A stretch of DNA of 64,000 nt, taken from assembly GCA_044360075.1 (NCBI GenBank), contig JBIKLA010000005.1:84095-148094 (forward strand), read 5' to 3'. The position numbers and the translations under genes are program-made. How positions within the stretch are numbered: position 1 is the stretch's first letter; every line of letters begins with the position of its first letter. The notes under the pieces are model-generated. The model saw nothing but the letters and a program-made list of their open reading frames with translations. It ran no database searches and was not told the origin of the DNA. The stretch comes from Bdellovibrionota bacterium. Lineage in GTDB: Bacteria; Bdellovibrionota_C; UBA2361; OMII01. Shown one piece after another: positions 1-64,000 of the stretch.

Positions 1-1289
<1,289 letters not shown>

Positions 1290-1465
1290 TGCGAGTTTGA
1301 CTTTTGTGTTGGCGCCCGGGGCCATTAGTCGCCTAGGCGTCGTTTAATTCGGCGATGCTACCCCAGCATCTTCAGGGCTACAAGTCTCTGGGATCACTTC
1401 AGTATGTTCGTGGTTGAAATGCCGCAAGCGTCTTTAGGCTGCTCGTAACTGGCTGTATTGCATGC

Positions 1466-1513
1466 CCAAAAAAACGCCGCACGGGAGGTTAATTGGGCCA
1501 ACTTTTTGCGGCG
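1466..1513 (-). terminator. Rho-independent terminator, probably ending the csrA transcript
   Basis: On the minus strand: CGCCGCA...(loop with inner TTGG/CCAA pairing)...TGCGGCG followed by TTTTTTTGGG. Confidence 0.5.
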
Positions 1514-1666
1514 AGAAAATGTAATGGACCAGTCGGGCCCTTAAGGGGAAAGGTTGCGGAGGGAAGGATTCATTTTCATGAAAACCTTGGGTGAACCTCC
1601 GCTAAAACTCGCCAGCCAGCAAATGGGTCTCGCTGGCTAGCTCACTGCACGCACTACCTCACAACC

Positions 1667-1861
1667 TTAAAAGGGGTCGTGAGATTCCCTGTTTTGGGGC
1701 ATCGAGCCATCATTAGGGAGGAGTTCCTCTCTAAAGATACCAACGTCGCGTGGTGCCTCAATTCCGAGCCGAATCTTACCGCGATCTATATCGACCACGG
1801 TTAAGACGATGTTATCGCCGATCATGATCCGCTCACCCAACCTGCGAGAAATTACCAGCAT
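1667..1861 (-). CDS. csrA: carbon storage regulator CsrA (RNA-binding global regulator)
   Basis: 64 aa, MLVISRRLGERIMIGDNIVLTVVDIDRGKIRLGIEAPRDVGIFREEL, which is the canonical CsrA sequence. AGGAGG lies ~9 nt upstream of the ATG. Confidence 0.85.
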   Translation of the reverse strand: MLVISRRLGERIMIGDNIVLTVVDIDRGKIRLGIEAPRDVGIFREELLPNDGSMPQNRESHDPF

Positions 1862-2173
1862 TGAAGTACCCTCCTAGCTGCTGGAAAGAATCGATCCGTC
1901 TGCTTCATGCACGGCGCTTCAGCCCAACGAATCCCTCGACGAAGGGGAACCTTGTAAAGAATCCTTCCTCCGCCATACGTAACGAAGGAGCCGTAAGGGT
2001 ACCTCAAAGGGGCGCGAAAAATCAAAAATTAGGCCGATTATCGGCGCTTTTCTTGAGAAGTGCTGGATAACTGAGGGGATACTAAGGGCTAACCTTAGAG
2101 GCTAAGAGTCCCCAGCAGTCGGTTTGGGTCTGCCCGTGAACACCCAAAGCCGCGGCACAGTCCAGAATGTGTG

Positions 2174-3061
2174 TTAGCCGACAGCCGCTTTAGCCCGCAG
2201 CCACAAGGCCTGGAGCTCGTCCTCGGAGAGAGTTTTGAGCTCTCTTCCTGCGAACTCGGAGGCGGCCAGGTTCTCAACCACCTTGAAGCGGGCGATGAAC
2301 TTGGTGTTGGCCACTGCGAGGGCCTCTTCGGCGTTGAAGCCGAGGTGCCGGCTGTGTTGCGCCAGCGAGAAGAGGAGATCGCCGAACTCCTCCTCGAGGC
2401 GCTTTTTGGTGGCCGCATCTGCTGCCGGGCCTGATGGGGCGCGGGCGGCCTCTGCGAGGAACTCCTTAAGCTCCTCCTCCACCTTCTCTGCAACCCCGGC
2501 GGTTGAGCTCCAGTCAAACCCGACGCGTGCGCACCGCTCGCCGATCTCGTGCGCCCGAAGAAGCCCCGGCATGGCGCGCGGCAGGCCGTCGAGAAGACCT
2601 TTCTTTATTTCGCCTGGCTCTGCGGCCCGCTCCTTGAGCTTGATCGATTCCCAGTTCTCAAGAACCTCCTGAGTTCCCGAAACCTGCACGTCGCCAAAGA
2701 CGTGCGGGTGGCGGCGAATGAGCTTGTCGGTGATGCCACGCGCGACGGTCTCAAACGAGAACTGCCCCGACTCCCGAGCGATCTGGCTAAAGAGGCCAAT
2801 GAGGGAGAGAAGGTCTCCGAGCTCCTCGCATACTTTAGGCGCCCCCTCGTGCACCGCGTCGCCGATCTCGTAGGCCTCTTCGACGACATGACGGGGGAGA
2901 GACTCAAAGGTCTGCTTTAAGTCCCACGGGCATCCGCTCTTGGGATCACGGAGCTTCTCCATCACCTCAAGGAATTCAACGAGTGCCTTTGCTGCCTGCT
3001 CATGCGTGCCGTGTGACATGGCCCTACGGTAGCTTGTATCCATGCGCGGGGCGAGAGCCAA
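2174..3061 (-). CDS. mazG: nucleoside triphosphate pyrophosphohydrolase MazG (tandem MazG domains)
   Basis: EEAYE...EELGDLL and a second EExxE...GDLLF motif; length ~280-295 aa. The start may be an internal M (MSHGTHE). Confidence 0.8.
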   Translation of the reverse strand: MALAPRMDTSYRRAMSHGTHEQAAKALVEFLEVMEKLRDPKSGCPWDLKQTFESLPRHVVEEAYEIGDAVHEGAPKVCEELGDLLSLIGLFSQIARESGQFSFETVARGITDKLIRRHPHVFGDVQVSGTQEVLENWESIKLKERAAEPGEIKKGLLDGLPRAMPGLLRAHEIGERCARVGFDWSSTAGVAEKVEEELKEFLAEAARAPSGPAADAATKKRLEEEFGDLLFSLAQHSRHLGFNAEEALAVANTKFIARFKVVENLAASEFAGRELKTLSEDELQALWLRAKAAVG

Positions 3062-3848
3062 CTTCCCCAGTGTCTAGCCATCCGAGGCTCTCATAAACTC
3101 GGCGCCGAAAGCGTGTCCAGACGGAGGTGCGGGCGACGGCCAGCACGTCTACGGTGGCAGCGCCGGTCTTGAGGAGCGCCCGCACGGCGGCGGCGCTGGT
3201 TGCCCCGGTCGTGATGACGTCTTCAACGAGCAGGACGCGGCAGCCTGCAACCGCGGAGCTGCCCCGGGCTCGAAAGAAGTTTCGCAGTCCGGTTAGGCGC
3301 TGTTCATGGGAGAGGGAGGCTTGAGGAGCACGGCGGGAGCTGCGAGCGAGGCACTCGATAACGGGGATGCCATGAGCGCGGCCGACGACGCGGGCGATCA
3401 AAGAGCAGGGGTGAAAAAGCCGCTTCCGAAAGTGCGTGCCAGAGCCGGGCACTGGCACGATCACGTCCCACGTCGCGCCCGGAAAAAGCTTGGGCAGACT
3501 CTCCGCAAGGGTCTCTCCGCAGCGCCGCGCCAGGTACATGCTCGGCCGGTACTTCATTGCCCTAATGAGGTCTCGTGTGAGCCCGCTGTACTCCCATAGG
3601 CAACGGCTCCTCAGGAACAGCGGCGGGTAGAGCCGGCATGTCTCGCACGGCTCCGAGCTGTCGCGCGGGCTGTGGGGGACAAAGCAGCGTGGGCACCGGG
3701 CGGCAGCAAGAGAAGAGAACGGCGGAGGTGGTGGAGTGCAGCGAAAGCACAGTGAGGCTCCGCGCAGCGGGCGGCCGCACACGAGGCACTCACGGGGAAG
3801 GAGGATCTCAAGGGATCCGCATAGCCACGAAATGAAGGGCGAGAGCAT
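3024..3848 (-). CDS. ComF/GntX-family phosphoribosyltransferase
   Basis: N-terminal Cys-rich zinc-finger-like segment (CLVCGRPL...CFRC) and a C-terminal PRTase motif LLVEDVITTGAT. The start codon is uncertain. Confidence 0.6.
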   Translation of the reverse strand: MLSPFISWLCGSLEILLPRECLVCGRPLRGASLCFRCTPPPPPFSSLAAARCPRCFVPHSPRDSSEPCETCRLYPPLFLRSRCLWEYSGLTRDLIRAMKYRPSMYLARRCGETLAESLPKLFPGATWDVIVPVPGSGTHFRKRLFHPCSLIARVVGRAHGIPVIECLARSSRRAPQASLSHEQRLTGLRNFFRARGSSAVAGCRVLLVEDVITTGATSAAAVRALLKTGAATVDVLAVARTSVWTRFRRRVYESLGWLDTGEVGSRPAHGYKLP

Positions 3849-3903
3849 GCAGCCTCAATCGGCTTGTGGGGCGAGAGAGTTGCGTAGCACCGCCTTGGTG
3901 GTG

Positions 3904-5424
3904 CTAAAACAGCGGCGTTCCGGTCATCTCCTTGGGCTGCGGAAGCCCAAGCATCTTAAGAAGGGTGGGGGCCACATCGCATAGCGCGCCGTCGTTCCGC
4001 AGGGAAACCTTCTGGCCGTACTCAACAAGGATAACCGGCACGGGGAAGGTCGTGTGCGCGGTGTGCGGGGTTCCGTCCTCATAGCTGACCATCTGCTCTG
4101 CGTTGCCGTGGTCGGCAATGATCAGCATCTGCCCGCCGGCAGCGCGCAGCGCGGCGAGGATCTGACCTACGCACGCATCAACCGTCTCGACAGCCTTCAC
4201 GCCGGCATCGACCACGCCGGTGTGCCCCACCATGTCGCAGTTGGCAAAGTTAACAACGATAAAGTCGTACTCGCTTGAACGGATGCCCTCAACCACGAGT
4301 TCGGCCACGCCAGCGGCGCTCATCTCTGGCTTTTGGTCGTACGTCTTTACCTCTCGGGGGGAGGGAACCATCTTGCGCTCCTCTCCAGCGTACGGCTTTT
4401 CGATTCCGGCGTTGAAGAAGTAGGTGACGTGCGGGTACTTCTCTGTCTCCGCCACACGAAGCTGCTTGCGGCCAGCTGCAGCAACGACTTCGCCGATGTG
4501 GTTCGTAATCTCGAGCTGAGAGAAGAGGAAAGGGAGCTGGAAGCTGTGGTCGTACTCCGTGAAGCACAGCACGCGCTCTTTGGCCGGAATCGGCGCGGAT
4601 CGCGGGAAGCCCGAGAAATCGGGTGCGCACAGGGCCGCGACGATCTCGCGCATGCGGTCCTCGCGAAAGTTAAAGAAGACGAAAGCATCATCTGCCTCGA
4701 CGGGAGCTTGGCTCGTGACAGCCGGCTCAATGAACTCATCCGTTGTGCCCTTGTCGTACGAGGCCTTCACATACCCAACGAGATCCTGGGTGAGCGTGCC
4801 CTTGCCGAGGGCGATGGCGTCGTAGGCGGTCTGGACACGCTCCCAGCGCTTGTCGCGGTCCATCGCGAAGAAGCGCCCGCACACTGAGCCAACGGAACAA
4901 CGCGGGAAGGAGGGCAGAGTCGCGAGGAGCTCCTGGAGATCCCTCCCAAAGGAGGTAGGAGAAACATCTCGGCCATCGCTGATGAGGTGCAGGACGATGC
5001 GCGGGGCGTGGCTGTCTTTCGAGAGTCGGGTGAGGAGGAGCTTAAGGTGCTCTAGGTGCGAGTGAACGCCGCCGGTGCTGTAGAGGCCTATGACGTGAAC
5101 GGTTTTTGACTGGGCGCTGCTTTTGCGGAACGCGTTGTACTCTGGAGAGTCGTTGAGGAACTTTCCCTGAAGGGCCCGGCTAATGCGCAGGAGCCACTGC
5201 TCTACCACGCGGCCGGCGCCGATGTTTAGGTGCCCAACCTCGGAGTTTCCCATCTGTCCCTTGGGTAGTCCGACGGCTTCGCCGTACGTGACCAGCGTGG
5301 CCGAGGGGCACGAGGCCATGAGCGAGTCGAGCACCGGCTTCTTCGCGGTCGTGACGGCGTTGCCCTTTGGGTTAGGGTTAAGGCCAAAGCCATCGAGGAT
5401 GCACAGAACAGTTGGTTTTTTCAT
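3904..5424 (-). CDS. gpmI: 2,3-bisphosphoglycerate-independent phosphoglycerate mutase
   Basis: 506 aa; N-terminus MKKPTVLCILDGFG; alkaline-phosphatase-superfamily motifs (HLISDGRDV, ADHGNAEQM) typical of iPGM. Confidence 0.9.
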   Translation of the reverse strand: MKKPTVLCILDGFGLNPNPKGNAVTTAKKPVLDSLMASCPSATLVTYGEAVGLPKGQMGNSEVGHLNIGAGRVVEQWLLRISRALQGKFLNDSPEYNAFRKSSAQSKTVHVIGLYSTGGVHSHLEHLKLLLTRLSKDSHAPRIVLHLISDGRDVSPTSFGRDLQELLATLPSFPRCSVGSVCGRFFAMDRDKRWERVQTAYDAIALGKGTLTQDLVGYVKASYDKGTTDEFIEPAVTSQAPVEADDAFVFFNFREDRMREIVAALCAPDFSGFPRSAPIPAKERVLCFTEYDHSFQLPFLFSQLEITNHIGEVVAAAGRKQLRVAETEKYPHVTYFFNAGIEKPYAGEERKMVPSPREVKTYDQKPEMSAAGVAELVVEGIRSSEYDFIVVNFANCDMVGHTGVVDAGVKAVETVDACVGQILAALRAAGGQMLIIADHGNAEQMVSYEDGTPHTAHTTFPVPVILVEYGQKVSLRNDGALCDVAPTLLKMLGLPQPKEMTGTPLF

Positions 5425-5444
5425 ACGGAACTCGTCTAGGGGAA

Positions 5445-6773
5445 CTACGGGGTCGAGAGGATAGGAGACGGCTCGCCCCTCGATGAATGTAGCAGGGCTG
5501 GATTCGCGCTGGAAGAGCTGGTGGCGGGAGGCTCAACGAGCTGCTCCCACAGAGGGCCGGTTTCTTTCACCTGCCCGAGACGGCTCATGCATAAGCCCTG
5601 CAGATGTATATGCTCCTCCGCGAGTTGGGGAGTCACCTTTACCTTCTCCTTGTCCGCGAGCGTGCAAATTGAGTCGATAACAGCCTTTGCGTCCTCTGCG
5701 CGCATCGCCACCAGAAGGGTGCGGGCCACGAAGAGCTCGGCACGTACGCGCTCAAGGCCGTGGGTACCCTGCGCAGCGCTCCGGGCCGCCGCTACCGCAC
5801 GATCGGCCCGAGCCCTGAAGTCACCAGGGGAGGTTTTGAGCCACAGGTCGATGACCTTCTTCCACTGCGCGGCATCCCCGCCAGAGGCCTTCGCCGCCTT
5901 GACGAGAAGCTCGGCGGCGTAGTCGAGGTTCCCGGCGGCGATCTCGGCCTGCGCCAAGCGGTCGAGCGCGGGAACGAAGCCCGAGTTTTTTTTCACGAAG
6001 GGGATGAGCGCCTCTCGCAGGGCAGCCTCGTTGTGTGAGTCCCGCACGATGCGGAGGAATGTGAGGCGCACGCGCGCGCGTGGCATCTCGTCGGATGCGT
6101 AGCCCATCTTCTCAAGCTCGTCCTGGTACTCAAGCGCGTCATCAAGGTGCCCCATGGCCTCAGAGAGGTTGCGCGCCTCCTCAAGCGCCTTCCTGTTCGG
6201 GGCGGCTTCTAGCACGATCGCCAGGTTGTCACGGGCTGCGGTGTTGTTGCCGAGCCGGTGGTTAATCTCTGCCGCACGGAAGAGCACCTCCAGGCTGGAC
6301 CTGCTGCTGGCGCGCGTTGAGTCGAGCACCCGCAGCGCCTCACGCAGATCGCCAACGGACTCAAGACACTTCGAGAGCTCGATGCGTGCGATTACGTTGT
6401 CGTGGTCGTGGTGCAAGACCTGCTCCCATACATCACGGGCCGCAGCGTATTCGCCGCCCGCCATGTGCGAGCGGGCTTTCACGAAGAGATCGAAGAAGGC
6501 CTGCCTATTTCGCTCGTGCGACCGAAGCTTGCGTTCCCGCAGGTAGCTCTTGAAGCCAAAGAAAAGGGCGACGAATGAGGCTGCTATGCATCCGAGAGCA
6601 AAAACTCCGATGTAGATAACCCCAGCGTAGGTGGTGACCTGCAGGGTTGGGCCGAGCTTGAGGGTCGCGGTCTCTGAGTTTGAGAGAGTAATGTACAGGA
6701 CTGCCCCAACGAGCAGCCCGAGCACTAGGAACCGGTTAAACTGTCTAAGCATGCCCACCCTCGCCGAGAACAA
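5445..6773 (-). CDS. TPR-repeat inner-membrane protein (LapB/YciM-like architecture but lacking the C-terminal rubredoxin Cys motif)
   Basis: N-terminal hydrophobic helix segments followed by multiple TPR-like helical repeats; there are no CxxC pairs at the C-terminus. Confidence 0.5.
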   Translation of the reverse strand: MFSARVGMLRQFNRFLVLGLLVGAVLYITLSNSETATLKLGPTLQVTTYAGVIYIGVFALGCIAASFVALFFGFKSYLRERKLRSHERNRQAFFDLFVKARSHMAGGEYAAARDVWEQVLHHDHDNVIARIELSKCLESVGDLREALRVLDSTRASSRSSLEVLFRAAEINHRLGNNTAARDNLAIVLEAAPNRKALEEARNLSEAMGHLDDALEYQDELEKMGYASDEMPRARVRLTFLRIVRDSHNEAALREALIPFVKKNSGFVPALDRLAQAEIAAGNLDYAAELLVKAAKASGGDAAQWKKVIDLWLKTSPGDFRARADRAVAAARSAAQGTHGLERVRAELFVARTLLVAMRAEDAKAVIDSICTLADKEKVKVTPQLAEEHIHLQGLCMSRLGQVKETGPLWEQLVEPPATSSSSANPALLHSSRGEPSPILSTP

Positions 6774-7446
6774 CTACCTGGGGGATTGTACTCTGGCGGT
6801 TTAGCGGGTGTACAGGGGGGTCCGTCATGATCGCATCAAGCTCCCTTAAAGCTCGCTTGCTGGGCACAACGCTGGAGCTCGTTGCCCCTGTTTCAAGCGA
6901 GCTAAAAGCTGGATCTTCGGAGGCAGGCTTCTTTTCGCTCCGCAGAGTTTTTTGCTTGTCGGCTTTTAACTCTGTGTAGGCTTCTGCCGTCGTCTGAGTT
7001 GCGGAGGCAGCTTGCGCTTGGACTGGCCTTCCCGATCCAGGAGCTTTCTTAAAGGTCGCAACGATAGCACTACCCGACGGAGAGTAGGCTCTGAGGCTGA
7101 TGGTTGCGTTGTCGCCGATACCGCCATCTTATTGCTTGCGATGCTGCTGGCTCCGACCTGCGGGAGTGTTGGTAGGTTGATGCCCCCGAGAGGCGCGATG
7201 GTTCCGGCGTTCTACGAGTTGGTGTCAATTTTCTCTATCATAATTTCACTCCCTAACACTCGGTCGTTGAGGCAGATATAGGGGCATCTGATTCAGTTGT
7301 GCGATGATGGATGAGAGAGTTACAGCGCGGATTGGCGTAAGATGCCGAGATTCCGTCGTGATTCAGAATCCAGCGGGAAACCTCTCTGAATCTTGCTCCC
7401 TGCTAACGGGACGTTGCCGGGCTTTTCGCGGTGAAAAAGAAAGCGC

Positions 7447-7491
7447 CCCGCAAGCTCATCACCTACGGGGCGCTTCTTTTGCGCGAGAATT
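7447..7491 (-). terminator. Rho-independent terminator downstream of minE (the hairpin could act on both strands)
   Basis: AAGCGCCCCG...CGGGGCGCTT stem; on the minus strand it is followed by TTTCTTTTTCAC. Confidence 0.5.
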
Positions 7492-7503
7492 ACTGCACGA
7501 GCT

Positions 7504-7866
7504 TTACACGTTCGACACCATTGCCTCTTCGGGCTGCTCCGTTGGGGTCGTGGACGGACTAGTCGGCGGGGGGGGTGGTGGCGTCGGGCGAGACGCGGGG
7601 GCCGGAGTCGCGCGGCGCACGATGACCGGCGAATTGATGAGAAGGGTCGTCTGGTCCTCGATGCGGTGGTACTTCACGTCGAAGCCCTCCTTGTCGATCA
7701 CGAAGTACTTCTCAATAACTTTCACCATCTCTTCGCGAAAGCCAGCCATCTCCTCATTGGTGAGGCCGGTGCGGTCCTGGACGAGGACGAAGTGCAGTCG
7801 GCTCTTTGCTGCCGACTTGCTCTCTGCATTGTCTCCGAAGAGCCTTTTCCTGAGTGCGCTAAACAC
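7504..7866 (-). CDS. minE: cell division topological specificity factor MinE with a Pro-rich C-terminal extension
   Basis: Conserved MinE core (RLHFVLVQDRTGL...VIDKEGFDVKY) plus a ~35-aa P/T/S-rich tail; it is the last gene of the minCDE operon. Confidence 0.85.
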   Translation of the reverse strand: MFSALRKRLFGDNAESKSAAKSRLHFVLVQDRTGLTNEEMAGFREEMVKVIEKYFVIDKEGFDVKYHRIEDQTTLLINSPVIVRRATPAPASRPTPPPPPPTSPSTTPTEQPEEAMVSNV

Positions 7867-7950
7867 GATTTGGAACTCCCTCAGTAACTACTTAACTGCC
7901 GTGTGTGTTGACCTTATCCGGAATGATTGCGTCCGTACAGATGAAAACCT

Positions 7951-8784
7951 CTAGCCGGCGACCCCAAGCCGACGGGTAAGCCGGCTCCATATCGAGCCAC
8001 CTGTGAAATTCGGTATGGGGATCTGCTCGCCGCACAAACGACCCGCAATTCTGGTAAACGCCTGTCCCGCCTTCGATTTCGGGTTGTAGACCACGGGCTC
8101 CCCGGTGTTGGCCGCAACGATGATCTGCTCATCGCGCTCGATCACACCGAGGATCTCGACGCCCAGGATGTCCTGAACGTCACGGACCGACAACATGTCG
8201 CCACGTCGAACCATGTCGAAGTCGATCCGGTTGATGATGAGGCGGGCCTCAATGCCCTTTGAGGAGAGGAGGCCAACGACCCGGTCCGCGTCACGGATAG
8301 CCGAAACCTCCGGGGTTGTCACGACGATCGCCGACTCGGCTCCGGCGCAGGCGTTCCGGAATCCCTGCTCGATGCCCGCAGGGGAATCGACAAGGATGTA
8401 GTGGAACTCACGGCGGAATTGCTCGAGCACAAACCGGATCTCAGCCTCATCGATAACGTCCTTGTCGTCTGTCTGCGACGCTGGCAGGAGGTATAGGTTG
8501 TTTGAGCGCTTCGACTTGATGATCGCCTGAGACGGTTTGCATATCTTCTTTGCGACGTCGACGACGTTGAAGACGATGCGGTTCTCAAGGCCAAGAATTA
8601 CGTCGAGATTGCGCAATCCTATATCGGCATCAACGACGAGGACGCGTTGTCCCCGAAGCGCAAGTGCCGCCCCGAGGCTGGCGGTCGTCGTAGTCTTGCC
8701 GACGCCTCCCTTGCCGGAGGTGATAACAATTACCTCTCCGAGGTCCTTCTTTCCTGCAGATGTACCGCTCTTGCTGTTCATCAA
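7951..8784 (-). CDS. minD: septum site-determining ATPase MinD
   Basis: Deviant Walker A GKGGVGKTTT and high overall similarity to the MinD/ParA family; positioned between minC and minE. Confidence 0.9.
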   Translation of the reverse strand: MMNSKSGTSAGKKDLGEVIVITSGKGGVGKTTTTASLGAALALRGQRVLVVDADIGLRNLDVILGLENRIVFNVVDVAKKICKPSQAIIKSKRSNNLYLLPASQTDDKDVIDEAEIRFVLEQFRREFHYILVDSPAGIEQGFRNACAGAESAIVVTTPEVSAIRDADRVVGLLSSKGIEARLIINRIDFDMVRRGDMLSVRDVQDILGVEILGVIERDEQIIVAANTGEPVVYNPKSKAGQAFTRIAGRLCGEQIPIPNFTGGSIWSRLTRRLGVAG

Positions 8785-9753
8785 TTACTCCCTTCTACGT
8801 GACCATACAGATCGTGATTGATATGGCTCAACGACGACCATGTTGCTCTCAACCCGCGCCACCTCCGGCAGCCCTCCCCGCGGCATGCTCTCGGCGTTTT
8901 CTGCGCCTGAGCCCCGGGAGATGACAAGCCCGATGCGAAGTTGCGTTGGCTGCAAATTGAGGCTGAAGATGACGCGGCCGCCGCCGCTCTCGTCATAAGC
9001 TCCGGCGTGCGCGATGCCGCGCAGCGTTCCGAGGATGATGATATCCCCACCGGCGATCACTTCCGCCCCCGAGTTGACGTCGCCGAAAACTACTACCGAG
9101 TGCTCGGTCTCTATCTTTTGGCCTGAGCGCAGTGTTCCGTAGATGATACGCGCATCCGGCTCGTCCCACAGCATCGTCCCGGGCGCACTCTGCCGCCCCT
9201 CGAATCCCTCTATGCCATCGAAAAGGCTTACGTTTTTTTCGCGCGATGTGATCGAGCGGGGCGCTGGGGACTGGGCTCGGCTGCCGCTCACGACCGAGAG
9301 GCCAGGCTGAGAGCTGGAGGCGGGGGCAGCCTCCTGGCTAGGGGCACCGACCCTCGAAACAGCAGGCTTAAGCCTCGAGCTTCGAACCGTAACAGAGAAC
9401 TCGTTGGCAAGAAGGGCTGAGAGGTCCTGCACAACTGACTCTTCCGGCTTACGGCCAACCCACTCAAACGCAACGTCGTTGCCGGTAAGGAACGAGCGCC
9501 GAGACTCAAGGAACTCTGACACTGCGATCTTTAGGTCCGGCTGCTCAACGCGACCATCGATGCGAAGCACGAGACCTTCCGCAGTTCCGCGCGCAGTGAT
9601 CACGCTGCTACGATCCTCGGGGCCTTTTGATGGCGAGGATGATTCTGCTCCAGCGGAAGATGACAAGTCGGCGGGAGCTGCTGGCGTGGCGAGCGATTCG
9701 GGGCTTGATGAATCGAACATGCTCTCGCCGTCTTCATTGAAAGGATTGTTCAT
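8785..9753 (-). CDS. minC: septum site-determining protein MinC (with a long S/P/A-rich linker)
   Basis: C-terminal beta-helix motif VVFGDVNSGAEVIAGGDIIILGTLRGIAHAG; it is the first gene of minCDE. Confidence 0.75.
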   Translation of the reverse strand: MNNPFNEDGESMFDSSSPESLATPAAPADLSSSAGAESSSPSKGPEDRSSVITARGTAEGLVLRIDGRVEQPDLKIAVSEFLESRRSFLTGNDVAFEWVGRKPEESVVQDLSALLANEFSVTVRSSRLKPAVSRVGAPSQEAAPASSSQPGLSVVSGSRAQSPAPRSITSREKNVSLFDGIEGFEGRQSAPGTMLWDEPDARIIYGTLRSGQKIETEHSVVVFGDVNSGAEVIAGGDIIILGTLRGIAHAGAYDESGGGRVIFSLNLQPTQLRIGLVISRGSGAENAESMPRGGLPEVARVESNMVVVEPYQSRSVWSRRRE

Positions 9754-10408
9754 ACCACTCCAGCTTTGACACTCTCACGTTCACCTCGCGGTAGCCCGAT
9801 ATTTGAGCGCCCGAGAGTGTAGGACCGCGACTCTAAAAAATCTAGGACAAAGCGTGAGCTCGCACTAAATTTTGTTCCGAAAATTTAACCCGCAATGCTT
9901 GACGCCAAAGCAATTTAATACATCGACGCGAAGAGCACACGATCCGCCACCCCATATTTCGAGGTGCTCGTTTCGACGCAGAACAGCCGCTCGAACAGTT
10001 CCGCGTCAACCACGCCATGCAGCGTAGATTCAAGTAACAACAACTAACCTCCCTCTGCAGGTCGATTAGAAGTGGCCGCGTCCGCCCCAGGAGACTGCCG
10101 AGGCAGATTGCAGTTGCCACCGTCCTCACGCACGAACGAAGCAAGCCTTAGGAGGGTGTGAAAGCGTGATGCCGCGCCTTAATCCCAATTTACTTTAAGT
10201 GGCTTATAGCAAAGTGCGCGAAGCAAGGTCAACAAACAAGTGTTGAAAAAGGGCCTGGGTGAAAAGCGTTGCCTGCCTGACGGGCGCCGAAAAAGAGGCC
10301 CATCGCCGCTCCTTGCTCTTGGCTCTTGACAATTCGAGGGGGCTACCAGCGATACTTCTTGGGCCTCCGCCGCGCATCTTTTCGCCAACGGCTCAGCTTG
10401 CTTCCGTT

Positions 10409-10921
10409 ATGTCTCAAACTCCAGCCTGCCCATCGTCTCCCTTCATTCGCGCCCTCGCTGGCTGGATCAGCAGCGGATTTGGGAGCGGCTATGCGCGGGT
10501 GGCTCCGGGCACCGTCGGCAGTGTGGTGGCGTTTCTCTTTCTGGCCCTCCTGTGGTGGTTTGGGATAGTGGCGACGACAGCAGGCCTCATCGCCTTGGCT
10601 GTTGGAACATCGGTTATCGGACTTCTCGCTGTTGCCGTGAGTGTTCGGGGCTCAATCGAGCCAGATCCGGGATGGATCGTGATCGATGAGTGGGCCGGAC
10701 TGTACGTTGCTCTGCTTGGCAGCTCAGCGTCTTCGCCATTTCAGCTTTTAGTCATCCTTGCTGTCTTTCGACTTCTTGATATCGCCAAGCCGGGACCGGT
10801 GGGATGGGCTGAAGAGCTGCCCGGCGCGACGGGTATCATGGCGGATGACCTTGTGGCCGGAGCCCTGACAGCCCTCGTGGTGCAGTCTTGTTGGTACCTC
10901 ATGGGCGTGGCTTTTGCATGA
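10409..10921 (+). CDS. pgpA: phosphatidylglycerophosphatase A
   Basis: GFGSGYARVAPGTVGS...VIDEWAGLYVALLG...DIAKPGPVGWAEELPG matches the PgpA family. The internal ATG at 10409 was preferred over the listed alternative-codon start at 10259. Confidence 0.7.
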   Translation: MSQTPACPSSPFIRALAGWISSGFGSGYARVAPGTVGSVVAFLFLALLWWFGIVATTAGLIALAVGTSVIGLLAVAVSVRGSIEPDPGWIVIDEWAGLYVALLGSSASSPFQLLVILAVFRLLDIAKPGPVGWAEELPGATGIMADDLVAGALTALVVQSCWYLMGVAFA

Positions 10922-12015
10922 GGATTTCACGCGTCTTAAGGATCCTCGTGGCCGTTTCCAGCCTTGGAATCATTCCGGCACTTGCGTCGTGCTCACCTGG
11001 CTACGTGATGCGCGGGGCGTACGAGCAGGGCAAGATACTGCTCGGGCGGCGAGACATAAAAGAAGTGCTTCAGGACCCGGATGTGCCGGATGAGGATCGG
11101 GCCAAGCTTAAGCTCGTGCTTGAGGCGCGTGAGTATGCATCGTCTATCGGCCTAAAGATCGGCGGGTCTTTCACAACCTACAGCGATATCGGCAAGGACA
11201 CCCTTTCATGGATCGTCGTCGGTGCACGCAAGGACTCATTCACGCTCTACACATGGTGGTTCCCGATAGTGGGGGAGGTGCCGTACAAGGGTTTCTTTGA
11301 TCACGAGGATGCTCAGGATCAGGCGCGAGAGCTTGAGGTCGAAGGGTATGAGACGTGGGTGCGGGGAACTGACGCTTTCAGCACTCTGGGATGGTTCGAT
11401 GACCCAGTCCTCTCAACAACGCTCAAGAGCCCGCCCACCCGCATCTCTAACACGGTCATTCACGAGAGCGTTCACGCAACGGTGTGGATTCCGGGCAGCG
11501 TGCCTTTCAACGAAAGCTTGGCAAATTTTGTTGGCAACACGGCTAATGAGCAGTTCTTCGCTCAGAGGGTCGCCGCATGCGCAGCGCAGGAAGGCAAGGA
11601 CTGCACCCTTGAGCAGAACATGCTGACCGCCGCCCGGCGGGACACAGCCGTTCAGCTCGACCTTAGCGCCGGTGTAGAGGGGCTCTACAGCGCCCTCGCT
11701 GCGCTCTACAAGGATCCTTCGCTTACCTCAGAGCAGAAAGTTGCGCAGCGCGCTACCGTGTTCGACACCCACATCCTGCCGCTGCGCGCTAAGTATCCCA
11801 CCCTTCAGGCGTTGCAGCGGGTCAACAATGCTGAAATCATGCAGCTGCGAATCTACCTAACGGGTCTCGATCTCTTTAAGGCGCTTTATGAGCAGCAGGG
11901 AAGGGACTGGGGGCGATTTTTCGCCGAGATCGGCCAGATTAAGAGCCAAAGCGAAAGTGGCGAGAGGAGAGACCCCTTCGCTGCCCTCAAGGATAAAGTA
12001 GGAGCACCAGCATGA
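10918..12015 (+). CDS. predicted lipoprotein Zn-dependent aminopeptidase (PF10023-like)
   Basis: Signal peptide with lipobox LASC; HESVH (HExxH) motif; the ATG overlaps the pgpA stop (ATGA coupling). Confidence 0.55.
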   Translation: MRISRVLRILVAVSSLGIIPALASCSPGYVMRGAYEQGKILLGRRDIKEVLQDPDVPDEDRAKLKLVLEAREYASSIGLKIGGSFTTYSDIGKDTLSWIVVGARKDSFTLYTWWFPIVGEVPYKGFFDHEDAQDQARELEVEGYETWVRGTDAFSTLGWFDDPVLSTTLKSPPTRISNTVIHESVHATVWIPGSVPFNESLANFVGNTANEQFFAQRVAACAAQEGKDCTLEQNMLTAARRDTAVQLDLSAGVEGLYSALAALYKDPSLTSEQKVAQRATVFDTHILPLRAKYPTLQALQRVNNAEIMQLRIYLTGLDLFKALYEQQGRDWGRFFAEIGQIKSQSESGERRDPFAALKDKVGAPA

Positions 12016-12941
12016 AGGCCTTTGCGGACACACTTCAGGAGTCGATAGATGCCACCCAGAGCGTGCTTGTTGCCGGGTGTGATCCGGTAATCGACACCCT
12101 TCCCCCGTTTCTCCTGGCAGATGCTCAGGCGCGCTACAACAACGATGAGGCGATAATCGCGCACCTCCTTAACGCCTTTTGTGAGACGTTTCTTGCCGCT
12201 GTGGCAGGCCGCGTAGCAGCCATCAAGCCCAACATCGCATTCTTCGAGCAGTATGGGTTGGCGGGCCTGGCGGTGTTTGAAAAATTCTGCCGGGATATCC
12301 GTGAGAAGAAGATACCGCTCATCACTGATGCCAAGCGCGGTGATATTGGGTCGACCGCGGCCGCGTACAGTTCCGCGTTTCTTGGGCGCACGCCGTTTGC
12401 GGGGCACGAGTTCCGCGCCTTTGAAACGGACGCGCTGACAGTGAGCCCATACCTTGGATTCGACACCCTTGAGCCCTTCATGAAGGACTGCGCGGCCCAC
12501 GGAAAGGGGATTTTTGTGCTCGTGCAGACATCGAATCCGGGCGCCAAGGCGCTGCAAGGGCTCTCGGCGGGCGGCAAGACCGTTTCAGAGCACGTTGCCC
12601 ACTGGCTCGCCGAACAGGCTGAGAAGCTGCAGGGGGAGTGCGGGTGGTCTGGGCTTGGGGCGGTTGTCGGAGCCTCGTATCCGCAAGAGGCGAAGGACCT
12701 GCGGTCGATAATGAAGACGAACCTCTTCCTCATTCCAGGCTTGGGCGCTCAGGGTGCTGGAGCAGATGATGCCGTGGCCGGCTTCGGCGCGAGAAATGGA
12801 AAGCGCGGAGGAGCTCTCGTCAACGCCTCCCGTGGGCTTCTCGTCGGAGAGAGCGCAAGCCTCGAACAGATGATGCACGTCATTCGAGGCAACGCAGAGC
12901 GGTTTAATTCTGAGCTTCGCAGCGCCCTGAGCGGTCAGTAG
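12012..12941 (+). CDS. pyrF: orotidine-5'-phosphate decarboxylase (long type 2 form)
   Basis: DAKRGDIGSTAAAYS catalytic motif; ~309 aa, typical of type-2 OMP decarboxylase. Confidence 0.85.
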   Translation: MKAFADTLQESIDATQSVLVAGCDPVIDTLPPFLLADAQARYNNDEAIIAHLLNAFCETFLAAVAGRVAAIKPNIAFFEQYGLAGLAVFEKFCRDIREKKIPLITDAKRGDIGSTAAAYSSAFLGRTPFAGHEFRAFETDALTVSPYLGFDTLEPFMKDCAAHGKGIFVLVQTSNPGAKALQGLSAGGKTVSEHVAHWLAEQAEKLQGECGWSGLGAVVGASYPQEAKDLRSIMKTNLFLIPGLGAQGAGADDAVAGFGARNGKRGGALVNASRGLLVGESASLEQMMHVIRGNAERFNSELRSALSGQ

Positions 12942-13023
12942 GCTGTGCAAGAGGCGACAGCGGCTCCTGTTTTCACGCCCGTTACTCCTTCGGGTTTGAC
13001 ATTGGCTTCCTGCTCACGCACCA

Positions 13024-15129
13024 TTGAGGGCCATGGTGATCTTTCCCAAAGGCTCAAGTAAGGCCGCTCCCCCAAAAAATCCACCGTCCGATCCGCTCCT
13101 TGGTAGCTTCGTCGCCTACGAGGACAACGCGGCGCTCATTCTTGCCGTGGTAACCGGCTCGAAGAAGGACAAGCGCGTCATCTTCAACATTCGTGGCAGG
13201 GAGCTTGAGATCGCACAGAATCGGCTCTATGTGCTGCCTGGAAAGGAGGACGCCGGCGTTGCCAGCTCGGCGGCCCGACTTGAGAAGCTCAAAACCCTTC
13301 AGTCTCAGATAGACGCCGAAGCAGATGCGCTCAACGTGGCGGAGCTCTGGAGTTTTGTGCATGAAGATGTGCGGGCGTATTCGGTTGAGGATCTGTGCAA
13401 GAGCTACTTTGGGTCCAACGAACTCGCCAGGCATGCCGGGCTTCGCGCTGCCCTGATCCGGGAGAAAATCCACTTCAAGCGCGACAGGGATCTCTTCGAG
13501 CCGCGGCCCCAGGGCGTAGTCGATGATTTGCAGCGGGCTGAGGAGACAAAGCGCAAGAAGTCCCAGGTGCGTGAGGCAACTATAGAGTTCCTATCAAAGC
13601 GGATGAGGGATGGCTCTGTCCCGGTTCCTCACGAAGCCGAGGATAACATGCGGCTTATGGAGGAGGTTGCAGCTGGCATTCAGCATACCGATCCCGCACG
13701 CCAAAAGGAGGGCAGGGAGCTTGTGCATGCGGCCTGCGAAGCGCTCTCAATCGCACAGCACGCAAACATGGAGCGGCAGGCTTTTGAGCTTCTGCTCAAG
13801 GTGGGGCACTTTCACGAGGACACGAACCTTTCCCTTATCCGATACGGAATCCCAACCGGGCATGACGACGAGACCGTGCGCGAGGCGCGCGAGTGCGAGT
13901 TGCCTAGCAGCCTCGAAGCGTTTCCACCGCTCGAGCGGGAGCTGCGCGAGGACCTCACGCGCCTGCGCGCCCTGACGATCGATGACGCCTCCACGCAGGA
14001 CATGGACGATGCGCTGTCCCTTGAGCAGACGGCAGACGGCTGGGAGTTGGGGATCCATATAACCGACGTGACCTGCGCAGTCCTCCCCGAGACGCACCTC
14101 GACCGCTCTGCGCGCAGCCGCGCCACATCGCTTTACTGCGCCGACCGCACGATCAACATGCTGCCTGAGGAGCTTTCGGAGGAGAAAATCAGCCTGCGCC
14201 AAGGCACGGTCCGCCCGTGCCTCTCGGTGCTCGTGTCGCTTGATTCGGCCTTTGGCGTCAGGAGCTTCCGCCTCATCCCCTCGTTGGTAAAGGTTTCGCA
14301 GCGCTACACGTACGACGCGGTGGATGACCTGCTTGAGGTCGGGGATCCGACGCTCTCGATGCTCCATGACATAGCCGCCGCGTGTGAAGAGCGACGCATC
14401 CGAAGTGGCGCAGTGCGTGTCCAGAAGCGCGAGGCTGTTCCCTTCAAGGAAGCTGACGGTTCAATTCGGCTCCTTGAGATAGATGAGGACAGCCCGGCGC
14501 GGATACTCGTGTCGGAGATGATGGTGCTTGCCAACAATCTTATGGCTGAGTTTGCTGCGGAGCATCGCATCCCGGTGCTGTACCGCGGACAGGAGCGCCC
14601 CGAGGCGGTAGTGGTGGAGCAGCGGGAAGGGGCTCCGGAGGGTCCCGCCAAAGACTTTTCAGCTCGGACGAAGCTAAAGAAATCGACGGTGACCTTTGAG
14701 CCGCAGTACCATTCTGGCCTTGGGCTAAACGCATATATTCAGGCCACGTCCCCGATTCGGCGCTACCTCGACCTGTGCCACCAGCGTCAGTTTATTTCGT
14801 TTTTTAGGAGCTCAAAGCCGTGGGTCACGAGGCAGGAGCTTAGTCACATCTTTCATGAAGTCGAGGGCTCACTTCAGGCCGCAACCGTGGCGAGTCGCGA
14901 GACCCGCCGCTACTGGCTCATGCGGTATCTTGAGAAGCGCGACAGGACGACGCCAGTGATGGGGACGGTCGTTCGTCTCGACCTCAAGACGCCGCTTGTC
15001 GAGCTCGATGAGGTATACATTACCGTTTTTGCCCGCGTGCCGAAGGGAACTCGCATCGGCGCTCACCTACCGTTCAGGATCGCGGCTATCGACCCGAGAG
15101 CTGACTTTATAAGGCTGGAGGCTGTCTAA
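13024..15129 (+). CDS. RNase II/R-family 3'-5' exoribonuclease (RNB domain; no obvious N-terminal cold-shock domain)
   Basis: RNB motifs (IDDASTQDMDDALS, GIHITDV, S1-like C-terminus). The listed start at 13024 is a TTG; an ATG at 13033 is the alternative. Confidence 0.8.
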   Translation: MRAMVIFPKGSSKAAPPKNPPSDPLLGSFVAYEDNAALILAVVTGSKKDKRVIFNIRGRELEIAQNRLYVLPGKEDAGVASSAARLEKLKTLQSQIDAEADALNVAELWSFVHEDVRAYSVEDLCKSYFGSNELARHAGLRAALIREKIHFKRDRDLFEPRPQGVVDDLQRAEETKRKKSQVREATIEFLSKRMRDGSVPVPHEAEDNMRLMEEVAAGIQHTDPARQKEGRELVHAACEALSIAQHANMERQAFELLLKVGHFHEDTNLSLIRYGIPTGHDDETVREARECELPSSLEAFPPLERELREDLTRLRALTIDDASTQDMDDALSLEQTADGWELGIHITDVTCAVLPETHLDRSARSRATSLYCADRTINMLPEELSEEKISLRQGTVRPCLSVLVSLDSAFGVRSFRLIPSLVKVSQRYTYDAVDDLLEVGDPTLSMLHDIAAACEERRIRSGAVRVQKREAVPFKEADGSIRLLEIDEDSPARILVSEMMVLANNLMAEFAAEHRIPVLYRGQERPEAVVVEQREGAPEGPAKDFSARTKLKKSTVTFEPQYHSGLGLNAYIQATSPIRRYLDLCHQRQFISFFRSSKPWVTRQELSHIFHEVEGSLQAATVASRETRRYWLMRYLEKRDRTTPVMGTVVRLDLKTPLVELDEVYITVFARVPKGTRIGAHLPFRIAAIDPRADFIRLEAV

Positions 15130-15162
15130 GCAGCGCTCCAGCCGCGTCCCGTGATGCCCGGC

Positions 15163-17635
15163 TTACTTGCACACCGTTTCGGTGGTCGGCAGCTCGTTGA
15201 GGTTATCCAAGCCCTTGCGCTCTAGTTCCTTGGCTTTGCGAACGAGCGCGTCACGTCTGTTGGTCGAGCCGGTCTTGCGGAAGTACGCGCGGGCGATCGT
15301 TCGCTGCGCCTGGTTACGGGCGCTCGCAATGAGGCCCTTGAGCCGGGCGATGGTTTCTGTCCTGTCGACGGTCTCGCAATAAAGCGGCGCCTCTGGACAG
15401 TTTTTGATTACATCCGGGAATTGGATGGTTAAGCGGTTGGAGGCGGCAACAAATCCGTCCGCCTTGGCGCGTGCGCGCTGTGCGTCAGCTGCGGCACTAC
15501 CAGAGTCTTCTTCCGACGCCGCTTCAAGCACGTCTGCGGCCTCTTTTGTCAGGTTCGCAAGCTGAACCGTAATTTCGTCAAGCTCCCCTCGAGCTGCCCC
15601 GACAGCCGTATCGACACACTGGCCGTCACACACAGGAAGGCTTTCGTCCGCAACGGCTTTCCTGCCGTTGAGGTTCCAGTCTACCTGGGCTCCCGTCGAC
15701 GGAATGGTCACGTTGAAGAGGCCGGGATTGAGCCCAGAGAAGAAGACCGAGGGCTGGCCTCGGAAAGCCGGCACCGGTGCCATGAAGTTAAGGCCCCCTA
15801 CAGGGATCTCAACCGGGAACGGGTTGGGATTGCTGTATCCCGCCTTCGCCGTCAGCACTTGGTTGTTGAACCCCCGGCACGAGAACGCCGGCTCAACCAT
15901 TTGGCACTTTGGTGTTGATGCCGAGGCAGTGGCACGGGACTCAGCAGAGCGCGGGGCGCGAACGGTCCATGTGATCTCCGCCTCGCTGAACGATATCGCG
16001 ACGAGGCCCTTTTGGACCCCTGGCGCAAAAGCGGTCGGTTGCCCACGATCCTCTGCGCCGCTTGTGAAGCGATTAGTGACGACCGGCAAGCCGGACGACC
16101 CAACCGACATGAAAAACGTTTCCTGAGTCGTGTTGTTGTAGCTGAAGTAAGCCATACGGGAGCCATCGATATTATCCATGACACACTCAACCGAAAGGGA
16201 AAGCAGCGTACTATCGTCTCCCTCGTTGTTGTCTTGCGAGCTTGAGCAGCCGCCGTCAGCGAGGTCAGGCGCGCCATCAGCGTCGTTGTCGACCCCGTCC
16301 TGGCACTGGGCTTTCGGCGAGGATTCATCGCGGTCCTGCGGGCTTGAGCAGCTAAAGTCAGACGGGAAGTCAGCGGCACCATCGCCGTCGTTGTCGACCC
16401 CGTCCTGGCATTGGGAGGTGCCATCGCTCTCGTTGTCATCCTGCCTGCTTGAGCACCCCGGATCATTCAAGTCCGTCATGCCATCGTTGTCGTTGTCGAC
16501 GCCGTCTTGGCAGCTTGCCTTGGGCAGCGCCTCGTCGTTGTCCAGGGCACTTGAGCAGCTAAAGTCCGCCGGGTAGTCAGCCGCACCATCGTTGTCGTTG
16601 TCGAGGCCGTCCCGGCACTGCGGGGTGCCGTCTCCCTCGTTGTTGTCCTGGTTGCTGGAGCATCCAGGGTCATTAGAGTCGGTGACGCCGTCGTTGTCGT
16701 TGTCCACGCCATCTTGGCATTGAGACTTCGGTGAGCTCTCGTCGGTGTCCTGCGAGCTTGAGCAGCTAAAGTCCGCTGGGTAGTCAGCTGCGCCATCGTT
16801 GTCGTTATCGATGCCGTCCTGGCATTGAGACCGTGGCGAGCTCTCGTCGGGATCCTGGGGACTTGAGCAACTAGCGTCAGCCGGGAAGTCGGTTGCACCA
16901 TCGTTATCGTTGTCGATACCGTCCTGGCACTGCGACTTCGGCGAGCTCTCGTTGGTGTCCTGCGGGCTTGAGCAGCTAAAGTCAGCTGGATAGTCAGCCG
17001 CACCATCGTTATCGTTGTCGATGCCGTCCTGGCACTGCGAGGTGCCATCACCCTCGTTATTGCCTTGGTTGCTCGAGCACCCCGGATCATTGAGGTCGGT
17101 CAGGCCGTCCCCGTCGTTGTCGGCGCCGTCCTGGCACTGTGGCCGTGGATTCGCCTCGTCGTTGTCGCTTGCACTTGAGCAGCTGGTGTCCGCCGGGTAG
17201 TCGCGGGCGCCGTCGCCATCGTTGTCAATCCCATCGGCGCAAGCAGGAGTAACGCAATTGCACTGTACGTTCGTGACGTTGGCAGGATTACCAACCGCCT
17301 TCGCATTGGAGAGAACCTTTTGCTCGCCCGCCTCTCGGGCCGCAAAGTAGCAGTGAGTGTTGTTACCGGGGCTGCGGAAGGTGCCCGTGAGTACCGCCGA
17401 GTAGGTGAGAGACTCCCTGCTCGCAGCGCCGAGGGCAACCCGGCAAACCTCGCGAATCTCTTTGTCTTGGGCACTGACGCCGTCACAGCCCGCAACTCCG
17501 AAGTAGTTTTTTGCCTGGTAGTATCCGACGTATATGCTCTGGATCGCGCACTGGGCTTGGGCAATTTGCGGGATTAGTGAGCTGGACAAGACAGAAAGGA
17601 TCAGAGCCTTGAGGAGCTTAGGAGTACGCATCATG
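15163..17635 (-). CDS. secreted Ca-binding repeat protein (10 thrombospondin-type-3-like DxDxDG repeats, Cys-rich)
   Basis: Signal peptide MMRTPKLLKALILSVLSSSLIPQIAQA; alternating 34/35-aa repeats CQDG(I/V)DNDNDG...; the ATG start at 17633-17635 was chosen rather than the upstream in-frame extension. Confidence 0.7.
16200..17240. repeat. ~1-kb tandem DNA repeat (period ~105/210 bp) encoding the TSP3-like protein repeats
   Basis: The visible nucleotide periodicity matches the 34/35-aa alternating protein repeats. Confidence 0.7.
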
Positions 17636-18045
17636 GGATATCTCACGCGATAAACAACTTTGGAGCAACGATACAACAGTTGGCGGAAACCGACCGAAAC
17701 CAGGCGCAACAACCCAAAAAACCACGATTGAAATAATCCGATTGGGGCAAAAGAGCAAATCACAGGTGACTTTTGTTACCAACCAATTTTCCCTCTGTAG
17801 CCAGGCTCCACGCCCACCGAAGCCACAAGCCAGCCGTCCCCCAAACGGCCGCAAGCCGAGGAGGAGATGAGCACGAGCGGTGGACAGAAGATACACGTCC
17901 CCCTAGCGTCCCGGAGAACGCGTGAGCGGTGTGGATGGTGTGCCTACGCCCTGAAGACGTTGGCGAGCTTCGGCATAGACGGGGGGAACAGCCCGGGCGG
18001 ATCGCGCACAGAGGTGCCTCCCTGGTGCCATCTCTCTCTAGGCGA

Positions 18046-18470
18046 ACAAAGTAGCCCGGCTACAGGCGAAGAGGGGGAGGCGAGTCGTCCGGCTACATAC
18101 AGGAAAGGCGAAGGCGAAGTAGCCCGGCTACATGCAGATGCAGAGATGCAGAGTAGTAGCCCGGCTACAGGCGAGGGAGTAGCCCGGCCACATACAGGCG
18201 GACATACAGGCGCAGGCCCACCTGCAGGCGCGAGAAATATAGTTGTTTCATTAGCTTAGTCTTGCAGAGTAGTAGCCCGGCTACAGGCGAATACAGGCGA
18301 GGCGAGTAGCCCGGCTACAGGCGAAGGCGAAGGCGAAGTAGCCCGGCTACATGCAGATGCAGAGATGCAGGGTAGTAGCCCGGCTACATACAGGCGGACA
18401 TACAGGAGCAAGGAGCAGGCCCACCTGCAGGCGCGAGAAGTGTAGTTGTTTCATTAGCTTAGTCTTCTGG
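18046..18470. repeat. array of nine GTAGC-CYG-GCTAC near-palindromic 13-nt motifs at 32-37 bp spacing, including a ~212-bp tandem duplication
   Basis: The motif AGTAGCCCGGCTACA recurs at ~18050, 18085 (degenerate), 18118, 18155, 18180, 18271, 18306, 18338 and 18374. The block 18100-18262 is repeated at 18312-18470. Confidence 0.75.
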
Positions 18471-18545
18471 CGGCACGCTAAGGCCTGGAGGTTCCATATC
18501 GTTTGGGTCAGTTTCTTTTTTTCGACCCTCTGTTGAGGAAGATGT

Positions 18546-21059
18546 ATGACTCAGGACCACGACCAGCGGCCAAAAGGCGGTGCTGGGCAAGACCGGGATC
18601 GGCAGTCAGCTCGTCATGAGGCGGGAACCCCCGCCCCGTTGGACCTATCTGCGGCAACCGGCGTTGGCGAAGCGTGCACGACGGCCTCCGTACTGCGCAA
18701 GTTGCACGCCTACCTTAATGATGCCGAGAAGGGAGCAGCCTCCGTGCTTCGGGACCCGCAGGTCGGCGTTGTGCAGGATCTCCACGAGTTTTATCGCCAG
18801 GACAAGACGTGGGGATTTATCAAGCTTCCGACTGGGTCCGGCAAGACGGTCATCTTTGCTGAGATCGCTGAGGCACTTAATCTTCCGACCCTCGTCGTCG
18901 TGCCCAAGATTGGAATAGGGGACCAAACTGTTAACACCTTCCGCAAGTTCGCCCCTGACATGAAGGTCTCCCCGATTTTTGCGGGACAGCACGACGACAG
19001 TGGGCAGGTAGTTGTGACTACCTACCAGTATCTTGCGCAGGCAGCTCAGGATGGTCGGCTCGACCTCTCGCGATTTCAGTTTGTGATTCTCGACGAGGCA
19101 CATAAAAGTCTCGGCACCGAGATGCTTAAGGTCCTTGAAAGCATAGAGGACTCAACGAGAGTGCTCGGCTTCACTGCGACCGACACGTACAACGAGGAGA
19201 AGAACCTTGAGGCGCTGCTCGGTGAGTGCATATCCGACATGCCTATCTCGAGCGCCGTAAAACTGGGAATGCTGACACCGATCTCCGTCATCGTGGCGAA
19301 GACCACCATCGACGTAAGCGACGTGGAGATTAAAGCTAGTGGCGAGTACGACGAGCGCGCTCTCGAAAAGCGCATTCTGGCTGCCGGAATAAACAAGGCC
19401 TGCCTCGACACGTACAAAGCCGGCTTTGACGGCAAGAGCGCCATCGCTTTCTGCACGAGTGTTGCGCACGCCGAGGAGGCCGCAGAGATTTTCAACGAAA
19501 GCGGAGTCCCTTCTGCGGCGGTGAGCGGCTCGTTATCGCGAAAGGAGCAGGCGCGCATCCTTGAGGAGTACCGCAGCGGAAAGATAAAGGTTCTCTTTAA
19601 CGCTGACCTACTCATCGAGGGATTCGACGCGGAGATTGCCTCGGTGTGCCTCAACATGGCGCCGACCGGCTCGCTAATCGTAGCAGAGCAGAGAGCTGGC
19701 CGGGCGTTTCGCCTCAATCCGGGCGACTCGAGCAAGGTGGGATACGTCGTCGAATTCGTTTACGACGATGCGCGGCGACAGTCGCCGGTAATTCTCTACT
19801 CGGACATCATCGGCGGGACCGCCTGCCCACCGCCCGGGCAGTTGGCAAGCGCCGCAAAGGCAGAGATGGACTCAACGATTGAGAAGCTTAGCCGCTCTCA
19901 GATCGAGGGACTCACCATACACGTCGACGCAAGCTCCGTTCTTGAGATCGCAGCGAAGCTTAAACCTGCAACGTTCGTTGCATCTCCCCCGGATGGCTGG
20001 ATTTCGACGTCTGAGCTTGGGCGCTCCCTGCGCGCATCCCTCTCTACCGTCATGAAGATGATCAGCACCCTCACGCCGGAGGAGGAAAAGAGAGTGCCCC
20101 TCGACCAGCACTGCGGCCACTATCGCGCCCCGTCCACCGGACGGCTGTCGCTCCATTGCTCACCTGAATTGGCCGAACTCATTGCAGCCAAGCGCCGAGA
20201 GTTTGAGCCCCCGCAGGGATGGATGACCATAACTGCCATCGCAGAGCTCTTTTCGGTGCCTCCCAGTAAGGTTCAGCCGGTGCTTCGGGAGGTTGCAGCG
20301 GGCAGTCCCGACATGATTCGGCAGTACGCTATTCGGCGTGGCGGCCTGCGTGAGCACTACTCACCCGAGTGCATAGAAGCCGCGCGTGAGCATCTGCGGG
20401 TCAATCCAGAGAAGTTGCCGATGTTTTCTTCGGCTTCCGTTGCATCCAAGTGCAAGGTTCCTGACTTTGTGATGAGGTCATGGGTGCGCGAGCTGGTTGA
20501 AAGTGGGGAGCTGTACGAGGTTATTAAGCTCAGCAAGACCGGCAAGCCGACGTTGCGCATTACCCAGCAGCCAGGCGCTGAGAAGAAGATGCGCGATAAG
20601 GCGATCGCGTTTCATGGGCGTGACCTCGAGCAGGAGCGCTCACTGGATGAGATCGCGAAGGACATGAATGTAGGTGTCTCCAAGGTTGCCGACGCTCTTG
20701 CGCGCCGTTTTGGAAGGGCGCCGCAGCCCTCAGACACGTCAGTTCCGCTGGATCTTGAGGAGCCCCTGAAGCGCATAGTGGCGTCTGAGTCGACGGGACC
20801 ACTGCCGGAGTGGGTGATGTCAAACGACCTCGCTAGAGAGGCCCAAGACATGCTGTCGTCCTTTCCCATAGCAACCGGCATTGCTAGGAACATCATTCAA
20901 AAACGGCTGGACGCTCTCATCAGCCGCCTTCCCGAGTATCACCGACTTCCATTTCGTGATCCCGCTTCGGGAGCCACACGCGACTACTACTCGCCGCAGT
21001 TCTCCAAGCTTTTCCTGGACCCTGAGCACTGGCGTGATCTCGCCGAAGAGTATCAGTAA
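18546..21059 (+). CDS. SF2 DEAH-box helicase (Res/XPB-like core) with a ~400-aa uncharacterised C-terminal region
   Basis: Walker A LPTGSGKT, motif II ILDEAHKS, motif VI QRAGRAFR; the C-terminal half has no recognisable motifs. Confidence 0.75.
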   Translation: MTQDHDQRPKGGAGQDRDRQSARHEAGTPAPLDLSAATGVGEACTTASVLRKLHAYLNDAEKGAASVLRDPQVGVVQDLHEFYRQDKTWGFIKLPTGSGKTVIFAEIAEALNLPTLVVVPKIGIGDQTVNTFRKFAPDMKVSPIFAGQHDDSGQVVVTTYQYLAQAAQDGRLDLSRFQFVILDEAHKSLGTEMLKVLESIEDSTRVLGFTATDTYNEEKNLEALLGECISDMPISSAVKLGMLTPISVIVAKTTIDVSDVEIKASGEYDERALEKRILAAGINKACLDTYKAGFDGKSAIAFCTSVAHAEEAAEIFNESGVPSAAVSGSLSRKEQARILEEYRSGKIKVLFNADLLIEGFDAEIASVCLNMAPTGSLIVAEQRAGRAFRLNPGDSSKVGYVVEFVYDDARRQSPVILYSDIIGGTACPPPGQLASAAKAEMDSTIEKLSRSQIEGLTIHVDASSVLEIAAKLKPATFVASPPDGWISTSELGRSLRASLSTVMKMISTLTPEEEKRVPLDQHCGHYRAPSTGRLSLHCSPELAELIAAKRREFEPPQGWMTITAIAELFSVPPSKVQPVLREVAAGSPDMIRQYAIRRGGLREHYSPECIEAAREHLRVNPEKLPMFSSASVASKCKVPDFVMRSWVRELVESGELYEVIKLSKTGKPTLRITQQPGAEKKMRDKAIAFHGRDLEQERSLDEIAKDMNVGVSKVADALARRFGRAPQPSDTSVPLDLEEPLKRIVASESTGPLPEWVMSNDLAREAQDMLSSFPIATGIARNIIQKRLDALISRLPEYHRLPFRDPASGATRDYYSPQFSKLFLDPEHWRDLAEEYQ

Positions 21060-21081
21060 GCGCCAAGCGGCGCATCATTCC

Positions 21082-24000
21082 CTAAGGAGCTGGTGGCTGG
21101 ACGGCCCCTTGCGGTGGTTTCGCAGGTACGGTTGTGCCAAGAATTCGTTCAACGTGTAGCAGGTCCACGGGCTTCGTTAAGTGCTCTGAAAAGCCCGCCT
21201 CCTGTGCTCGCGCCTTGTCCTCGGCGGCACCCCAGCCGGTAAGCGCAATGAGGGTCACCTCGTCACCATGCGGGAGCTTTCGTATCGCTTTGGCCGCCTC
21301 ATAGCCCGACATTCCGGGCAGCCCGATGTCGAGAAAGATGACGCGCGGAAGCGGGGCTTTGAGGCTCTCAAGAGCCTCCTCTGCCGAGTGGGCGACGTCG
21401 ACCGTATGTCCCATCATCGACATGAAGAGCGCGAGGCTCTCAGCTCCGTCCTCGTTGTCATCGACGACGAGGACCCGCTGTGAGATAAAAGGCGCGGGCT
21501 CGGCGGGCGCTGGCGGCGCGGAAGGGATAACGACCGTCTCCGCGGCATAAACGGGGAGGTGGACGATGAAGGTGCTGCCTTTGTCCTCACCGTCGCTTGA
21601 TGCGCGAACATCGCCTCCGTGCAGCTCCGCGATCTTTCTCACAAGAGCGAGCCCGATCCCGAGGCCGCCCTGAGAGCGCTCAAGCGTCTTGTTCACTTGC
21701 CCAAACATGTTAAAGACTGACTCCAACATGTCAGGGGGTATGCCTAATCCGTTATCCTTAATCGTAATCTGGGCCGTGCCGTTTTGTCGGGACACAATGA
21801 GTGAGATGGTGCCGCCATCCGGGGTGTACTTGGCGGCGTTGCTCAGGAGGTTGGTTATCACCTGGCAGAGGCGGACGGTATCACCCCGCAGCTTGATAGG
21901 CTGCTCAGGCATATGAACATGGAGGGTGTGATTAGCTGCGTTTATGATTGGGCGTGAAGCCTCCACTGCTGACTCGACGATCTCCTGGAGAACGAGGTCG
22001 CCGTGTTTTAGCCGCAGACGCCCCTGCGTTATGCGCGCCACGTCAAAGAGGTCGTCGATGAGGCGAACCATGTGCTCAACCTGGCGCTGCATGATCTCTC
22101 GTGTCCGAGGCGCCTCGGGACCGAAGGGGTTTTTCTTGAGCAGCGACAATCCGGTGCGGATCGGGGCAAGGGGGTTCCGCAGCTCGTGGGCGAGCGTTGC
22201 AAGGAACTCATCCTTGCGCTGCGCCGCAAGGCGCAGCGTCTCCCGAGCCTCGCGCTGTTCAGAGATGTCGGTCTGGATGCCTAAAGCCCGCAGCGGCCTG
22301 CCGCTGGGGTCTCGCTCAACTACTCGGCCGCGCCCCAGGGTCCAGAGCCACGATCCGTCTTTCTTTTTAAGGCGGTACTCCGCCTCGTATGCTGGCTTCT
22401 TGCCATCCAGTTGAGCTTTAAGCTCCTTAAGGACACCGGGCATGTCATCGGGATGGACGAGCGACTCCCATGAGTGGATGGTGGGCGCAACTTCTTTGGG
22501 GTCATAGCCAAGCATGGAGAACCACAAGCCACCATATTCGACGGATTCAGTCGAGATCTTCCAGTCCCAAAAGCCAAGCTGGCCGGCCTCAAGGACGAGC
22601 TCGAGGCGGCGGCGGTCCTCCTCGACCTGCCGCAGGAGATTCAGCCTGTCGGTTGTGTCGAAAGCGGCGCCGATCAGGCGAGTTGGTGCCCCGTCCGAAT
22701 CATAGTAAATTGCGCCAGAGGATTCGATCGAGTGTACACGCTCGTCTGGAGATCGGAATCGGTACAAGCCATAGAAAGCTGGGTCATGCCTCTTAAAGCG
22801 CTCCTGGAGGTCAGCCTCAATTATCTTCACGTCCTCGGCGAAGGCAAGGGCCGCCCAATCGCTGTAAGAAAAGCCAGGCTGTCCGCTTTGCACGCTGTGA
22901 AGGGCGTACATCTGCTCGGACCAGATCAGGTTGTTGGTCTTGATGTCCCAGTCCCATAGTCCCACCTTGCCGGCCCGCTCGGCCAGCCGAATGCGGGTAG
23001 TCTCCTCCTCAAGCTTAGAGACTAAGAAGGTGCGCTCTAGCAGCATCGCTATTGAATGCAGAACCACCTCCCGCAGCTCTGCCGTACAGCTCTCATCCTC
23101 GTGCTGCTGGCAGGGATAAAAACAAACGACGAATCCCCAGCGATTGCCGGGCGATAAGCGTATCGCCCGAATGCGCGAAGCGCAGAGGCTCCGGGCGGAG
23201 CACGCGGCCGAGGTCTCCGCATCAAAGAAGGCAGCGAGATCTGAGAGCGTCACGTCATCCTTGTCAGCGCCTGCCGTGATAAGGGCGCGCCGATTGTGCT
23301 CAGATGCAAGGTGCTCGAAGAGCACCTGAGTGTCATCCGCTCCCGGTGAGGGATACTGATGCACTGTATTGCGGCGGGTGCCCTCCTCAATGATGCAGCA
23401 GATATCCCCCGGAAGGAGCTCGCGAGCCACCTCCGAGAGTGCTTGCGCGATGGTATCGACTCCGGCGCCCGCTCTGGCAAGGTCGACGATCCGTCGCTGG
23501 AAGGCGAGCTTGCTTCGCAGTTTCTGCTCGCTGTTGCGCGCCTCGGTGAGCTCACTCACGTCGCGCAACGCATACGAGAGGCGACTTGCTACAATAAGGT
23601 CGCGCTGTATCGGCACCACCTCTCCCACGAACCAGCGGCGCTGTCCCTCGTGTATTACGGAGCCCTTGAAATAAATGGGCTTGCGCTCGGCGAGGCTCTC
23701 GCGGCACCTCTCAAGCAGCAAGGCATCAAGGTTCTTGCCAACAGGAAGCTCGGAAGATCGCTTGCCGACACTCTCGCCAGGGGGGACTCCATAGAACCGG
23801 CAGGCGCTGTCGCTGTCGTAGATGTGGCGAAGCTCACCATCTTCAGGGCTCACGATACCCATAAGCATGGTTGACTGCGACATGAATGACGCGGTGAGCT
23901 GCTTGCGGGCATGCGCGGCTACAAGCGCCACGGGCAGCGGGGACCGGTGGTGCTTCCAGTTGAGCCAGACGGATCTTATGATTGCGCCAACAACAAGTAA

Positions 24001-24180
24001 TTCGACGATTCCCAGGACCGTGACCGCCTGGAGCTGCCCTTCAAAGGGCTTCTTGATTACAAACGCCAACGCTGTGCCAATCCCGGCCGCAACGACGAGT
24101 CCGAACAGGGCGCGCTGCTTATGGCTGGGGGAGCCGGGATTTCGGTAGTCTAGGTCTGAGCTTGACGGCGACCATTTCAT
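21082..24180 (-). CDS. hybrid sensor histidine kinase (2 TM, GAF/PAS x3, HisKA, HATPase, C-terminal receiver)
   Basis: H-box LATLAHELRNPLAPI; N/G boxes (NLLSNAAKYT, GGLGIGL); receiver VLVVDDNED...FLDIGLPGMSG. Confidence 0.85.
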   Translation of the reverse strand: MKWSPSSSDLDYRNPGSPSHKQRALFGLVVAAGIGTALAFVIKKPFEGQLQAVTVLGIVELLVVGAIIRSVWLNWKHHRSPLPVALVAAHARKQLTASFMSQSTMLMGIVSPEDGELRHIYDSDSACRFYGVPPGESVGKRSSELPVGKNLDALLLERCRESLAERKPIYFKGSVIHEGQRRWFVGEVVPIQRDLIVASRLSYALRDVSELTEARNSEQKLRSKLAFQRRIVDLARAGAGVDTIAQALSEVARELLPGDICCIIEEGTRRNTVHQYPSPGADDTQVLFEHLASEHNRRALITAGADKDDVTLSDLAAFFDAETSAACSARSLCASRIRAIRLSPGNRWGFVVCFYPCQQHEDESCTAELREVVLHSIAMLLERTFLVSKLEEETTRIRLAERAGKVGLWDWDIKTNNLIWSEQMYALHSVQSGQPGFSYSDWAALAFAEDVKIIEADLQERFKRHDPAFYGLYRFRSPDERVHSIESSGAIYYDSDGAPTRLIGAAFDTTDRLNLLRQVEEDRRRLELVLEAGQLGFWDWKISTESVEYGGLWFSMLGYDPKEVAPTIHSWESLVHPDDMPGVLKELKAQLDGKKPAYEAEYRLKKKDGSWLWTLGRGRVVERDPSGRPLRALGIQTDISEQREARETLRLAAQRKDEFLATLAHELRNPLAPIRTGLSLLKKNPFGPEAPRTREIMQRQVEHMVRLIDDLFDVARITQGRLRLKHGDLVLQEIVESAVEASRPIINAANHTLHVHMPEQPIKLRGDTVRLCQVITNLLSNAAKYTPDGGTISLIVSRQNGTAQITIKDNGLGIPPDMLESVFNMFGQVNKTLERSQGGLGIGLALVRKIAELHGGDVRASSDGEDKGSTFIVHLPVYAAETVVIPSAPPAPAEPAPFISQRVLVVDDNEDGAESLALFMSMMGHTVDVAHSAEEALESLKAPLPRVIFLDIGLPGMSGYEAAKAIRKLPHGDEVTLIALTGWGAAEDKARAQEAGFSEHLTKPVDLLHVERILGTTVPAKPPQGAVQPPAP

Positions 24181-24294
24181 GAGAGCGCATACCCTACCGC
24201 AAGCATAGCCGATCCGGCATGACAGTCGTCATGTCGAATCCAAAATGTGCTTGGGTATCGAGGCACTAAAAAGCCTGCGATGAGCTATGCCGAG

Positions 24295-26376
24295 CTAAAA
24301 CTGGAGTGTGCCCCGCGTAGACTCGTCGAAGTAGGCCTCAGCCTGCTTGCGGTACACGCGGGCGTATTCGCCGTTGCTTGCGAGGAGCGCCTCGTGGCTT
24401 CCGAACTCCTTGATGGTGCCGCCCCCGAGAACGATGATGAGGTCACAGTTGCGGAGCTGGTCGAGCTTGTGGGTCACCAGCGCGAAGGTCCTCTTGCCGG
24501 GGAAGTCAAAGAGAGCCTTGTTGATCTCAATCTGCATGTCGGGATCGAGCTTGGCGGTGTGCTCATCGAGGGAGCAAAACTTGGCGCCAGTTGCGATCGT
24601 GCGCGCGATGCAGATCAGCTGCTGCTGGCCGCCCGAAAAGCTTTTGCCGTGTTCAAACTGCGAGCCGTTGATAGTCTTTAGCCCAAGGGGCTTGTCGTGA
24701 AAGAGTACCTGGCGGATGCCGAGCGTGTCGACAACCTCTTCCGCAGCCATGCCGCCGACCTCGGGCCGCACGCCGAGCTCGATGATGTCCTCAACTGAGA
24801 GGCCCGGGAATGCCTCGTAGTCCTGAGTGAGGTGGGCCCCGAACACGCGGTTGTGCCGAAGGTCGTGGCAGCCGATAACCACCTTGCCAGAGGAGGGCTC
24901 AAGGCGGCCTGAGAGAAGCTTAATCAGGGTCGACTTGCCTGTGCCGTTGGGCCCGATGATGCCCACCTTGGAGCCACCAGGGATGACGATCTGTCCCGGA
25001 ATGTTGAGGGTGTCCCTCCGCGCGCCTGGGTAGCGCAGCCGAACATCCTCAAGCACGATATCGGGCGCCTGATCGAGCAGCTGAAACGTCTTGCCGTCGT
25101 TTAGCTTCTCGGACATCTCAAGAAGCTGGTAACGCAGCGAGGCGAACTCAAGCTTTGTGACCTGCCTGCTGAACAGGTCCGAGAGGGCGTTGATATCGCC
25201 CTTGACCGAGTAGAGCGAGTAGACGAGCCACAAGCAGGTTGCAGGAGAGATGTCGCCCACCATCGCACTCATGACGACCCCGGCATACGACACCGATACG
25301 AGCGCCTCACAGCCAAAGTCAGAGACGAGATCATCGGCGAGATTCTTGATGGTCGCGGCTCGCCGAATGGCGTAGCTGTTGCGGCTCCAATCCATCACCT
25401 TTTCGACCATGCGCTTTGAGGCAGCGAGGAGGCTTAGGTCGGTGAGTCCGCTGTTGTTGAGCAGCGAGGTTCTGCCGTAATTGACCCGCTGGTCGAACGC
25501 GGATGCCGAATCCTCCGCCTCAATCGAGCGCCCAGAGCACCGCACGGCGCAGCCGTAGGCGAGCCAGCCGCCAAGAAATACCGGGAGGGTCCATAGCCCG
25601 TACCCGCTTAAGATGATCGCACCGGTAGTGATGCCGAGCTCAATCATCTGCTTGCTACCAGAGAAGCTGCCCTCAACGAGCGAGCGAATCGAGTACTCGT
25701 TGCGGCGGATCTTGGTAAGGATCTTTTGCACATCCCGTCGCTCGACGACCTCGGGCGGGAGGTTTGTAGTTGCCTCGAAGATGGACTCGGAGAGATATGG
25801 CTCAATCTTCTCGGTGTGACGCTCCGAGGCGACATCCTCCTTGTACTGAAGGTACCGGTATGCCACTGCCGTAAGGATGCTCGCACCGAGCCACCAGAAG
25901 ACCCCGTTGGCTCCAGCCGGATCCGTCGCTACCTCACCGGCAAGCCCCAGCGTCTTCGAGGTGGCAAACGAGCTTGCCACGAGAGCAACGGCGCCAACGG
26001 TCGTGTAGGCGAGTCGCCTGGACCATGTGTCCTTCGTCTGGTTCCACGCCTCAGAGATGCTTCGCAGATAGTCCTTAAAGAGAGATCGCTCTCCCGTTGA
26101 CGCGATCAGCTCTGACACCGCAAGCTCGGGTCGGGTCTCGCGTGCGGGGTGCTGCTCTAGGTCATTGGCGGCAGTGAGGAGCTGCTTTGGGTGCTCAAGG
26201 TCCGCGATCGGGGCTTGGGGAGCTTGGCCTTCAGGCGAAGCAATGGGCGCGGGAACGGGCGTGTCGCCCTTTGGCTCGTTCGGTTTGTTGTCCGGCGCCT
26301 GAGAGCGCTCGATAAAGCCCATGCGAATTTCCCAACCCTGCAACAAAAAACGTTGCTGGATCGCTCGTGTTAACAC
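24295..26376 (-). CDS. ABC exporter, fused permease and ATPase
   Basis: Six-TM N-terminal domain; Walker A GPNGTGKST; signature FSGGQQQ; Walker B; the start may be the internal MGFIERS. Confidence 0.85.
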   Translation of the reverse strand: MLTRAIQQRFLLQGWEIRMGFIERSQAPDNKPNEPKGDTPVPAPIASPEGQAPQAPIADLEHPKQLLTAANDLEQHPARETRPELAVSELIASTGERSLFKDYLRSISEAWNQTKDTWSRRLAYTTVGAVALVASSFATSKTLGLAGEVATDPAGANGVFWWLGASILTAVAYRYLQYKEDVASERHTEKIEPYLSESIFEATTNLPPEVVERRDVQKILTKIRRNEYSIRSLVEGSFSGSKQMIELGITTGAIILSGYGLWTLPVFLGGWLAYGCAVRCSGRSIEAEDSASAFDQRVNYGRTSLLNNSGLTDLSLLAASKRMVEKVMDWSRNSYAIRRAATIKNLADDLVSDFGCEALVSVSYAGVVMSAMVGDISPATCLWLVYSLYSVKGDINALSDLFSRQVTKLEFASLRYQLLEMSEKLNDGKTFQLLDQAPDIVLEDVRLRYPGARRDTLNIPGQIVIPGGSKVGIIGPNGTGKSTLIKLLSGRLEPSSGKVVIGCHDLRHNRVFGAHLTQDYEAFPGLSVEDIIELGVRPEVGGMAAEEVVDTLGIRQVLFHDKPLGLKTINGSQFEHGKSFSGGQQQLICIARTIATGAKFCSLDEHTAKLDPDMQIEINKALFDFPGKRTFALVTHKLDQLRNCDLIIVLGGGTIKEFGSHEALLASNGEYARVYRKQAEAYFDESTRGTLQF

Positions 26377-26407
26377 ACGAACCCCCTAAACGCGAGGGCC
26401 GGGAGAG

Positions 26408-28090
26408 CTAGCGCTTGCGCCAGGCCCGGACGGTGGAGAAAACGTCGGGAATGATCGGCAACCACGATTGGGTTTGGGTTGGATCTGTCGGTTTTAGAAG
26501 TGGAAGCTCGATCGGATCTGCTTCTGCGGAGGCGAAGAACTCATCGCACGCCTGGCGAATGCCCGGCTCCTTGTTGCCGTGGTGAAAGAGAATGTAGTCC
26601 CGGTTCTCGCCCGTAAGAGGAGGGAGGTAATCGTGCACGATGAGGAGGCCACCTGCGGCGAGGAGCGGATAGTAGAGCTCAAGGTCGCGTTTAACTCCCT
26701 CGTACGAGTGGTCGCCGTCGATAAAAATTGCATCGGCGATGCGGCCCTCACGCCGGTACTCCTCGGCGATCAACGGAGCGGCAACATCCGAGAACATCTT
26801 GAGGTGACGCACCTCCGGTCCGAGCTCCCGCAGCACCTGATAGAACTGGGCCTGGCCAGACGGCTCGACGGCGCAGAGCCGCATCGGGAGTCCGTGGCTC
26901 TTGAGCGAGATGTAGCTTTGCAAAAGCGAGGCCCCCGCGTACGAGCCGACCTCAACAAACGAGATCTCCCGGCGCTGCTTCGATGGCGTGAGCTCGGAGG
27001 CGAGGAGCCAGTAAAGCTGGAACCTCTCATTCTCGGACATCTGGCTCTCGACGCCGAATTGGGAGATGTCACAAAGCCTAAAGCCACTGACACTCTCCGG
27101 AGGAAGATTAGGATTAAGCGGAAACTGATCTGGCTTTTCCAGCCAGACTCCCGTTTCATCAATCTGGCGCAGGACTGGGCGCACGCCTCGTACCGCAAAG
27201 AAGTCATCACATGCCTTTCGGCAGCCTGCCCAGTAGCCGTAATCGTCAACCTGTATGACTGCGCGATCAGCCAGCTGGCCATAAAGATTGTCAAGGATGC
27301 TCTTGGTTGACGAATGCCAATCAGCATCCATGTGCAGCAGCGCTATGCTTCCCACCCAATTGCGCGTGGCTGGCAGCGTTGAATCAAAAAAACCCTCGAC
27401 CGGGCGGATAAGGTCTGAGATGCCGAGCTTGCGGCTCACCTCCTCTAGGCTGCGCAGGGGTGCCGCGCACGTGCCTGTTCCCCATCCGGTATCATCGGCA
27501 GCTATTCCGTCGTGGTGATCTTCAGCACTCGGGGTAGGCATGCCACAGAATGAGTCGAAGCTCCACAGCAGCCGCGGGCTTCGGCTGTACCTGCGAATAA
27601 CGTAAGCCAACAGGGCTGAGGATCCGCCACCTGCAACCCCACATTCCACGAAGTTGCCCTGAATGTTTTCCAGGCAGAGTCGGCGGGCCTGATTAAACAG
27701 GTTGTGGAGTCGCTCGGTGCTCAGCATGGTGTAGGGCCGGATGATCTCGAGAACCTGTATGAAGTCCGGGTCGTTGATCGTGCTTGGGCGGCTGGAAGGA
27801 ATGACCTCGACCTCAAGATAGTCAAGCAGCCGTTTCGCCTCCTGGTTGTTCGGAAATAGGCACAGCTCCTCGCGCAGCGACTGGACTGCATCCTGGAAGC
27901 GGCCCATGTTCACCAGGCACGCTCCGCGGATCAGATCGAGATTGATAGTGGGGACGCGGAAGCTCTTGGCCTTCGCTGCCGCATCGAATGCCTGCTGCAC
28001 TGCGCCAGACTGCAAAAGCTTGCTGGCCTCTGCCAACAGCCCTTGAACGACCGCGGTATCGTGAGGGGGGTGAGAGGGGTGGTTGCTCAT
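26408..28090 (-). CDS. TPR protein with two fused class-I SAM methyltransferase domains (TylF/macrocin-O-MTase-like plus Methyltransf_24-like)
   Basis: N-terminal TPR; FVECGVAGGGS (TylF-like motif I); C-terminal FVEVGSYAGAS...DAIFIDGDHSYEGV...HDY (CmcI/MT24-like); the start was taken at ATG 28088-28090 (MSNHPS). Confidence 0.65.
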   Translation of the reverse strand: MSNHPSHPPHDTAVVQGLLAEASKLLQSGAVQQAFDAAAKAKSFRVPTINLDLIRGACLVNMGRFQDAVQSLREELCLFPNNQEAKRLLDYLEVEVIPSSRPSTINDPDFIQVLEIIRPYTMLSTERLHNLFNQARRLCLENIQGNFVECGVAGGGSSALLAYVIRRYSRSPRLLWSFDSFCGMPTPSAEDHHDGIAADDTGWGTGTCAAPLRSLEEVSRKLGISDLIRPVEGFFDSTLPATRNWVGSIALLHMDADWHSSTKSILDNLYGQLADRAVIQVDDYGYWAGCRKACDDFFAVRGVRPVLRQIDETGVWLEKPDQFPLNPNLPPESVSGFRLCDISQFGVESQMSENERFQLYWLLASELTPSKQRREISFVEVGSYAGASLLQSYISLKSHGLPMRLCAVEPSGQAQFYQVLRELGPEVRHLKMFSDVAAPLIAEEYRREGRIADAIFIDGDHSYEGVKRDLELYYPLLAAGGLLIVHDYLPPLTGENRDYILFHHGNKEPGIRQACDEFFASAEADPIELPLLKPTDPTQTQSWLPIIPDVFSTVRAWRKR

Positions 28091-28233
28091 GGCTGTCTTC
28101 CGTCGAGATGATTGTCCGGCACTGCTCAGGTTAAGAGTCAGCCATGCACCGCCGGGATTCCGGATTCTTCCTGCAGGAATCAGCACAAGGGGCTGATTAC
28201 GTGGCGTTTGTTAGTGCTTCAAAGGGTGAGAGC

Positions 28234-29772
28234 CTAGGCAGCGTTACCCAGTTTATCCTGGAGCTCCTTGGCCTCCCGGAATTCGGGAGCAAGAGCCCGC
28301 ACCTGTGCCAGGCTCTGTCGCGCCAGGTCGACCTGTCCCAGCCGCTGCGCGAGCACCGCGGCATACCACCAAGCCCGCCAGTGGGGGAATCTCAGCTTGA
28401 GCGCCTCGCTGAACTCTACGAGCGCGTCCACAAGCTGCCCATCCCCGAACTTTGCGAGTCCTGACCAGAAGCAAAGAAACGGATCGGATGTGTAGAAGCT
28501 TCGGTAGCTCCTGATGCCGCTGCGCTTCATGAGGGCACTGGCGTGCACTATCCGGTTGTCTGCATGAAAAAGCGCTTGGGCTCCTGAGGGCTCAAGGGTA
28601 TCGAGGAAAAGATCTCGGGAGTTTCCAAGCGAGTCGAGAAAGCGCTGCGCTCCACTTGAGATGCTTGTTGCCGGGATGGAGCCGAGCTCTGTTGGGGGTG
28701 AATGGGGGCGCTTCTCTAGGCGCATTATGCAATCAAGAACTGGATTGAGCCTGCGTGCGGCGTGCTCCGCACCGAAGATCTGGCAGGCATACACTTGCGC
28801 ATTGCGACCAATGCGCTCCCGATCTTCAGGGCTCTTGTAAAGGTGCTCAAGCGCTTGGGCGTATTCGCGCTCAGAGTGCACGACGTATCCGGTAAAGTCG
28901 TTCATGACGAGGTGCTTCACGCCGCCATACGGGAACACAACCGGCGGAATCCCACAAAACATGACCTCTTGCAAATTAAGCTCTGCAGCAGCGTAGTTGT
29001 CCTCGCACAGGGGATAGCCGTACGCATCCAGAATCGAAAGTACCGCGCCGATGTCGTGTACCATGCCGCGCACATCGAAATCACCAACGCGGCCGATCTG
29101 TGCGGCCTGAGCCTTTAAGGTGGCCTGGTCCCCTCCGGGGCCGCACACGACAAATCGGGCGTCCGGGATTCGGACTGCTGCGGACATCTGGATAAAGTTC
29201 GGGTGCATCTTTGAGAAGTCAACGGTGCCGATGTAGCCGATGTTGAACCCATCGTGGGGAACCCTTCGCACTCCCTCAAGGCGGGCGAAGTCAGTTGCGT
29301 CGTAGACCATCGCCGTTTTCGCTGCGCGAACATCTGGAGCGAGGCTTGCAAAGGCTGGGCTCTCTAAGGTGTAGGGACTGCCGGCGATAGTGAAGTCGAG
29401 CATGTGCATAAGCGTCGGCGGAACGCTTTGCGGGTCGTGATGCCCCCCCACATGAATCCATGCTGCCAGTCGGCATGGCGGAAGGGCCGTGCGGACGAAG
29501 TTGTCCATCTCAGGGCTGTTCCACCATTGGAGCAGTACGATGTCATGCTCAGCGATAAGCTTGAGGAGCGCGCTGTGGTTATCGGGATGCTCAATGATCA
29601 TGCCGGAGGCGGTAGCGAGCACGTGCGCGGCTGCATCGTCCTTGTGAGGGGCAAGCGATACGATCGAGTGCTCGAACAGGCCACCGTTCGAGGAATACTT
29701 TGCCGTGCCAAATACGGTTCGCGCAGCCCCGCCGAGGGACAAGGACTCAATAATGTTGAGGACGCGAACCAT
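28234..29772 (-). CDS. GT4 (GT-B) glycosyltransferase with a C-terminal TPR domain
   Basis: Glycos_transf_1-type C-lobe (FCGIPPVVFPYGGVKHLV...YVVHS) followed by TPR-like helices (WWYAAVLAQRLGQVDLARQ). Confidence 0.75.
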   Translation of the reverse strand: MVRVLNIIESLSLGGAARTVFGTAKYSSNGGLFEHSIVSLAPHKDDAAAHVLATASGMIIEHPDNHSALLKLIAEHDIVLLQWWNSPEMDNFVRTALPPCRLAAWIHVGGHHDPQSVPPTLMHMLDFTIAGSPYTLESPAFASLAPDVRAAKTAMVYDATDFARLEGVRRVPHDGFNIGYIGTVDFSKMHPNFIQMSAAVRIPDARFVVCGPGGDQATLKAQAAQIGRVGDFDVRGMVHDIGAVLSILDAYGYPLCEDNYAAAELNLQEVMFCGIPPVVFPYGGVKHLVMNDFTGYVVHSEREYAQALEHLYKSPEDRERIGRNAQVYACQIFGAEHAARRLNPVLDCIMRLEKRPHSPPTELGSIPATSISSGAQRFLDSLGNSRDLFLDTLEPSGAQALFHADNRIVHASALMKRSGIRSYRSFYTSDPFLCFWSGLAKFGDGQLVDALVEFSEALKLRFPHWRAWWYAAVLAQRLGQVDLARQSLAQVRALAPEFREAKELQDKLGNAA

Positions 29773-29932
29773 GCAGAATGCCCGTCAGCAGGGGTAGCCC
29801 CTTCGATGTTAAGATGCAGTTTTCGGGGGCAGGTATTCGTGTAGTACATGCCCGAAGAAACCTCATGAAACAGCATGGTTAGCGGCACTAGCTGAGCCAA
29901 GTCATGCCCTGTAGGCGCGGCTCGGGCTAGGT

Positions 29933-30637
29933 TTGCCCGGCATGCAACGGCGGTATCACGACAGAAAGGAGGCGGGCCAAGCCTTGGCGAAGGATCTCGG
30001 CAGGGCAGGAATCCTTGGCAACGCAGTTGTTGTCGCGCTGCCGCGGGGAGGTGTTCCTGTAGGGGTTGAGGTTGCACGCAGCCTGGCAGCGCCGCTCGAT
30101 ATCGTCACGGTAAAAAAGATCGGGGCTCCAGCGCAGTCGGAGCTGGCCTGCGGCGCTGTGGCGGTGGACGGCAGCATCGTGTGGAACGACACGCTTCTTT
30201 ATTCCCTTGGGATCACACAGGCAGAGCTATCGCGGGTGAAAGAGCGGGCGCTGCAGGAGGCGCGAAAACTCGATCATGCGCTTCGCTCGCCGAGTGCTCC
30301 TGCGCTCTCGGTCTATGCCAAGACAGCAATCGTCGTGGACGATGGGCTTGCGACGGGCGCAACGATGAGGGCGGCCCTTAAGGCTATCTTGCTGCAAAAG
30401 CCTCAGCGAATCATCGTCGCGGTGCCAGTGGGGCCTGACGAAACCTGCAAAGAGATTGAGGCGATGGGTTATACGGTCGTTTGCCCCCTGCGCGTCCCGG
30501 AAGGGGAGCTCTTGAGTGTGGGCAAGTGGTATGACGACTTCTCTCAAGTTGAGAGCGGCGATTGCCGGGACATGCTTGAAGAGAGCAGGGGACACACCGG
30601 GGGACCCAGGCCGCTAGAGCCGCATGCGGTTCATTGA
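29933..30637 (+). CDS. predicted phosphoribosyltransferase
   Basis: YHDRKEAGQALAKDL...VVALPRGGVPVG...AIVVDDGLATGATM PRTase motifs. Confidence 0.7.
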   Translation: MPGMQRRYHDRKEAGQALAKDLGRAGILGNAVVVALPRGGVPVGVEVARSLAAPLDIVTVKKIGAPAQSELACGAVAVDGSIVWNDTLLYSLGITQAELSRVKERALQEARKLDHALRSPSAPALSVYAKTAIVVDDGLATGATMRAALKAILLQKPQRIIVAVPVGPDETCKEIEAMGYTVVCPLRVPEGELLSVGKWYDDFSQVESGDCRDMLEESRGHTGGPRPLEPHAVH

Positions 30638-30652
30638 TGCAATAGGCGCTTG

Positions 30653-30841
30653 CTAGTTGAGCTCGCTGTCTGGGGGCATGTAAGGCTTGCGAGCGATCTC
30701 TTCGCTCAGCTCCTTGCAGAGGTCATCAATCATGTTGAACGCGCGCGCGAGTGAATCCACGCCGTCGCACGTAATCTCAATCATCTCGAACGCGAGCTCT
30801 TCGTCTGACAACTCGGGAAGGTCCTTGTCGAACTTGGACAT
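30653..30841 (-). CDS. small acidic hypothetical protein (62 aa)
   Basis: An ORF only; acidic, helical-looking. Confidence 0.3.
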   Translation of the reverse strand: MSKFDKDLPELSDEELAFEMIEITCDGVDSLARAFNMIDDLCKELSEEIARKPYMPPDSELN

Positions 30842-31081
30842 TGAGAGCGCCTCCTGGGCTAGTCACGGGTTTCACGACTACGGCTGAACCACAGCCAACT
30901 GTCAGCATTATTCGTTCCACCTATACAGGCGGCATTTTCGGGGAATTGCTTGAGGGCTAATCGCCCAAAAAGCGGCATTTCAGGGGGTTAAAAGCGGTAA
31001 AATGCGGGCTTCTAGGAGGAGTCTGCGACGGGTTTCTGACACCGGGGCAGAAAGACGGCAAGGGGCGCCCGCAGGCTGGAA

Positions 31082-31636
31082 CTAATTTCCGGTCTGGTCG
31101 CCGCCCGGTGTGGGGATCGGCTTGGCCTTGATAGCGAGGATCAGGCCCTTGTTTTCGGCGCAGTCCATACCAGTGACGACGGAGTCATCTGTGTCGAAGT
31201 GAACGCGGGTGTTTAGGATCTCGCTGTTGTCGGCGTCACGCCAGTTGAGCCACAGGCCGACCCGTTTTTGGTCCATGTACATCGGCCGAAACACGAGCGT
31301 CTGGCCATTGGGAAGCTTCATCATCTCGCGCTTCTTAAGGGAATGCGTCTCGCTCTTTGACGAAAGGAGTAGGAATGAGCGGAAGGGAAGCTGGGAGAGC
31401 TTTGCTTCAATATCAGAGAGGTCAGCGGGGACCTTCGGCGCTTGCGCCTCTTCGCCCTCGCGAGGCTCAGGCTCTATGGGGTCAGAAGCTTGAATGGTGC
31501 GCACAGAGACGACCACTGACCCGGGCTCTTGTTCTACATCCTCGGCAAGCGCCGGCGAGGCTACAAGCGCGAATAGGAGGGAGGGAATGAGGGCAAGGAG
31601 GCGGTTGGGTGTGCGAGGAGGCGGGACATCGATCAT
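31082..31636 (-). CDS. secreted hypothetical protein, third gene of the ECF sigma operon
   Basis: Signal peptide LLALIPSLLFALVASPALA; co-directional and tightly spaced after the anti-sigma gene. Confidence 0.5.
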   Translation of the reverse strand: MIDVPPPRTPNRLLALIPSLLFALVASPALAEDVEQEPGSVVVSVRTIQASDPIEPEPREGEEAQAPKVPADLSDIEAKLSQLPFRSFLLLSSKSETHSLKKREMMKLPNGQTLVFRPMYMDQKRVGLWLNWRDADNSEILNTRVHFDTDDSVVTGMDCAENKGLILAIKAKPIPTPGGDQTGN

Positions 31637-31642
31637 AGCGTA

Positions 31643-32347
31643 CTATTTCGACAGCTCTTTCGGTTGCCCGTCAATACCAAGATGAGGTGTCTCGATTAGC
31701 GCCGGCGTTGCCTGAGCCGCGCCGATCGCACGGGGAGCCGGCTTGAAGGCGGCTCTGCGGCGCACCCAAATGGTGGCCGACTTGCCCGATGGGTTCTGAA
31801 TAAGCTTAAGGGAGCCGTTGTTGGAGCGCATCCAGTCTACTTCCATGGTGGACTGGGATCCGTTCGTGAACGAAGCTGGACGGGCATCAAGGCCGCCCAG
31901 GGCATTCTGTCGGAATCCCGGTGTAGGCGATGCGGAAAGCGGCTGCTTGCCCGTGCTGGGCTGAGAAACAACGATGAGGACGGCGGCAGCCACGGCAGCG
32001 CCGGACAACCCACCAAAAAATGCCTGGCGCGAGCGAATGTTGGGCAAAAAGCGCGAGGCTTCCGCGCTTTCCCGACGGTCTCCAAGATAGAACGCAGCGC
32101 GCTCTTCAGCCTCGATGCGGTTTTCAATGCGCGACCACAGGTCGGCCTTAATGACGCTCGCTTCCGAGGCGGCTCGCACGTCAGTTGCGATTTCGGAGAG
32201 ATTTTCGAGAAAAGCCTTGGCGAGGGGATTGGAAGCGATAAGACGCTCGGCACGGCGGCGGGTAAAGAAGCCACTCTCGCCGTCGAAGTATTGTGAGAGG
32301 AGAATCTCTTCGTGCTCGGTAAGCATCCGCGAATCTTCGTTTACCAT
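31643..32347 (-). CDS. anti-sigma factor (RseA-like, single TM)
   Basis: N-terminal anti-sigma helix EHEEILLSQYFDGE; a central TM (GLSGAAVAAAVLIVV); it lies immediately downstream of the ECF sigma gene. Confidence 0.65.
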   Translation of the reverse strand: MVNEDSRMLTEHEEILLSQYFDGESGFFTRRRAERLIASNPLAKAFLENLSEIATDVRAASEASVIKADLWSRIENRIEAEERAAFYLGDRRESAEASRFLPNIRSRQAFFGGLSGAAVAAAVLIVVSQPSTGKQPLSASPTPGFRQNALGGLDARPASFTNGSQSTMEVDWMRSNNGSLKLIQNPSGKSATIWVRRRAAFKPAPRAIGAAQATPALIETPHLGIDGQPKELSK

Positions 32348-32356
32348 AATGCGTCC

Positions 32357-33085
32357 TCAGCGAGCCTTCACTAACTCATCAGAGGAGGATGCTTCATCAT
32401 CCTCCCTTTCTGGCTGATCTTCTTCTAAAGCACCAGGGCCCGAAGGGCTAAATTCCTTTAGAGCCTTCTGCAGAGCCTTGCGCGCGTAAAAAAGTCGGCT
32501 CATCACGGTGCCACGAGGAATGCCGATCGCGTCGGCGATCTCCTGGTAGTCCAATCCTTCTACCTCTCGTAGCGTGATGACCGCCCGATGCTCCTCTGAA
32601 AGATCGCTCAACACGGCCTGCAGCCGGCTGCCAAGCTCCTTTCGAGCAATCGCATCGTAGGGGCCCTCCACATTCTGGAGGTGCTCCAGGCTGCTGGACT
32701 TGGTGGGACCCGAACTCTCGGGACCGAATCCAGAGCCTCCAGCATTGACGCCCCAGCTCTCCTTGAATTCAACGTGACTACCCCCACGGCGGGCTCCCCG
32801 ACGCTTCGCGTCGATGGCCATGTTGAAGGTGATGCGGTAAAGCCAGGTGTAGAAGGACGAGTCTCCCTTGAATTTCTTTAGGGATAAGAAGGCCTTAACG
32901 AAGCTCTCCTGAACGACATCCTCGGCTTCCGTACGGTTTTTCAGGATGTCTGCCGCAAGGGTGAGGAGGCGACCCTGATAGCGCTCTACGAGGGTGCGGT
33001 AGGCCTCGCGGTCACCCTTCTGGGTGTGCCGAACGAGCTCCTGGTCCGAAGGACCCTGTTCACTCCGCTTTGTTTCACCGCCCAT
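32357..33085 (-). CDS. ECF (sigma-24 / RpoE-type) RNA polymerase sigma factor with an acidic C-terminal tail
   Basis: Region 2 (YRTLVERYQGRLLTLA...VQESFVKAF) and region 4 (LREVEGLDYQEIADAIGIPRGTVMSRL). Confidence 0.85.
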   Translation of the reverse strand: MGGETKRSEQGPSDQELVRHTQKGDREAYRTLVERYQGRLLTLAADILKNRTEAEDVVQESFVKAFLSLKKFKGDSSFYTWLYRITFNMAIDAKRRGARRGGSHVEFKESWGVNAGGSGFGPESSGPTKSSSLEHLQNVEGPYDAIARKELGSRLQAVLSDLSEEHRAVITLREVEGLDYQEIADAIGIPRGTVMSRLFYARKALQKALKEFSPSGPGALEEDQPEREDDEASSSDELVKAR

Positions 33086-33759
33086 AGCTCTTTCTTATAA
33101 GGCCGAAGCCGCCGGCTTTCGACCTGGCGAGCTTATCCCATGGGGTTACCGTGTGGAAGGGTCATGCAAACCCGGAGGGAGCGCGGAGGCTGCCGGATAA
33201 AAAGCTGTGCGTAACGTGCTGGAAACGGCTCGATTAGGGGCGCTGAGTCGGTTTGGTCGATGGGGAGGTTCCCCCGCGCAGGCGCTAAGAAAACTAGTCC
33301 AGCGAGTGCCGGGGCGTTGGGACCTCTTTATTCCTGGCCCCGTTCTCCGCCGGAGGCCAGGTGGGAGAGAGGACTATCTCTCTCAAGTGTTCGATCATGG
33401 CGGGTGTTATGACGAAGCTCTCTCGCATGTATAAAAATGAGCGGGGTAGCGCGACTGAGTCAAAGTTCTCGGCCGGCTTCTTTTCGATGTGGGAGGAGTG
33501 ATTGGGTTCCATATGAAAGTAGCAGCCCGGCGCCCATGGAGCTTCGGTTCGCGGGGGCTTAAGCGCTAAGAGTATCGCTTCTGCGCCGTGGGGCCTATGC
33601 GTTGCGCTATACGACCGTGCGTAAGCCCGGTGATCGCCGAGCTCAAGCAGCGGTCTTTATGTCACCATGCTGGTTAATGAAAGAGCATGGCTCGCTGACG
33701 CGCTTGATGTCGCGCACCCTTTGAATCGGCCTCTAGGGCAAGCCAGCTTACCCGCAGCC

Positions 33760-35115
33760 TCAGGGCTTCCGGCGAGGTGTGTTGCTTTCCAGCTCAGCCC
33801 GGAGTGGGGCAAGCATGCGCGACAGGGAGCTGCCGCCCGGAAGACCGCGCGAGCCTGCTCGCGCAGCGTACTCGACGTTGAGCCAGGTGATGCCGGACAG
33901 ACCGCTGAGATCCTCCTGGGAGAGGTTGGTCGGCAGGCGTCCATGCGTGCGGTGATACTCCCGGGCGGCAGCATGAATTATCTCTTCGGTGAGCTGCACG
34001 CCGGTGGGCGCAAGCTCTTTTCGCAGGGGAGCCAAAAGCTTGGCCAGAGTTGTTCCTCCGGGAAGGCCTCGCAGGCCACGGGAGAGCGCGTGATTGAGGA
34101 TGCACCAGGTATCGCGCGGCAACCCAGGGGGCCGCTGCGAAGAGTCCCCGGACTTCGGCAGCCGGCCATTCAGGCGGTGGAATTCCTGGGCTGCCTCAAC
34201 TATACCGGCTTCGGAAAGAGGGGGATTCATTCCAAGCTCCGCCCGAAGGGGGGCCAAAATCTTCGACACGGTGCGCCCCTGCAAGAGACCTCGCGAGCCG
34301 TTCTGGCCGGCGAAATTAATGCCCGGCCATGTCTCGTTCGGCAGAGAAGGAATCGGCTCTCGGCTGTGATGCGTCGGCAGTCGCCCATGCAGTCGGAAAA
34401 AGTCGCGCGCAGCCGCGCGCACTGAGTCCTCGTTCAGGAGCGGCTTTCGGAGGGTGCCGGGCGGAACGCCCTGTGCAGGAGCGTTGTGCTGCTTTCGAAG
34501 CGGCCGCATAAACTCAGAGATGCCCTGTGCAGACGAGTTGAGGCAGCGACCCGAACTCATCGCGTGGGCTATGGTCCTCCATGTCTCGCTTGGCAGCCCC
34601 GAAACGGTGCCCTGTGATCCCGCAGAGGGAAACCGACCAGTATGCCGGAAATACTCGAGCGCGGCGCTCCGCAGCTCCTCCTCTGTGATAATGCGAAGGG
34701 GAGCCAGGATCGCTGAGAGGCTGCTTCGGGGAAGGCCGCGCAGGCCATAGAAGGCTGCGTTGTTGATTGAATGCCATGTGCAGCCGGGAATGCTGGGCGC
34801 CGGCTCTCGCGAAGCGCTTGAGGGGAGCGAGCCCGTTTGGCAGAGGTGCTTGAGCGCCGCGAGTTGGATCTCCTCAACTGTGAGCCTGGGTATGGCCCTC
34901 TTGCAATCCTCATCCGGCAGTGCAGCTTCGGGGGGTTGAGAGAGCTGGCGCTCAAGCAGCTCCGCAAGCTTCGCGAGCTGCCGCGCAGAGAGCTTTGTCG
35001 TATTGAGCGACTCGAGCGCGGCTGCAACGGCTGCAGCGAGAGCATCGCCCGATGGAGAGGGCAGCATGAATGCGCGAGTGCCGCTGCTAGGCTGAGGCGA
35101 GTTATGATGGCTCAT
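33760..35115 (-). CDS. tandem-repeat protein (5 x ~72 aa; helicase-associated HA-domain-like repeats)
   Basis: Repeats of L(T/S)EE.I..AA.E(Y/F).R.HGRLP...S......GLP.(E/D)TW..IN.A...G.RGLPGG.SL...LAPLR.EL. Confidence 0.55.
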   Translation of the reverse strand: MSHHNSPQPSSGTRAFMLPSPSGDALAAAVAAALESLNTTKLSARQLAKLAELLERQLSQPPEAALPDEDCKRAIPRLTVEEIQLAALKHLCQTGSLPSSASREPAPSIPGCTWHSINNAAFYGLRGLPRSSLSAILAPLRIITEEELRSAALEYFRHTGRFPSAGSQGTVSGLPSETWRTIAHAMSSGRCLNSSAQGISEFMRPLRKQHNAPAQGVPPGTLRKPLLNEDSVRAAARDFFRLHGRLPTHHSREPIPSLPNETWPGINFAGQNGSRGLLQGRTVSKILAPLRAELGMNPPLSEAGIVEAAQEFHRLNGRLPKSGDSSQRPPGLPRDTWCILNHALSRGLRGLPGGTTLAKLLAPLRKELAPTGVQLTEEIIHAAAREYHRTHGRLPTNLSQEDLSGLSGITWLNVEYAARAGSRGLPGGSSLSRMLAPLRAELESNTPRRKP

Positions 35116-35545
35116 TCAATCACCCCCTCCCTCTACTCTTCGCGCCTCTTAGCGTGACTCATCGATTACCGGAGAAACGATCGAACGAACGGCTCAACGG
35201 CAGCAGGCGAATCGTCAAGCGCGGGCGGCTCGCTGCTGGGGTCCTCGTGCACGATCTGAAGAATCTCTCGGCTGAGCTTGCCCTTTTCGTCGCCAGTTAA
35301 TTGATCGCCGCTGAGGAGCTCCCTAAAGCACTCAAGAAGCCATGCCTGCTCGCCCTCGATGAGCGAATCATTCGCCATACGATCTCTCCGCCGGATAACG
35401 CACGTGTGGGCGTTTCCCAAGGACCAAATAGTAGCGGCCCATTATGGCTTGTCAAACAACAGTGGGCATAGGTGGTATCTGGCGGTCTTCAGTTGTAGGA
35501 ATCGGTATGATTCGTTAACCCGAGAGGCCAAAACGTGAGTGACCG

Positions 35546-38284
35546 TTAAGACTGCGCTTCCTGCCACGAGAAGCCCGAGCCGACTTCGACCTTAAGCGGA
35601 ACCTTGAGTGACATGACCCCTTCCATAGCCTGCTGCACAGCCGCGATGAGCTCGCGGTTTTTGGCCTCGCCGTGATCGGGCGCCTCGATCAGAAGCTCGT
35701 CGTGGATCTGGAGGATAAGTTTCGCCCCAGGGAATCTGTCAGTGAGGACTTTCTCGACCTCGATCATCGCAAGCTTGATGATATCCGCAGCGGAGCCCTG
35801 GAGCGGTGCGTTGATGGCCGCGCGCATCGCAAAGCCCTGGTCGCGACCGCTTGTGTCGATCGAGCTGATGACGCGCTTGCGCCCGAAGATCGTCTGAACC
35901 TCGCCATGCGAGAGGGCGGCATCCTCAAGCTTGGCGAAGTACTCCTTCACGCGCGGGTAGCGGCTGAAGTAGTTCTGGATGTAGGAGCTCGCCTGGTGCA
36001 CTGGGATGCCGAGCTCCTTGCCGAGCCGAAATGCTCCCATGCCGTACACAATGCCGAAGTTGATGGTCTTGCCGACGCGGCGGTCTTGGTCTGAGACCTC
36101 CTCTGAGGCAGTGAGCCCCATGATCTCACGCGCGGTGCTTGCGTGAATGTCGGTGCCCTCGGTGAAGGCGCGGATGAGGTTCTCGTCACCGCTGAGATGC
36201 GCGAGGAGCCGCAGCTCGATCTGAGAGTAGTCAGCCGCGACGAAGAAGCTGCCTTTCTCAGGGACGAAGGCAGACCGAATCCGGCGGCCCTCTGGGCTCT
36301 GGACCGGGATGTTCTGCAGGTTTGGGTCGGAGCTCGAAAGTCGCCCCGTGCTCGTGATGGTCTGGTTGAGCCTCGTGTGCACGCGGCCCGTTTTGGGACA
36401 GATGTCCTCCGCGAGCGCGTCGGTGTAGGTTGACTTAAGCTTGTGGAGGCTGCGGTACTCAAGGATGCGGGCTGGTAACTCGTGTGACTCAGCGAGCTTC
36501 TCCAGCACGGAGGAGTCGGTTGAGAAGCCCGTCTTGGTTTTTTTCACGCCCTTGGTCGAGATGCCGAGCTTGTTGAACAGGATGTCGGCAAGCTGCTTGG
36601 TTGAGTTGATGTTGAACTCGCTGTCAGCAAGCTCGTAGATACGCTTCTCAAGGTGCTTAAGCTGCTGCTCGAACTCAGCCGACATCTGGACGAGCATCGC
36701 CTTGTCGACCTTGACGCCGCGAACCTCCATCTTAGCGAGGACCGGGATGAGCGGCACCTCAAGCTCGTTGAGCACCTTGGTTAGGCCAGACTCGTCGATT
36801 AGGGAAAGGAGCTTGCCCTTGAGGAGCCAGGCGTAGTGCGCATCCTGGCAGGCATAGCGGGTCGCTGCGGCGATCGAGACGCCCGAGAAGTCGGCAACTC
36901 CCTCTGTCACCTCGTCGTACTCGATGACGGGGAGGTGCAGGAACTCTTCGGCGAGGGCCGTAAGGTTAAAGCTTCGGCTATCGGGATTGAGCAGATAGGC
37001 AGCGACCATCGAGTCGAATGAAACGCCCTGCACCTCGATGCCGTGGATGGCGAGCACGCCACTATCGTACTTTATGTTTTGCCCGCACTTTGCGATTGCC
37101 CGGTTGCCGAAGATCTTCGACGTGCCCTCGAAAAAATCCTGCCATGAGACCTGGCCTGGCTGGTCGGCATGGCCGAGCGGCACGTACCACGCACCACTAT
37201 CGCTCCACGAGAACGACACCCCGACGATCTTGGCCTCGTGCAACGCAAGCGAGGTCGTCTCAAGGTCAAAGGAGAACTCCTTCTGTGCGCCAAGCTCTTT
37301 GAGCCATTCCGCGAAGTCGCCGGCAAGCACCGTCTTGTACTCAAAGCCAAGCTCCGCTTCGCTCTTGCGCGGCGCCCTAAGGATCTTCTGGAAGTCCCTA
37401 AAGAGCGATTGAAACTCAAACTTCTCAAAGAGCTCGCGCAGGTGATCGGCATCGAGGTCGCGCTTGGTAAGGAGCTCCTCGATATCAGCGTTTCCGTTCT
37501 CGATGGCTTCAAGCGGGACGTTGGCGTCCACCTCAACGAGCTTGCGCGAGAGGCGCAGGAGCTCAAGGTTGGCTTCGATCGACTCGGCGATCTTCTTGCG
37601 GTTCCTTATCTCGGCGTCATTTTTGATGTCTTCGAGGTGGGCTATGACGCTCTCGACCGTGCCGTATTTCTGGATGAGCTGCGTTGCAGTTTTGGGTCCG
37701 ATTCCCTCAACGCCTGGGATGTTATCGGAGGAGTCACCCGTGAGCGCGAGCACCTCTGTGACCCGGTCTGGCCCGACACCGAACTTCTCGACGACGCCGT
37801 CAGCGCCGAAGTGCTTGTCCTTCATCGTGTCCCAGATCTGAACGTGATCAGACACGAGCTGCATGAGGTCCTTGTCGCCGCTGACGATGACGACGTCCTT
37901 CTTGCGCTCGACGAGCCTCTTGGTGAGCGTTGCGATGATATCGTCTGCCTCGTAGCCAGGGCACTCAAGGACGGGCAGTCCAAGCGCCTTCGACAGTTCC
38001 CGGAAGTAGGGCATCTGCTCGACGAGCTCGGGTGGGCACTCGGTGCGGTTGGCCTTGTACTCAGCGTAGAGATCATTGCGGAAGGTCTTCCTTCCCGCGT
38101 CGAAGATGATGGCCACCTTGCTTGAGTTCGCCTCGGCGATCGTCTTTTGGATCATCTTTAGGAACCCAAAGAGGGCGTTGGTTGGGAACCCGCTCTTGGT
38201 CGTAAGTCGCTGGATAGCGTAGAAGGCTCGAAAAATGTAGCCCGATCCGTCGATGAGGTAGGTGTGTTCCGAAGGGTTTGTCAT
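35546..38284 (-). CDS. polA: DNA polymerase I
   Basis: 912 aa; 5'-3' exonuclease N-terminus (YLIDGSGYIFRAFYA), 3'-5' exonuclease and Pol A motifs (DYSQIELR, QIHDELL). Confidence 0.95.
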   Translation of the reverse strand: MTNPSEHTYLIDGSGYIFRAFYAIQRLTTKSGFPTNALFGFLKMIQKTIAEANSSKVAIIFDAGRKTFRNDLYAEYKANRTECPPELVEQMPYFRELSKALGLPVLECPGYEADDIIATLTKRLVERKKDVVIVSGDKDLMQLVSDHVQIWDTMKDKHFGADGVVEKFGVGPDRVTEVLALTGDSSDNIPGVEGIGPKTATQLIQKYGTVESVIAHLEDIKNDAEIRNRKKIAESIEANLELLRLSRKLVEVDANVPLEAIENGNADIEELLTKRDLDADHLRELFEKFEFQSLFRDFQKILRAPRKSEAELGFEYKTVLAGDFAEWLKELGAQKEFSFDLETTSLALHEAKIVGVSFSWSDSGAWYVPLGHADQPGQVSWQDFFEGTSKIFGNRAIAKCGQNIKYDSGVLAIHGIEVQGVSFDSMVAAYLLNPDSRSFNLTALAEEFLHLPVIEYDEVTEGVADFSGVSIAAATRYACQDAHYAWLLKGKLLSLIDESGLTKVLNELEVPLIPVLAKMEVRGVKVDKAMLVQMSAEFEQQLKHLEKRIYELADSEFNINSTKQLADILFNKLGISTKGVKKTKTGFSTDSSVLEKLAESHELPARILEYRSLHKLKSTYTDALAEDICPKTGRVHTRLNQTITSTGRLSSSDPNLQNIPVQSPEGRRIRSAFVPEKGSFFVAADYSQIELRLLAHLSGDENLIRAFTEGTDIHASTAREIMGLTASEEVSDQDRRVGKTINFGIVYGMGAFRLGKELGIPVHQASSYIQNYFSRYPRVKEYFAKLEDAALSHGEVQTIFGRKRVISSIDTSGRDQGFAMRAAINAPLQGSAADIIKLAMIEVEKVLTDRFPGAKLILQIHDELLIEAPDHGEAKNRELIAAVQQAMEGVMSLKVPLKVEVGSGFSWQEAQS

Positions 38285-38452
38285 GACGGGAGGTTACGAG
38301 GGGTTTCGGGCCCCGTCAACTGCGCCGGAGGGGCCCCAAATGGCACTCGTTACAGATTTGTTATGCCCTCGTAATTTCGCTGGGACCAGGGGGCGCCACA
38401 TCCCTTTTCGACAATTGTGATTCATCGATTTTTTGTTGTGGAGGTTATTGTG

Positions 38453-39028
38453 ATGAACAAGGTTAGTACGGCAATGAAAACAGTTATGGCTCTTATGGCG
38501 GCTTTCGCCATCGGCGCGCAGAAGGCGGCCGCAGAGGAGTTCACGGCAGTGGTGGACATCGTTCTTGGGGTTGGCACGGTTATGGGTAACTCCGGCGCGA
38601 TGCCCACCAAGAAGGATTCGATCGGCCTGATTCTCAATGTGAAGGGCAAGTCCTACCAGCAGAATAAGAAGAATGGCAAGCCGGTCGAGTTTGGTGACAT
38701 CAACCAGCTCAGCATCGTGATGCCAGAGAAGGTGGGCGAGCGCACCAACGCGCAAGACATCTGCCTTCGCCGCGCAGAGGCTCTTATGGCGAAGGAGAAC
38801 CGCAAGGCTCGCCTTGAGGTGCTGTTTGAAGGGCAGCGAGTGGCGCACGCGCACTACCGAATCGACAAGGTCCTAGGCTGTTCTGACCTGAGAGTAAACG
38901 TCGATGCCTACAAGGCAACGCCGACACCTCGACCGACGGTCACGCCGCGCGCCAAGGTAACGCCGCGCGCAACGGCGACACCAGTTGTGATTGTCACGGT
39001 GCGTCCAACGGCTACTCCGACTCGCTAA
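38453..39028 (+). CDS. secreted protein with a C-terminal Thr/Pro-rich repeat tail; gene GC lower than the surroundings
   Basis: GGAGG 8 nt before the ATG; signal peptide MKTVMALMAAFAIGAQKAAA; TPTPRPTVTPRAKVTPRATATP repeats. Confidence 0.5.
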   Translation: MNKVSTAMKTVMALMAAFAIGAQKAAAEEFTAVVDIVLGVGTVMGNSGAMPTKKDSIGLILNVKGKSYQQNKKNGKPVEFGDINQLSIVMPEKVGERTNAQDICLRRAEALMAKENRKARLEVLFEGQRVAHAHYRIDKVLGCSDLRVNVDAYKATPTPRPTVTPRAKVTPRATATPVVIVTVRPTATPTR

Positions 39029-39134
39029 TGCACGTCGGATAGGCGAAGAAGCCTAAAAACGAGCGGCCCACGCCAGGAGCAATCCCGGCGTGGGCCGTTT
39101 CCATTGAGGCGTTCGCGCTGGCTTTTGGCGCGCG

Positions 39135-39443
39135 CTATGCGATGTACGAGAGGTTGAGACCGAGCCTCTGGTTAAGCGCCTTGCGCAGGCGGTTTTGCAC
39201 ATCCACCGAGATGGGCTGCTCGGGCTCCCTGAGCTCTGCAGCGCTATCAATGACGTGGTTGTATGAGGCGAGAAACGCGGCGCACTCTGGGCAGTCGTTT
39301 AGGTGATCCTCAACCGCGAGCCGCTCGGCACGCACCAGCTCACCGTCAGCGTAATCTCCGAATCGAGCGACGACATCCCCACAATCGTGGAACTCAATCT
39401 TGTCCGTATTTGCGCCTGAGTTGAAGTTGTTGCTGTTGTCCAT
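39135..39443 (-). CDS. zf-HC2-type putative anti-sigma factor (soluble, RsrA/ChrR-like)
   Basis: Motif HDCGDV...HLNDCPECAAFL (H-x3-C ... C-x2-C). Confidence 0.45.
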   Translation of the reverse strand: MDNSNNFNSGANTDKIEFHDCGDVVARFGDYADGELVRAERLAVEDHLNDCPECAAFLASYNHVIDSAAELREPEQPISVDVQNRLRKALNQRLGLNLSYIA

Positions 39444-39688
39444 TGTGAAGGTCCTTCCGAAAAGTGTTGGTTCGCACCCTGACTTGCTACCCCTAGTTTT
39501 CAAACCTTTACTAACCGGACCAGGAAAAAGTGCGCCTGGCGAACCCTACTTGTCGAAACCTCATACCGGGGGGTGCCCGTAACTCGACTTCCTTCTTTTG
39601 ATTCCCCTGGCGGGAAGAAGGGTGCAAATTTGTTACAAATTCTAGGAAATTCTTTTACAATGATGCAGGTCGTTGATTTTATTGCTTT

Positions 39689-40378
39689 TTAAGCAACAAA
39701 CTTGTAGCCGACACCGTGCACGGTAAGGATGTGCTGGGGCTCGTCGATATTGGCCTCTATCTTCTGCCTCAGGCGGGCTATGTGGTTATCAACGGTCCGA
39801 GTGGTGGGATAGGAGTTGTAGCCCCACACCTCATCCAGGAGCTCATCTCGGGTCACCACGTTGCCCTGTTTAACGACCAGGTAGCGAAGTAAGCGGTACT
39901 CTCGAGCTGAGAGGTCTATCGGCTGTTGGTTTTTAACGGCTCGGTAGGCCTTAAAGTCCACCACCACGTCCGAGAAGCGGATTTCGTCGACCGAGGTAAC
40001 CCGCTGAACTCGCCGGAGAAGTGCCTTCACACGGGCGAGCAGTTCAAGCATTCCAAAGGGTTTCGCCAGATAGTCGTCGGCGCCCAGGTCGAGACCGAGT
40101 ACCTTGTCGACTTCACTTGAGCGGGCTGTTAGCAGGATGAGGGGAGTAGAGATGCCAGCGGTTCGAAGCTCCCTGCAGGTCTGCAGGCCGTCTTTGCGGG
40201 GCATCATCACATCCATGATGATGATGTCAGGCTTGCGGTCGTTAACGAGCTTGATTCCTTCTTCGCCGTCTGCGGCGGTAACAACCTCGAACCCTTCAAG
40301 TTCTAGGTTCATGGTGACGCTTTTGCGGATGATATCCTCGTCCTCTATGACTGCGACAACAAACCCGTCTCCGCGCAT
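39689..40378 (-). CDS. OmpR/PhoB-family response regulator (orphan)
   Basis: Receiver domain (IIIMDVMMPRKDG) and winged-helix C-terminus (LTAREYRLLRYL...VWG). Confidence 0.85.
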   Translation of the reverse strand: MRGDGFVVAVIEDEDIIRKSVTMNLELEGFEVVTAADGEEGIKLVNDRKPDIIIMDVMMPRKDGLQTCRELRTAGISTPLILLTARSSEVDKVLGLDLGADDYLAKPFGMLELLARVKALLRRVQRVTSVDEIRFSDVVVDFKAYRAVKNQQPIDLSAREYRLLRYLVVKQGNVVTRDELLDEVWGYNSYPTTRTVDNHIARLRQKIEANIDEPQHILTVHGVGYKFVA

Positions 40379-40699
40379 CGTCCCGTCCCTGGAATCCTTC
40401 GATAGAATAGTGAGAGTATAGCAAGGTTTACGGCTCTGATCATATAGCCCATCTCCTTGCTTTTCGCGGCTCAGATCTGTATCTTTACCGCTCTGACGTT
40501 CTGACTCTAATACTTTCAGGCAGTTGGTGCTAGCCGGAGAGTTTCATCCGTTCTTTCGGAAGGCGGTCAGCAGAAGCAAACAAAGTGACTCACGGTTTGG
40601 AAGGTACCTTGTGCCGACCGAATCGGCAAAGGGCAGAGTCAGCAAAGTGAGATCGAGTGGCGACGGGTTGTAGGTCGTTGCGAGAAGGATAAAGAAGTT

Positions 40700-41095
40700 A
40701 TGGCAGAGAAGCAGGCAGTTAAGGCTAAAGCAAAGAAGGCTGAGAAGGCTCCGAAGTCTATTGAGCCGCAAGTCTTCGCAATCGTTCGCACGTGCGGGAA
40801 GCAGTACTGCGTCACCGCTGGCACAAAGATCTCTATCGATACCCAAGAGGGCAATCCAGGTGACGCTATCACCTTTTCGGATGTCCTGATGGTCGGCACA
40901 ACCGGCGGCAGCGACGTCAAGATCCTCGCAAAGGGCGAGAAGTCTCTTGGCGTAACGGTAATGGGCCGCCTTGTCCGTCAAACGAAGGACAAGAAGGTCA
41001 TAATCTTTAAGAAGCGCCTCAAGGGCGGTTACACGAAGAAGCAGGGTCACCGCCAGGCAAAGACCGAGGTTGTGATCGAGAGCGTGTCACTCTAA
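40700..41095 (+). CDS. rplU: 50S ribosomal protein L21 with an N-terminal Lys/Ala-rich extension
   Basis: L21 core FAIVRTCGKQYCV...GEKSLGVTVMGRLV...KKRLKGGYTKKQGHRQ. Confidence 0.85.
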   Translation: MAEKQAVKAKAKKAEKAPKSIEPQVFAIVRTCGKQYCVTAGTKISIDTQEGNPGDAITFSDVLMVGTTGGSDVKILAKGEKSLGVTVMGRLVRQTKDKKVIIFKKRLKGGYTKKQGHRQAKTEVVIESVSL

Positions 41096-41136
41096 AGAGC
41101 ACGCTGGGGATTTCAAGTTAACGATTAGGTGGCGTC

Positions 41137-41391
<255 letters not shown>

Positions 41392-41424
41392 GCGCCAGTA
41401 GCACACACGTGCTGTGTATTTGGA

Positions 41425-41472
41425 GAAAGGAGTTCGGGAGGAAAGCTGCCGGGCTCCTTTTTTCTTGGCTGC
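41425..41472 (+). terminator. possible attenuator or terminator hairpin between rpmA and obg
   Basis: GGAGTTCGGGAGG-AAAG-CTGCCGGGCTCC followed by TTTTTTCTT. Confidence 0.3.
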
Positions 41473-41498
41473 TGCCTTAGGCGGCGGCGGGGGAAACG

Positions 41499-42554
41499 AT
41501 GAAGTTTATCGATGAAGCGGTCATAGAGGTGAAGGCGGGGAAGGGGGGCGCGGGTGCCCGGCACTTCCGCCGCGAGAAGTTCGTGCCGCTCGGGGGCCCG
41601 GACGGCGGCAATGGCGGCCGCGGCGGCTCGGTGATCCTGCGAGCGGATCCGAACGTGCATACACTTCTCGACTTTAAGTTTCAGGCCGTGTGGGAAGCGC
41701 TGGGCGGCGATGCCGGTGGCGGCTCGCGCAAGGACGGGAAAGCAGGCGATGACATAGTCATTAAGCTGCCGGTTGGTACGCAGGTCTTCAAGTATAATGC
41801 TGAGACGCAGGAGGCGCGCGAGCTCGTTGTCGATCTCGACGCTGCCGATCGAGATGTCGTGCTTGCCAAGGGCGGCCGGGGAGGAAAGGGCAACTCATTC
41901 TTCAAGACCTCTACAAACCAGGCGCCGGAGTACGCGCAGCCGGGCGAAGAGGGCGAGGCCGGGTCGTACATGCTCTCGCTCAAGCTTGTGGCGGATGTCG
42001 GGCTGGTCGGGTTCCCGAACGCTGGGAAGTCGACGCTCATTTCGCGCATCTCTGCGGCGAGACCGAAGATCGCCGACTATCCGTTCACGACGCTTGTTCC
42101 GAACCTTGGGGTCGTGCAGGCGAAGGGCGGGCGCTCATTTGTCGTAGCCGACATCCCGGGCCTTATTCCGGGCGCAAGTGAAGGAAAGGGGCTTGGAATC
42201 CGCTTTTTGAAGCACGTTGAGCGCACCAAGATAATCGCCCACCTCGTCAATCTGACGCAGCTCACCGAGGATGGCGAAGAGGCGAATCTCGAAGAGCTCT
42301 TTGACTGCATCAACGCCGAGCTCAAGAGCTTTTCGGAGGAGCTGGCGGCGCGCGAGCAGATCGTTGTGTTGACGAAGTCTGACTCGGTGTCCTCGCCGGA
42401 GCGGCTTGAGTTTTTTCGCAAGCGCTTTAAGGAGCGTGGCTACGACGTGATGGTTATTTCAAGTGTCGTGGGCACCGGCATCGATGAGCTCATCGAGCGG
42501 ATTGCAAAGAGCGTCTTTCGCGACGCACCGGGCGCCTCGAAGCAGCAGGGTTAG
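41499..42554 (+). CDS. obg: GTPase Obg/CgtA
   Basis: Obg fold N-terminus (MKFIDEAVIEVKAGKGG), G-motifs (GFPNAGKST, DIPGLI). Confidence 0.9.
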   Translation: MKFIDEAVIEVKAGKGGAGARHFRREKFVPLGGPDGGNGGRGGSVILRADPNVHTLLDFKFQAVWEALGGDAGGGSRKDGKAGDDIVIKLPVGTQVFKYNAETQEARELVVDLDAADRDVVLAKGGRGGKGNSFFKTSTNQAPEYAQPGEEGEAGSYMLSLKLVADVGLVGFPNAGKSTLISRISAARPKIADYPFTTLVPNLGVVQAKGGRSFVVADIPGLIPGASEGKGLGIRFLKHVERTKIIAHLVNLTQLTEDGEEANLEELFDCINAELKSFSEELAAREQIVVLTKSDSVSSPERLEFFRKRFKERGYDVMVISSVVGTGIDELIERIAKSVFRDAPGASKQQG

Positions 42555-43429
42555 TCGTGGTTCTTGTGGGACCATGGCTGAAAGCCGATCACGGCTTCAA
42601 TTACGTCGCTTAGCCATAGCCGTATCTCAGAAAGCTTGCAGCCCAGCAGCGGCCTACTGAACGCAGTATTCCAGTTCTGGCTGCGCACGCGCTCGTGCAT
42701 GACCTTAGGGTGAGCGCCGGTGAATTTCTTGAGGCCATAAATGTGCTCATACTCAAAGGTCTCAAAATCGGCGTCGCGCTCGTTGCCGTGCCAGAGGCGG
42801 TGAAAGAGCTTGCTCTTGACGGCCATAGTTTGAGGCGGCCGCACCCAACCGTAATGGTAGACGGTGCCGTTTGCGGGCTGGGTCTTGAGCCTTCGCTCAG
42901 GCGACCTCATAAAGCGCTTCGCGTGAATTCGAAAGCCCTGTGCGTCGCCGCGGCTGCGGGCTCCGGAGCTCTTTCTGACGATGCGGACCTCGTCCCGGTA
43001 CCAGAGGCGAGATGTTGCTATGGTGTCGAATGACCCATAGAAGTGGGCGTAACTAAAGTGCAGGCCCTCAACGTTGGGGTCGTTTGCAAAGCGCTCCACC
43101 TGCTGCTTGATAGCGGCGATGTCCTGCTCGTGCAGCACCTCATCGGCCTGGATGTAGAGGCACCAATCGTTCTGGCAGAGATCGAGAACCTCGTTGGTTT
43201 TTTCGCTCAGGAGGCGCCCGCCCTCGGTTTTGGAGGGGTCCCACACGGTGTCGACGATGCGGATCTTAGGGTCGCCGATAGCCTCAACGAGCTCTCGGGA
43301 ATTGTCCTCGGACTTGCCGACGCCGACGATCATCTCATCGACGACGGGGAGGCAGCTTTTGATAGACTCAACGAAGGGGTACCCCATGAGGGCGCCATTC
43401 TTCACGATCGTAAAACCACTAATCTTCAT
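42551..43429 (-). CDS. soluble GT2-family (GT-A fold) glycosyltransferase
   Basis: N-terminal GT2 motifs (FTIVKNGA...VDEMIVGVGKSEDNS) and DxD-like ADEV; no TM segments. Confidence 0.55.
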   Translation of the reverse strand: MKISGFTIVKNGALMGYPFVESIKSCLPVVDEMIVGVGKSEDNSRELVEAIGDPKIRIVDTVWDPSKTEGGRLLSEKTNEVLDLCQNDWCLYIQADEVLHEQDIAAIKQQVERFANDPNVEGLHFSYAHFYGSFDTIATSRLWYRDEVRIVRKSSGARSRGDAQGFRIHAKRFMRSPERRLKTQPANGTVYHYGWVRPPQTMAVKSKLFHRLWHGNERDADFETFEYEHIYGLKKFTGAHPKVMHERVRSQNWNTAFSRPLLGCKLSEIRLWLSDVIEAVIGFQPWSHKNHD

Positions 43430-43740
43430 CGCTGCTCATGCTACCCGATCTGGCTGTGCACCTATAGCCATGTGGCGGCTAAAATCTCGCCGATGCACCG
43501 GCGAGCCACAACCGTGTTTTTGGGGGAGCGTGATCAGGTTCCTTGTACGAGCGGCCGCATGCGCAACCAGAAGGTCGATAAAATCAGCGATTTCAGTTTG
43601 TTGGCGACCGAATAGCGTTGCTAGTGATAGTATTTTGGGGCGCTGGAATTGACTCTGCCGGGACGTCTGGTAAAGCAGTTTCCTAAGTGTGTGTGGAGAG
43701 GCGCTAGGCTACATTTTTTGCTCTCCATTCGTGAGTCCGC

Positions 43741-44461
43741 TATGAGTGCCTTTCCGATCCTCATGTATCATCAGGTTGACGCGATTGCACCGAAGTATGG
43801 CGCAGACGGCGCACGAGCGCGGCACCGCGGGCTGACGGTTCCAGTTGGACAATTCGCGCGGCAAATGGGGCTTCTCAAGGCGCTGGGATACCGCGGGGTG
43901 AGCATGTCGGACTTAATGCCCTACTTGCGTGGCGAGAAACGCGGGAAGGTTGTCGGAATCACCTTTGATGATGGCTACCGCAACAACCTTACCAACGCAC
44001 TGCCTGTGCTAAGGCGCTATGGATTTTCTTCTACATGCTATGTGGTGAGTGGGCTCGTCGGCGCAACGAATACCTGGGACCGCAAGAACCATGTCGTTGA
44101 GAAGCCGCTCATGACTGCTGACGAGGTGCGTGAGTGGATTGCTGCGGGCCAAGAAGTGGGCTCGCACACCTGCCACCATGTCGACCTTAGGGAAGTACAT
44201 GGAGAGGCGGCGAAGGCCGAGATACAGGGCTCAAAAGCGCAGCTTGAGGCTCTGACTGGCGTGCCGTGCAGGCATTTTTGCTACCCCTATGGCAGCTACC
44301 GTTCTGAGCATGTAGGGTTGGTACGGGAAGCCGGCTACGAAAGCGCCACAACAACGGTGCCTGGGCGTGCGGGTGGTGAGGGTGAGCTACTTGAGCTCCC
44401 GCGCATCGGTGTGTTCAAAGGGACACTGTTGCCCAAGTTTTTCTGGGGGATTCGGAGTTGA
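43741..44461 (+). CDS. NodB-homology polysaccharide deacetylase
   Basis: ILMYHQV, TFDDGY and CYPYG motifs; the 3' end overlaps the GT4 start. Confidence 0.75.
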
Positions 44462-45681
44462 AGAACGGCGTGCTCAAGGTTGCCATCCTTAACCGCAACT
44501 TCTTCCGGAGCGCCGGTGGGGCGGAGAGCTATTCCGTGTCGATAGCAGAGGGCTTGGCCGACCACCGCAACGCGCGTGGCGAGCACGACTTTGAGGTGCA
44601 CGTGTGGAGCCAGAACTGCGACCACAACTACCCTGGGATCACTTACCATACAGTCCCGGGCAAGATACGCCGCCGCTGGATTAATCAGCTCTGGTATTCG
44701 CTGTATACCTGGTGGCATACCCGGTCCGGGTACGACATCGTGCACTCGCATGAAAATACCTGGCACGGAAACGTGCAGACGGCGCATGTGCGCCCAGTGC
44801 GATATCACCTCATGGAGGGGCTGCAAGGGCTCAAGCGGGTGATGCGGTGGCTTAAGATTGTGACGAGCCCTCGGCTTTTGTTCTACGTGTGGGTCGAGTC
44901 GGCGCGCCATGCACCCAAGGGGAATCGGGTAGTGGTGGCAGTGTCGGATGCAGTGCGGCAGCAGACGCTTCTTGCTTTTCCATCATGCGACCCTCAAATG
45001 CCGGTCATTCCGCCGGGGGTCAGTAAGCCTAATGAGACCCTTGGACAGCGCGAAGCTCGCGAGCAGCTTGGCCTGCCAGTTGATGGGACGCTTATCCTTT
45101 TTTGTGGCAATGACTATGCGCGCAAGGGGCTGCCGCACCTTCTTGGAGCGCTTGAAGAGATCCGCTCGCAGGCGGGAGTGTCGGCAGATCTGCCGCACCT
45201 TGTGGTTGTGGGGGATCCCTCGCAGATCGCCCAGCACAAAGAGAAAGCCGATGCGCTGGGCGTGTTGAACCTCGTGCACTTTGTGGGGCGCTGCTCGGAC
45301 ATGGCGGTTGCGTACCGCGCCGCGGATGTCTTGGTGCATCCCACCCTTGAGGATAGCTTCGCTATGGTGGTGCTTGAGGCGATGAACTATGGCGTGCCGG
45401 TCATCGTGAGCGGACCGCGCTACTGCGGCATCAGCGCGTTTCTTGAGAGTGGCCGGGAGGCTGTGCTGCTTGATGACCCGCGAGACATTGAGGCGCTGGC
45501 GAGGGAGATCGAGAGGGTGCTTTCCTCGGATGTGCTGAAGCGCTCGCTGGCAGAGCAGGGTAGGGCCTTTGCCGCGCAGCGCCAGTGGTCGCATTCTGTT
45601 GAGCTCTACGCGGGTCTCTTTAAGCGGATGTGTGGCATACGTGACGCACATGCGCAGGGCGTTGAGGCAAACAACAGGTAG
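44458..45681 (+). CDS. GT4 glycosyltransferase
   Basis: EDSFAMVVLEAMNYGVPVIVS (E-x7-E GT4 motif). Confidence 0.8.
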   Translation: MKNGVLKVAILNRNFFRSAGGAESYSVSIAEGLADHRNARGEHDFEVHVWSQNCDHNYPGITYHTVPGKIRRRWINQLWYSLYTWWHTRSGYDIVHSHENTWHGNVQTAHVRPVRYHLMEGLQGLKRVMRWLKIVTSPRLLFYVWVESARHAPKGNRVVVAVSDAVRQQTLLAFPSCDPQMPVIPPGVSKPNETLGQREAREQLGLPVDGTLILFCGNDYARKGLPHLLGALEEIRSQAGVSADLPHLVVVGDPSQIAQHKEKADALGVLNLVHFVGRCSDMAVAYRAADVLVHPTLEDSFAMVVLEAMNYGVPVIVSGPRYCGISAFLESGREAVLLDDPRDIEALAREIERVLSSDVLKRSLAEQGRAFAAQRQWSHSVELYAGLFKRMCGIRDAHAQGVEANNR

Positions 45682-45688
45682 TATTTCG

Positions 45689-46618
45689 ATGAAGGCGCTT
45701 GGTCAGTTTCTCGGGTATGTGGCGGTCCGCGGGTTCTTTGGGGCGCTGGCGCTTCTTCCGCAGGAGGCTCGCATAGGCTTTTTCCGAACGCTCTTTGTGC
45801 TGGCGACGAAGGTCGTGCCGAGGCTTCGAAGGATATCAATACGCAACCTCGAGCTTGCGTTCCCCGAGAAAGATGACGCCTGGCGGCGAGAGATCTTTTC
45901 GAAGAACTTAACTGAGATGTCGCGCCTCCTTGCCGACACGGTTCGGATGCCGTCGCTGGATGAGGCGTGGGTGCGCACGCATGTGCGGTGCGATTTCCTG
46001 CCAGAGTATGTGGACCGCCTTAAGAAGATGGATGGCAAGGGATGGCTTATCGCAACTGGCCACCTGGGCAGCTTTGAGCTGCTTGGGCACACGATAGGAG
46101 TGCTGGGCTATCCGCTATCGGCTATCGCCAGAAAGTTCCGCAACCCCATGCTTGATCGCTGGTGGACTAAGCTTCGTGAGGGAAGCGGCAATACGATCAT
46201 TGATCGGCGCGGAGCATTCAAGGCGATGGTGTCGCACGTAAGCAAGGGCCGCTCGGTGGCGGTGCTTTTTGACCAGAACGTCACTCGTAACTACGCGGTA
46301 TTTCCCCTGTGGTTTAGGGTTCCGGCTGCGACGACGCGGGCCCTGGCTCTGGCGGCGATCAAGACGGAAGCTCCCGTCGTCGTGGCCTCGATTCGATACA
46401 GCGGCAGCGACAACTACTCGATTGAGGCGTGTGAATGCCAGACCGAGGACATCTACCGGGACACGGTAATGCCTATGGATGACAAGGTGCTTCTTCTGAC
46501 ACAGCGGCTCTCTGACCACTACTGCCGCATGATAGTAGAGTTCCCCGAGGGGTGGTTTTGGCTGCACCGGCGCTGGGCCACCCAGTCGGATGAGAACGCG
46601 CCCTCAGTATACCGCTAG
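45689..46618 (+). CDS. LpxL/HtrB-family lipid A (Kdo2-lipid IVA) late acyltransferase-like protein
   Basis: N-terminal TM; lysophospholipid/lipid A acyltransferase family similarity (GHLGSFELLGH, NYAVFPLWF); the ATG is at 45689. Confidence 0.65.
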   Translation: MKALGQFLGYVAVRGFFGALALLPQEARIGFFRTLFVLATKVVPRLRRISIRNLELAFPEKDDAWRREIFSKNLTEMSRLLADTVRMPSLDEAWVRTHVRCDFLPEYVDRLKKMDGKGWLIATGHLGSFELLGHTIGVLGYPLSAIARKFRNPMLDRWWTKLREGSGNTIIDRRGAFKAMVSHVSKGRSVAVLFDQNVTRNYAVFPLWFRVPAATTRALALAAIKTEAPVVVASIRYSGSDNYSIEACECQTEDIYRDTVMPMDDKVLLLTQRLSDHYCRMIVEFPEGWFWLHRRWATQSDENAPSVYR

Positions 46619-46624
46619 CTCAGC
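46469..46624 (+). repeat. left copy of a ~150-bp imperfect direct repeat (the 3' end of the acyltransferase gene)
   Basis: ~85% identical to 49418..49569. Confidence 0.8.
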
Positions 46625-46968
46625 GCCTCACCGTGTTTTTGTCGTACGCTTGAGGTGGTTTCTAATCCGAAGAGCTTGTCAAAGCTGCACGATGTTGTGG
46701 CGAGGCACCTGAGAGGTGACGCAGGTCGCTTTGAGGCCCCCCTTTGTGATGGCCGGTCCGGAGCTGGGGCTCGACGTGTCTTGGTAAGTGAGGACCTCAA
46801 GGCATCTCACGAACTCGGGATCCCCTTTTCTGCCTTTGTGCATGAACACGGCCTCGCAAACCTCCTAAGCGCAGCCGTGTGGGTGCTGGGTGCCTAGCAA
46901 CATCCGCTCAATATGGCGGCTTTCGGGGATGCGTGGCTCCGGAAGGAGTCCGCTACAGGAGGCTCCAA

Positions 46969-47553
46969 CTAATAGCGAACACCGCCCTTCTTCACATAGC
47001 TTGCCAGCACCTGACACGACTCTTGCGCCAGAACTCCTTCTATCACTTCGACAGCACGCTCGGGGGGCTGCTTGGTTCTTAAAAGCTCTGCCCAATTCGA
47101 GGGGACTGGGCCTTCATCAAATCCGCCGATCTCGGTTGTTTGTTCGATAGACGTTCCCGTAACTACTCTTCGAACCCCTGACCACCAAATATTTCCAAAA
47201 CACTGAATACACGGCTGAGAGCTTGTAACTAGCTCTAATGCCGGGAGATGCGGCGCGCCGAGATTAAAGGTTTGCAAAACTTGCTGACTCACCATGATCG
47301 CCACAGATTCCGCATGCGCAATGGAGCACAACTCTACCTCAACGCGATTAACACCCGGAGCAATGAGCACGCCGCTATCTCGTTCGAAGACAGCCGCACC
47401 AAAAGGCCCTCCTGTACTGTAGTCGACATTTCGTTGCGCCAATGAAATCACAAAACGCATTCTCTCCTCGATTGACGCGTACCGTACGCCCGGGCGCACC
47501 TCACGCTGAAGCCACTCGGGCAATTGTATGGACACACTTGGGAAGGAAGACAT
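46969..47553 (-). CDS. CDA-fold nucleoside/nucleotide deaminase (guanine / cytidine-dCMP deaminase-like)
   Basis: Zinc motifs HAE and PCIQC; the gene GC is lower than its neighbours. Confidence 0.7.
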   Translation of the reverse strand: MSSFPSVSIQLPEWLQREVRPGVRYASIEERMRFVISLAQRNVDYSTGGPFGAAVFERDSGVLIAPGVNRVEVELCSIAHAESVAIMVSQQVLQTFNLGAPHLPALELVTSSQPCIQCFGNIWWSGVRRVVTGTSIEQTTEIGGFDEGPVPSNWAELLRTKQPPERAVEVIEGVLAQESCQVLASYVKKGGVRY

Positions 47554-48017
47554 GCGAATACTCCTGATAAAACGGGCGGCAAAGCGATGATGAACTCAAA
47601 CCCTCTGGTTACTTCCTTCGGATCCTCTGGCATATTCTTAAGGAATGTACCTGTGTTGAAGAGAGAGCCACCCCCAGAGCCGTGCCAGCTCTCAACGCGT
47701 CGATTGCAACCTTATCTCTGTCGCAATTTACTCTAGCAATCTGAATAATCCAGTCACAACATGCGACCTTTTGATTTATTGGGCGTTAAATAACCTCATG
47801 GGGGCCTCGCCGTCATCATTTGTCGGGAGATATTCGGTGCTCGCCATGTACAAGGCAGCTACGTCGACAGGGATAAAGAGCTGAAAGCTCCTCATATCCC
47901 CATGGAGATAGAGTAACGGGACTACACGGTGTCTTGCGTGCTCCCGGCCGTACTCACCCCGTACCGAGTATACCTCTGGAGTGCGTTAGCTGCGCGTGCA
48001 GCTAATGCTTCTATCCA

Positions 48018-49174
48018 CTAGTCGGTGCCGCTGTCGTTCTCGGCCAGATGGATCTTTCCCTCACGCAGGTAAACGCGCTTTACGGCGATTCCAAGCTCAC
48101 GTTCATACCGTTTTACCGCTTTTGCCTGAGGCCCACAGACCAATGACAAGGTGACCCCACGCTCTCCCGCCCGCCCAGTTCGTCCTGCTCGGTGTAGGTA
48201 GGCGCTACTCTCCGTAGGAACATCGAGGTTGAACACGTGGGTCACCCCCTTGATATCGAGCCCACGAGCCGCAACGTCAGAAGCGATAAGAACGTCAACC
48301 GCACCGCTTCGAATGCTATCCATCGCTCTTTTACGATCCTCCTTATCGTGGGCTCCGTGAAGATCGGCAACGCGCATCTTGTGATGAGCAAGCTTACTCG
48401 CCAAGATCTCTGCACTCTCATTTTTATGAACAAAAACCATGGCTTTATCGGGCTTCATCGCGTGAATGAGCTTGCGCACGAGGTCAGGCTTGTCCCTCTC
48501 TTCACAGACCAGATACAGATGCTCGATATTCGAGTTGACGGGCGGTGCTCCCGTTTTTATTCGGGCAATATCAGGGGCAAGCGTCGCAATCGCCTCTGCG
48601 GCCTCTGTGCGCTCGGTGGCTGACGCGAAGATAAATGCGCGATCGCGCAGAGTAGATTTTGCTATCACTCTCAGGTCATCGAGACTTTCGGAGGTAAGGA
48701 CCCGATCTGCTTCGTCGACAACGATGGCTCGTACATAGTGCGTCTTGAGCTTGCCGTCTTCTATCAGCTCGCGGATGCGCCCGGGAGAGCCGATCACGAC
48801 ATGCGGCTTCTTCTTCAACTTTTCGAGCTGTCGCTCTCGCGGAGTTCCTCCGATGAGGAGGACGACCCGAATCGGGAGTCCAGAAAGCTGTGATAGATTT
48901 GTACACTCACGCTGAATTTGAATCGCAAGCTCGTGGGTTGGTGCAATCACCATCACCTGCGCGTTGGCGAGTTTCGGATCGATCCTCGAGTACAACGGCA
49001 ATAGGTAGGCTAACGTCTTACCGGTCCCGGTTTCTGCCTGCAGATACGCGCTCTTTCCTTGAAGGAGCTCTGGGATGGCGGCTGCCTGGATTGGTGTAGG
49101 CTCCCCGATGGATTGCTTTGTCAAAGCGATTATGAGGTCAGGATGAACACCTAACTCGGCGAATGTCGGACTCA
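48018..49174 (-). CDS. DEAD-box ATP-dependent RNA helicase
   Basis: Q-motif; AETGTGKT; DEAD (VVDEAD); SAT; HRAGRTGRAG; the start was taken at MSPTFAELGV. Confidence 0.85.
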
Positions 49175-49417
49175 TGGCGGACCTTGTGAAACGCGCTAAG
49201 CATGCGAGGAAAGTACACTTATACAGCCTTGCGATCCGACAAGCAAAAAGACTCTCAAAAGATTGGGCAACGCTCCTCCCTGGTGAAAGGGCCGCGTATG
49301 CAACGGGCACCGGCCGTTGTGCCCGACCACCCCGAAATGTTCACCCTCTCGTGCACCTTGGCAGCGATATTGGTCCTGAAGATACCCACAATAATGTTAA
49401 GGGCAGGAACATCAACT

Positions 49418-49569
49418 CACCTGGATGGCAAGGTGCTGATCTTGACGCAGCGGCTCTCTAAGCACTACTGCCGCATCATAGCAGAGTGACCTCAGGGGTG
49501 GTTTTGGCTGCACCAGGGCTGGGCGAGCAAGCCGGATGAGAGAGCGCCTTCGGTATACCGCTAGCGAAG
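49418..49569 (+). pseudogene. degenerate duplicate of the acyltransferase 3' end (right direct repeat), with an in-frame TGA
   Basis: Encodes DGKVLILTQRLSKHYCRIIAE* versus DDKVLLLTQRLSDHYCRMIVEFPEGW... in the intact copy. Confidence 0.6.
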
Positions 49570-49573
49570 CGCC

Positions 49574-49966
49574 TTACTTCTTGTGCTCGTTGAAGAGCGC
49601 GGCGAAGCCCTTAAGAGAACCCTCGGGCACGTTTGCCTCAAGCTTCCTCCAGTCGACATCTAGCACCTGTCCGATCGCTTGTTTAGCGCCCTTAGGCACG
49701 TGGCTTGGGAACTTGTTAGGATGGTGCCGTTTGAGCTGATTGTCGTACGAAACCTGATATCCACCGGGAACGTCGACGTGCGCGTGCGTGATAACCTCGC
49801 CGTTCTCGATGCGCGGCTTGTCACGCCGCGCGGTGTACCTGCCGACCGTAGCGCGTGTCGCCTCGTCAAGCAGGACCGGACGCACGGGGAGCGAGAGGCT
49901 CTCGGTTGGGCGCTCCTGTCGCTGGCCCTCTTTTTGGGCGACAAACTCTTTGAAGCTAAGTCCCAT
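49574..49966 (-). CDS. hypothetical protein (~130 aa)
   Basis: An ORF only (MGLSFKEFVAQKEG...). Confidence 0.3.
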   Translation of the reverse strand: MGLSFKEFVAQKEGQRQERPTESLSLPVRPVLLDEATRATVGRYTARRDKPRIENGEVITHAHVDVPGGYQVSYDNQLKRHHPNKFPSHVPKGAKQAIGQVLDVDWRKLEANVPEGSLKGFAALFNEHKK

Positions 49967-50114
49967 GTCGATACTCCGAAAAAACGTGGTTCTTGAGGAG
50001 TTTAACAGCCGGAAGACACTACTCAAGCAAAATGCGGCGAGCGGGACCGGTAAGTCTTGGCAAGGGTGCTGGGCCACCTAGGGGGCACAAAGCGTCTTTT
50101 CGCATCGCCTAACC

Positions 50115-52052
50115 GTGCGATATTATTCCCGCATGTCAGAGGCCTGCCAAAACTACCACATCCTCATAAAGCTCTTTCCGCTGCTGTGCATCGTTGCCTT
50201 TACGGGTTTCGTGCAGGGGCGGGGATTTTTGTGGTGCATCGTGGCCGGAACGGCACTCTACCATGTTCTCAACTTCACGATTCCGCTGGTGCTCGGGAAC
50301 CTTGGATTCCTTCTTCCAAACCATTACAGCGCAGTGATGATCACAGTGTCTGTAGTCCTTGTGGCGATAGGTGCCTACTCGCTGCAGAAGGCAGTTTGGA
50401 GCGGGGGCCTACGTGAGAGAATTTCGGCTCTTCGCTTTCGGCCGCACTGGTTTGATATTCCGATTCTGCTGGCGGTTGCCCAGGCGTTTAAGAATGTGGG
50501 AATTGAGCACCGCTTTGGCTGGGTAGAGGGGCCGGGCTTCTTCGATGCGGCGAACTACCATGTGCCGCGGGCGCTCATGTGGAGCTGGCACGGCAACATG
50601 GAGCCCTACATGACACCGGTGTGGCAGATGATCGCCCACCCCTTCGGCGGCTCGGCTTCACTTCTTTCGCCGGTTCTCTTTGGCTGCGGATGGCTCGGAG
50701 GGGGGTATGCTTCGGAGGTGCTCTCGCTTGGTGGAGCAGCTGCCGTGGCGATGCTCGGCCGTAGCTTTGGCTTTTCTGGGCGGGGTGCGCTGCTCGCAGC
50801 AGTCGCCTTCATCTCGTTTCCTCCCGTTGGGCTTCGGATGTCGGACGTGAATACTGATATCGCGGGAACGTTTCCGATTATCGCGGCAGCAGCGCTCTTT
50901 CGGGGAGCGGGCTCGCTTGGGGAGGCGGTGTTCCTCTTCCTCGCCCTGACGGGCCTGGGGTCGGCGTGCAAGCAGTATGCGGGATTCGTCGCCGCGCCAA
51001 TCGGGCTGATGCTCGCCTACCCCAGCTTCAAGAGGATCTTCACCGATGTGAGGGTTATCGGCGCGGGCTTTGCCGGCGGGGTTGTGGCTGCGGTTTTTAT
51101 GTTCCTGTCGCTGCGGCCGGTGTACCTCGCATTCGGCGACTTCTCAGGGGGAGGAACCGCGGTGGGCCTCACCAACTTCGCAATCGGGCTTGGCCCAACG
51201 TGGTCGGCCCTCATGTACTACCTGCTCACAACGGTCTTTGACCCATTTAGCTTTCTGCCGGACAACTGGCAGCTATTTGGAACCCAGTACACGCGCCGAG
51301 GCCTCTTTGAGGCGCTCCACGTTAACCAGATCTACAACTTTTTTGGGCACACTACATTCGGCGACTTTTCGATGATGAGCCAGGAGCGGAACAAGACGGG
51401 GATGCTCTCAATCCTGATCCTTCCGTGGTTGATCATGGGCTTTAAAAAGGGAACCCGCTGGCTGGTGTTTGGGAGTTTTACCATTATTTGCCTCTTCCAG
51501 TATGCACCGCTTGCCACAAACCACGTCGGGGCCCGCTTCGCCATCCTGCCGTTGGCAGCGTTTGCGCTGTTGTGGGGAGGACGCGCAAACACCAGGCCGG
51601 CGCTTGTGGCGCTATGCATCTTGGTTGCCCTCCTGTGCGACAGAAATTACCTGGAGGGCCGCGGATGGGCGGAGGAGTACAACCCGCTGACGGAGCAGAA
51701 CCGGGATCTCTTTCCGCTGGTGAAGAGCGACACGATAATTCTGCTTTCGAGCTCGCTCCCGCAGGACGCGTTCGTTGCTGGCCGGCTTGCGCAGGCGCGC
51801 TTCGAGTACGTGGTGTGCCCGCAGGACGGCGACTGGACAAGAACTCTCACAGAGTACAGGAAGGGCTACAAGTGGTTCCTGTTTTCCACAAAAGAGGCCA
51901 ATCCGATGCCGGGACCGAACTTTCCGACCCTGCTCTCGCCGCCATGCAAGGCGGTCGCGCTTAATGAGCTGCGCAGCTCGCTGACAAAAGCAGGCTGGAA
52001 GTATCAGAGGAACTTTGACCGCAGCCAGCTTGAGCTGTGGACGCTGCAGTAG
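50115..52052 (+). CDS. polytopic membrane protein, putative GT-C-type glycosyltransferase (ArnT/PMT-like architecture)
   Basis: More than 10 predicted TM helices plus a C-terminal soluble domain; it sits in a glycan/lipid A locus. Confidence 0.4.
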   Translation: MRYYSRMSEACQNYHILIKLFPLLCIVAFTGFVQGRGFLWCIVAGTALYHVLNFTIPLVLGNLGFLLPNHYSAVMITVSVVLVAIGAYSLQKAVWSGGLRERISALRFRPHWFDIPILLAVAQAFKNVGIEHRFGWVEGPGFFDAANYHVPRALMWSWHGNMEPYMTPVWQMIAHPFGGSASLLSPVLFGCGWLGGGYASEVLSLGGAAAVAMLGRSFGFSGRGALLAAVAFISFPPVGLRMSDVNTDIAGTFPIIAAAALFRGAGSLGEAVFLFLALTGLGSACKQYAGFVAAPIGLMLAYPSFKRIFTDVRVIGAGFAGGVVAAVFMFLSLRPVYLAFGDFSGGGTAVGLTNFAIGLGPTWSALMYYLLTTVFDPFSFLPDNWQLFGTQYTRRGLFEALHVNQIYNFFGHTTFGDFSMMSQERNKTGMLSILILPWLIMGFKKGTRWLVFGSFTIICLFQYAPLATNHVGARFAILPLAAFALLWGGRANTRPALVALCILVALLCDRNYLEGRGWAEEYNPLTEQNRDLFPLVKSDTIILLSSSLPQDAFVAGRLAQARFEYVVCPQDGDWTRTLTEYRKGYKWFLFSTKEANPMPGPNFPTLLSPPCKAVALNELRSSLTKAGWKYQRNFDRSQLELWTLQ

Positions 52053-52062
52053 CTAGCTGCGC

Positions 52063-53172
52063 CTAGCGCAAAACCTCAAGGAGCGACGCGCAGACGTACT
52101 GAATCTGCTCGTCGGAGATCTCCGGATAGATCGGCAGCGACACGATGCGGCTCGAGATCTGCTCGGTGACGGGGAAGTCACCCTGCTTGTAGCCAAGCTT
52201 TTTGTAGCCACCTTGCAGATGATACGGGTTCGGGTAGTGCACAACGGTGCTGACACCCTTGGCCGCGAGATCCTGAATTACCTGGTCGCGGTTGTCGACC
52301 TGGATGACGTACAGGTGAAAAACGTGTTCATCGGCGCTTCGGATGTCGGGAAGCTTGAGCCCTTCCGAAGCATGCTTTGAAAGCAGCTGGTCGTACTTCT
52401 GGGCAGCCTCCCAGCGCTTGCGGTTGTAGTCGGCAAGGTGCTTGAGCTTTATGTTGAGAACAACGGCCTGAACGGTGTCGAGGCGCGAGTTCATGCCTTT
52501 CTCCGGGTGCTGGTACTTAATCTCTGACCCATAGTTGCGGAGCTTGCGCACTTGCCGGAAGAGGCGCTCGTCATTGGTGACGATGCCGCCGCCGTCGCCG
52601 TATGCGCCCAGGTTCTTGCCGGGGTAGAAGCTAAAGCATCCGATGTCGCCGAAGGACCCCACGCGCTTGCCCTTCCAGCGGGCACCGTGTGCCTGAGCGG
52701 TGTCCTCAACGACCTTGAGGTTGTGCTTTTTGGCGAAACCCATGACCTGGTCCATGTCGCAGGCGCGGCCATACAGGTGCACGGGACAGATCGCCTTGGT
52801 GCGTGGTGTGACGGCTTTCTCAAGCTTGCTGTAGTCGATGAGGAACGTATCGGGATCCGCGTCCACGAGAACGGGGCGGGCCCCGGCCTCCATAACTCCG
52901 ATGGCAGTGGCGACGAAGGTGTGGGAAGGGATGATTACCTCATCGCCTGCGCCGATGCCGAGAGCCTCGTAGGCGAGCCTGAGGGCGTCAGTTCCGTTTG
53001 CGACGCCGACAGATTGCTCGCTCTCGATGAACTTGGCGAAGTTCTTCTCGAACTCTTCCACTTGCGGACCAAGGACGAAGGCGGCGTCAGTAAAAACTTT
53101 CTGCACGGCGTCGTCGACCTCGGCTTTGATGCTCTGGTACTGGGTCTTCAGGTCAAGAAATGGAACCTTCAT
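52063..53172 (-). CDS. DegT/DnrJ/EryC1-family PLP-dependent sugar aminotransferase (GnnB/WbpE/ArnB-like)
   Basis: Family-typical N-terminus (PFLDLKTQYQSIKAEVDDAV), with PLP-lysine context around the FSFYPGKNLGAYGDGG motif. Confidence 0.9.
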   Translation of the reverse strand: MKVPFLDLKTQYQSIKAEVDDAVQKVFTDAAFVLGPQVEEFEKNFAKFIESEQSVGVANGTDALRLAYEALGIGAGDEVIIPSHTFVATAIGVMEAGARPVLVDADPDTFLIDYSKLEKAVTPRTKAICPVHLYGRACDMDQVMGFAKKHNLKVVEDTAQAHGARWKGKRVGSFGDIGCFSFYPGKNLGAYGDGGGIVTNDERLFRQVRKLRNYGSEIKYQHPEKGMNSRLDTVQAVVLNIKLKHLADYNRKRWEAAQKYDQLLSKHASEGLKLPDIRSADEHVFHLYVIQVDNRDQVIQDLAAKGVSTVVHYPNPYHLQGGYKKLGYKQGDFPVTEQISSRIVSLPIYPEISDEQIQYVCASLLEVLR

Positions 53173-53185
53173 AGCGTGTTCTCCG

Positions 53186-54337
53186 TTAATTCGGGCGGGC
53201 AGTCTGCGGAGCCGCCGGCGGTGCCTCGGGGGCGTTCGTGGGCCGCTCGCGTTGCCACATGCTGACCGGCCGTCCGTCCTCGTGGAAGGAGCGGGTCAGG
53301 GCTTCAAGCACTCTGACAACATCGAGGCCGTTCTGTCCATCTGTCATCGGGCGGTTGCCTGTGAGGATGCAGTCGATGAAGTGCGTGCACTCATTCACAA
53401 GAGGCTCGCCGGTCGTTATCTCGGGCTCAATGCACTGCCCCTCGCGTATCGCCATGCGGAAGTTGTTGAAGCTGTCGGTGTACTCCTCGGGCTTGCTGAC
53501 GGTGACACCCTTGTCGAATATCTTGATGGGCTTCTCTGGTCGCATGTCGTCAAAGGTGAGCATCTTGCGGTCGCCAACCACGGTGATCTCACGCTTCTTC
53601 TGAGGGTCGAGCCAGCTGACGAAGAACGCGGCAACGCGGTTGCCGGGGTAGAGCAGGGTGCCTTGCGCGATGTCCTCAACGGGCCGGCCGAGGAGGTGGT
53701 ACGCCGAGCAGGTTACCTGCATGGGGAGGGAGCCGAAGATATAGTTAAAGATCGCGATGTCGTGCGATGCGAGATCCCACAGGGCATTCACGTCAGCTCG
53801 GATCGGCCCGAGGTTCGTGCGCAGCGAGTGCATGTAAAAAAGGTTACCGAGATCCTTTTTCTCGATGTACTCCTTCATGGCGGTGATGCCGTTGTTGTAG
53901 AGGAAGATGTGGCCGGTCATGAGCTGCAGGTTTCTTCGTGTGGCCTCATCGCATAACTCAAGGGCCTCCTGGCTGTTACTTGCAATCGGCTTTTCAACGA
54001 AGAGGTGCTTGCCCGCCTCAAGAACCTGCATGCCGACCTGAAAGTGGAACTCGGTGGGCACTGCAACGAAGACTGCGTCAAACTCGTACTTCTTGAGGCA
54101 CTCGGCGAATGATGTCTCAAGGGGCAGCCCGGGGATGCGCTGTGACACGATCTCACGGCGCTCAGGGGATGCGTCTGCGGCCACGACAACGCGGGCGTTC
54201 GGGTGGCGCTCGATGGCTCGCACGAGGTTTGGGCCCCAGTGCCCGAGACCGACGACGCACACGCGCACTTCTCTTGAATTTTTAGGACCGTTTCCGCCCT
54301 GAATCGAGGACTTAATCGGAGTATTCATGTTGTTCAC
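53186..54337 (-). CDS. Gfo/Idh/MocA-family NAD-dependent sugar oxidoreductase (GnnA/WbpB-like)
   Basis: Rossmann motif VCVVGLGHWGPN; EKP motif. Confidence 0.85.
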   Translation of the reverse strand: MNNMNTPIKSSIQGGNGPKNSREVRVCVVGLGHWGPNLVRAIERHPNARVVVAADASPERREIVSQRIPGLPLETSFAECLKKYEFDAVFVAVPTEFHFQVGMQVLEAGKHLFVEKPIASNSQEALELCDEATRRNLQLMTGHIFLYNNGITAMKEYIEKKDLGNLFYMHSLRTNLGPIRADVNALWDLASHDIAIFNYIFGSLPMQVTCSAYHLLGRPVEDIAQGTLLYPGNRVAAFFVSWLDPQKKREITVVGDRKMLTFDDMRPEKPIKIFDKGVTVSKPEEYTDSFNNFRMAIREGQCIEPEITTGEPLVNECTHFIDCILTGNRPMTDGQNGLDVVRVLEALTRSFHEDGRPVSMWQRERPTNAPEAPPAAPQTARPN

Positions 54338-54576
54338 CTCCCTGGTACGGTGCCCGCCGTCAGCCGGCGCCCACCGTCTAGCTTACGCTCAAAAAAGCGC
54401 TCCTATTCCTCCTTAAAGATGCGAGGCCGGTGTTAGCAGGTGCGCTCAAGTGCCCGAATCAACTTGGCCGTCCGCCTATTCAGCTGGGCCAAGGTGAGGT
54501 AGAATTCTGGATTATTCGATAAGTCGCTGAAATGGCGATGTTTGTAAGCGCGAGCCTTAGTTCTGGGATGGCAGCC

Positions 54577-54975
54577 ATGAAGTATGAAGAGATCGAGATC
54601 GGACAATTCGGCGAGGTGACTAAGAGCTTCACGGAGCGCGATGTTGAGGCCTTTGCCGAGCTGTCGCTTGACACAAATCCGATACATCTCGACGAGGCAT
54701 ACGCGGCAACGACGATCTTCAAGAAGAGGATCGTGCACGGGATGCTTTCGTCGTCGCTTATCAGCGCAGCGCTTGCAACGAAGTGTCCCGGCGCGGGTTC
54801 CATCTACCTTGGGCAGGAGCTTTCGTTCCAGAAGCCGGTGTACATTGGCGACACGCTGACGGCGCGGGTTGAGGTAATCGAGAAGCGCCCAAAGCGTGTT
54901 GTGGTGCTGAGCACGACCGTCACAAACCAAAACGGCGACACGGTGATCACCGGCAAAGCTATTCTCAAGAAATAA
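54577..54975 (+). CDS. MaoC-like (R)-specific enoyl-CoA hydratase / hotdog dehydratase
   Basis: FTERDVEAFAELSLDTNPIHLD...IVHGML. Confidence 0.75.
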   Translation: MKYEEIEIGQFGEVTKSFTERDVEAFAELSLDTNPIHLDEAYAATTIFKKRIVHGMLSSSLISAALATKCPGAGSIYLGQELSFQKPVYIGDTLTARVEVIEKRPKRVVVLSTTVTNQNGDTVITGKAILKK

Positions 54976-54986
54976 CGATCGGACCG

Positions 54987-56089
54987 TTACGCAAAGGATC
55001 CTACGGGACGCCCGAGCGCTTCGGCGGTTGGCTTGTTGGTAATCATGCCATTGAAGCAGGTTAGGGCTGCTTTCACTTCGCTTGAGGTGTGGATCGCTTT
55101 TGCGGGGCCCATGTCAGCCAATTGAGTGATGTACGGGAGCGTTTGAGCGGCGAGCGCTATTGTGGACGTGCGCGGCGTTTGGGCTGGCATATTGCAGACG
55201 CCGTAATGAATAACGCCGTCAACGTCGTACGTGGGGTTGTCGAGCGATGTCGGCCTGCTTGTCTCGGCGCAGCCTCCCTGATCGATGCTGATATCAACGA
55301 ACACTGCTCGTGGGCCGAGCGAGCGAATCATCTCGCGCGTTATAATCTTGGGCGTCGCGGCGCCAGGGATGAGCACCGCGCCGATGAGGAGGTCAGCGTT
55401 CGCACATCCTTGAGAGAGAGACTGCGGGGTTGAGATTACGGTTTCGATGCCGGGAAAGTCTTCCGCAAGCGACGCGAGTTTCTTTTCGCTGATGTCGAAC
55501 ACGGTGACGTGGGCGCCCATGCCGAAAGCGGTAGAGCACGCGGCCCGGCCGGCGATTCCCGCGCCGATTATCATCACTCGAGCTGGGGGGGCTGCTCCAG
55601 CGCCACCGAGGAGCACCCCACGGCCGCCGTTCTGGGAGAGGAGGAGGTAGGAACCGTTAAGGACCGAGAGCTTTCCCGCCACTTCGCTCATGGGCTCAAG
55701 CAGTGGGAGGCGTCCATCGGGGGTCTGGAGGGTTTCATAAGCAAACGCCGTTACTTTTTTGGCGAGGAGGGCGTCAGCAACTTCCGGAAGGCTCGCCAGG
55801 TGAAGGAAATCAAACAGGAACAGGTCTGAGCGAAAGAACTCAAACTCGCTTGAATCGGGCTCCTTCACCTTGACCAGAAGCTCTGCGCTTGTCCACACAT
55901 CACCCAACGATTTGGCTATCTTGCAGCCAACCTTACGATACATTTCGTCTGAGAATCCCGAGCCCTCTCCCGCAGCGGTTTCAATCATTACGGCATGCCC
56001 GCGCTGAATAAGCTGCTGAGCCCCTTCGGGGGTGATTGCGACGCGCTTCTCCAGGGTCTTTCGCTCGCGTGGAACGCCGATCTGCATAG
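54987..56089 (-). CDS. ald: alanine dehydrogenase
   Basis: MQIGVPRERK...; NAD motif VMIIGAGIAGRAA; the start was taken at the internal ATG with GAGGAG upstream. Confidence 0.85.
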
Positions 56090-56340
56090 TCTGGAATCTC
56101 CTCGTAGGGGGTTTGTTGCGGGCGAGTGAGGCCCGCCCTCTCATGGTAGGGCATTCGGACACCGGATGGCATGCGTAAAGATCATCTTCTGCCTCCTTGG
56201 GCGGTATTTGCCCGTCTCTTCTTGGGCTTACTTGTGGTGAAAATTCAGCGTTCCGCAGGGCATCCGTGTTTACTTGGACGGTTCCGTCTACTATAAAACG
56301 GTTGGGCATTTTCAATACCTTAGACCTCCAGGGACCGCAC

Positions 56341-57312
56341 ATGGCTCATCACGCCTCGGCAGGCGCAGATTCCTCCTCGGTACAGTCAGCTGGCTCCCGC
56401 ACGTCCCCAAAGATCCTTGATGGAAAGACCCTTGCTCGGGCTGTAAGCCGCTCGTTGCAGGAGGTGGTTGTGGCGCTGCGCAAGAAGATAGGCCGAGCTC
56501 CGGGTCTTGCGGTGATCTTAGTAGGTGAGGATCCCGCCTCAAAGACCTACGTCGCAGCAAAGCACAAGTTTGCAAAGGAGTGTGGGGTTGAGACCTTTGA
56601 CGCGCACCTTCCGGCGAACGTGTCGCCGGCGGAGCTGCAGGCGGCGATTGAGCGCTTCAATTCGAATGATGCAGTGGACGGTATCCTGCTGCAGCTGCCG
56701 CTTCCGAAGCCGCTTGATGGCGCTGAGTTTACTCGAATGATTGCGCCCGAGAAGGACGCTGATGGATTGCACCCGCTCAATCAGGGCTTGCTGCTGCAGG
56801 GAATTCCTGGGCCGCGTCCGTGCACGCCGCTTGGGGTCATGACGATGCTTGACCTGGCGCTTTCGAGCACGGCGCTCACAGAGACGACGACGCTTGCGGA
56901 GATTCCGAAGGGGTCGCTTGCAGGCAAGAGCGCGGTAGTTATCGGGCGCTCGCAGCTCGTGGGGAAGCCGATGGGTTTCCTTTTGCTTGAGCGCAACGCG
57001 ACGGTGACGATGGCGCACTCGAAGACGGCGGACCTTCCGGCTGCGTGCCGCGCAGCTGATGTTGTTGTGGCGGCGGTTGGGGTGCCGAATCTCGTCAAGC
57101 GTGACTGGATTAAGCCTGGGGCGATCGTACTCGATGTGGGCATCAATCGTCTTCCTGATGGGAAGCTGTGCGGCGATGTCGATTACAAGGATGTTGCCCC
57201 GGTGTGCTCGGCGATTACGCCTGTACCGGGGGGCGTGGGGCCGATGACGGTCGCAATGCTTGTTTCGAATACGATTGAAAATTGTGCGCGCAGAAGTGGA
57301 GCAAAAATATGA
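56341..57312 (+). CDS. folD: bifunctional methylenetetrahydrofolate dehydrogenase/cyclohydrolase
   Basis: ILDGK...LAVILVGEDPASKTYV...VIGRSQLVGKPM...PVPGGVGPMTVAML. Confidence 0.85.
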   Translation: MAHHASAGADSSSVQSAGSRTSPKILDGKTLARAVSRSLQEVVVALRKKIGRAPGLAVILVGEDPASKTYVAAKHKFAKECGVETFDAHLPANVSPAELQAAIERFNSNDAVDGILLQLPLPKPLDGAEFTRMIAPEKDADGLHPLNQGLLLQGIPGPRPCTPLGVMTMLDLALSSTALTETTTLAEIPKGSLAGKSAVVIGRSQLVGKPMGFLLLERNATVTMAHSKTADLPAACRAADVVVAAVGVPNLVKRDWIKPGAIVLDVGINRLPDGKLCGDVDYKDVAPVCSAITPVPGGVGPMTVAMLVSNTIENCARRSGAKI

Positions 57313-58397
57313 AGCGAACCCCTCTCTTTGACGAGCACGTCCGGCTGGGTGGCAAGATGGTTGAATTTGCCGGGTGGGAGATGCCGGTGCAGTACGCGGG
57401 CGTGATCGCAGAGCACGCCAATGTGCGCGAGCGCGTAGGGCTCTTTGACGTGAGCCACATGGGGGAGATATGGGTCAGTGGCCCACAGGCAGATGCAGCT
57501 CTTGAGTACCTGACGTGCAATCGGGTGTCGGGGCTTTATGACGGCAAGGCGCAGTACAGCGCGATCCTCAACGACGAGGGGGGCGTCATCGATGACATTA
57601 TCATCTACCGATTCAACAAGGAGCTGTTCCTGCTGTGCGTGAATGCCTCGAACGCCGACAAGGACTTCGAGTGGCTCAAGAGCAGGAACCCGACGGATGC
57701 GCGTATCACGAACGCGAGTGCAGAGTACGGCCAGATTGCGGTGCAGGGTCCGCGGGCGCTTGAGCTCTTGGCCCCACTGGTAAAGGGAGCTGACCTGGGG
57801 AGCCTTAAGCCGTTTCACTTTGTTGAGTCTGAGCTTCTTGGCTCAAAGGTGATTATTGCGCGCACGGGATACACGGGCGAGGACGGAGTTGAGATCTTTG
57901 TTAAATCTGATAGGACGGCTGACTTATGGCGGCTCTTGCTTGAGCACGGAGCGAGCTATGGCGTGATGCCGTGCGGGCTTGGTGCGCGCGACTCGCTTCG
58001 GCTTGAGGCGGCGTACCCGCTGCATGGACATGAGCTGAGCGAAGACGTTCCGGCTCTTGAAAGTGGCCTTGGATGGATTATCAAGTTCGACAAGGGCGAC
58101 TTTATCGGCCGCGCGGCGCTTGAGAAGATTAAGGCTTCGGGCCCTGCGCGCAAGCTCGTTGGGCTGGTGCTGGATGAGCCGGGGATAGCGCGGCAGGGGG
58201 ACACGCTCCAGGTAAACGGAGCGGAAGTGGGCGTGGTCACGAGCGGCACAAAGACCCCCACTGTCAATAAAGCTTTGGGAATGGCGTTCATTGCGTCTGA
58301 GCTCGCAAAGCCGGACACGCAGGTGTCGGTTGTTGTGCGCGGGCGTCCGATAGCAGGGCACCTTATCTCGCTGCCGTTTTACAAGCGTTCGAAGTAA
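57309..58397 (+). CDS. gcvT: glycine cleavage system T protein (aminomethyltransferase)
   Basis: TPLFDEHVRLGGKMVEFAGWEMPVQY; ATGA overlap with the folD stop. Confidence 0.9.
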   Translation: MKRTPLFDEHVRLGGKMVEFAGWEMPVQYAGVIAEHANVRERVGLFDVSHMGEIWVSGPQADAALEYLTCNRVSGLYDGKAQYSAILNDEGGVIDDIIIYRFNKELFLLCVNASNADKDFEWLKSRNPTDARITNASAEYGQIAVQGPRALELLAPLVKGADLGSLKPFHFVESELLGSKVIIARTGYTGEDGVEIFVKSDRTADLWRLLLEHGASYGVMPCGLGARDSLRLEAAYPLHGHELSEDVPALESGLGWIIKFDKGDFIGRAALEKIKASGPARKLVGLVLDEPGIARQGDTLQVNGAEVGVVTSGTKTPTVNKALGMAFIASELAKPDTQVSVVVRGRPIAGHLISLPFYKRSK

Positions 58398-58416
58398 GGA
58401 AAGAGGAGGATACACA

Positions 58417-58797
58417 ATGGAATTTCCGTCAGAGTGCAAGTACACGAAGGAGCACGAGTGGGTGCGCATGGAGGGCGACGTTGCCGTCGTGGGCATCACT
58501 GAGTTCGCTCAGGCTGAGCTTGGCGAACTCGTGTTCGTCGATCTTCCGGCCGCCGGCAAGAGCGTTACGCAGCACGGCACGATGTGCGTTGTTGAGTCGA
58601 CGAAGGCGGCTTCAGACGTTTACTCGCCGCTTACGGGGACCGTTGCGGCGGTGAATGACGCGCTTTCGGGGGACCCGGGGCTGATCAATCGCGCTCCGTA
58701 CTCGGATGGCTGGATCGTCAAGATACAGGGCGCTTCGCAGGCTGAGATCGGCGCGCTGATGTCGGCTGACGAGTACAGGAAGCTCTTGGGCAAGTAG
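58417..58797 (+). CDS. gcvH: glycine cleavage system H protein
   Basis: Lipoyl-lysine motif [13 protein letters not shown]. Confidence 0.9.
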
Positions 58798-58868
58798 GGA
58801 CAAGAAGCTGCCGCGACCAAGAACGTGGCGCAGGGGCCGTTGGGGCACTACGAAAACTAGGCAACACC

Positions 58869-61799
58869 ATGTTGGCAGAGAAGATGAGCAAGGAAACGAC
58901 GAGCGAGACGACAGCAACACACCGCACCGGCTTTGGCGCTTCGGTGTTTTCCAAGCGCCACATCGGCCCGGATGCGGCCGAGATAAAGGCGATGCTTGAG
59001 CTGCTGGGCAAGCGAGAGCTCGACGACCTGATCGAGTCGGTGGTGCCGGCCGCGGTTCGCACGAAGACGCCGCTTTCACTCTCGCGATTTCCGGTGGCGC
59101 TGTCAGAGTATGAGGCGCTTGAGCGCATCAAAGCTGTTGCCGCAAAGAACACGCTCGCCCACTCATTCATCGGCATGGGCTACTACGACTGCATCACTCC
59201 TCCGGTGATTCAGCGCAATATCCTTGAGAATCCGGGATGGTACACGCAGTACACGCCGTACCAGGCAGAGATCGCGCAGGGCCGCCTTGAGGCGCTGCTC
59301 AACTACCAGACGCTCGTGATGGAGCTCACAGGTCTTCAGATCTCAAACGCGTCATTGCTTGATGAGGGAACGGCGGCGGCAGAGGCGATGGCCATGTCGC
59401 TTTCGGTGTCTTCAAAAGCGGCAGGCACGGCGGCGGGGTCGCATGAGTTTCTGGTTTCGGACACGGTTCATCCGCAGACGCTCGGTGTCGTAACGACCCG
59501 GGCCGAGGCCCTTGGGGTAAAAGTGGTGGTGGCATCGGCTGATACGTTTGCGTTTGGGCCGGCAACCTTTGGGTGCCTCGTGCAGTATCCCGATACGCTG
59601 GGCAACGTTCAGGACCTCTCAGCACTTTGCGCAACGGCGCATGAGCATGGGGCACTGGTAACGGTGGCTTCAGACCTGCTTGCGTTGTGTCTCCTTACGC
59701 CTCCGGGGCGGATGGGAGCGGATATCGTTGTTGGATCGGCGCAGCGGTTTGGTGTGCCGATGGGCTTCGGCGGGCCGCACGCGGCGTTCTTTGCGACGCG
59801 CGATGAGTATAAGCGCAGCATGCCGGGGCGGCTCGTTGGAGTTTCAAAAGATGCAAGCGGAAAGCCCGCGCTTCGGCTGGCGCTGCAGACTCGTGAGCAG
59901 CACATTCGCCGCGAGAAGGCGACGAGCAACATCTGCACGGCGCAGGTGCTTCTTGCGGTCATGGCGAGCATGTACGCGGTGTACCATGGCCCACATGGCT
60001 TGAGGCAGATCGCTGAGCGGGTTCATTCGCTCACGGGAGCGTTTGCGGCTCTTGCCAAGAAGGCGGGAATCTCTGTTGTGGGCACTTCTCACTTCGACAC
60101 AGTGACGCTTGATGTTGGGGCTAAGAAGGCCCAGGCACTGGCCGCCCAGGCTGAGAAAGAGGGCGTGCTGGTGCGGGTGATTAGTGACTCTCGTATCGGC
60201 GTGAGCTTAGATGAGGCGAAGGGCATCGATGACCTTGTAGCGCTGTGCGTCGCGCTTGGCATTAAGGCCAACCGCGATGAGTGCGAGAAGGCGATTTCGG
60301 CTGCGAAGGTAAATATCCCATCGTCACTCTTGCGCGAGGTGGACTACCTTAAGCATCCAGTTTTCAACCAGCACCACTCAGAGACTGAGTTTCTGCGCTA
60401 TGTGCGCAAGCTTGAGTCGCGGGACCTCTCGCTTGGGTTCTCGATGATTCCACTGGGTTCATGCACGATGAAGCTCAACGCAACTTCAGAGATGCTTCCG
60501 GTGACGTTCCCGGAGTTCGGGGGGCTTCATCCGTTCGCTCCGGCGGCGCACCGCAAGGGTTATGAGGATCTCTTCAGCGATCTCGAGGTTTCTTTAAGTG
60601 AGATCACGGGGCTTGAAGGCTGTTCGCTGCAGCCGAACGCGGGCTCGCAGGGCGAATATGCAGGGCTCGTTGTGATCCGTGCGTACCATGCAAGCCGCAA
60701 GGACTCTAAGCGCACGGTGTGCCTCATTCCGAAGTCGGCGCATGGCACGAATCCTGCGTCTGCCGCCATGACGGGGATGGAGGTTGTGCCTGTTGCGTGT
60801 GATGCGCAGGGAAACGTTGATCTTGCCGACCTTGAGGCGAAGGCGACGCAGTACCGTGACACCCTGGCGGCGTTGATGGTGACGTATCCATCGACGCACG
60901 GCGTGTTCGAGGAGGGTATCAAGAAGGCGTGCGAAATTGTGCATGCTAACGGCGGGCAGGTGTACATGGACGGTGCGAACCTCAATGCGCTTGTGGGGCT
61001 TGTTCGGCCGGGTGAGGTTGGCGTGGATGTCATGCACATCAACCTGCACAAGACGTTCTGCATTCCGCACGGCGGCGGCGGCCCGGGCATGGGCCCGATC
61101 TGCTGCGCGAAGCACTTAACGCCTTTCCTGCCAAACCATCCGGTTGTGGACCTCGGGCGTGCTCACGGCGTTGGGCCTATATCGGCTGCGCCGTGGGGCT
61201 CGGCGAGCATCCTTCCGATTTCGTGGATGTACCTTGCGATGATGGGCGGGGACGGCCTGACGCGCGCGACGGAGGTAGCGATTCTTTCCGCGAATTACAT
61301 GGCGAAGAAGCTCGAGAGCGACTATCCGGTGTACTACAAGGGCTCGTCGGGCTTCATTGCGCACGAGTGCATCCTTAATCTCTCGGCGCTCAAGGCGGAG
61401 GCGGGCATTGAGGTTGAAGATGTTGCCAAGCGCCTTATGGACTATGGGTTCCATGCACCGACGGTTTCGTGGCCGGTGGCAGGAACGCTGATGGTTGAGC
61501 CGACGGAGAGTGAACCAAAGGGAGAGCTCGATAGGTTTTGCGCTGCGCTCTCAATGATTCGCGAAGAGGTGCGCAAGATCGCCCGGGGCGAGTTTGACAA
61601 GACGAACAACCCGCTCAAGAACTCGCCGCACACGGCGCATGTTGTCATGAGCGACGAGTGGAATCGGCCCTACAGCCGCGAGGTGGCGGTCTTTCCAGCG
61701 CCGTGGACGCTTGAAAGCAAGTTCTGGCCGGCTGTGGGCCGGATAGACGGGGTGTACGGGGACAGGAACCTCTTCTGCTCGTGCGAGGGGCTGGCGTAG
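58869..61799 (+). CDS. gcvP: glycine dehydrogenase (decarboxylating), single-chain P protein
   Basis: 976 aa; PLP-lysine context [16 protein letters not shown]. Confidence 0.95.
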
Positions 61800-61826
61800 G
61801 GGAGTGGCTGACCTGAAGGTCGGTGC

Positions 61827-63338
61827 CTATTCCTCAACCCGAGGGAAGAGCTTTTCGACGGCTGCTAGGCCCTTGTCAACGCCCATGCTCCAAGCAGAGC
61901 CGACCTCCTGGGTAGTTTTCTGGAAGTTCTGGCCATCAATACGGGTGCTCTCGTTATCGCTTACCTGCATCTGTGCGAGGCACTGGTTGATCTCCTCGAG
62001 GGTCTTTAGGATCGATTCAGCCGAGTCGAGCTTAAGTTTTGGAGGCTGCAGGCCGGCCTGGGAGATCGACCGATTGATCTGGTAGAGAAAGTATTTCATG
62101 CGCTTGCCTGCCTCAGTGATCTCGGGTGAGACGGTGCTGACGACTTTAGGGGGCTCGGGGGCAGATGGAGATGGATCGGTTACGACGGGCTTCTTTTTTG
62201 GGGTCCAGTCGAGAGGGGGTTGTTTGGAGGAGTCGGTGCCCAGCACGTAGGCGATCCGCTGATCAAACCCTCTTGCCGCGTACTCTTTGTCCTCGGGCCA
62301 CTCCCTCTTCAGCTGCTGAAGAGGAACAGCTAGCGTGACCTTACCCGCAATCATCGGGGACATTTCAGCCAGAGCTTGAATGCATTGGTCGATAGACTCC
62401 CTCATGGATTCAGGAGTGAAGTTCTCGTCAGTGGGGTCGAACACTTTAGGCTGCAAGCCCCTTGGGGTGACCTGCTTTAGGTAATCGGCGATGAAGATGA
62501 CGTTGTGGTGGACAAGGGTCAAAGCTGGTCTGTCGCGCTCTTTCTCTATTTCAGCCTTTTTCTGCTCTGCGGTTTTAGAATCTTGGGGCTGTGTGGTGGT
62601 TTCGGGTTTGATCGGGGATAAGGGATCGTTATTGGCCCCGGCTGGCGCGCTCTTTTCGGTGGAGGGAGCAGTCTCCTTGGCTCCCGACGTTGCGTTCGGA
62701 GGTTTTGCCTCGGAGCTTTTTGAAGCTCCAGGTGCTAAATCTTTTGATGGCGTTTTTTCCGCCGAGGTGCCGAGCACCTCGTTTTTCTTGGAGGGCTTTG
62801 ACAGGTCTTCCCCCAACGAAGAACCACGAATTGCCCCATTGTCGACAATTGGGAGCGCCTCAATATGTTTTCCCATGCCATCACTTTTTTCGGTGGCACT
62901 TGTTTTGGGTGTCTTGTCAGTGCCGACGGCACCTGTGTCATTTTTCTTGTTGGCGGCGACCGTCTTTCCGGGCTTTACCTCGACGGGTGTAGGTCTGTCC
63001 TTCCCGGACGTCACCTCCCAAAAAGCCACTCCACTCAAGCCAGTCAGCAGAGCGGCAGAAGCGCCCCAAGAGACGAGGCGACGGGACCCTTCCGGGTGCC
63101 CTGCGGGGCGACCTCCCTTAAGCGCGTTCAGCGCGGAGCGTGCCTGATCCCGCAAGCTATCTCCAGGCAGGCCTGGCTGGGGCGCTGCGGAGTTTTGCTG
63201 CTGAGTTTGCAACCGGAGATCCGGGGAAAAAGAGCCAGCGAGAGACGAGCCAGTAGTGAGTAAGAGCTCACTCGGCAATGGGTTCGGAGTCGGAAGTTTG
63301 CCCGGGCTTGTGTTGTTCGCCGGGGTAGTCGGGGGCAT
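61827..63338 (-). CDS. Pro/Ser/Thr/Lys-rich hypothetical membrane-anchored or secreted protein
   Basis: One hydrophobic segment (ASAALLTGLSGVAFW); the compositional bias makes the call uncertain. Confidence 0.35.
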   Translation of the reverse strand: MPPTTPANNTSPGKLPTPNPLPSELLLTTGSSLAGSFSPDLRLQTQQQNSAAPQPGLPGDSLRDQARSALNALKGGRPAGHPEGSRRLVSWGASAALLTGLSGVAFWEVTSGKDRPTPVEVKPGKTVAANKKNDTGAVGTDKTPKTSATEKSDGMGKHIEALPIVDNGAIRGSSLGEDLSKPSKKNEVLGTSAEKTPSKDLAPGASKSSEAKPPNATSGAKETAPSTEKSAPAGANNDPLSPIKPETTTQPQDSKTAEQKKAEIEKERDRPALTLVHHNVIFIADYLKQVTPRGLQPKVFDPTDENFTPESMRESIDQCIQALAEMSPMIAGKVTLAVPLQQLKREWPEDKEYAARGFDQRIAYVLGTDSSKQPPLDWTPKKKPVVTDPSPSAPEPPKVVSTVSPEITEAGKRMKYFLYQINRSISQAGLQPPKLKLDSAESILKTLEEINQCLAQMQVSDNESTRIDGQNFQKTTQEVGSAWSMGVDKGLAAVEKLFPRVEE

Positions 63339-64000
63339 GGAAAATCTCCCTCTGAGAGTGTTCGTCCTAGATTATGCATCAGGGATTGGCGGATGTTGAG
63401 TAACGAGGTGCTTTTTTGGCTTGTGCGGAAAGGTGGATGCGGGCTTGTTGAGCGTTTGGGGTTGCAGGTGTCCGATCCTGTTTCTCTCGGGAAGGCTTTC
63501 CGCCCCTGTGCTCCGCCCCTGTACCGGGGGTACTCCACGGCCCACCCGAGCGCCTCTCGTTCCCCGGCCCTGTACCGGGGGTACATCAGTCCTCTCACTG
63601 CGCGTCCGCACTGCATCCCCGCCTCGATGCATGAACCACGTGCATTGATATAAGACGTCACTTGCAGAGGGGGACGAGAAAATGGTCGTCAGAGGCGCAA
63701 AAAGGCAGGGACAGCTTGCCCTGGAGAGCCCCTGATGCAAACGACATACAGAGCGGCGCGCTCACTGAGCTCCGCGGAGCAAAGATATTGTCGGTACGGA
63801 TTAGCCAACAAGTACGTTGGCTAGCTTCGGCATTGATGGAGGATGGAGACCCGGCGGATACCTCAGTGAGGTATATCCCGCGCGCCACTGGCGCCGAATC
63901 TCTCGGGCTTGGCGCATAAGCTTCTTGAAAAATGTGATGAACTGAATTCTCAGGCCTCGCTTTTCTGAAAGGCAGCACGTCTTCATGCCCTTCCGCTTAG

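Follow-up and report, generated by a model that had tools for sequence, protein, structure and literature searches.

Results

Organization of the locus

The locus lies within a window of 64 kb (the whole stretch of 64,000 nucleotides that was analysed) and comprises an intact acyltransferase gene, an insert of lower GC content carrying two genes, and a convergent gene on the right flank, with one copy of a direct repeat at each end of the insert. Its features are as follows:

45689–46618, plus strand: LpxL-family lipid A acyltransferase gene, 309 aa, intact; PF03279 (Lip_A_acyltrans), E=7e-41
46476–46631, plus strand: repeat copy A, comprising acyltransferase codons 263–309, the TAG stop codon (46616–46618) and 13 nt of 3' sequence
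46632–46968, no strand: non-coding left end of the insert, flanked by the acyltransferase and deaminase genes, which converge on it
46969–47553, minus strand: guanine-deaminase-like gene (NE0047 type), cytidine-deaminase fold, 194 aa, intact; PF00383
47554–48017, no strand: low-GC (51%) non-coding spacer without a Pfam match
48018–49178, minus strand: DEAD-box RNA helicase gene, 385 aa, intact; PF00270 and PF00271 (DEAD/Helicase_C)
49179–49311, minus strand: helicase leader/upstream region with a degenerate GC-rich hairpin
49340–49398, minus strand: degenerate malic-enzyme remnant, the last ~20 codons, colinear with the helicase
49422–49577, plus strand: repeat copy B, an acyltransferase-tail pseudogene fragment with a TGA at 49487–49489 and a relic TAG at 49562–49564
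49574–49966, minus strand: hypothetical 130-aa gene of the right flank, intact, of the same length as in L002

A repeat search returns 46476–46631 and 49422–49577 as an ungapped direct repeat of 156 nt with 83% identity and a spacing of 2946. It is the sole long dispersed repeat in the window, and 2,790 bp separate its two copies. The first-pass annotation had recognized the repeat but placed it at 46469–46624 and 49418–49569 with ~85% identity, which is 4–8 nt off and otherwise correct.

The acyltransferase gene comes last in a conserved run of polysaccharide deacetylase, GT4 and acyltransferase genes, whose order is the same in L002, L003 and L011. Its homologues are likewise 309 aa long, and its scores against the NCBIfam lauroyl-acyltransferase models fall under the model cutoffs. 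Copy A is the functional 3' end of this gene: compared with L002, the nearest other species (acyltransferase 87% identical), it shows 12 synonymous and 4 non-synonymous codon differences at 88% nucleotide identity, with a GC3 of 0.77. The repeat extends 13 nt beyond the acyltransferase stop codon, covering the spacer and also the place where the 130-aa gene has its stop codon, and the duplicated unit therefore stems from the same locus. The longest identical run between the copies, 21 nt, codes for EGWFWLH, an invariant motif, and L002 has almost the same sequence there; protein constraint on the motif would account for this identity, so that the run says little about a crossover core.

Copy B is recovered by tblastn with the acyltransferase at 70% identity over 47 aa (E=2.4e-19), which excludes chance likeness, and the same search detects residues 263–309 only, with no acyltransferase sequence upstream. 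Read in the acyltransferase frame, the TGA replaces the invariant Phe285, one of six family-invariant residues altered in this copy (M281I, F285*, E287Q, R294Q, R295G, T298S). The description of the second copy as a remnant with an in-frame TGA and no upstream ORF is thus borne out. Between copies B and A there are 7 synonymous and 14 non-synonymous codon differences, and the 15 changes specific to copy B fall on codon positions 1:2:3 as 6:5:4. Its GC3 is 0.77, like that of copy A, and it is 83% identical to L002; copies A and B and L002 give a three-way split with 15, 8 and 8 site patterns over only 143 comparable sites. The relic TAG of copy B is followed by a 9-nt spacer and then by the stop codon of the convergent 130-aa gene. 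Further to the right, the 645-aa ORF at 50115–52052, labelled GT-C at first pass, finds no match in Pfam, NCBIfam or PDB sequences.

Composition and gene content of the insert

The GC content of the insert is 54.5% against a window mean of 58.8%, and the lowest 300-nt intervals, at 48–52% GC, lie around 46950–48000. The low-GC stretch reported earlier is real, while its size was overstated (roughly 52% versus 59%, not 50% versus 62%). Codon usage, which had been proposed as a check, agrees with it: the deaminase (GC3 0.52) and the helicase (0.59) have the lowest values among 24 genes measured, the other 22 genes of the window ranging from 0.62 to 0.79.

The deaminase and DEAD-box helicase domains, already named as the gene content at first pass, are the only ones found in a Pfam scan of the insert, whose cargo consists of two housekeeping-type genes. 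The deaminase matches the family of PDB 2g84 over its full length (E=3.5e-40) and reaches 37 bits against the TadA model, for which the cutoff is 150; its nearest homologues are 98% identical and the next 77%, and it lies beside the acyltransferase in no relative examined. The non-coding left end of the insert (46632–46968) has no Pfam match in any frame, shows ~5% divergence from L001 compared with ~1% in the neighbouring genes, and weakly resembles what follows the stop codon of the acyltransferase in L002 (p ~0.02). The spacer at 47554–48017 holds no remnant of the genes found downstream of the helicase in relatives, and the deaminase and helicase pieces join near 48000.

Malic-enzyme remnant and origin of the helicase

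The right end of the insert, directly adjoining copy B, is a decayed piece of the 3' end of a malic-enzyme gene. In a blastn comparison 47/59 nt of 49340–49398 match the malic-enzyme 3' end of L008; an nhmmer profile of four malic-enzyme 3' ends has its best match in the entire window here (envelope 49323–49418, E=5.7e-7); and the remnant peptide reads NIIVGIFRTNIAAKVHERV against the conserved malic-enzyme YIIPGIFKSDVATKVAERV. No malic-enzyme gene is present within the 64-kb window. We take this remnant of ~60 nt to mark the right breakpoint of imported DNA. With a chromosomal malic-enzyme fragment as its right end, the insert therefore terminates at an arbitrary gene-internal break and not at an att site or attP arm.

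Malic enzyme followed by helicase is an order kept in L008/9, L145, L146/7 and the P0127 contig, and on four relative contigs CMAS, malic enzyme and helicase stand in conserved order; the relatives that place malic enzyme beside the helicase have a lower GC content (54–55%). The helicase has 88–92% aa identity to helicases on contigs of 50–55% GC, and its four-fold-site identity is 61% between the window and L008, compared with 48% between L008 and L145. Four-fold-site identity to lower-GC relatives amounts to 50–61% for the helicase and 32–40% for the acyltransferase (genomes of 52–56% GC, with saturation), where the helicase contigs are assigned to the clade with acyltransferase identity <=64% by GC content, not by genome membership. 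As judged from synonymous-site identity, the helicase nests inside the lower-GC clade, and it was probably acquired from a lower-GC clade having malic enzyme and helicase as neighbours.

The leader is 93% identical to L148 over 130 nt, and ~66–70 nt of it are common to L008 and L010; it travelled together with the helicase gene. The helicase of L148, a sequence that ends at the position matching 49306, is ~95% identical in nucleotides, and L148 parts from the window ~17–20 nt past the helicase stop codon. Because L148 has the helicase and leader and not the DNA downstream, the insert is composite. In L010, from a genome of 50% GC, the helicase is found in yet another gene context.

The locus in relatives

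L002 has both flanks in common with the window, and L002 and L003 are without the deaminase/helicase insert and without copy B. Homology between the window and these two ends at 46620 and restarts at 49575, at the stop codon of the 130-aa gene and the right edge of copy B. The comparison with relatives proposed at first pass thus shows the insert genes to be absent there, but the acyltransferase is not followed directly by the next gene, since L002 carries an unrelated filler of 893 bp between the flanks. The empty site (acyltransferase, 9 nt, 130-aa gene) occurs in no sampled genome, L002 and L011 differing after the acyltransferase stop codon, and a second acyltransferase tail is seen in 0 of 61 related loci. 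The left junction has independent support, through to 48151, from L001, a 98% identical sequence of a different sample that ends at this position; the right junction (leader, malic-enzyme remnant, copy B) is known from this window only.

Search for features of mobile elements

Pfam scans, which covered every ORF and, within the three non-coding stretches, each stop-to-stop frame of >=35 aa, contain no integrase, transposase or recombinase domain, in agreement with the first-pass statement that no integrase remains. The insert has no tRNA and no Rfam match, no terminal inverted repeats at its ends, no phage, plasmid or viral-contig similarity and no PADLOC signal. A transposon or IS with target-site duplication was rejected, there being no transposase, no inverted repeats and a duplication of 156 nt. 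In common with an integrative element, the locus has target-derived direct repeats at both ends and a 309-aa ORF restored by copy A, but an element with attL/attR is not supported, given the lack of an integrase, the malic-gene right end and a target not reused (0/61 loci). Two observations accord with an illegitimate insertion: the inserted DNA is foreign by GC3, by four-fold-site identity of the helicase and by a gene-set link drawn via GC classes, and at the junction 49421/49422 a truncated malic-enzyme tail abuts codon 263 of the acyltransferase.

No donor-derived homologous anchor is found beside the insert, the acyltransferase being resident-like and without a step in identity to L002 along the gene. 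The missing anchor speaks against a lower-GC donor, and a conspecific donor is compatible with it.

Discussion

What event could have placed foreign DNA between two copies of one gene end? The best reading is that the event is real and old, and that it left an ordinary recombination scar rather than a mobile element. Of the integration footprint proposed at first pass, the foreign-composition DNA between copies of a 3' end and the preserved ORF stand, the attL/attR element is not supported, and the duplication/recombination scar, then offered as a fallback, becomes the reading favoured by the evidence. We lean, at somewhat better than even confidence, towards an old insertion of foreign chromosomal DNA by illegitimate recombination, with the target duplicated in place and no recombinase involved.

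Originally, the acyltransferase gene probably met the convergent 130-aa gene tail to tail across a gap of 9 nt. Some 2.8 kb of DNA with a lower GC content, perhaps taken up by transformation, would have been joined in between them by illegitimate (non-homologous or microhomology) recombination. This DNA would have comprised at least two pieces, the first bearing the guanine-deaminase-like gene and the second the malic-enzyme 3' end, leader and helicase, excised from a locus with malic enzyme and helicase side by side in a related Bdellovibrionota lineage of lower GC content. The two junctions with the resident chromosome, presumably formed in a single event, would have been offset by 156 nt—the first at codon 263 of the acyltransferase, the second just beyond the stop codon of the 130-aa gene—and the resident segment between them would therefore have been duplicated. 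Copy A, attached to the acyltransferase, would then have been held by purifying selection that kept the gene whole, and copy B, functionless beside the 130-aa gene, would have drifted neutrally to ~0.11 substitutions per site. Duplication in place is favoured by the resident-like character of both copies (GC3 0.77; 88% and 83% identity to L002). A and B may both descend from a single resident sequence that was duplicated once L002 had diverged, though their three-way split with L002 over 143 sites gives this no support. Target duplications of ~150 bp, moreover, are unusual among bacterial insertions, which counts against this reading.

The arrangement invites comparison with e14 and phage 21, integrative elements which rebuild the gene they enter, icd, with a fragment carried on attP. 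As in these and in tRNA-gene islands, a conserved gene has been entered at its 3' end, and direct repeats of ~150 bp derived from its tail bracket the insertion; the ORF is kept, a displaced dead tail lies at the far end, and the DNA between the repeats differs in composition. A decayed element of this kind, whose attP supplied a replacement acyltransferase 3' end and whose integrase was later lost or replaced, would leave the classic footprint of target-gene 3'-end repeats with a restored ORF, and the lower GC of the insert, its absence from L002 and the 21-nt run identical in both copies could all be read in its favour. Repeat blocks of up to ~250 bp are also known for integrative elements at protein-coding targets such as icd (PMC7192596). 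We nevertheless regard such an element as quite improbable here. No recombinase remnant survives in any frame and there are no element genes; the insert ends at copy B in a truncated chromosomal malic-enzyme gene followed by its usual neighbour; the cargo is of housekeeping type, with no PADLOC, phage or plasmid signal; the two copies are 83% identical and both resident-like in composition, with no core beyond the protein motif EGWFWLH, which is equally conserved in L002; and the target is not reused, nor a second tail present, in any of the 61 related loci. A tandem acyltransferase paralogue decayed in place, named at first pass as the competing explanation, or an assembly chimera of two strains, would account for a copy B that is acyltransferase-derived and follows the intact gene in the same orientation. 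Both are scarcely credible: codons 263–309 alone survive with nothing acyltransferase-like upstream, no relative has two copies (0/61 loci), and copy B is equally close to the L002 orthologue and to copy A, which does not suit an old paralogue. The nonsense codon and six invariant-residue changes show that copy B is not another strain's working gene, no shared k-mer exists at 49421/49422 to cause a misjoin, and L001 supports the left junction.

Template switching mediated by microhomology (MMBIR/FoSTeS) gives templated insertions flanked by duplication. The composite insert from unrelated loci, the chromosomal chunks with arbitrary breakpoints inside genes, the flanking direct duplication of the target—the signature expected of serial switches—and the lack of mobile-element features would all follow if a broken fork had copied the malic-enzyme/helicase locus and a deaminase locus of the same genome and returned 156 nt upstream, with no foreign DNA at that moment. 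A purely intragenomic course is unlikely, however, because the inserted genes are foreign by composition and phylogeny: they rank lowest in GC3 among the 24 genes measured, the helicase nests in the lower-GC clade by synonymous-site identity, and genes copied within the genome must still have been transferred into it earlier. In the 64 kb of the genome that were covered there is no malic-enzyme gene. Homology-facilitated or double illegitimate recombination upon uptake of foreign DNA, for its part, is thought to leave the orphaned 3' fragments at T6SS effector–immunity, Rhs and CDI loci (PMC5361080; PMC3240628). Those orphans resemble the present case in that non-homologous DNA is captured without a recombinase and at an arbitrary breakpoint, that the old 3' end is pushed downstream and that a foreign segment adjoins a conserved anchor gene. 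They differ in that the retained tail (copy A) here looks resident and not donor-derived, the cargo consists of housekeeping genes instead of toxin–immunity modules, and the event is single and not an array. On the model proposed for strings of such orphans (PMC5361080), copy A would have come from a close-relative donor having acyltransferase, deaminase, helicase and malic-enzyme fragment, through a homologous crossover inside the acyltransferase and an illegitimate join at codon 263, with the resident tail (copy B) displaced downstream. This course accounts for a truncated, displaced B against the conserved right flank beside a complete A, and the three-way split of A, B and L002 permits the two to have differed from the outset. 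We consider it fairly unlikely all the same: the GC3 of copy A and its 88% identity to L002 exclude the lower-GC source of the helicase, no drop in identity to L002 along the acyltransferase marks a crossover, the spacer and 130-aa stop position held by copy A require a source with the same locus layout, no relative has the deaminase beside the acyltransferase, and the original illegitimate event is merely shifted into an unseen donor.

Illegitimate insertion of foreign DNA with duplication of the target in place, the reading that we favour, was survivable because the duplicated stretch keeps the two converging genes intact. The dead acyltransferase tail and the malic-enzyme remnant form the region immediately upstream of the helicase. 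We tentatively raise the possibility, doubtful as it is, that the scar records natural recombinase-free capture of a xenologous housekeeping gene, the DEAD-box helicase, which moves repeatedly between freshwater Bdellovibrionota lineages (here and in L010) by illegitimate joins each time, and that the dead tail and remnant may supply the helicase promoter.

The scar belongs to a known kind of event and reveals no new system or mechanism. As a clear-cut case from nature, it illustrates how a genome can take in foreign chromosomal DNA with neither integrase nor transposase, and it is a caution for island finding, as direct repeats of a gene's 3' end combined with a dip in GC can mimic attL/attR without a mobile element. 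For the organisms themselves, the scar points to exchange of a core RNA helicase among the lineages of this uncultured phylum of predatory bacteria.

Structure of the repeat pair

The sole long dispersed direct repeat within the 64-kb window is a 156-nt pair (46476-46631 and 49422-49577; 83% identity, no gaps, spacing 2946 nt) derived from the 3' end of a plus-strand LpxL-family acyltransferase gene (45689-46618; PF03279, E=7e-41), whose start codon is fixed by homologues that are likewise 309 aa long. Copy A comprises acyltransferase codons 263-309, the TAG stop and 13 nt beyond. Copy B, translated in the acyltransferase frame, reads HLDGKVLILTQRLSKHYCRIIAE*PQGWFWLHQGWASKPDERAPSVYR*, with a TGA at 49487-49489 replacing the family-invariant Phe285 and five further invariant residues altered (M281I, E287Q, R294Q, R295G and T298S). 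These data confirm the first-pass annotation, which had described an acyltransferase-tail repeat of about 150 bp with an in-frame TGA in the second copy. They also bear out its view of that copy as a remnant lacking an upstream ORF: tblastn of the acyltransferase matches copy B over residues 263-309 alone (E=2.4e-19) and finds no acyltransferase sequence upstream of it.

The two copies evolve under different regimes. With L002, the corresponding locus of a related genome, as the third sequence, the 15 substitutions specific to copy B fall 6:5:4 on codon positions 1, 2 and 3; third positions account for six of the eight substitutions specific to copy A and for six of the eight sites separating L002 from both copies. 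By codon, copy A differs from L002 by 12 synonymous and 4 non-synonymous changes, and from copy B by 7 and 14, respectively. This distribution identifies copy B as a fragment in neutral decay and shows that copy A is held by purifying selection. Site patterns over 143 nt split three ways among the sequences (15, 8 and 8), so that the event may fall before or after the divergence of L002.

The features around and between the copies, listed along the minus strand starting at the right, are as follows.

49574-49966, minus strand: hypothetical 130-aa gene
49565-49573: 9-nt spacer
49422-49577: copy B (reverse complement)
49179-49421: non-coding DNA, 243 nt
48018-49178, minus strand: DEAD-box RNA helicase, 385 aa
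47554-48017: spacer, 464 nt, 51% GC
46969-47553, minus strand: deaminase, 194 aa
46632-46968: non-coding DNA, 337 nt
46616-46618: converging acyltransferase stop

The deaminase matches NE0047-type guanine deaminases of the cytidine-deaminase fold over its full length (PDB 2g84, E=3.5e-40); its assignment as TadA was rejected (37 bits vs a cutoff of 150). Promoter and terminator scans across the region gave background levels. In the non-coding DNA after copy A, a 39-nt patch (46707-46745) carries 10 SNPs relative to L001, a related locus 98-99% identical elsewhere, and appears to be hypervariable or replaced.

Relatives of the acyltransferase locus

Nearly all matches in a scan of species-representative genomes with the acyltransferase alignment are uncultured freshwater Bdellovibrionota or 'Deltaproteobacteria' MAGs. 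GC content is about 60% in contigs with an acyltransferase 67% or more identical to that of the window, and 49-56% in those at or below 64% identity. L001, which comes from a different sample (98% nucleotide identity), retains the gene order of the window, starting at GT4 and reaching 134 nt into the helicase; a reading of its split deaminase calls as decay was rejected, N gaps in the scaffold being responsible.

In L002 and L003, where the acyltransferase is 87% identical, the neighbourhood is that of the window (L21, L27, Obg, a 292-aa gene, deacetylase, GT4, acyltransferase), and the 130-aa gene, a 639-aa gene and DegT follow beyond the insert position. Homology ends at 46620, 2 nt past the acyltransferase stop, and restarts at 49575, where the 130-aa gene has its stop codon and copy B its right edge. 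Both loci lack the insert, but the flanks are not directly adjacent: an unrelated 893-bp filler (L002:6320-7212, also in L003) takes its place, carrying a 149-aa hypothetical membrane-like gene and, in L002, no second acyltransferase tail. The ~100 nt that immediately follow the stop in L002 are similar to the 130-aa gene 3' end and to window 46675-46756, but this similarity is marginal (p 0.02-0.05), as is that of the DNA after copy A to the 130-aa gene 3' end or to post-stop L002 DNA (p 0.02-0.25). A third lineage, L011 (76%), keeps the deacetylase, GT4 and acyltransferase genes, followed by a different convergent 825-aa ORF. As the downstream DNA differs in the window, in L002/L003 and in L011, the end of the acyltransferase gene is a synteny break in each of these lineages.

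No second acyltransferase tail occurs within 10 kb in any of 61 acyltransferase loci. Relatives with two copies, as expected if a second paralogue had decayed in place, are thus absent from this set, and a decayed tandem paralogue is unlikely, as is an assembly chimera. The right junction (49421|49422) is present in the window alone among the sequences compared, and none of the sampled genomes holds an empty site of acyltransferase, 9 nt and 130-aa gene.

Further along, the 645-aa ORF at 50115-52052 had been labelled GT-C, a label for which we find no support: neither this ORF nor its L002 orthologue (88% identical) has a Pfam, NCBIfam or PDB sequence match. In L004-L007, relatives with a 70-71% identical acyltransferase, a PMT_2 (GT-C) gene unrelated to this ORF directly follows the acyltransferase.

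Origin of the inserted DNA

The insert has 54.5% GC (300-nt minima 48-52%) vs 58.8% for the window; the GC dip noted earlier is real, but smaller than the ~50% vs ~62% first given. GC3 is 0.52 in the deaminase and 0.59 in the helicase, and 0.62-0.79 in the other window genes (n=22). In lower-GC relatives the helicase has a GC3 of 0.60-0.62, typical of its neighbours there.

Many helicase homologues reach 88-92% amino acid identity, and fetched DNA of helicase contigs has 50-55% GC; a scan of metagenome contigs with the helicase gave only relatives at or below 65% identity. The order CMAS-type methyltransferase (minus), malic enzyme (plus), helicase (plus) recurs in four fetched contexts (L008/L009, L145, L146/L147 and the contig of protein P0127), and other contexts are seen in L010 and on the P0135 contig. 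Nucleotide homology of these relatives to the window comprises the helicase gene and 20-70 nt upstream. The single exception is window 49340-49398, which aligns at 47/59 nt with the final ~20 codons of the L008 malic enzyme, its strand and its order with respect to the helicase being conserved. This segment is also the top match in the 64 kb of an nhmmer profile built from four malic-enzyme 3' ends (E=5.7e-7, envelope 49323-49418), and its peptide NIIVGIFRTNIAAKVHERV is a degraded form of YIIPGIFKSDVATKVAERV, which is invariant across the malic-enzyme genes compared. Taken together, these matches indicate that the DNA flush with copy B is a truncated malic-enzyme gene, followed by its usual neighbour.

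L148 (helicase 97% identical in amino acids, about 95% in nucleotides) has a 130-nt leader in common with the window and diverges 17-20 nt past the helicase stop; the half of the insert with the deaminase is thus of separate origin. A search of the left half of the insert for remnants of the genes that lie downstream of the helicase in relatives found none.

Identity at four-fold degenerate sites, compared within identical codon families
Window helicase: 84% with L148, 61% with L008, 53-54% with L145/L146 and 50% with L010
L008 vs L145: 48% for the helicase and 53% for malic enzyme
Window acyltransferase vs five loci (53-55% GC, 60-64% amino acid identity): 32-40%, saturation
Five window genes and acyltransferase vs L002: 46-68%

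By these identities the window helicase nests inside the malic-enzyme/helicase clade, to which the window genome itself does not belong; the weakest step of this argument is that helicase contigs are tied to low-identity acyltransferase contigs by GC class, not by genome membership. In a direct calibration (GCA_043771805.1; helicase 74%, acyltransferase 52%), synonymous sites are saturated in both genes. We consider it likely that the helicase piece was gained horizontally from an L008- or L148-like lineage.

Several further observations concern the helicase and its surroundings. Between malic enzyme and helicase, L008 carries a 418-aa secreted-looking gene (L008:8260-9900) with a GC-rich hairpin (GGACGGCG..CGCCGTCC) repeated on its two sides. 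A degenerate copy of the hairpin lies upstream of the helicase leader in the window (~49300-49325) and in L148; these structures may mark a place of local insertion or recombination. In L010 (10001-11146), a 50%-GC genome, a helicase of ~90% amino acid identity has a GC3 of 0.57 vs 0.47-0.53 for its neighbours, and one equally similar lies on the P0135 contig, in an unrelated context as in L010; the gene may have moved among lineages of Bdellovibrionota on more than one occasion. In L149 (1021-4573), a more distant relative (helicase 74%, Obg 76%), the helicase is convergent to the L21, L27 and Obg run, about 1.3 kb away, which loosely recalls the window, where it lies about 5.5 kb from Obg. 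This resemblance is probably coincidental.

Other repeats in the window

Eight copies of the near-palindromic motif GTAGCCCGGCTAC lie at 18040-18470, in the intergenic DNA upstream of an 837-aa ORF (18546-21059, plus), in two ~219-nt tandem units that each end in ...TAGTTGTTTCATTAGCTTAGTCTT. The rest of the window has no copy of the motif (chance expectation 0.04); the array could represent protein-binding sites or REP-like hairpins. An 866-aa ORF (15163-17763, minus) contains about 7-9 tandem 105-nt (35-aa) units, 66-77% matching, at 16281-17203 and encodes a repeat-domain protein. The sub-threshold Rfam match to CRISPR-DR12 at 54753-54779 (minus; 26 bits vs a gathering score of 37, E=0.087, single copy) is probably due to chance.

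Discussion

How could the repeat and the insert have come about? The attL/attR-like footprint first suggested a decayed integrative element, from which the same repeats would be expected (PMC7192596). This reading fails, with the absence of an integrase, the nature of the ends, the cargo and the lack of recurrence all counting against it. Pfam searches of all ORFs and of stop-to-stop frames of at least 35 aa in 46600-47000, 47520-48050 and 49150-49600 found no transposase remnant, no integrase remnant, in agreement with the first-pass annotation, and no match in any frame of the non-coding stretches. Neither tRNA, tmRNA nor Rfam matches occur across the region, nor inverted repeats at the insert ends. 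At the nucleotide level the insert matches no phage or plasmid, the deaminase has no relatives in viral contigs, and the defence-system models (PADLOC) detect generic superfamily-2 helicase similarity only.

The composition of the repeat points to a local source. Both copies are resident-like (GC3 0.77; identity to L002 88% for copy A and 83% for copy B), and the repeat runs on across the spacer to where the 130-aa gene stops; what was duplicated thus derives from this locus itself rather than from a lower-GC donor. As the simplest history, we propose that the acyltransferase and 130-aa genes originally lay tail to tail, 9 nt apart, and that foreign DNA entered through a pair of illegitimate joins offset by 156 nt, one at acyltransferase codon 263 and the other immediately beyond the 130-aa stop. 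The 156-nt segment bounded by these joins would then have come to lie on both sides of the insert, and for each gene selection would have retained the copy adjoining its coding region, which would explain why both converging genes are intact and equal in length to their L002 counterparts. Rough clocks are compatible with a single event: neutral substitutions in copy B amount to about 0.11 per site, divergence of the window helicase from that of L148 is 16% at four-fold sites, and the malic-enzyme remnant differs from L008 at 20% of sites.

Homology-facilitated illegitimate recombination, a mechanism put forward to explain orphaned 3' fragments in T6SS and Rhs loci (PMC5361080), offers a possible alternative in which copy A was supplied by the donor. 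It would hold only with a close-relative donor already possessing the arrangement; copy A lacks a lower-GC signature, and the acyltransferase has no step in its identity to L002 along its length. A mosaic gene with a donor-derived 3' part was likewise rejected, identity and GC3 showing no such step. Intragenomic template switching accounts for the composite, gene-truncating structure, but leaves the foreign composition and the phylogeny unexplained unless a transfer came earlier.

We conclude that the feature is real and reflects a genuine, old insertion of foreign DNA. What is left is a recombination scar, neither a mobile element nor a new system, and it groups with known integrase-independent insertion events. 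What is unusual in it is the 156-bp target duplication, which spared two converging genes, and the leftover fragment of the donor's neighbouring gene.
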